A DNA stretch of 64,000 nucleotides from Tubulanus polymorphus (Eukaryota > Animalia > Nemertea). A model generated the notes under the pieces. That model was not told the DNA's origin. It saw nothing but the letters and a program-made list of their open reading frames with translations, and made no database searches. Shown here piece by piece: positions 1-64,000 of this stretch. The stretch lies in the NCBI RefSeq assembly GCF_964204645.1, contig NC_134035.1, positions 7,658,451-7,722,450 of the forward strand, written 5' to 3'. The position numbers were made by a program, and so were the translations under genes. Positions within the stretch are counted from its first letter, which is position 1. Each line of letters opens with the position of its first letter.

Positions 1-158
1 TTTCTGCCTACCAGGATACGTATATATATTTTTTTTTTCATGCTTAAAAAGGAATTTAAGATGTGTACAGATGATCAGGGGTGGGCAAAAGCCCATTTGG
101 CACCAGGAAGAACGAAAATGCGGATGTTTACTTGCAGAAATACCAGTGTACACTATAC

Positions 159-3100
159 CTGGTCGAAGGGGATAGCTTTCTCTGTTACTGTGAACCTCCG
201 CTTTCGGGATGTTATAAAACTCTGGCACGGCGCCGAATTGCGTCCACACCTGGTGATAGTTATGAATAGTTTTCATCGCTTTATCGATATCCCCGAGTAA
301 ACTCTGCAAGATATTCGTTAAAAAAAACCGTCAAGACTCGATCGGAATTATCGCTGACAAATTTTCCCAGCATCGAAAAAAGTGAGTCAAAAATGAAAAC
401 GAATATACAACGGATTTTCAACAAAAGAATCTTATAGTTAAATCATTCTTGTAGTTGAGATTCAAAACCATTTTGTTCTAGATAGATTTATATTGTACAG
501 TCCAACCCTCATAATCAGAACCAGCTTAATCCAGACTTCAAAGAAATCTAAATGTTATTGACAGTCCAGCTATATATAATGTATAACAATGTCTAATCCC
601 CATTTCTCGTAAACCAGATCAATTTCATTTGTTCTGGTGATCTGAATTAAGCTGGTTTTAATTTTGTAGATGATAGAATCTGCCACTGATAAAAGAAGTC
701 TACCGGTATATGTGCCTAGGCATACCTGCAGTCCAGGCCAATAGGCATCTAGTGACTGGAATACTGGCAGAGTGACAGTTCCCTTCTTCATTCCCACCCA
801 TAGGTACCAGTCTTCTTTTTTCACGTATTTTTCTATGGCAACGAGCGATTCTGAAATAGAAATAATAAGAAGACACCAGTAAACATGTAGGTAAGACAGT
901 AGCGGAGCAAGTACAAATACAATTCTTGTAAATACTCTTCATTTTCATAGTACATTTGTACAAGATTTGATGCAGTGCAACATATAAAGATGTATAAACA
1001 TTTAGAAATAGAAGACGTACGATGCTAACTAATTCATTCACTGTAACTATACGGTTGACTGAAAGATTATGAGTTGATTGAATGAGTAAGTTGACTGTTA
1101 GATTATGAGTTGATTGAATAAGAGAGTTGACTGTTAGATTATGAGTTGATTGAATGAGTAAGTTGACTGTTAGATTATGAGTTGATTGAATAAGAGAGTT
1201 GACTGTTAGATTATGAGTTGATTGAATAAAAGAGTTGACTGTTAGATTTTGAGTTGATTGAATAAGAGAGTTGACTGTTAGATTATGAGTTGATTGAATA
1301 AGAGAGTTGACTGTTAGATTATGAGTTGATTGAATAAAAGAGTTGACTGTTAGATTATGAGTTGATTGAATAAGAGAGTTGACTGTTAGATTATGAGTTG
1401 ACTAAGCTTGAGTTGACTCAAAAATTACAACTGGAGAATGTAATATTGCAAATTACATTTTTTGCATTGATGATGTTCAATATGTAACAGTAACACGATG
1501 AACAAATAAACCGAAATGAAAAATAAATTTTTTTGACGCCTTATAAAACGTTACCATTATGAAACCTTAACAATGTTAACCATTCAGCGTCATTTTACAA
1601 ACGACAGCCGTAAATCGATGTGCAAAACGTCACAGGTCTATGTGTACACAAATAAGCTATCTGGCAAAATATTATTGACATAGATGTAGAATGGCTTCCT
1701 GTGATTATATAATGACCTATATTTGAACGTCGAAATGTTATATTGCATTGAATATCATTAGAAGACGTATTGTAATAGTAAAGGATGTATGATTATATCA
1801 GAAGCGGCAGGCATAAATAGAAATGATAAGTAAATCGGATTATTCGGTTAAATGGCGGATGTATACACGATTTGGAAGTCTGATATAAAAGTCAGACCCT
1901 GACGTGGGCATGCCGGTGGAATGACGAAGCTATCTACGATGTGTGTAGGGCCGGCGTGAATTTCATCAGCGGCTACAAGCGGTCAATATGAAAATGTGTA
2001 AACATATAATTTCAATATTCAAACGTTTTAGAAAATATGTTTGATATTAGGAGTATGCAGGTTTCGTGAGATTAGCAATTTATAATAGCATAGCTGTCAT
2101 ATACGGCTCCGCGTCCTCTGATGGCATGTGTATTAGGTGACAATTCAATTCAATTCTTTATTGATCCTTATTACATTGAAATTTCGGGATAAAATTCCCA
2201 AATTCAATAAATACAAATTTTAAAATAAATTAATACAACATACATGACACACCGGTAATTCATACAGAACAACATAAGCATGTTATTTTAAATGACAATG
2301 TCTACTTCAACCCACCCAGACTCAAGACTCTAGGATATCGAGTGACAGCCAAACCCGTGGCCCGGGCCGGCTGGCTAGGCCACACGATATGCTCGAAGTC
2401 ATGATGAAGCAGACATCAGAAGTTCTTCAACCATGGAGGCAATGAAGTTGCAGACCAGCTTAGAGGCATAAGTAAATGAAGTCGGTCGCAAGTTCGCGAT
2501 CAATTATTAAGAATTTTCAATAAAAAAATTTAAACCACTACTAGAGTCGAAGACCCGCTGTATCATCTACCCAATCGCCAAATCTCATCATTCCCCAAAT
2601 TTCTTAAAACTTCGATTTCAAATTTGCAATTCCACATTAGCTTAGCCCAGAAATTATACATTTTTTTCGCAGGCGTCAAATAATTTTCTAAAATTAATTT
2701 TCTTGTTTACACCTTACTCCCATAGGCAGCATCTATGTATTCTACCCTGTATATACCCTAATATAATATAGACCAATAAAGATAAGACCTGAAAATTACA
2801 GTAACGCTTTGTTCTTGGAAGAAAATTTGTACTTGTATCAGTAGAAAACAGAATACCGCGTACCTTTAAACATGTGCAATAAATGAGGTTTGTTGAATAG
2901 CATCGATGCTTTGACGAGATATTCAAAATAAGAATCCACACCAGCTCCAATACCGGTATCTAAAGCCGTCCATTTACCTGTCTGCACATCTATATGATTT
3001 CCTACCTACAAAAACAATTCAAACATCTAAACCTGAGAGGTGAATTTCAGCATTATAACATATGAAAGGACCCCAGGACAAACTTCAGTTTTCATAGCAA

Positions 3101-6100
3101 AACTGATTGGAACTGATAATCGAGCTTGACAACCCAATAGTCCATATACATCTTAGAACTAGGTCTAAACAGCAACTTTGAGCCAAATAGTCGATACATA
3201 ATTCATATACATCTTAGAACTAGGTCTAAACAACATCAACTTTGAGCCCAATAGTCCATACATAGTCCATATACATCTTAGAACTAGGTCTAAACAACAG
3301 CACCTTTGATCCCAATAGTCCATATACATCTTAGAACTAGGTCTTAACAACAGCAACTTTGAGCCAAACAGTCGATACATAGTCCATATACATCTTAGAA
3401 CTAGGTCTAAACAACAGCACCGTTGATCCCAATAGTCCATATACATCTTATAACTAGTCTTAACAACAGCAACTTTGAGCCCAATCATCCATATACATCT
3501 TAGATCTAGGTCTAAACAACAGCAACTTTGAGCCCAATGGTCCATACATAGTCCATATATATCTTAGAACTAAAGGCGTTTTTATTTAAGCAACTCGAAT
3601 CAACACGGATCGAATCGTCCATTTATTCAAGCAACGCGCCTACAACGATTTGCCTACAACGTCCATTTATTTAACCAAATTGCCAACGCGAGTACCCAAC
3701 GCGACCAAATCGCTCATCCAAGCGCTTTGATTCGATTTGCTACGACAGTGGAGAGTTCGGTGATAGATCAAAAACAAAATGGCGGCTTTTTCAATCGCAG
3801 AAATTTCAGGTTCCGGTTGTGGAGAGTAGGGTCATTTATTTAAGGCGATTCGATTTGTATCACGTCACAGTAATCGACGGAGCGAAGCGATTTTATACAA
3901 GTTGCTTAAATAAAAACGCCTTAGGTGTTAATCAGCAACTTTGAGCCCAATAATCCATATACATCTTAGAGCTAGGTCTAAACAACAGTAACTTTGAGCC
4001 CAATAGTCCACACATAGTCCATATACATCACAGAACTAGGTCTAAACAACAGCAACTTTGCTATTATGTCGTACATGTAGTTCATACTAACACGATATCC
4101 AATTTCACTTTGTCCGTAAAAGCAGTAAAACAGCTATTCAGGATTAATTTAATCTAATATGGATATTACTTATGGTGTATTCTAAATTAACGTACCAAAC
4201 CGATTTCTGAACGACTATTCCACAATCCATCGAGTGCCTTCAGCGCGACCTCTTCGAATACGGGATCACCGGTCAGACGACTTAACGTACCGAATTCTAC
4301 GATGAACGTACCGACACCTGCCGTACAAGTCACTGACGTTTCATCCTTCGGAATACCGTGTCGTAGATTTACGGTTCCGTACGGCATTCCGGTTTTCGTC
4401 TGAAAAGCTTTAAACGAAAAAATACAGAAACACTTGATTATATTATTCCCAGAATTTTTCAAAAATTGAAAAAAAAAGAAGATCTTCCTTTAGTCCTAAA
4501 TAACATTCTCTATCGTTTCTCTAAAGATGGGATGTACAAATATTCCCTATACTGCAACTAACGTAAGATACCAAATAGTCACCGGTAATACCGACTCTCA
4601 TATATCCTCTACAAATGTTGACCAAATGCAAGATTTGTGGTGTACCATAGGGCTGTTTATCGGAAGATGGCACTCAAAGTGTGTCATAGTGCTCACACCT
4701 TAACATTTTATAATCAATTTAATACATCAGGCGTGGGATTTTATTGAATTCGTCTTGAAACCATAATTTTTCTTGTTATCAACGGTTGCCTTTTGATTAC
4801 GACTGCAGATGATATAGTATTCGTGGAAAACAAGGTATACAATATGAAAGAGTTGCGCTGGGAATTACCTGGCAGAAGACGACGAGCCACATTCTCAGCG
4901 AGGTCGAGTAGAGGACCGGAGCATGGCCAGCCATCGTTGAGTTTAACCTGACAGCGATTTGACAGTAAATGAGCAGACAGCAACCCACCAACAACTGCAA
5001 ATAGTGAATGAATAAACAAACTTCAAGTGCAAGGTCTCTCTATGATTAGAATGTCTAATAACGCCGTTCCAATTTTTAAAACAGAATAGGCCTATACGTG
5101 TACTTTATTCAAGCTTTTTTTTGTTGGTTAAGTTAATCGCATGAATAAGGTTTATCAATATACACAATGGTTTGGAAATCATTTTTCACGGTATTTTCCT
5201 CTTAATATAAAAATCTGGTATGTTTTAATTTTTCCATTCTTAGTTGGTTTTATTTATGTTCTATCTATCGTAAATCATTTTTTCAGTACTTTATCTACAA
5301 TTGTCAAAAATACCGGATAACGGTCTACAACAAACAAGCTTATTTCAATGTTTCTTACCTCTGATGTTCGTTTCGAATACCGAAGCGTTGATATCCATGT
5401 CGAAATCGACTTTCTTCACGAACTCAGTGACGCGATTAAACTCTGAACAATTGCCCATTATAGCCAGCGTATCCAGAGCGTCGATTAGAGTCAATGAAAA
5501 ACTGTTAATAAAAGTCACACATAATTTAATCATTTAAGTCAATTACGCCAGAGGTTACTGTTCTTAAGGTACAATAACAACACCGTGAAGACCGGTCTAA
5601 GCACAGTTTGGTTCTATAACCAATCTAACAAATGAAAACCAGTTAAATGATCTTAAATCGATTTTGGTGGGCGCAGGAGTTCAAAATACATCAGTCTACA
5701 ATGCCATGAAAGTGCCAACCTCTGCCAAGAGAGAATGGAATTCAGCAGCAATAAATTCCTCAAAAATGGTAACCAAATTCTAAGGAGCCAACTTGTTCTT
5801 TATAAATCTGATAATATAGGCAATGAGTATTAGTGCCTAGTTTAAATCATAATTACCTGCCCCACGTATCATGCCCATCACAAGTCAAAGGTCGCAGTTC
5901 ATCATAAGGGTATGCATTATTCATGTAACCATTGTAAGCATGGGCAAACATATTTTTGGCTCTATCCCTGGAACAAAGGAGAATTGTGAAAAACACACTA
6001 CAAGGTTAATCATAGATTCACTGACCTCACTGATCATTGACATTCACTGCCCTCCTTTTCCGAAGCATTTTCAATGAATACATTCAGTTCAGTTGAAATA

Positions 6101-6550
6101 TTTTCTGGCAGTTCAATTCGGGTCACAATTTGTTGTAGAAAAACCTTTTAGGTTTTTAAGCAAATTCATAGATCATACTTAATCAATATCTGTGAGTACT
6201 ATACGCATAAATAAGGTTAAACAACTTTAAAAGTTTTAGACGGCTTAAAGTAATGCCTATACAAATATCGCATCCTAAATAAAACAGTTAACAATGTGAT
6301 ACATCGTAATTTCAGGCATAGCCTAATCCAAAAGGCATTCACGATAAACAAAAACGAAAATCTGAATTCGTTATTCAATTTATAAGACTTTTTACCCAGC
6401 AGCCAGTCACACGCATAGGCAGAGTTTAAGCACTTACTTGTAAATTCTAAAATCATTATCGGTGAATCTGTGTACATTGACCGCCGTTATCAATGACAGC
6501 AATGGTATCGCAATGACCACTCTTAATATACACTTCAACATGATGAACAT
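159..6550 (-). CDS. EDEM2: ER degradation-enhancing alpha-mannosidase-like protein 2 (GH47), 5' part; gene continues off the left edge
   Basis: Exons with GT-AG and matching phases: 6438-6550, 5857-5967, 5359-5501, 4869-4994, 4196-4407, 2864-3005, 726-850, 159-303. Translation has a signal peptide ([23 protein letters not shown]) then [74 protein letters not shown] and YPLRP, all EDEM2-type GH47 motifs. Confidence 0.95.
1050..1410. repeat. 36-bp minisatellite, about 10 copies (TTGACTGTTAGATTATGAGTTGATTGAATAAGAGAG), in EDEM2 intron
   Basis: Directly visible period of 36 (units start at 1091, 1127, ...). Confidence 0.93.
3135..4060. repeat. ~52-63 bp minisatellite (CCAATAGTCCATATACATCTTAGAACTAGGTCTAAACAACAGCAACTTTGAGC) interrupted by a MITE
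   Basis: Repeated units at 3135-3572 and 3922-4060; explains the repetitive ORF 3165-3545. Confidence 0.9.
3574..3921. mobile_element. MITE with 22-bp perfect TIRs, probably PIF/Harbinger-type
   Basis: AGGCGTTTTTATTTAAGCAACT ... AGTTGCTTAAATAAAAACGCCT, flanked by TAA/TAG where the intact satellite unit reads AAC-TAG-GT. Confidence 0.85.
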
Positions 6551-6629
6551 TTTTTCACTGAAAATGAATTAGAAATTTCTAGCATCAATCAAATTGCATG
6601 TCAATTATTATACCCCATGCCCACTGCAG

Positions 6630-7030
6630 TTTAGGCAGCAACCTGACTGCGGTTTAGACAGTAACCTGACTGTGGTTTAGACAGTAACCTGACTACGGTC
6701 TAGACAGTAATCTGACTGCGGTTTTGACAGTAATCTGACTAAGGTTTAGACAGTAATGTAATTGCAGTTTAGACAGTAACCTGATTACGGGTTTAGACAG
6801 TAATCTGACTGCGGTTTAGACAGTAACCTGACTACGGTTTAGACAGTACTCTGACTGCGGTTAAGACAGTAACCTGACTGCAGTTTAGACAGTAATCTGA
6901 CTACAGTTTAGACAGTAACCAGACTGCAGTTTAAACAGTAATCTGAATGCGGTTTAGACAGTAACCTGATTACGACTTAGACAGTAACCTGACTGCGGTT
7001 TAGAAATAAGACAGTAACCTGACTGCGGTG
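6630..7030. repeat. 23-bp minisatellite (TAGACAGTAACCTGACTGCGGTT), about 17 copies
   Basis: Period 23 visible (6651, 6674, ...); unit matches the terminus of the Academ-like element family in this window. Confidence 0.93.
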
Positions 7031-7323
7031 GTTTATGAAAGGCTCAAGTAGCCTAGCTGTATATGCTATATTTAATTAAACACTAGAATCGAATAAATCT
7101 CGTTTGAATTCAATTGACGTTGGGGTGGATTTTGCCGGCAACGTTTTTAAGCGGAAAATCGGTATTACCAAAAAAGAAGATGATCAGCTTATCACTATAG
7201 AGGCCTAGTTTCAAAGACTGTTGTTCTCAATATATATTGGTCACTAAGTTCATGAAACTACAATCAGTAATGAATTGTTTTTTGTATGTCCCTCTCTAAA
7301 TCAATTTTTATTTTAGCAGAAAC

Positions 7324-7335
7324 CCGGAAATGACG
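7324..7335. promoter_or_regulatory. Candidate ETS/half-CRE composite site upstream of EDEM2
   Basis: CCGGAAATGACG about 0.8 kb 5' of the EDEM2 ATG. The ATG exon has an acceptor at 6558-6559, so a 5'UTR exon and promoter should lie upstream. Motif match only. Confidence 0.3.
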
Positions 7336-9184
7336 CTGATCACTCGTTCCAAGCCTGCAAAATCGGTTAAGTCTAAAGTTGGGCTTCGACTGTAAGATCT
7401 AAAATGCGGTTCTGGAACAATGTGTAACCCGCCGCCTGGCCGTCATCGCAAACCTAGAAAATGTAGTTCTCAAATGTAGAAATGAATAAATTGAAATGTA
7501 GAATATTCTTTAATATCACTTTGAATTTTTGATTCAATATGCCCCGGTCAAACGCGCCTAAAAAGTAGTATTTTTCACGGCGTAGCCGGTGCCATTTCCC
7601 GGAAATTAATCTGTAAGATACAGATTAATCTGTAAGATACAGATTAATCTGTATAAGTATACTTACAGATTAATTTCAAATTAATGCCAGGTGCGGATCG
7701 ATTCAGCTAATAAAAACACGTTCTTACTATTCCAGCATCTTGAGACAAACACTGCCTTTATTCTCCTCTACACTAAGAATAGGCCGCTAGGCTTACCGCC
7801 AAGTGCCACGGCTAACACTTTAATAAATCCTCAGTGAGAGTATGAAAATCTTCTGAAGTAAAACTTTCGCCTTCCTACCTCAGGATTGGCATATTCAAAA
7901 ATCTAAATACTAATAGTCACATAAAAATCCATTTAGCTGCAATCTATTTTCTTCAAAAGATGGCCATGAATTTGCCTGCCGAAATACAGGTTTTTACGAC
8001 CTAAGACCGAGGAATATGACGACTCAACCAGTGCAGCTCACTGGCATTCATATGTTATCCCCAGAAAAATAGTGCATACTTTGAACTGTTCAAAGTAACC
8101 CCTTTAGTGCACCGGTGCAGGGGAAAATATTTTTTACCCCAGAGGAACAAAGAATACAATGTATTTTTCGTTGTAATTATAAGGGAAATGAACTGTTTCT
8201 ACAGATCCCGTGGGTCTTTATTCGTTAACTCTACACTGAGATTTTTTTATCAGGTCACTGCAGTCACTTCTCATAGTATTTTCAGTAATAGTATAACTAA
8301 AATGCACAAGTATATTAGGAACATGCAAAACTTATTATTCGTACATATCTCGCGAAGAGTTCGACTTGAAAGTATCCAGAACTTTTCTTTTTCAAACCAA
8401 GCTTAAGAACTGCGGAAATCCAGAAACTGATTCGAAATACCTGGTGCATATGTATGTTTGATGACATCCACTGATCTGGGAAAGATTAAGAACCAGGTCG
8501 AGCGGTTTTCCCCGTTCCCACGAACCGTAAGAAACACCAACGTATTTATTGGGTGTCCGTGGACCAAATTTACTTGGATTAGGTCAGTCAAACTGACATA
8601 TATAATAACACAATTTTTAAAACGTCTTTTGTCTTTGCAAAACTGAACTCTTCACATAAACCGGGTTTATAATTCTAACTAACACCAATCATTGTACGTT
8701 CGTTACTAATGGTTATCATTAATCAACAGTATACAAATTAAATACCATACGTGTATTCTTGTTCGGGCAAATAGTTCACAAACAAGAAATCGCTGTCGTG
8801 AGACATTTTCAATGCAATACATGCATTTAAAACATATATAAGGAATTCACAGATAAATGACTAGAATAGTGTTTGTATACAGCTGTATGGTATTTGTAAA
8901 ATGGTGTTTCAAATTCATCGGGGAAGTTTTCATTGAAAGGAAGCCAGCAGTTACACAGCGTCGATCAATGATTTTATCAGTAATTCATCAAATGAAAGCC
9001 AGCAGTTACATGGACTGAAGTTGAATGGATTGCAAGGAATACGGATTTTATTAGAAATGAATAGACAGTTTCATGGTCATTAAACCCATCTGCTATGAGA
9101 ACCAGCGATATGTACCACGTTGCGTTGACCGTTATATCAGTCTTTTAGTTTCCAAGATCATCGCACGATCGGAACATCATCACC

Positions 9185-9340
9185 ATGTGGAACTCAAACC
9201 TAACGTGGAGTCATAATACTTTATGTATCGTCGTGATGGTAATAAACATACTGGTAGTTGCGGTATTTTTTATGGTGTATTCCGATGTCAGATTTACCGT
9301 CGATGACAGAGCCGCTGGAAGTAACAATACTCACACTTAA
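9185..9340 (+). CDS. Candidate 51-aa single-pass membrane micropeptide
   Basis: CACC-ATG ... TAA, MWNSNLTWSHNTLCIVVMVINILVVAVFFMVYSDVRFTVDDRAAGSNNTHT; acceptor-like CTTTTAG ends at 9148. No homolog recognised. Confidence 0.22.
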   Translation: MWNSNLTWSHNTLCIVVMVINILVVAVFFMVYSDVRFTVDDRAAGSNNTHT

Positions 9341-11320
9341 GAAGTGTCGCATTATTAGGCGGATGTCATTTCCACCGTTGAGAATTTTTCTAGTCGCAGT
9401 TTGAAGGATTACCGAGAAAAAAAGCTTAAATACTATGCGTGTCAAGCCCTAAGTGTCAAGCTTAAATACTATGGATTTGGCTAAAGATGACGTTGGGCGA
9501 ACAGTGTAAATAACCCAACCTTTTTTCAAAAGTGTACCGCGTGTGATTGATGATTCATTAAGATGTACGTATTACGTAAATGTTCCGAAAATCCTCGAGA
9601 GGGCCTATCAATCAAACTTGGAAACGAATGGACGGAATCTCGTAACGAGCTAGTTGCATCGAGCGACATGTCGGTGAATTCTTGTGGAACTAAAATCCAG
9701 CGAATGTCTCAAAAAGTCAAATTCATCAAAACAATCAACTAAAAGTCATTTCTATCACATATTTTCTTTTTTTATTTTTAATCATAGCAAGTTGAAGGTT
9801 TTTTGCAAATCAATTATACAGCTTTTAATTTCGTCATTTAAAACTGCGTCTACATTTCGTTTTCTACCTGGAGATTTAATTTAGTGTCTCTAGACCCAGT
9901 TTCACGAGGAGGATTAACTGTTCAATCGATTTCATTTCCTTATTAATTCAACTATCTAACGTCGATTTAGGGGTTGATGATTTTTGTGAAACTGGGTCTT
10001 GAGATTCTCTAGCTTTAATTTCTTATATTTTTGAGTATTTCGCAGCAGAATATTTTCTTCAGAATAGTCCAAAACAAGCTCTGCCAGTCGAGGTAGACAC
10101 CGATGTAGACGCTTGTAGATGATTTCTTTTACGTACAGAAGAACCTAGGCTTAACTCGGATCATTAGGGATCAATCAAATGAATCCGATCTTAAAGAAAT
10201 CCCGATTCTTTTACATACATTTTTCTATAGGTGGACCGCAAATGGATTGGATCCAAACCTGGATTGGACTGATCCGGATTAAGCGGATTTAACTGTACCT
10301 ATTTTCCCCTCGCTGATAAATATACACTCATTACAAGTTATTCGTAATAATTACCTCACAAGAAACCGCGTGCGTTTATTATATTGTCATAGTAAAAAAG
10401 CCGTAAAGGGCGATCACCGAAAAACTAAACACGTCATTTTAACTACAAAGATGATAAAAATAATAATTATTATAATATATCAATTCGGATGCAAAATATC
10501 CTATTAAATTTACACTCAGTATTTTTCATTTCATTAATTTTACACAAACATGAATCTAATTTATCAATCAAGCGCTTTACACAAAATAATTAGTATTTGC
10601 GTTAGAGCTTGGGAGCGTTAACCTACCCTGAAGGTTAGAGTATTACTAATATAGATGAGTTTAACACAGTTGTTTTGCTGCCACGTTCACCTATTCATTA
10701 TGAATCTTTAGGGTAAAATAAAATGATACTTCATTTCTACTTATCGGCCGGGTTATATTGTAAACTGCAATAAAATTTGTAATCAGTACATTTCTGTAAC
10801 TGCCGGGTCTGTTATGGTTAGCCCGATCATGATTTGGAAAGAAAGTCATGTACAGCGGGCGGCCCGTCAATTTTTTATGCTCGACCGAAATGAGAAACAA
10901 GGTATCAATTTTTTTAGCCTTTCTTGTGATGTAAACTCGTTTTATTCTACCTGGCATGTTCAATTTATTACATGCCCGTTCGTTACAATACACTCATCGC
11001 AAACCATAATAGAAGCTTAATTCCACGGATGGAATGACAATCGATAGAAGTTTCGCTGACAATTTGTTTATGTCTTATAGTACTTTGTTGTTTTTCTTAT
11101 GTCTCAACAGATGACACTCACAATTTTGGTTAAATTCTAAGTTAACTGCTAAACCTAGAATCGAGGACCGACGGAGCTGACCTTAGCGAGATTCGTTTCA
11201 GACTGTTTCGCTCATTGAAAATTGCATCGAGAACAGGAAAAACAATAAGGCGTGGATTTGATTTTGATTTACCAATTGTGAGTTAGTTTTGACTCCAGTC
11301 CGAGATGTTTTCTAACCCAG

Positions 11321-11430
11321 GGACCGGTTCCACAGTTGTGAGTTAGAGTTAACTCAAGAGTTAAAAATCAGTTCATTTTCAAAGTTTTAACTCTGGGGTT
11401 GAATTTAACTCAGCACTGTGGAACTGGATC
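11321..11430. mobile_element. Harbinger-type MITE (CWG target family)
   Basis: GGACCGGTTCCACAGT ... CTGTGGAACTGGATC flanked by CAG on both sides. Confidence 0.65.
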
Positions 11431-12644
11431 CAGGAGTCAAATTTTAACTCACTGACCGCAAGGGTGACATTATTTTCACATTATCTAAGTCAAGAACTGA
11501 CCAATAGTGGAACTGGCTCTACAAACACTGGTCCCGCGCGGTCATGGGATAACTACAATAGCTGCGTCAGTAATCAACCGCATGTAGAGGTTTCGCACAG
11601 TAATGAGTCAACCGTAGAATACGATCACCTCATATTTAAAATGCCACGACGGAACATTCTCTATTTTGACCAAGAGGAAACAAGATTCGGGCGAAACGGT
11701 TTTAGTCGTTAAATACCGGTAGACCATTCTACCCCAAATCCTGCGCCATCCAAAAAATAGCTCAGTTTCAAATGTGAAATATGTACACACTGGTTACAAA
11801 TGATAGTTTCCCTGATGTTCATTGCAATAATTAGCATTAGCATTTCCAGCACCCCAAAAAAAATCATCCGCAAAAAAAACCAGCACTTAACGTCGAATAT
11901 GCACCTTCAATTCATACAAATGAGTAGTGGATGTAGATTAGATCCAAATCATGCACACATTTATCTAAACACACGGTACATGTATATATATGCTGTTTCC
12001 AAAAAACATTCTGAAGCTAGATATCCAGTTCAATTCAAAGATGATAACTATAAAGCGATATTTCACCAATATTAAAAGCATTGATCACGACAAAACCTTT
12101 TTAAGGAATAAAGCCCCCATCTATAACAGTAAATGTTATTTATGTACACAGCATGCATTTTATGCGCATCATCGGCACTGTTTTTATACGTTCCAAATGT
12201 TAAAAGTAATCCATATAACGAATCCTCTTCATCTAAAGTACGATGGTATGAATTGATGGTAGAATGAAACGTTACGTAGACTTTATCCTTGATGGTGATG
12301 AGTAAAACCATTAGAGGGAGATTCAATATCAGTACGCCAAGGGCTTTTATATAGATTCTAGCCGGGGGTTTAACTCGGTGCCATTGAAACTGGCTCCAAC
12401 AGCTCAATTATATTCTAAAAAAAAAACTGAGGGAAAACAGACAAGATAAAGTGACATATACTGTAAATTAGGAAGCCTGCAGTAAAATTTAGCATGTTCC
12501 TAAGATCTGGGCTGAAATGGCTGGTTGAAACTGATACAGCAATGGCTGGTTGAAACTGATGGGTACAGCGCTAATGATAACTGTTGACTATTAGGTTGTT
12601 TTGCATATGACTTTAGTATTGCCTTCTATTTTATTTGTAGATAC

Positions 12645-12819
12645 AGTGGAATCCCGTCATAACGACCTCAGATATAACGATTTACCAGTAATTACAAACC
12701 TAGAATTTTGTCCAAAATAGGACAATTTCAATGATTTCATACTGAATATAAGGAACTGTTGGCTATAAACGAACATATTTTCGAGTCCCCTTGAAGTTCG
12801 TTGTGACACGATTCCACTA
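12645..12819. mobile_element. pogo/Tigger-like MITE, paralog of 42663-42839 and 50147-50320
   Basis: TA-CAGTGGAATCCCGTCATAACGA ... GTTCGTTGTGACACGATTCCACTA; shared internal AGAATTTTGTCCAAAATAGGACA. Confidence 0.7.
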
Positions 12820-13189
12820 TTTTTGTCCACCGCACACAAAAACAAGGTACATTATGTTTCTACTAGAACAAATCAATACAGTCATCCATACATACATGTA
12901 TATATATCATTTTATATATATAAACAGCCATGATAAAAATATACAAATATCAATTCAAATTTATTCAGTGTGATGCTCAATCAATGATAAAAAATACAAT
13001 TCGGCTCGACCAAAAATTCGGAACACACGCATTGAAACAACTAGTGTTGCGGTATTCTCGTAACATAAAATGATTGCTCTGCAGACGCAAGCTGCATAGG
13101 ACAGCGCGGGACACGAACGTTTCCAAGATTAAATTACTCGATACAATATTGTTTACAATTAAAACAGCAATGATACTTAAACAGAAATA

Positions 13190-13316
13190 CAGTAAGACTC
13201 CCACTGTTTGGCGACGTGAATGTTCTCGTTTCAAAAAACTTTTACTCTGCATCTCGAAAACTCTGAATTTCGGAATTTCATCGGTACCAATTTTACCGAA
13301 ACGGTGGAGTCTACTG
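13190..13316. mobile_element. Tc1/mariner-pogo-like MITE with TA TSD
   Basis: TA|CAGTAAGACTCCCACTGTTTGG ... CGAAACGGTGGAGTCTACTG|TA. Confidence 0.7.
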
Positions 13317-13530
13317 TATATATTTATTGACGTAATCGCGTTTGTAAACCTGAGAATATCAGGGATGATGAAAATAAAGAAATAAGCCGTTATCATCGGG
13401 CACACTTAACATCGGGGACTTCAATTCGGTCGGCGATGTTAAAAGGATCAGAAAGTGTATGTTTGTTGGTAACTCATGAGAACGCGTTGACAATAATTCG
13501 TAATTACGCTACAGACATTATTTCGATCGA

Positions 13531-13616
13531 CTAAAATTGAATGTTTGACCGGCCACCAGGTGGATGAACGATCTTAGTGGCACTTCTTCGTGGAGACTTT
13601 TCATCAAACTGCGCAC
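13531..13616 (-). CDS. DPYS: Alternative distal terminal coding exon of the DHP/CRMP gene
   Basis: ttttacag|GT GCG CAG TTT GAT GAA AAG TCT CCA CGA AGA ... TAG = (G)AQFDEKSPRRSATKIVHPPGGRSNIQF*. Same 86-nt length and phase as exon 16915-17000. Confidence 0.85.
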
Positions 13617-14478
13617 CTGTAAAAACCAAGCAAACTATCATTGTATTCAATAAGGCAAATAATAGCAGATGTAAATTTACATGTACAAACGATTCACTAA
13701 TTCTTTGGTTCTCAGCCTCGCTTCATAGACTAGGTGCTAGATACCCAGAAGGCCACTTTCATATGATTGGGATTGAAATGAGAATGTTGTTGATCTTAGT
13801 AGACCCACGCATAAAGGGGCTGGTCTAATGGTATCGACCTAAACCCTGGGTTTCACTCTAAAATTAGCCATCCGAATAAACCCCCTGGTTTAGTTAATAC
13901 TGGTCTACCGGAGTTAACTCACAACTGAGGGACTTGATCACTTACACACTAGCATCAAGTATACCTATCAAGTAAACCAGTGTCAAGCGTCACCGAGCGT
14001 ATTTGTCGTTTGCAACGTTTTCACTGATATCTCAACTAAGATGGTTGATATTTTTGTCGCAATATCTCATGTGCAGGGTACATTGACAATGCATTTACTT
14101 TCAATAATGCACACGTTTCAGGTACATATTACTTGGTTGATTGATCATACAACCTACGATAGCGGCAGCTGTTGCTTGAATGCCAGAAACAGTTTTCGGT
14201 GTGATTGTCGTTGTTAAATTGCTGCGGCGTACTCGTCGCTAGTGTGCGGCAGGCGTAAGGACTAGAATATCTTTCGCTTATAAACACCGATTCCAATTAT
14301 ATCCAAGAAACCTATCATTGGGTTTTTTACTTTAACTTCTTGATAAAACTTAAAAGACCTGCATACAATTCACATTTCAATGAAAGCATTATATTTTCAC
14401 CATTCAATAAAGTTCTCAATCATTCATTATACCCACGGTATGGGGATTGAATCATTTATCGTTCAATCAAAAAAAAAA

Positions 14479-16421
14479 ATTTACTGGTCCAGGGACACCA
14501 TGCCCACGTGGGAAGTGGTTTTAAATGCTCAACAATCTAATTTCAATACTCAATACCCAATCCAATGACCTTGAAACTCAACCACAATCATAGAACATGT
14601 CAGCAGCTACAATTTTGTAATTGATTGTGGTAACAAAATATGCCTAGTTACCAATATAATATGGAAATAGTAAGTTATTCTACTATTCAACGCCCCCTGG
14701 TGACCATATGCAAAGCCCAATGACCTTGAAACTTATCTCAATCATAGAACATGTCATGAGCTACAACTTTGCAATTGATCATGGTAACAAAATATGCCTA
14801 GGTACGAATATAATAAGGAAATACTAAGTTACTCTACTATTCAACGCCCCCTGTAGACCATATAGAATAACTTATGACCTTGAAACTCACCACAATTATA
14901 GACCATGTCATGAGCTACAACTTTCAAATTGATTGTGGTAACAATCAATATATTTGTATCCCTTGGGGGATACAAATATATACGAACTATCAAGATAATT
15001 GATCAAAGCGTCTTCAAAATTTCCCTCGAAAACTTCAATAAATTGCCCATGGGCAAAGTGTGGTTTACCTTGAAAGCTAGAGGTTGTTTGGGGTAAGGGC
15101 ATTGCTTGAAAAATCTTTTTAATTCGTGACTTCAAAGTTCTACAAGTTTAATCTTGTAGAACTTTCTTAAAGGATTATTTTGTAGTCAAAAGACCAAAGA
15201 TATACATTTGTTTACGGTCCCCACCAAAAATTTCATAGGGTACAGGTAGGCGCGGCATGGAAACTATTTTATATTTTCAAAGAAATAATTTTCATAATAT
15301 GAAAAAATATTCAAATGAAATTCATATGATGTCACATATCAGAGGGTGGCTGCATGTATGGCCGCGGAAGCTAAAATACCGGTGCAGTAAGAAATCGGCG
15401 TATTAGATCGTTTTAAATCCTGGAATTCACCACTTCAATATTCAGACCTCCACCTATACCTATAGTTTGCTGCTTAGTATTTTCAGATCACAAGAAATAA
15501 CAATTTATTACAAATTCTATCAAACAGAAAACACAGCGCTCATCTTCTGCTGATTAAATGTCAAATGCGCCAGCAAGCAGCGTTACAGTATCACTATAGT
15601 AGTGTATACTGTACGCGCGTGTGTTTGTGTGCGCAACAGTCTAATCTTCTTATGATTTCCGCGCACACGTGGAGGCCTTGTGTAAGTGAATGTTCGCTAC
15701 ACTTCAATGTCAATCAAATCAATCACCGGGTATTAAAATGAAACAATACCTATGGCGAATAATAATTACATTATCACCAGCAATGAGCATTTGAAATTCG
15801 CACATATACGGCACCTAGTCCAATGAAACGTAAGCCATTCCATGGCTTTCCCATAATTATTTTAGTAGCGCCGGAATTCCCCGTAAATCCCAAAAACAGC
15901 CAATCACATTTTCTCGTAGAGACAACGCCTTCCAATCGAGGTCATTGCAATTTTATACGTAAGAGCTAAGAATTTTCCCGCCAAAAACAGTTTTTCGTAA
16001 AATTTTAACTCAGTTGACCATGTCATCGACGGAGGTTCGCCATGTCTTCAATCGCATCGATTATACGTCGTTTAAGCAGAGAACCAATGAAACAAATGCT
16101 CACATAAAAAAACGTACCGCGATTTTACATGAATTGGCTCAATGCCAACATCATATCGCTGACAAAGGTAAACCAAAAATGTGTAAAAAGTGCTGATTTT
16201 GGCAAACCAAAATGGCTGCCAGTCAGCCATCTTGAATCTGACCAGGCCAGTTTTTGGGCTGAAGATGTGCCTAGGGTAGATACATGTATAAACCAAATAT
16301 CAAGACATTAGCTTGAAGCGTCTTCAAAACTTCCCAAAATAACTGGATTCCGTCTACGGACGGACGGACGACAAGTGAACGCAATAGCTCGCTGGGACTT
16401 AAGTCCCAAGTGGGCTAAAAA
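14479..16421 (-). mobile_element. Non-autonomous Helentron/HINE-like element, copy A, with internal ~155-bp tandem repeats and a ~1.1-kb nested insertion
   Basis: Homologous to 51205-53167. On the minus strand it begins TTTTAGCCCAC with a hairpin and (GTCC)n microsatellite; AATGACCTTGAAAC units near 14565, 14719 and 14874. Confidence 0.7.
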
Positions 16422-16914
16422 GTGACCACTGGTAGTAAAGAAATGAATAAACAACTAACAACAACAAACATTCATACAGTGAATAATATGTGGAAAAGGG
16501 TACGACTAGCACAATTATATTCTAAATATCGCAGTGTTACGTCGGTTTCATCTAAACACAGACTTCATGCAAATATAGAATTTTTCTATGCATGTTTTGA
16601 TTCGGTGAAACGGGGTCAGTTGAGACCGAGCTCGTTAAATGACTTAAAACCTTATGGTTTAAATCTATCAGTCATAAAAGTTTTGATTATGGACTGGGCA
16701 TCATTGATTTTTCATTCATTTACAATATTTGTAAAATCTATTCGCACATTTTACAACGAATAAACTATAATCTTGGATGTAGCCCGATATAAACTGCATT
16801 TGTCAATTAATCTTTAGCGATCAATGAAAAACGTGCGTCATCATTTTTTGTTGAGAGCACTTAACTAACCAGAAAAATGTCGACGACGATGATGAACGTA
16901 TTATGTTTCATAAT

Positions 16915-34932
<18,018 letters not shown>

Positions 34933-36087
34933 GACCGCGAAAAAGACGATAAACGAATCACGGATTGTCAGCAGTCGAATGAAGAGCACGTATCAACAGC
35001 AGTGTTAGTTATTAAAATGTTTCTTTCGATTAAAACCAGCAGTCATACGTGAGAAAACAGTTACCGGTTATAAATACAGTCAGCATCAACTTCACATCTA
35101 CTTCAACAATCCAACGCCCGTCTCCGGTGGCGACAGCAGCGAACCGCATTCAACAAGTCCGTCTCCGGAGCCGCGTTGCATAATAATCCGTCTGTTGTCA
35201 ATAGCAACGGCCGGAGTCTGCGGCATATTCCGAGAGAGTGAAGTATCCGACAACATCGACGCACACACGTGTGGGCGCGGAAAACTTTGCAACAAACGAA
35301 GAGAAGTCAAAAACGTGAAGATCCCGCCGCAACAGATGGAAATCTTTTACCGATCTTATGCGCAAAGCGTCGAATAATTTTCGACAGCTTTTGCAGAATC
35401 CTGCGAGCGCTGATGTCGACAGTGATCCAGTATTTCACCGGCAGACGAAAGCATGAGTCAAACGACGGCGATGAATAATAATTCAGAGTACAGGTCCTGT
35501 AACCGATGACTCAGATCTCACTGGATCGAGGGGTTGCTGCCGAACAGCAACATCAACTTGTTACATGACTAATGATGCTGAAACAACTCGCCCAAAAAAC
35601 CACTTCATCCAGATACCATAACCTGCTCAGGCAGGGTTAATACACCTGAATCCGGCATTCAAACATTTTGTCAGATGAAACTCAACTTGAAACTGAAATA
35701 GACACCAATTGTTTCGCATAGGTCCTATAGAACAAGCCGTATAACCACCGGCCGGGTTGACTAGTTCTATTGGTTTAGTGGTTAGCACGCTAGTTTTCTG
35801 CCTACAAGACCGGGTTCCCGGCACATTACTTCACTGTCACTGCGTTAGACCAGGGTGGTGCAGGTGATTCCTGCTTACTTACGATTCAAACCACAAAACA
35901 AAGCAGAAAGAATGTACAAAATCAGCCTAGATATCACGTCCAATAAAAACGTCAACTCTTCAAGAAACCTTAATAAAACGATCATTCCAAGATCCATTAT
36001 CATGATTTACAAATTACGTCATCCTCTAAATCCATCAATCTTAATGACATTCATACCCTTGAAAAACTACAATGAGCAAAAATAGTA

Positions 36088-36400
36088 ATTAACCAGACTG
36101 TGTTGGTTAAGTCAGTAACCATACTGTTGGTTAAGTCAGTAACCAGACTGCATTGGTTAAGTCAGTAACCAGACTGTGTTGGTTAAGTCAGTCATCAGAT
36201 TGTGTTGGTTAAGTCAGTCATCAGATTGTGTTGGTTAAGTCAGTAACCAGACTGTGTTGGTTAAGTCATTAACCAGACTGTGTTGGTTAAGTCTGTGACC
36301 ATACTGTTGGTTAAGTGAGTAACCAGACTGCATTGGTTTAGTCAGTAACCAGAGTCCTGTGTAGGTTAGTAAGTAACCAGACTGCTGTAGTTAAATCAGT
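36088..36400. repeat. 26-bp minisatellite (AACCAGACTGTGTTGGTTAAGTCAGT), about 11-12 copies
   Basis: Period 26 visible; related to the Academ-like terminus TAGTCAGTAACC. Confidence 0.9.
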
Positions 36401-36425
36401 TACTGAAATGCGGTCATTAAAACTG

Positions 36426-36551
36426 GGGCCAGTTGCTTAAAAGTTGGTTAGAGTTAACCAGTGGATAGCTGACATAGTGACAATTAAATTTTATTGTTAC
36501 TTTGGTATCTATCCACTGGTTATCTTTAACCAACTTCTGAGCAACTGGCCC
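36426..36551. mobile_element. Harbinger-type MITE, CTG TSD, almost wholly palindromic
   Basis: CTG|GGGCCAGTTGCTTAAAAGTTGGTTA ... TAACCAACTTCTGAGCAACTGGCCC|CTG. Confidence 0.85.
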
Positions 36552-37265
36552 CTGGACTGTAATTTAGTCTGAATCTATTCACCCACTCCAGAGAATGGCT
36601 GGTTCATAGCAGTCTGTGTCATGCGTTAAGCGTTCGCATGAACCATGTCTGTTTGTTAAATCACGTTGAAATTCAAGAATGGACCTTTCAGTACACAGGA
36701 ATTAGCATATACCGGTATACAAATAAAATCCCTACTACAATGACCTCATTTTATTATCTTTTCTTCATATTTTATGCTTTCTTGAAAACCGGTATACAGG
36801 CCTACTTAAACGTGGCTATAAATTGATTAAGAAAATTTTGGTACAAATTTTTAGTTTCACTAAAAACTCATAAATATAGATAAATCATAGCAACACAAAA
36901 GTAGATCGATGTCGCGTTGCACGTTTTCAAGGAGGCCAACAATTCTAATTTGACCGTTTTAAGCTAAAACAATCTTGTGAAACTGGACCCAGATTGCTAT
37001 AGGCCGTAATCATAGTTAAGTATTTAAAAACATTTGAAAGAGAGAAGAATATGATGATATAATTTGTCGAAGTGAATCTAAATTCACTGCGTATTTGCCT
37101 TCGGTGTTTACTCTTAGCATCAGGGACCGTGCTCGGAAAAACAGTCACGCAAATTTGAATGCTGTGTCTTCGCGGTTGGGTGCACTAAGATCATAGAGCG
37201 ACCTCACTGTTGTGCAGTGGTAGAAACAACCACTGCTGCCCCAGGACTGGGTGAATCTCCATTCC

Positions 37266-37491
37266 AGTTAGTTTGTTGGTGGAAGCTTTTATTAACGGAT
37301 GGGCTTATACCAACTGTGGTTTGTGAAAATATCCAATCGTGAAACTAAACCACAGACAGGTTACGGACTAAATTATGATGAATCTCCGTCAGAGGACGGC
37401 TCAGACTGTCTGGTGGTTTAGTTTCGCGATCGAATATTTTCACAAACCCATCCGATTAAAAGCTTACCACCAATGATTAGGTAACTAACTA
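37266..37491. mobile_element. Two short Academ-like MITEs in tail-to-tail orientation
   Basis: About 37266-37370 (+) ending CAGGTTACGGACTA, and about 37406-37491 (-) ending AGGTAACTAACTA. Confidence 0.75.
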
Positions 37492-37588
37492 AGACTGTCT
37501 CGTCTCTGCTGACTCTCTCTGTCTGCCCTGACTACTGTGATGAGTGAGTGAGGTGGACTGGAATTTTTTAAATGCAACCCATACTTAC

Positions 37589-37612
37589 AGCATCATCTCC
37601 ACCGGCTGACAT
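37589..37612 (-). CDS. DPYS: Candidate most-distal first coding exon of DHP/CRMP (MSAGGDDA)
   Basis: AAA-ATG TCA GCC GGT GGA GAT GAT GCT|GTAAGTAT: good start context, consensus donor, phase 0, head-to-head with SAXO3. Confidence 0.55.
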
Positions 37613-37864
37613 TTTATTCCTGGACGTTCGCGGCTAATCACAAATTCAGATCTCGTAGATTTCGACGCACTGGTCTTTGAAACGACGTAAATCGCGGTAG
37701 CGTAGTAAATCCCTGGTACAACACTATCTCTGATCGATAACAACCTGTCATCAATCGACGCGCGGATCAAACACCAGCCGAGACAAGCCACCGGTCCTTC
37801 ACCAGCAGGAAAATACTAAAACAAGAACGTACAGCCGAATTGTCGTCGGTAGATGGCGCTGTCC

Positions 37865-37878
37865 GATTCCATAGCAAC
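37865..37878. promoter_or_regulatory. RFX X-box-like site between the DHP/CRMP distal exon and SAXO3
   Basis: GATTCCATAGCAAC (reverse GTTGCTATGGAATC), about 250 bp from each ATG. Confidence 0.45.
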
Positions 37879-38127
37879 ATATAAACAGTATGGTGCTCGC
37901 CAGCTGTCAAAACATCTGAGTTACAGATCGGCCCTAATGGCATCAGACGGAAGGTAAACCAGACATAAACTAATTCATTTGTATAAGGATTGACAGCAGG
38001 GTGATTCAATTCGCCTCACGACTTGTAGTTAGAACTTAGAAGAGAAAGGAATAAGCTGAACAATAAAGTCCGAATTTAATTTTTGTGGACGTGGTTGTGG
38101 AATTTTTTCATAAACAAACTAAGAAAC

Positions 38128-40679
38128 ATGGATTCAATGGTGAACGATACAAACCACTCAAAACTGGAGCACAGAGGAGACTGGCATCTAACGAGCACAG
38201 GCGTAGGCCATCATTATCGCCCGGGATATTACTTTCCAGATTCAAACTTTCACGTAAGTGGGCCTAGCCTTAATCAATTGCGTTTTTGTCAAATTCTTGT
38301 AGGCCTACCAACTAGAATTAACAACTCCATAAAATTTTTATGAGTGCCCTTTGTCGACAAAGATGATTGGTGCATTCAGTAAGGTAGTGCCTTCCCTTTT
38401 TGGTCTGAATCATTCATCAAGAAAGGACACACCACAGCAAAACTCGAAAGGCCTATTGCTATTCATTATTTATTATAGGCTCTATCTTTTATTGCTACCA
38501 GTAATTCATTTCATTGATTTGTATTACATGTATTAATTAGGGTTATATTTCTATGTAAAATGCCTACGATCAAGAGACTTGTCTTTGTCAAGAATGTTTG
38601 ACTAATCAGGCCTCTAATGTCTCAGTCAGCATAAACAAAAATCTTTTAAGATTCCTCGAATTTTCTCCACAGTCCGTCCTTCGTGAACCACTGCCACCAA
38701 ATCTAGCAAAGCAAGATGAAATTCCGCAAGAGCAGAAATATCCATCAACGGTGACGAATGCACACGACCACAAGTTTCTCGGCGGACCCTATCAGAATCC
38801 TCTTCACAGAAAAGCACCCGGACACTGGAACGTTCATTATTTAAAGGACCACAAAGAAAAGGTAAAAAAATCATTCACTTTATGTTTCAATAGCTAGCTT
38901 ACAACATTTATATGATCCCCGGGAAGCAAGGATTCAGGCTAAAACCTCCCATTGTTTTTCTAGTTACAAAATCCAGGATGGAGAAGACCTCTTACGATGG
39001 GCAATCAGCAGAGTGAAACGCAAGCCCAGTTTAATGCTAGACCAGGACTTAAAGACAGATATGAATTTGATCCTGGCCCACAACCATTTATCCTCAAAGA
39101 TCACCACACAAATGGACCATCGAAGGTAAGCTTTAACAAAGGTCGAATAGCTGTTTAACTGTTTAAATATTGTATCTAGACCCAAAAGCAAAATTTTGAC
39201 AACATAAATCTGGACAACATAAGTAATTTCGACCCTGTTCCTAGTGTCACACATGGCCCATTCTTTGCACTGAAGATACAACTACACCCCCATACTAACA
39301 CTGTACCTGAAAAACAGACAGAGGGACAGTACGAAAATCAGGGTCTCGTAACAGAAGCCCGAGAGCCAAAAGTAGTAGGCCTATATGGTGGTTGTTATGG
39401 CTACTTAAAAAACTTCTTTAAATCATTATTGCCACATTCGGTGCTGCAGTTTTCAGCTTGATTTAACTACTAATGTCTATTTATTAATGGATGAGACCTA
39501 TTTTCTGGGATATTTTGCTTACTTTTTGGGGTACATACCTCATTTAGGTCTTACCAGAAGGCCAACAACTGAATATCCGATATTATTCCAGTTCTGTACC
39601 AATTAGAAGGATTGCTAAAAAGCCTCCTTTAATTCAGTTGAATGAGAGAGAAAATCTTCCATTTTGTGAAATTTCTTGAATTTTTACATTGCCACCATGC
39701 CTATAAGTCAAATTTAATACTATAAGCTTGTTATGGTACTTTCAGGTTGCAGTCGCTTCCGGAGAAAACGATAAAATGAAAGGTCGTCCATTTTTCGTAC
39801 GTGATAAAAACGTGTTGAATTTGCTCGACCCGTATCTGTCGACGACACAACGTGACCACAGAGCTTTTAAGAAAGACGAACTAAAAGGTTATCCGAAAAA
39901 AGATATCGCCACTTACTGGGATTGCGAAGAGTATCCAAAAGCTTGGGGATTTGGATTGAAAGACAAGTAAGCTTGGGTCTGACTTCAAATATTTAAATTT
40001 GAATTATTGTACCGGTACTTTATAAAGAACCAACAGCGACTGAATCGAAATTTTCAGTTTCAATACTTGTACATCATTTTACTCATTTCAGCCCCTTGCC
40101 TAAAAGTGCTGTGCCACGCCGGCAATTGCCTATGCGGGACGAAACCTGGTTTAAATCTGAGACTAAAATAAGACGTTTGCCTTATTCTGCTGTTCCAGTA
40201 CCACACAGGTAAAAAAATAGACCCGTATCATACAGAACCAGATTACCGGCAGATTCAAAATATATCTACTGTAGATCTCATAATTTTCTTAATATGCATA
40301 ATTTTCTACTTCATTTCCAGCGGTTTGAGACCATTATACAAAGCCTCATACGCAACGCCTTCTGACGTAAAAATGAAAGAAATACATTTCTGTCCAGTGG
40401 ACACACCTTGGACTTTACCAGGTAGGCCCTAGGACCAGGCGTGGATTTAGAATTTGATGATTTAAAACGGACCCAAAAACGATATCAAGTAACAGTTACC
40501 ACTGCAACAATTCAATCCTTGCAGGGATCTGGGGAAATTTTACACATTTGATGCAAAAAACTGAAGCAAAATCTTCTTACATTTTTTTAGCACCGGGCCC
40601 CTCATCGGCGATGAAAATACCAGCAATGTACAAAACTGAGTATGAAAATATCGGCAGCAAGAAGACTATCACGGTTTAA
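38128..40679 (+). CDS. SAXO3: Stabilizer of axonemal microtubules 3-like microtubule inner protein, 334 aa
   Basis: Exons 38128-38253, 38673-38861, 38964-39125, 39746-39966, 40092-40208, 40321-40421, 40591-40679 (1005 nt, in phase). Blocks WHLTSTGVGHH, EPLPP, GWRRPLT..SETQAQ, GPQP..DHH, GRPFFVRD, YLSTTQRDHR, ELKGYPKKD..TYW and FCPVDTPW match SAXO3 as I recall it. Confidence 0.85.
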
Positions 40680-42383
40680 AAAGAACACAGCGCATGAAAA
40701 ACAGTGACACTTAATCTGAAAACAAATCCAAAATATTCTCATGATCATTCGATAAGGTGAAAAACATTACCATCGATTTCACTGGTAATGTGAAACAAGC
40801 ATACTTATTTTTTGATCAATACTGAAATAATGACCATGAACAGAATTATGACTTTAAGCTTTGATGTTGAACATCTAATTTTTACCAGATAGGTATTTTT
40901 GTGAAATTTATATCATATGAAAATGTTTGTGTATATTAATCAATGTTTATATTCCATCTGTGATATGCATGTATATGAATAATGGTATAAGATTCGGTAT
41001 TTTAATATAATTTCAAATCGTCTTCTGGTGAAATCTGCTGTTTCCGTGATATCTATTTATTATGTCGTGTAAATAAAGGCCTTATATGTAAATGAACATT
41101 TTCTGATCTTCAATATTACGCTGCTCGATACGATCATTATATACAGTGCAGGCGGTCAAATAGTCGCTGAAAAAGTAGAGGGGAAGAAGGGATCAAATTT
41201 TCTACTGCGCATGGCTGAAGTAGGATTTCGAGATAGCTGGACAGGATATTAAATACGGGGAAACTCACAGATTACTTGCTACAGGAAAGCTCCAACATCT
41301 GTTATCATTTTCTGGTACTTCCACCGGGAAACATGATGCACTTACACATACATTGACATTGCCTTATCAGGGCACAGTACCGGAACTTATACCAAAGATG
41401 GCAGTATGGAGATCTGAAACGCGCTCGAATTATTTCAGAAGATTCGCACCATTTTATCGCTAGTGAGCAGGGTTTTTAGAATAAGTAAGAAAAATAACAC
41501 TTTTTCACCAAAATCAGGAATAAATATGCAAACTTATTGGCAGAGAAAAATCAGGGCAATTCAACAGCCTAACAGTGGTGTCATGGTGCTGAAAAACTGC
41601 ATCGTAATGATTCAAAACGTTCTAATTTCCGTCTCCAACCAAACTCATCGGCGCTCTAGAAAATTATAGCCTCGGAGAAAATTTATAGGAACAATGAGAT
41701 CAGAGACTGAGTTAACGTTTGATTCTAGAGGTGAAATTAGTTCATTTCCTTTGATTCAACCGTCGATTAAAATTTCTAGCTCTGTGAACCGCGAAGCTGG
41801 CTCCCAGTCCCTTGATGTCAAACGCGCAATGCTCCGAGAAATGAGCCGCTAGACTTGGTGATTTAAGATGCGGAATGTACATATACATACATATATTTTC
41901 TTACGGACAAATTATACACAATTCTAAGTATATTTAGAATAGATACACATTCATTTGGTTATTCTATGCAATTAACACTTGCGCAATTACATACGTTCAC
42001 ATAAGCACAATTTCAGCATCTATGCGGGAATAATGATGCACTATATACAAAAGCGTATTTTCAAATACACGATGATTCAATCAGTCGGTAGATATATTAT
42101 AAAATCCTAGAACGTATCACTCGTTTGACCACGCAAAACTCGGGTATAACGTGTACACGGTTGTGTCGCGCGCGGATCAAATATCATCTAAATAGTTAAG
42201 AAAGAGTAGTCCATCTGATCTCGCAATATTCAGACACCTACCGCCGGTAATAGACTAGGTTATTATTCAACGAGCTGAATCTCCATACGTTACAGTTTCA
42301 TCTCAAAGACAATGCACTGCATGTGCATCGAATCTTTACTCCGATTGGTTAAGTCACTCAGCCGAACTACTTGGCGGCGATGT

Positions 42384-44693
42384 TTAATCCAAGTTATACT
42401 GCATCCGTCGTCGAAACGAAAAAGCCGTTTTTAAATTGACCAATGAACCGTCGGCGGTGAAATACGCCCAGATCATCGTCACCGTCATGACGATATACGC
42501 CGGAATTAATGAGCCGTAATATTGCGGCTCTTTCTGATTGTTCAACAGAGTCTGAAACAAACGACAAAGGCATTGAAAAAAGTTCGATTCTGAATTTTGA
42601 TTTCGCGATATCCACAAAAACCATGTACGGTAAGAAAATCATCTTAAATCATTAAATGAATACAGTGGAACGTCGTTTTAACGAATTCAGATACAATGAT
42701 TCATCCGATAAAACATATATAGAATTTTGTCCAAAATAGGACATTTTGATTAATTTCACACCGGATATAACAGTGAACTCTCGGTTATAACGAACAGATT
42801 TCCTGGCCCCGTGAAGTTCGTTGTAACGAGGTTCCACTGTAATAATGATTCAATGATGACAATTTTTGCCATAATTCAATATACTTATAACATGCTCTTT
42901 ATAAATATATTTCATTGTTCTAAAATGTAGTACTCCGTTTTCCCTTAGTACTCGTCACAACTTACCAGACACGAGACAAGCATATGAGACGCTACGACTA
43001 CACCGGCTTGCCAGTAACGCTTCGAGTCAAATGAAGCAAAGAATATCACGCCCCAGAATGTATGCAGCAACACAAAACATGACGTCAAGAATGCTGAAAG
43101 TCAAAACATTTTTACAGTTTAATTACAGTCCAGAGTAAATCATAAAATCTGTTCAAATATTAAGAAGGTTGGTTTTTCATACGCTATAAGACCATAAGCA
43201 TAGTCGAGTTTTATAACATGAGTGGGGTTACTAACAGTCAAAGGTCAAGAAGATCTGCGGCCGGTCACCCAAATACTGTGTAAATGTAGGCACTCTAAGC
43301 TTTAACAGCCGTTCAATTACCGGTACTTAAGCAGCCATTAGGTAAAAACTGCTTTTACGACCGTTTATAGATTAAACAACATTGGACAAACTGGGCCCCT
43401 GATGTTCATCCAATTAAAGCCCTTGATTGATTGATGATTTTACATGGATCACATGATTGTAAAACATTAACTGTACCGGAAGTGATGAAGAACATGCTCG
43501 AATCTCCTCGCAGTCCGATAGTTCCAGGACCTGCCATATCAGCTAATACATTAACCAATGAAAAGGCACCGCTCATTATACCAAACCCGAGACCAGACAC
43601 TGAAATATCAAATCATATAATTATAGCTCACTAACAGATGAGAGAGATATGCATTCAGGCATAGAGGGTTTGTTTAGATGAACCTCAGCACCACGACTTA
43701 GCAAGCGAGGAATTTGCTAGGTTCACTAGATGTTACCAGGGCCGTACTTAGCAGGAGGGGGCAGGGAGACATAGGTGTATTTCAACACTCATCCCGCATG
43801 AAAACGAATTGTTCTAAATTATGAAATGGTCACTACTCACCATACGCCATAATATGTGGATTATCAATGTCGATGACCCTTACTCCTGTTTGACCTTCCT
43901 GCCCCTGCTGACTAACTTTCTGAAGACCCTGATCGGCTTTCCTTAACACAAAAATGTACGAACACAGTTAACATAACAAACCAAATTTCATACTCATAAC
44001 TGAATACCGGTAGAGTTAATACAAGTTACGCAAATAATGGGAATCGACCTTACCTTAAAAGGGTATAAAAAGCGAAACGCATCAACTCCTGGAATATGAC
44101 TGAAAACACGAGACCAAAGGCCAGCTCTTGCCGTAACGGGACTACAGCAAACCAGAGAATCGAAGACACCAGTAACGATAGCAACCAGAAAAATGCACTG
44201 AAAATGATCATCAAATTTCAGCTGCCAGATAGAAAAAGATTCATTTAGTCTTTCAATTATCTCGCAAATACAGGAATTTATGGATGTCGCGAAAGAATGA
44301 ATGGCCACGAGGCCAGTTGCTCAGTTGCCAGAGGATGAAGGTTTGATTGTCACTAGGCCTATGTTGACCTAAGTTCAGTTTCATGAAAAATTTTACGTGT
44401 AAAGTTTTAATTGCCATCTTCAATTAAACCAAAAATTTGATTTAAACTTTTCGTTCGTATTCTTCAACTGACAGGTTTTCATACAAAAGAACAATGTAAC
44501 TATTCATACAGTCACCGAGGACTCCATGCAGATAGTGGAAACGTATGGTCTCAAATAGAAAATAGGCCTGATATATTTACCTAGCAGTAAGTACGATTAC
44601 TCGCAGTGGATCTCTAGCAATTGTGAGGACAAACATTGCGAACGCCGGACCAAAGGCAATGAATGTACAACCAAAGAATTCCATCAGCGTCAT
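42384..44693 (-). CDS. APH1: Gamma-secretase subunit APH-1, 258 aa
   Basis: Exons 44581-44693, 44054-44197, 43841-43941, 43477-43599, 42966-43093, 42384-42551 (777 nt). Motifs FFGCTFIAFGP, AFFWLLSLL, VSGLGFGIMSG (GxxxG), GPGTIG, LLHTFWGV. Confidence 0.96.
42663..42839. mobile_element. pogo/Tigger-like MITE with TA TSD, in APH-1 intron
   Basis: TA|CAGTGGAACGTCGTTTTAACGAA ... TTCGTTGTAACGAGGTTCCACTG|TA. Confidence 0.85.
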
Positions 44694-44949
44694 TTTCAGT
44701 TTTTACAAGCACCGTTAGTCGTCGAGTAGTTTACTATTCTCACTTTTATTCTATGATTCAAACCTACGAAGTACATGAAAAAATGTTCCCAAATAAAGAA
44801 TATGTAGAATTCGTTTTCAGGAGGTACAATCATAATGAACATCATCGTCACAAGAATCTGGGGGTTCAAAATGAAAACTCGACGCAATAGTCCTAACATT
44901 TTTACATTCTTTTCTATGAGAATAGTTTTAGGATAGGCTTAGTAAGTAT

Positions 44950-45124
44950 CAGGCGCGTTGGAAGCAATTTTTGATTGCTGCGGCCAAATACCGATTTTGG
45001 ACAGGTTCTTAATATTGCCGCGGCGATTTTACTTAATTTCTTCAAAAGCGTGATATTAAAAAAAAAAAACTTCATTCAGTAAATTATTGCCGCGGCTTTC
45101 GCCGCTGCACTTCCAACGCCACTG
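44950..45124. mobile_element. hAT-like MITE relic
   Basis: CAGGCGCGTTGGAAG ... CTTCCAACGCCACTG imperfect TIRs; TSD not evident. Confidence 0.5.
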
Positions 45125-45805
45125 AGTATAGCACATTTTGGTTCTTAGCCCCCCAGGACGCTGTGCGCCTGGCTGCCTCAATTTTTACTTTCACTATTCA
45201 GTATTTGTGATCTCCTGAACAGCTGCACAATGTGGTAGATGAATTAAACCAAATTTTGGCCTTAGTTAGTTACCTTATCTTTTGGGGGTAAACAAAGTTT
45301 TTATTTCAGATGGGCTGTGGTGGTCAGGCACTGAGACAGTGTGGTAAGTAAATTATCCGGTAGGCCTAGGTTAGGTAGGTAGGTAGACAATAGTCTAATA
45401 TTAGTACCTAGCCGTTGTTCCTCAAACAAGGATCCGTTGTAGGGAACCGTAATGACTGGTATTCAGACTAACTTTGCTTAAAAGTGAGTTATCTTAGTTA
45501 GGACTTTAGGTAGACGACAAGTGAAACTAATGTCTATTTCAACCTGACTTGAGAGCATTCCGAGTGGCCTAGCTCGCTTATTTTTGGTAGCACATACCTG
45601 ATAAAGGTCTTAATGGGACAGGCAGTCGACCTAAATCATAATTTTTTAATCCATTAGAAACTGTATTGAAGGCTATCCAAAAAGTCTTCACTGAAAGGGG
45701 TTAAATGAAGAGAAGTGACTAGGCCTAGGCTTACATGATTTGAAAGTTTAACAATATGTTTCCATGCCTACGTACCAAACTTCAGTTGGTAGGCATGGTG
45801 ACATA

Positions 45806-46651
45806 TAGTTAGTTACCTAATCGTTGGTGGTAAGCTTTTATAATCGGATGGGCTTATACCAACGTTAGGGATGACAAGGGCCAAAACACGGTTGAAAAAA
45901 GTAACACTTCAAAAATATACTTTCTATCCACTTCAGTCCACAATTAATGGCTTATTTCACAAACTTACACAGGTACCTTTCGAAATAATCCAATTTTATG
46001 CATGTTTCGAGTGATTAATCAACATTATTTTGAGAAATTAATTAATTTCTCCACAAATTTCGCCATTGGCCGCCATTTCTCTGTATTGCACATGTGGCAT
46101 GATAAGACAAGGGGACCTACAAGGATTTATATAAAACTTCCAAGACGAAACGACAATTTTTATTTTTGATGGTTTTCCAACCTATATTTCAAATCTTCGT
46201 GTTTTCCTTAATTAATATTTAAATAATAAATTCTGGTAAAAGAAAAATGTGAATAAGTGTTGATTTCTTAGTATTTTTCAATTTCGTCGTTTCGCTTTGT
46301 TAGTTTGTGCTGTTGTCCTGGCCTCAGTCCACAGGTGCCAGCACCTCCAGTAATTTTCAAAATGGCAGCTGTTGACTCTACGGAAATTTACTCTCACTTT
46401 ACGGCCGATTTGCACATGGATTAAGATCGTCAGGTGAGGTGTTATAGGTATCAGACAAACTACGAATCTGTTGTGCGTCGATTACAACAAAAATTAGACG
46501 GATATCTTAAGAGACAATGAAATGCCAGGCAAATTACTCGTCAGTCAAATTGGCTGACGAAGATTTCATACAAAAATGACCTTCCCATTCCTGACTGTGG
46601 TTTGTGAAAATATCCGATCGTGAAACTAAACCACAGACAGGTTACTGACTA
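45806..46651 (+). mobile_element. Non-autonomous Academ-like DNA transposon (846 bp), 9-bp TSD
   Basis: GGTGACATA|TAGTTAGTTACCT ... AGGTTACTGACTA|GGTGACATA; near-identical to 52110-52956. Confidence 0.9.
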
Positions 46652-47641
46652 GGTGACATATTGTTAAACTTTCAAATCATGGTCCATTTCATGGGACGAA
46701 CTCTTTTATCAGATCGGAGAATCCGTTTGCCTCCAATCGTACTCTTTTATTGGTCACGTGACTTTTTGGAGTCTCCGAAACCTCCTTTCTGTCGAGGTGG
46801 TGTGATTCGGATTTTGTGTGGAGCCAACCGGAGATTTCGGACGGAGACTTCGGAGGTCATAAAAGAGTACGCCCATGCCATGGAGTCTCTTTTCTCTCAG
46901 GAACCCCTTTCAAATGCAGACTTTTTGGATATCCTTCAATACAGTTTAAAGTGGATTAACAAGCGATATTTTAGGTCAGCTGCCTGTCCTTTGTGGTCTT
47001 AATAATACTTTTATCAGGAATGTACCACCAAAACTGACTGAGCTAGGCCACCCGGCCAGAATGCTCTCAACAAGTCAGGTTGAAAGAAATAGACATTAAC
47101 CCACCGGCACCGCCACAGGTTACGGCCGATTTAGGCAGGTCTAGTGGCCCAAAAAACCCGTTGCTTCATACATTAGGATCAACATGTTTCATTCACATAT
47201 GAATCGTTTTATTGGCAGAATAAAGTAATGAGTAACTTACAAAATACTTTTGACAACAATAAAATATTGGTTTTGAATTTGTCTAACATTTCCGTTTTCA
47301 CTTCCCACAGTCGGTGTCTTTCAATGTAAATAAACTTTATTCGTAATGTTGAGGGCTGCGGGCGCGTCCAAAAATTTCACCCAGTCCTGGTGGCAGAGGT
47401 TATCTCCACAGAGATCTCCATCGCTCTACGATCCTAGTGGCAGACATTAAGGATCAACACCAGTCCCATTCCGTCTAAATACCTGAACCTAGAGTCAGTG
47501 TGAACTAACAACAAAAGGCCAAATTCTATGACAGAATAAAACAGAAGACAAAAATGTATATTTTAGAAAACTAAAAAAGGACGGATTTTATTCACAACTA
47601 AGAATGAATAACATATTCATTTCAAATGTGTGAGTTTCACT

Positions 47642-58076
<10,435 letters not shown>

Positions 58077-58639
58077 CTATTTATTTGAAAAATTAGGATT
58101 TCTCTACGGTTCATCATATTTCATTTCCGGGTTAGTTTCAAGCTCCGCCGTCTTTTAGTGGTGGTAGCACTTGCTGATACTTAAGATCACCTTACCGGTA
58201 CTCAGACCATATCTCACTTCCGCCTACAATGATATCCATCCAATGTAATAACCCTAATTGTTATAGGGCGCTTTTACGAAATTGAATCTGATTCGGTTTA
58301 GCTAAATCCGATTCGATGTCGGAAAACAAACGGTTTAGTAAATCGAATCGTTTTTCGTAAATGAGTCGAATCAATTTATCCATTTAAAGGTCGCGATTCA
58401 AAGAAAATGGGCGTCAATGGTGACCGAATTATTGATAGATGATGGTCTGCGATAGATGTCTTAAGCCCGCGGTCGAAGAGGACGCCTTGTTGGATTTCAC
58501 TGACTAAATCGCCACTTTAAAAATGAGCGCAAATCATCGCAACAATGGGGACCTCGAGGGACCGCCACAAAATGGCGCCTAGAAACTGGAAACTTCTTTA
58601 TTTCGCCAAGGCGAGAAAAGAATTATATCATAGAGAGCG

Positions 58640-60560
58640 CAGAGAGCAATGTTCAACCTGATAAACAAATGCCGCAATTTAAACCTTCCTTTTGACATCC
58701 AACTGAAAATGTTCGATTCCACTGTTTTACCATTGCTACGTAACGCTCTCTGAAGTGTGGGGCTTTGAAGATCTTATTGTTCGAGACTTTGCAGTTAAAA
58801 TTTCTGAAGTATGCTCTTTAAATCAAATCACGTATACCATCTATGATGATAAGCCTTTACAGCATCTTGACATTGGTCCCTCGGCAAAAGCGACTATGAC
58901 GACTGCATTGGAACGCAGTAGAAACGCCCACCGTGGGTTGTTTACGAAACACGCGAAGGAATTAGAAGAAAAAGTGAATTTGAAGAACTATTCGGAAGTC
59001 GTTAAAATTACGGAGAATTTTAAAATGCTGAATGACTGAATTGCTAAGATCGTCGGAATCAACGAGCAAATTCTGGAGGCGTCGGCAACGGACGATGCTT
59101 TTAATTCATTTTTCGTCACTGCTGAGGAGGACGTGAGAAGCATGTGGATACGAATCGCCGAAATCCGAGCTAGATTTGCGGATTTTCCTACTGTCGAAGA
59201 ACCGCAATCGTCGACTAGCAAGGAAAGACAGAAGGTGAATCTTCCTAAATTAACTCTACCTCAATTTTCGGGCAACATTATTGAATGGACGTCATTTTAG
59301 GATAGTTTTCGAGCCGCGACACATTCTGCTAACATGCCAGGCGTTCAAAATTTTGATTATCTTAGGAGCCAATTAGTTGGTGAGGCTTCAGATTGCATTT
59401 CTGGTTTACCACTGACGGACAGTACGTATATTGAAGCCTGTGGTATTTTGGAAAAACGTTATGGCCAAAAGCACCTGTTAACGAATGCGTACATGAGAGC
59501 GCTTGTTGACCTTGAAAAACCGGTTTATTCGTTCGTAAGTTTGCGTCGATTTTCTGACAAACTAGAATCGTATATTAGGACTTTGAAATCCTATGGGAAA
59601 TCTGACGAGTATTTCGGTGGATTGTTAGTCCCAATTATTCTGGATAAAATGCCGTCGGAATTGAGGCGTAACATTGCTCGTGAATACGGTAGCCGAGAAA
59701 AACGAGATTTTGATATTGGAAGCCGGTCCGAGACGAGACTGAATCCGAGATGAGACTGGTATAGGATTCCAATTGAAATCTTTGTTAAAATGAGAATGAT
59801 AAATTATTGGAATAAGCTAATCAACTATCAATGTAAACTTAGCAAAATCTTATACAATATAATGTACAACTTATATGCAAATAATCAGTATAGTTCCAAG
59901 TGGATCAGTAACATACAAAGAGCTATAAACGAATGTGGTTTAGGTTATATTTGGCTTAACAAAAATCCAGGAAAACCAGACTGGATAAGCCAGTCTGTTA
60001 AAACAGCTCTCCAAAACCAATTTATTCAAACATGGAGTAGCGAAATAAGGGAAAAAGAAAAATTTTATAACTATGGATTGATTAAAAACAACTTTGAACT
60101 AGAAGGCTAATCTTATTAAATCACGAGTATTACTAACAAAATTCCGCACCAACAACCACAAGCTTAGTAAAGGAACGTTTTAATCTTGCAAGGTATGAAC
60201 GATTTTGAGAAAAATGTAACTTAGGCGATCTAGGCGACGAATTTCATTCTTTATTAATATGTCCACAACACTTAGAATTAAGGAAAAAGTATATACCAGA
60301 CAAATTCTGGAAACGTCCAAATACTCTCGTGTACAATGAATTATTTAACCGTGAAAATAAGTCAACGCGTATGAAAAACTAGTCAAGTACTTAGATAACT
60401 GTATTCTTTACTGAGAATTGTAGGGATCAATGACTGTATTATTTTGTATTTTTTCTGTATTGTATTTTTCTATGTATGACCTTTTTTAGACCTCCTTATA
60501 CTATCAATTTGAGTCAGGAGAATAAAGTTATATCTTGTCTTCTCTTTTCTTATCTTACCT
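58640..60560 (+). mobile_element. Degenerate non-LTR retrotransposon 3' part (RTE-X/CR1-like), interrupted by a Bel-Pao fragment
   Basis: LINKCRNLNLPFDIQLKMFDSTVLPLL..SEVWGFEDL (to 58777). Resumes near 59751 with PIEIFVKMRMINYW..ECGLGYIW..QFIQTW..KFRTNNHKL..C..GDEFHSLLICP, then AATAAA and a TCTT-rich tail. Confidence 0.8.
58778..59750 (+). mobile_element. Bel-Pao LTR retrotransposon relic: short TG..CA LTR-like segment, PBS region and pseudogenised gag (DUF1759-like)
   Basis: TGTTCGAGAC...TGACA (58778-58872), then TTGGTCCCTCG. ATG at 58896 leads to VNLPKLTLPQFSGNIIEWTSF*DSF..FDYLRSQLVGEA..ISGLPLT..LEKRYG, with two in-frame stops. Confidence 0.88.
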
Positions 60561-60744
60561 ACGTAAGATTACCATTTAACGTTCAGATAAAAAACTACGT
60601 ATGATTAATCACTCGTGCAAAATGGTTACGTGTAAAAATAATTCGAAGATCAATAAGATCATGTATAGTAGTCTTTTCAATCTTAAGAAATAACCAGCTT
60701 AGAGTTCAGGATTGAATCCATTCATAACATATTAAATGATTTTT

Positions 60745-61330
60745 ACTTTAATTACGTATGGATGATCCAAGATCCAGTAGATGTCATATGGTTTAAATAA
60801 TTATATGAAATCATTCCTTAAAGAGCGATTTATTCTTGAGTGGCGGAATGAAATGGCTAACAAAGATATCCTTTGTAATTATAGATTGATAAAAAAAGAA
60901 TTTGAGTTTGAAAAATACCCTATTCGATTGATTCCGAATTACTGTCACTATTTGCTACGATACCGTGCCAATAATCATGAAGGATAGATATGCGAATAAG
61001 AAAGACTAAGTACAATACGTAACGAGACGAGTAGTACTGTATATGGGTTAACTATTTATTTGACGAGTAGTACTGTATATGGGTTAACTATTTATTTGAC
61101 GAGTAGTACTGTATATGGGTTAACTATTTATATTGATTTTTAATGAATAGAAGCTTCATCAGGTGAATGAGTCTGTACAATACGTAATTCTGGAGAAATT
61201 GGTGACGAATACCGTTATCTAATGAGTGTCATTCCCACACCGAGCTGATAAGAAGATACCTATCAAATGAATATTACGGAATTCCATCCGAGCTAATATA
61301 CTACGAGTTATGATTGAGTACGAAGGGACC
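60745..61330 (+). mobile_element. Second, more decayed LINE ORF2 3' relic of the same type, containing a 36-bp x3 tandem repeat (61026-61131)
   Basis: KERFILEWRNEM..NYRLIKKEFEFEKY..LLRYRANNH..IGDEYRYLM with frameshifts. Confidence 0.7.
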
Positions 61331-62784
61331 CGAAATTTTGGACGACTGTAATGTACAATTTATGATGAAATGTTCTGTAAGCAATATGAAACGTTAAATG
61401 GCATATTTTTTTGCTTACGATTCTAGTTGATATCGACCGCGCCCTTTCGGGGCTTCAAAAATACAAGATTATTTTGTTCGAATAAAAACGGGAAATATAA
61501 GAGTTCGAGCACATTATACTAGCAATATTAAGTCTGAATAATTGGTGTTCAGTGTTATATTAGGCGAAAATTCCTTTGATTTCAGTCACCTTTTATCAAA
61601 GATAACTCTTTCATTTGGAAACGATACGATTTTTCTTGAATAACGGTTTGTTGATTCGGCGGATCGAAATGATTACTAATGATGTAGAATTAACAACTGA
61701 AAGAATGGAGTGTTTACGATTTTGGTGGATAGATGGCGCTTTGTGCTTGCGAACTTTTGTATCTTAGTGTGTATAGAAGATATTGGAAACGCCTCAATGT
61801 ACTCAAATATAGTGAACATTTGAATACCAATCATTTGACTACACTGAAAAGACGAGCTTATTTTCTCTCAAAATGTGTTATATGATTTGATTAAAGATTT
61901 AATCTCGTCTGCACATTAAACAGTGATGATTTATGTATGATTAAGAATTATTATCACTATTGTTATTACCTCCTTAAACTATCGTTTTAGTCATGAGCTG
62001 CGTTCACACTAGGATTTCAGTACGGTACTAAGCGTTCACACTAGGAATTTATTCGAGGCCTATGGAGAAAAATGCAGTTATCTTTATCTTATCACCCGTC
62101 ATCTGTATCAGGTCTTCACGCGGTTCCAGGGGGTAGACCGCACACTATACACCTCCAGTTTTTCAGTTGGCCCCCGAAAATCTTTCCCGTCAAAATGACG
62201 AAAAGAATTGTATAATATTCTCGCTCCCTGTTGTGCGGACATACTTATAAGCATCCTCGGCCGCGCTAATGGCCAGAGGGAAGGAAAAGCAAACCCTAAA
62301 AAATTACCCAACGGTTATCACAATCGTCGCCGGAAAAATAGAATCCACACCCTCAAAACAGATCGTACCGTGTCCAAAGGCAACTAAAAAGGAGTATACT
62401 AAACCAACCCTCCAGCCAACATGACCGAAGCCATGACAACGGACACTAAGAGGCGTTGATAAAATTCTGCGTCCACACGGGAAGGTGCCAGGAATCTCAC
62501 ATTCCTTATTTAGTTTAGTTTGCGAGAACACTGTTCGAAACGGTTGGGGGAGAGTCGATCTATACGATGTGTAGAAACGAGGTGATTCTATTACATCTAG
62601 ATTCTCGTTTTGACCTTCACACCTGTGTCCCTGTGTCTCGGTTTGTGATGATAGTCCAGTATATTGCGTATCTTCATCTTCGAAAATTCTATCACTTTGG
62701 TCTAAATCAGAGCCTGATTCAATGTCAGATTCAGAATCACTGTCTTGTTCGTGGTCAGATTTGACGGGTTCTACAGTTACCGGC

Positions 62785-62915
62785 CCCAACTCATGACTTG
62801 TAACTCGGCGTGCCCAAACTCATGACTTGTAGCTCATGCCCAAATCATGATTTGGAACTCATGCCCCAAATCATGACTTGTAACTCATGCCCCAACTCAT
62901 GACTTGTAACTCATG
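62785..62915. repeat. ~23-30 bp tandem repeat (CCCAACTCATGACTTGTAACTCATG), about 5 copies
   Basis: Directly visible. Confidence 0.8.
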
Positions 62916-63484
62916 GCGCCCAATAACTGAGTTTTTCGCAATTGAAGAAAACAGCTGATCGCCAGTAGTTTGTGAAGAAATCAGATATTGACGATTGCGA
63001 ACAGTTCATCTACGCCTATCCCTTGTGCTAGTGTTGGAACGTGGCTAAAGGATCAGCGTTAATGGAGAGGGAAACTAAAAGAACGGTAACTTAGCAACAC
63101 AATCTGTGACGACGTCACATTTCCAGAAAACAGCCGATCTCCTTCATATCTCGCAAACTATTGATTTGCGAATGTACACGCGACAACAAAATTTTGACGG
63201 CTTCATTCAACCATTCATCACACTTCCCTGATTCAACCAAAAGCGAAAAGACAGACAGACAAACAAACAAACAAACGGCTGGTAGCGATGTGCATTCATT
63301 TTGAAATAATCGAAAGAAAATCGATCTAACAAAGTATCGATTTGGGAATATATCTGCGACAACAAAATTTTGACAGCTTCGTTCAACTAATGGCGAAAAC
63401 AAACAAGCAATTCGCAAATAAACAAACAAATAAACGGCTGTTTGCGAGTGCTTTTAATTTTTGAAATAAATCGAGCAAAATTTG

Positions 63485-63490
63485 AAAAAA
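63485..63490 (-). terminator. Pol III terminator of the 5S gene
   Basis: T6 on the minus strand at the 5S 3' end. Confidence 0.85.
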
Positions 63491-63608
63491 GTCTACAGCA
63501 CCCGGTATTCCCAGGCGGTCACCCATCCAAGTACTAACCGGGCCCGACGTCGCATAACTTCGGTGATCGGACGAGAACCGGTGCTTTCAACGTGGTATGG
63601 CCGTAGAC
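63490..63608 (-). rRNA. 5S: 5S rRNA gene
   Basis: GTCTACGGCCATACCACGTTGAAAGCACCGGTTCTCGTCCGATCACCGAAG ... GTTAGTACTTGGATGGGTGACCGCCTGGGAATACCGGGTGCTGTAGACT, followed by an oligo-T run. Confidence 0.96.
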
Positions 63609-64000
63609 AACAAAACGTATGAATCTAACCGTTTTGATATTACCTTCTCGATAGGATCGCCACCTCAGCGAGGCATCCACTTTTTATGTCTCTTTTAACA
63701 CAGTTTCAATTGCTCAACTGATAAAACCAGGTACAATTATCCATTCGCTCCATCGAAAGATGTAGAAACAAACGCCTTTCCCTTCGCTCAAGGATCGGCG
63801 TTGAATAAGGCGGAGGAAACTATGAGAACAGCTACTTAGCAACACAATCTGTGACGTCACATTACCAGAAAACATCTAATCTTCTATCTAACAAAGTATC
63901 GATTTGGGAATATATCTGCGACAACAAAATTTTGACGGCTTCGTTCAACTAATGGCGAAAACAAACAAGCAAATAAACAAACAAATAAACGGCTGTTTGC

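Follow-up and report, generated by a model that had tools for sequence, protein, structure and literature searches.

We consider it probable that a single minus-strand gene in a 64,000-nucleotide stretch of the Tubulanus polymorphus genome (contig NC_134035.1; here called the window) is this animal's dihydropyrimidinase, which acts in pyrimidine catabolism, carrying CRMP-type alternative first exons and a doubled tail exon, and that contig C5 holds the second member of the family, a catalytically dead CRMP. CRMPs, non-enzymatic regulators of the cytoskeleton known for tubulin or microtubule binding and for semaphorin signaling, are the textbook case of enzymes that became structural or signaling proteins, and vertebrates split the enzyme and CRMP functions between paralogs.

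The coordinates, reading frames, and motifs of the window gene all agree with the first-pass annotation, which was made from the DNA letters. Ten shared exons, bounded by GT-AG, run from 25407 to 18201, and the frame stays open, without a stop, into either of two terminal exons. An in-frame TAG lies directly upstream of the first shared exon (exon 2, 25313-25407), which therefore cannot start translation; a coding first exon is required. The database and family searches reported here were run exon by exon, and the joined spliced model was used only for the frame check and for local tblastn against fetched loci.

The core of the gene resembles solved dihydropyrimidinases. Exon 3 (24365-24549) contains the HxH metal ligands (GGIDTHTH) and matches CRMP3 and the dihydropyrimidinases 4h00, 4gz7, and 2vr2 about equally well (E = 1e-22 to 1e-23). 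It is followed by exon 4 (23355-23519) and by exon 5 (22729-22871), which supplies the carbamylated Lys (VNSFK) and a His ligand (VHAEN) and finds 2ftw, 4gz7, 4h00, and 2vr2 as its top matches, above all CRMPs. Exon 6 (21437-21626), with the other His ligand (YVVHVMS), is closest to 4gz7, 4h00, and 2vr2. Exon 7 (20527-20683) precedes exon 8 (19804-19945), which contains the Asp ligand (TGTDHC), ends at a GTAAGT donor at 19803, and has human DPYS (2vr2) as its top match. Against 2ftw, 4gz7, 4h00, and 2vr2, exons 5, 6, and 8 score 4 to 15 bits above the best CRMP. Exon 9 (19106-19369) matches both CRMP1/2 (E = 1e-39) and DPYS (E = 6e-38), and a search with it returned no relative above 75% identity. 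Exon 10 (18698-18784) leads into exon 11 (18201-18411), the linker region, whose donor (G/GTATGT) leaves phase 1.

All six metal ligands (HxH, the carbamylated Lys, two His, and Asp) are thus found in the window gene, in the same columns as in the solved dihydropyrimidinases, and the earlier claim that the motifs DTHTH, SFK, VHAEN, VHV, and TDHC are intact holds. That these columns are the metal ligands is established knowledge of the dihydropyrimidinase family. No duplicate of any catalytic exon was found in the window. Judged from these residues, the product is predicted to be an active dihydropyrimidinase (EC 3.5.2.2), an enzyme that hydrolyzes dihydrouracil or dihydrothymine.

In searches of the genome with three different exons, exactly two genes of the dihydropyrimidinase/CRMP family came up. 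In the second, on C5, five of the six metal ligands are gone: DTHTH has become DANTH, the carbamylated Lys is replaced by V, and the counterparts of VHAEN, VHV, and TDHC read IVAEN, IGV, and SGHS. Loss of the ligands, a mark of CRMPs, is therefore seen in the C5 paralog and not in the window gene. Exon 2 of the paralog begins at the same residue as exon 2 of the window gene (SAQTRLLIKGG), and the paralog comes with a short first exon of its own and a single tail exon (PPGGKSSL).

Two kinds of first exon in the window gene are backed by conservation. The longer, A-type exon (34549-34932) encodes 128 aa and ends at a phase-0 donor (ACG/GTAATT). A three-sequence profile search found 22 homologous single-exon open reading frames in eukaryotic contigs, and a hidden Markov model built without the window sequence matched only this reading frame in the window, from its ATG (E = 4e-11). 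In three of the eukaryotic contigs (L019, L022, and L023), CRMP-family exons follow the homolog on the same strand at a distance of 2.8 or 0.86 kb; in L022, a phase-0 junction could be traced from the GTAAGT donor that closes the homolog to the acceptor of the following exon. No CRMP exons were found within the 3 to 14 kb reachable downstream of the long exon in L001, L002/L015, L017, L018, and L021, a result that is uninformative either way. The exon is the only one of its kind in this genome, and a long N-terminal exon was not detected for the dead C5 paralog.

The long exon belongs to a family with no precomputed Pfam domain, whose conserved motif is SPR...MF..VPDA, and the 128-aa extension is probably disordered. 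A phmmer search of the exon against 1.8 billion proteins gave three weak matches, none like a full-length CRMP; a word-based search with the exon gave no match. An ESM Atlas search gave no usable match. The long exon is a candidate equivalent of the vertebrate CRMP-A exon. Its family could be of use in annotating non-vertebrate long isoforms of the CRMP type.

The shorter, B-type exon (30413-30451) encodes 13 aa, and its donor (CAG/GTATGT, 8/9) is among the top 2 of 326 candidates in the region. Its last eight residues before the GT, KKVPLHVQ, correspond to KKVPIHLQ, likewise before a GT, at the end of the first exon of the C5 paralog, where the donor is the sole 9/9 site among 295 candidates. 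The local score of this pair (38) was reached by none of 1,000 shuffles. Human CRMP2 also has a 13-residue start of the MS..KK type, followed by SDRLLIKGG, and the window gene reads MS..KK... and then S..RL.IKGG. Compared by itself with the CRMP2 N terminus, the 13-aa exon showed no significant similarity (rank 4 to 5 of 93), and a scan of the other loci for KKVP.H.Q found nothing.

The first-pass annotation had proposed four ATG first exons, all with phase-0 donors compatible with the acceptor at 25407. The phase compatibility holds for all four, and conservation backs the long and the short exon just described; it backs neither of the other two, an 8-aa exon (37589-37612) and an ATG-only exon (25729-25731). 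Mechanical enumeration of the 14.6 kb upstream of exon 2 yielded 326 phase-0 ATG...GT candidates, so that an ATG with an in-frame GT is by itself worthless as evidence, and the same 14.6 kb contains 14 bare ATGGT sequences on the gene strand. The 8-aa exon (donor GTAAGT, 6/9) is one of the 326, and the ATG-only exon (donor 6/9) is one of the 14; both are indistinguishable from chance patterns. With an observed/expected CpG ratio of about 1 throughout the window, CpG islands are of no use for locating promoters here.

There may nevertheless be at least one further real first exon, either one of these two or an unrecognized one, which would give the gene at least three promoters and liken it to C. 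elegans unc-33, which has three isoforms, L, M, and S (PMC4807823). The GTAAGT donor at 37589 and the fact that the DNA of the 8-aa exon is unique in the genome speak for this reading. Short ATG...GT patterns are abundant, however, no conservation or coding signal was found for a further exon, and nothing resembling the 8-aa exon was found near the C5 paralog. We regard a third first exon as unlikely and prefer the reading with two, one long and one short.

The 3′ end of the gene offers two tails. The proximal terminal exon, T1 (16915-17000), has a good acceptor and matches residues 544 to 569 of the 572 of CRMP2, CRMP1, and CRMP4 (E = 0.002 to 0.003). The distal one, T2 (13531-13616), whose tail reads ...SPRRSATKIVHPPGGRSNIQF before the stop, matches residues 544 to 568 of CRMP1 (E = 2e-4) and CRMP2 (E = 1e-3). 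Both carry the CRMP tail pattern AQ.D..(P)(K/R)R....PPGG(R/K), and neither matches human DPYS (chain 2vr2), even at E values up to 10. Elsewhere, no tail exon was found within reach in amphioxus (L011) or in a TARA eukaryote (L012).

Both terminal exons are in phase 1 and stop at the same codon. They differ at 32 nucleotides, distributed 8/4/20 over the three codon positions (P = 5e-6 under random placement), and keep 17 of 27 residues. The likeness of the two protein segments is far beyond chance, in line with the earlier description of the two exons as homologous. That the third positions are saturated (20 of 27 differ), yet 17 of 27 residues are kept, indicates an old exon duplication, with both copies under purifying selection.

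It could still be that the gene uses only one tail exon and that the other is the relic of a partial duplication or part of a different transcript. The C5 paralog has one tail exon, about 2.2 kb of high-copy repeats lies between T1 and T2, and neither tail junction is backed by RNA reads: the sequencing runs found comprise four of DNA type, all from a single study of 2024, and a 2015 run that is doubtfully RNA, and positions 13380 to 19379 are covered by the DNA-type runs only, the possible RNA run touching a repeat and no exon. A relic in which 20 of 27 third positions have changed would not, however, have retained 17 of 27 residues, an open frame, the same stop position, and a good acceptor, and neither between T1 and T2 nor next to them were further coding exons seen. 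We therefore think a single used tail improbable and retain the reading in which both tails serve the window gene.

The first-pass annotation had gone further: it saw here a third way of handling the enzyme/CRMP split, with a single bifunctional gene in place of the paralogs and with four first exons and two last exons combined into up to eight isoforms. The intact core does bear CRMP-type ends, and all four ATG exons mechanically fit the acceptor at 25407. This reading is nevertheless very improbable: its first part is contradicted by the dead CRMP on C5, which has a first exon and a PPGG tail of its own, and the eight isoforms are unsupported, as neither the 8-aa nor the ATG-only exon stands out from the 326 chance candidates. 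With a catalytically dead CRMP on C5, this animal, like vertebrates and nematodes, splits enzyme and CRMP between paralogs, and the window gene is thus not a new way of dividing the two functions.

The arrangement that we favor, an active dihydropyrimidinase with CRMP-type ends beside a dead CRMP, would work as follows. Two alternative promoters or first exons would feed the one phase-0 acceptor at 25407, the upstream start giving the 128-aa A-type extension and the downstream start the 13-aa B-type beginning. At the other end, two mutually exclusive terminal exons would each provide a 27-aa CRMP-type PPGGRS tail. The alternative use of first and last exons, as read from exon structure and conservation, would yield up to four proteins of 587 or 702 aa, with either tail, all built on one active core; four isoforms (2 × 2) is the maximum that the exons support. 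By analogy with CRMPs, the variable ends may regulate localization or cytoskeletal binding.

The arrangement can be compared with known systems. In vertebrate CRMP1 to CRMP4 (DPYSL), a long upstream and a short downstream first exon feed the same second exon, as is predicted for the window gene, and CRMP2A exceeds CRMP2B in length by 101 residues (bioRxiv 10.1101/2025.01.13.632804; PMC4640224). The tail of these proteins (AQ.D...PPGGRS.I, residues 544 to 569) matches the tails of the window gene. Vertebrate CRMPs have lost metal ligands along with enzyme activity, whereas the window gene keeps all the ligands. We know of no alternative last exon in CRMPs. The catalytic exons find their closest structural match in vertebrate DPYS, whose ligand motifs are all of the same kind; to our knowledge, DPYS has no A/B first exons.

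In Drosophila, the enzyme role and the CRMP-type role fall to one and the same CRMP locus. There, His192, which has been named as zinc binding, changes to Gly between isoforms made from mutually exclusive internal exons (PMC7954323). Unlike the Drosophila gene, the window gene has its variant exons at the two ends, has no duplicated catalytic exon, and is accompanied by a separate dead paralog. C. elegans has a dead CRMP, unc-33, whose L, M, and S isoforms arise from alternative starts, and separate dhp enzymes (PMC4807823). As in this animal, the functions are divided between a dead CRMP and an active enzyme, and the N terminus varies, as is predicted for the window gene; the difference is that here it is the active enzyme gene that has the long N-terminal exon.

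The presence of a full active site, CRMP-type N-terminal exons, and a CRMP-type tail in one gene implies that these modules are independent of the loss of catalysis. The window gene is thus a natural system in which to ask what CRMP modules do on an active enzyme. A further possibility, which we put forward tentatively and hold to be less likely than its opposite, is that the CRMP-type ends (a long phosphorylatable N-terminal exon, a short N-terminal exon, and the PPGG tail) arose on an active dihydropyrimidinase before any member of the family lost its active site and that vertebrate DPYS lost them secondarily. In this animal, the active enzyme alone would then have kept the long exon, and its tail would have been doubled into two switchable versions. 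If so, a metabolic enzyme would be subject to the kind of targeting or regulation that applies to a cytoskeletal CRMP. The two tails differ in their candidate phosphorylation sites (APKRT versus SPRRS).

The minus strand of the window carries a split animal gene that belongs to the dihydropyrimidinase/CRMP family. We read it as a dihydropyrimidinase, predicted to be active, whose N-termini are alternative and of CRMP type and whose CRMP tail is duplicated, with the two copies usable as alternatives. The model was rebuilt from three-frame translation and splice sites, and its differences from a naive reading are minor (e.g., the GTAAGT donor after 19804). Ten shared exons, each with an AG acceptor and a GT donor, lie at 25407-25313 (exon 2), 24549-24365 (exon 3), 23519-23355 (exon 4), 22871-22729 (exon 5), 21626-21437 (exon 6), 20683-20527 (exon 7), 19945-19804 (exon 8), 19369-19106 (exon 9), 18784-18698 (exon 10), and 18411-18201 (exon 11), and they open without a stop into both terminal exons. 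As exon 2 starts in phase 0 with an in-frame TAG immediately before it, a coding first exon is required. The shared part and one tail make up 574 residues, giving a predicted protein of 587 residues with a 13-aa first exon or 702 residues with a 128-aa first exon. Exon 9 had no relative with >75% identity in the protein collection searched. One contig of the DNA-type sequencing run X1 departs from the window at 14 sites in 2.1 kb (17281-19379), among them 18331 (exon 11) and 19259 (exon 9); it is probably the other haplotype.

The active site of this gene is intact, as far as sequence can tell, in agreement with the first-pass annotation. In an exon-by-exon search of solved structures, the ligand exons read a 13-residue stretch (letters not shown) with VHAEN, YVVHVMS, and TGTDHC, and the ligand motif columns coincide with those of the human, pufferfish, and Dictyostelium dihydropyrimidinases. 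Exons 5, 6, and 8 score higher against these enzymes than against any CRMP, and the CRMP3 and enzyme scores of the HxH exon (exon 3) are about equal. A mutually exclusive exon has been described for Drosophila (PMC7954323); here, none of the catalytic exons is duplicated within the window, and the gene therefore offers no exon choice of that type.

Used as queries against the whole 268-Mb assembly, exons 3, 6, and 9 each found the window gene and one gene on another contig, C5 (minus strand, G000:C5:~7058422-7066791, in pieces L006-L010). A third, weak match was rejected as a family member, being a distant amidohydrolase. The C5 paralog is a catalytically dead CRMP lacking five of the six metal ligands, with DANTH in place of DTHTH, V in place of the carbamylated Lys, IVAEN in place of VHAEN, IGV in place of VHV, and SGHS in place of TDHC. 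It has a single tail exon (PPGGKSSL) and a short first exon with KKVPIHLQ at its end, and its exon 9 scores slightly higher against CRMP1/2 than against DPYS. These features indicate that T. polymorphus has separate genes for a predicted enzyme and a dead CRMP, as do vertebrates and nematodes; L, M, and S forms are known for unc-33 (PMC4807823). The first-pass annotation, largely right in what it observed, was thus wrong on the main point of its evolutionary interpretation, that one gene serves here instead of paralogs. An extra intron splits each of the exon 3 and exon 6 equivalents of the C5 gene.

All four first exons proposed earlier run from an ATG to a GT donor in phase 0. This pattern is cheap, with 326 candidates in the 14.6 kb that precede exon 2 (bare ATGGT occurs 14 times there), and independent support was therefore sought for each; it was found for two, those of 128 and 13 aa. 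The claimed 8-aa exon (37612-37589, minus strand) and ATG-only exon (25731-25729, minus strand) have no support of any kind and are no better than chance patterns, yet they are not refuted. The claimed 8-aa exon lies ~90 bases away from the end of a dispersed repeat (37450-37499) with ~700 first-look candidates in the genome. Between that exon and the 128-aa exon, a 26-bp tandem array of 12 copies (36090-36400) falls on a local CpG trough (observed/expected, 0.12).

The 128-aa exon (34932-34549, minus strand) had three weak phmmer matches among 1.8 billion proteins, two of them short ORFs of eukaryotic metagenome contigs. A three-sequence profile yielded 22 ORFs (P0002, P0003, and P0124-P0143), all Met-initial, from eukaryotic contigs of metagenomes, without a precomputed Pfam domain and with a common block, LG.GSPRP.PRV....MFGHV.DAFD.KS. 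An HMM built from these 22 ORFs, with the window sequence excluded, matched 1 of 2100 ORF pieces in the window, namely, the 128-aa exon, from its ATG (E 4e-11). On three of the contigs (L019, L022, and L023), the homologous exon is followed, after 2.8 or 0.86 kb, by CRMP-family exons 2 to 4 or 5, in genes of the dead CRMP type with a degenerate HxH motif. On L022, its donor is GTAAGT in phase 0 and the acceptor of the following exon is likewise in phase 0, an arrangement identical to that of the window gene. Family, HMM match, linkage, and phases together establish 34932-34549 as a real, conserved long first exon of the CRMP family. Its one copy in the T. polymorphus genome is in the window; it is unusual that the enzyme gene alone carries this exon and that CRMP-type ends are retained on such a gene. 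Homology to the vertebrate CRMP-A exon is a lead; it draws on a motif that we take to be K.GGMF..VE.AY..K, together with the established location of Ser27. This Cdk5 site is located in the CRMP-A exon (bioRxiv 10.1101/2025.01.13.632804). A short interspersed element occurs immediately 3' of the long first exon (34310-34498, minus) and, in the opposite orientation, in an intron of the gene (23701-23946, plus); the ORFs of both copies read NPGF.GSNP.GDRVSW in translation, and ARAGORN called no tRNA in either.

The 13-aa exon (30451-30413, minus strand) is a real short first exon. Its donor, CAG/GTATGT, is among the best two of the 326 candidates. Similarity to the CRMP2 N-terminus alone is not significant; the exon end, KKVPLHVQ before GTATGT, matches that of the C5 paralog's ATG exon, KKVPIHLQ before GTAAGT, with a score reached by 0 of 1000 query shuffles. 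The paralog exon lies 3.3 kb upstream of the paralog's exon 2, and it alone of 295 candidates has a perfect donor. In the window gene, a ~93 bp tandem array (27398-28090; 7.3 copies, 75% match), which yields several spurious ORFs, lies in the intron that separates the short first exon from exon 2.

The two terminal exons (proximal, 17000-16915; distal, 13616-13531; both minus strand) are homologous, as had been proposed. Both follow a good polypyrimidine tract, start in phase 1, encode 27 residues with the stop at the same codon, and align with residues 544-569 of the CRMP1, CRMP2, and CRMP4 chains (572 residues); human DPYS was absent from the matches of either in the search of solved structures. 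The two differ at 32 of 81 coding bases (8 at first, 4 at second, and 20 at third codon positions) and have only 3 of 27 codons in common, yet 17 of 27 residues are the same, an identity that 32 randomly placed changes reach with a probability of 5e-6. The third-position excess and conserved protein point to an old tandem duplication whose two copies have both been maintained by selection. A comparison of the flanks found no similarity. Each exon has its own stop, so the two are usable as alternatives only. Alternative use, of these exons and of the two supported first exons, is a prediction. The tails diverge at the CRMP kinase-site region (APKRT, proximal; SPRRS, distal), which may have functional meaning. 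Between them lie ~2.2 kb of very high-copy repeats; such repeats (14380-16580, 16980-17380, and 17780-17980; contig depth of 1e4 to 6e5 in DNA runs) occupy most of this interval and also extend over some of the intron that precedes the proximal exon.
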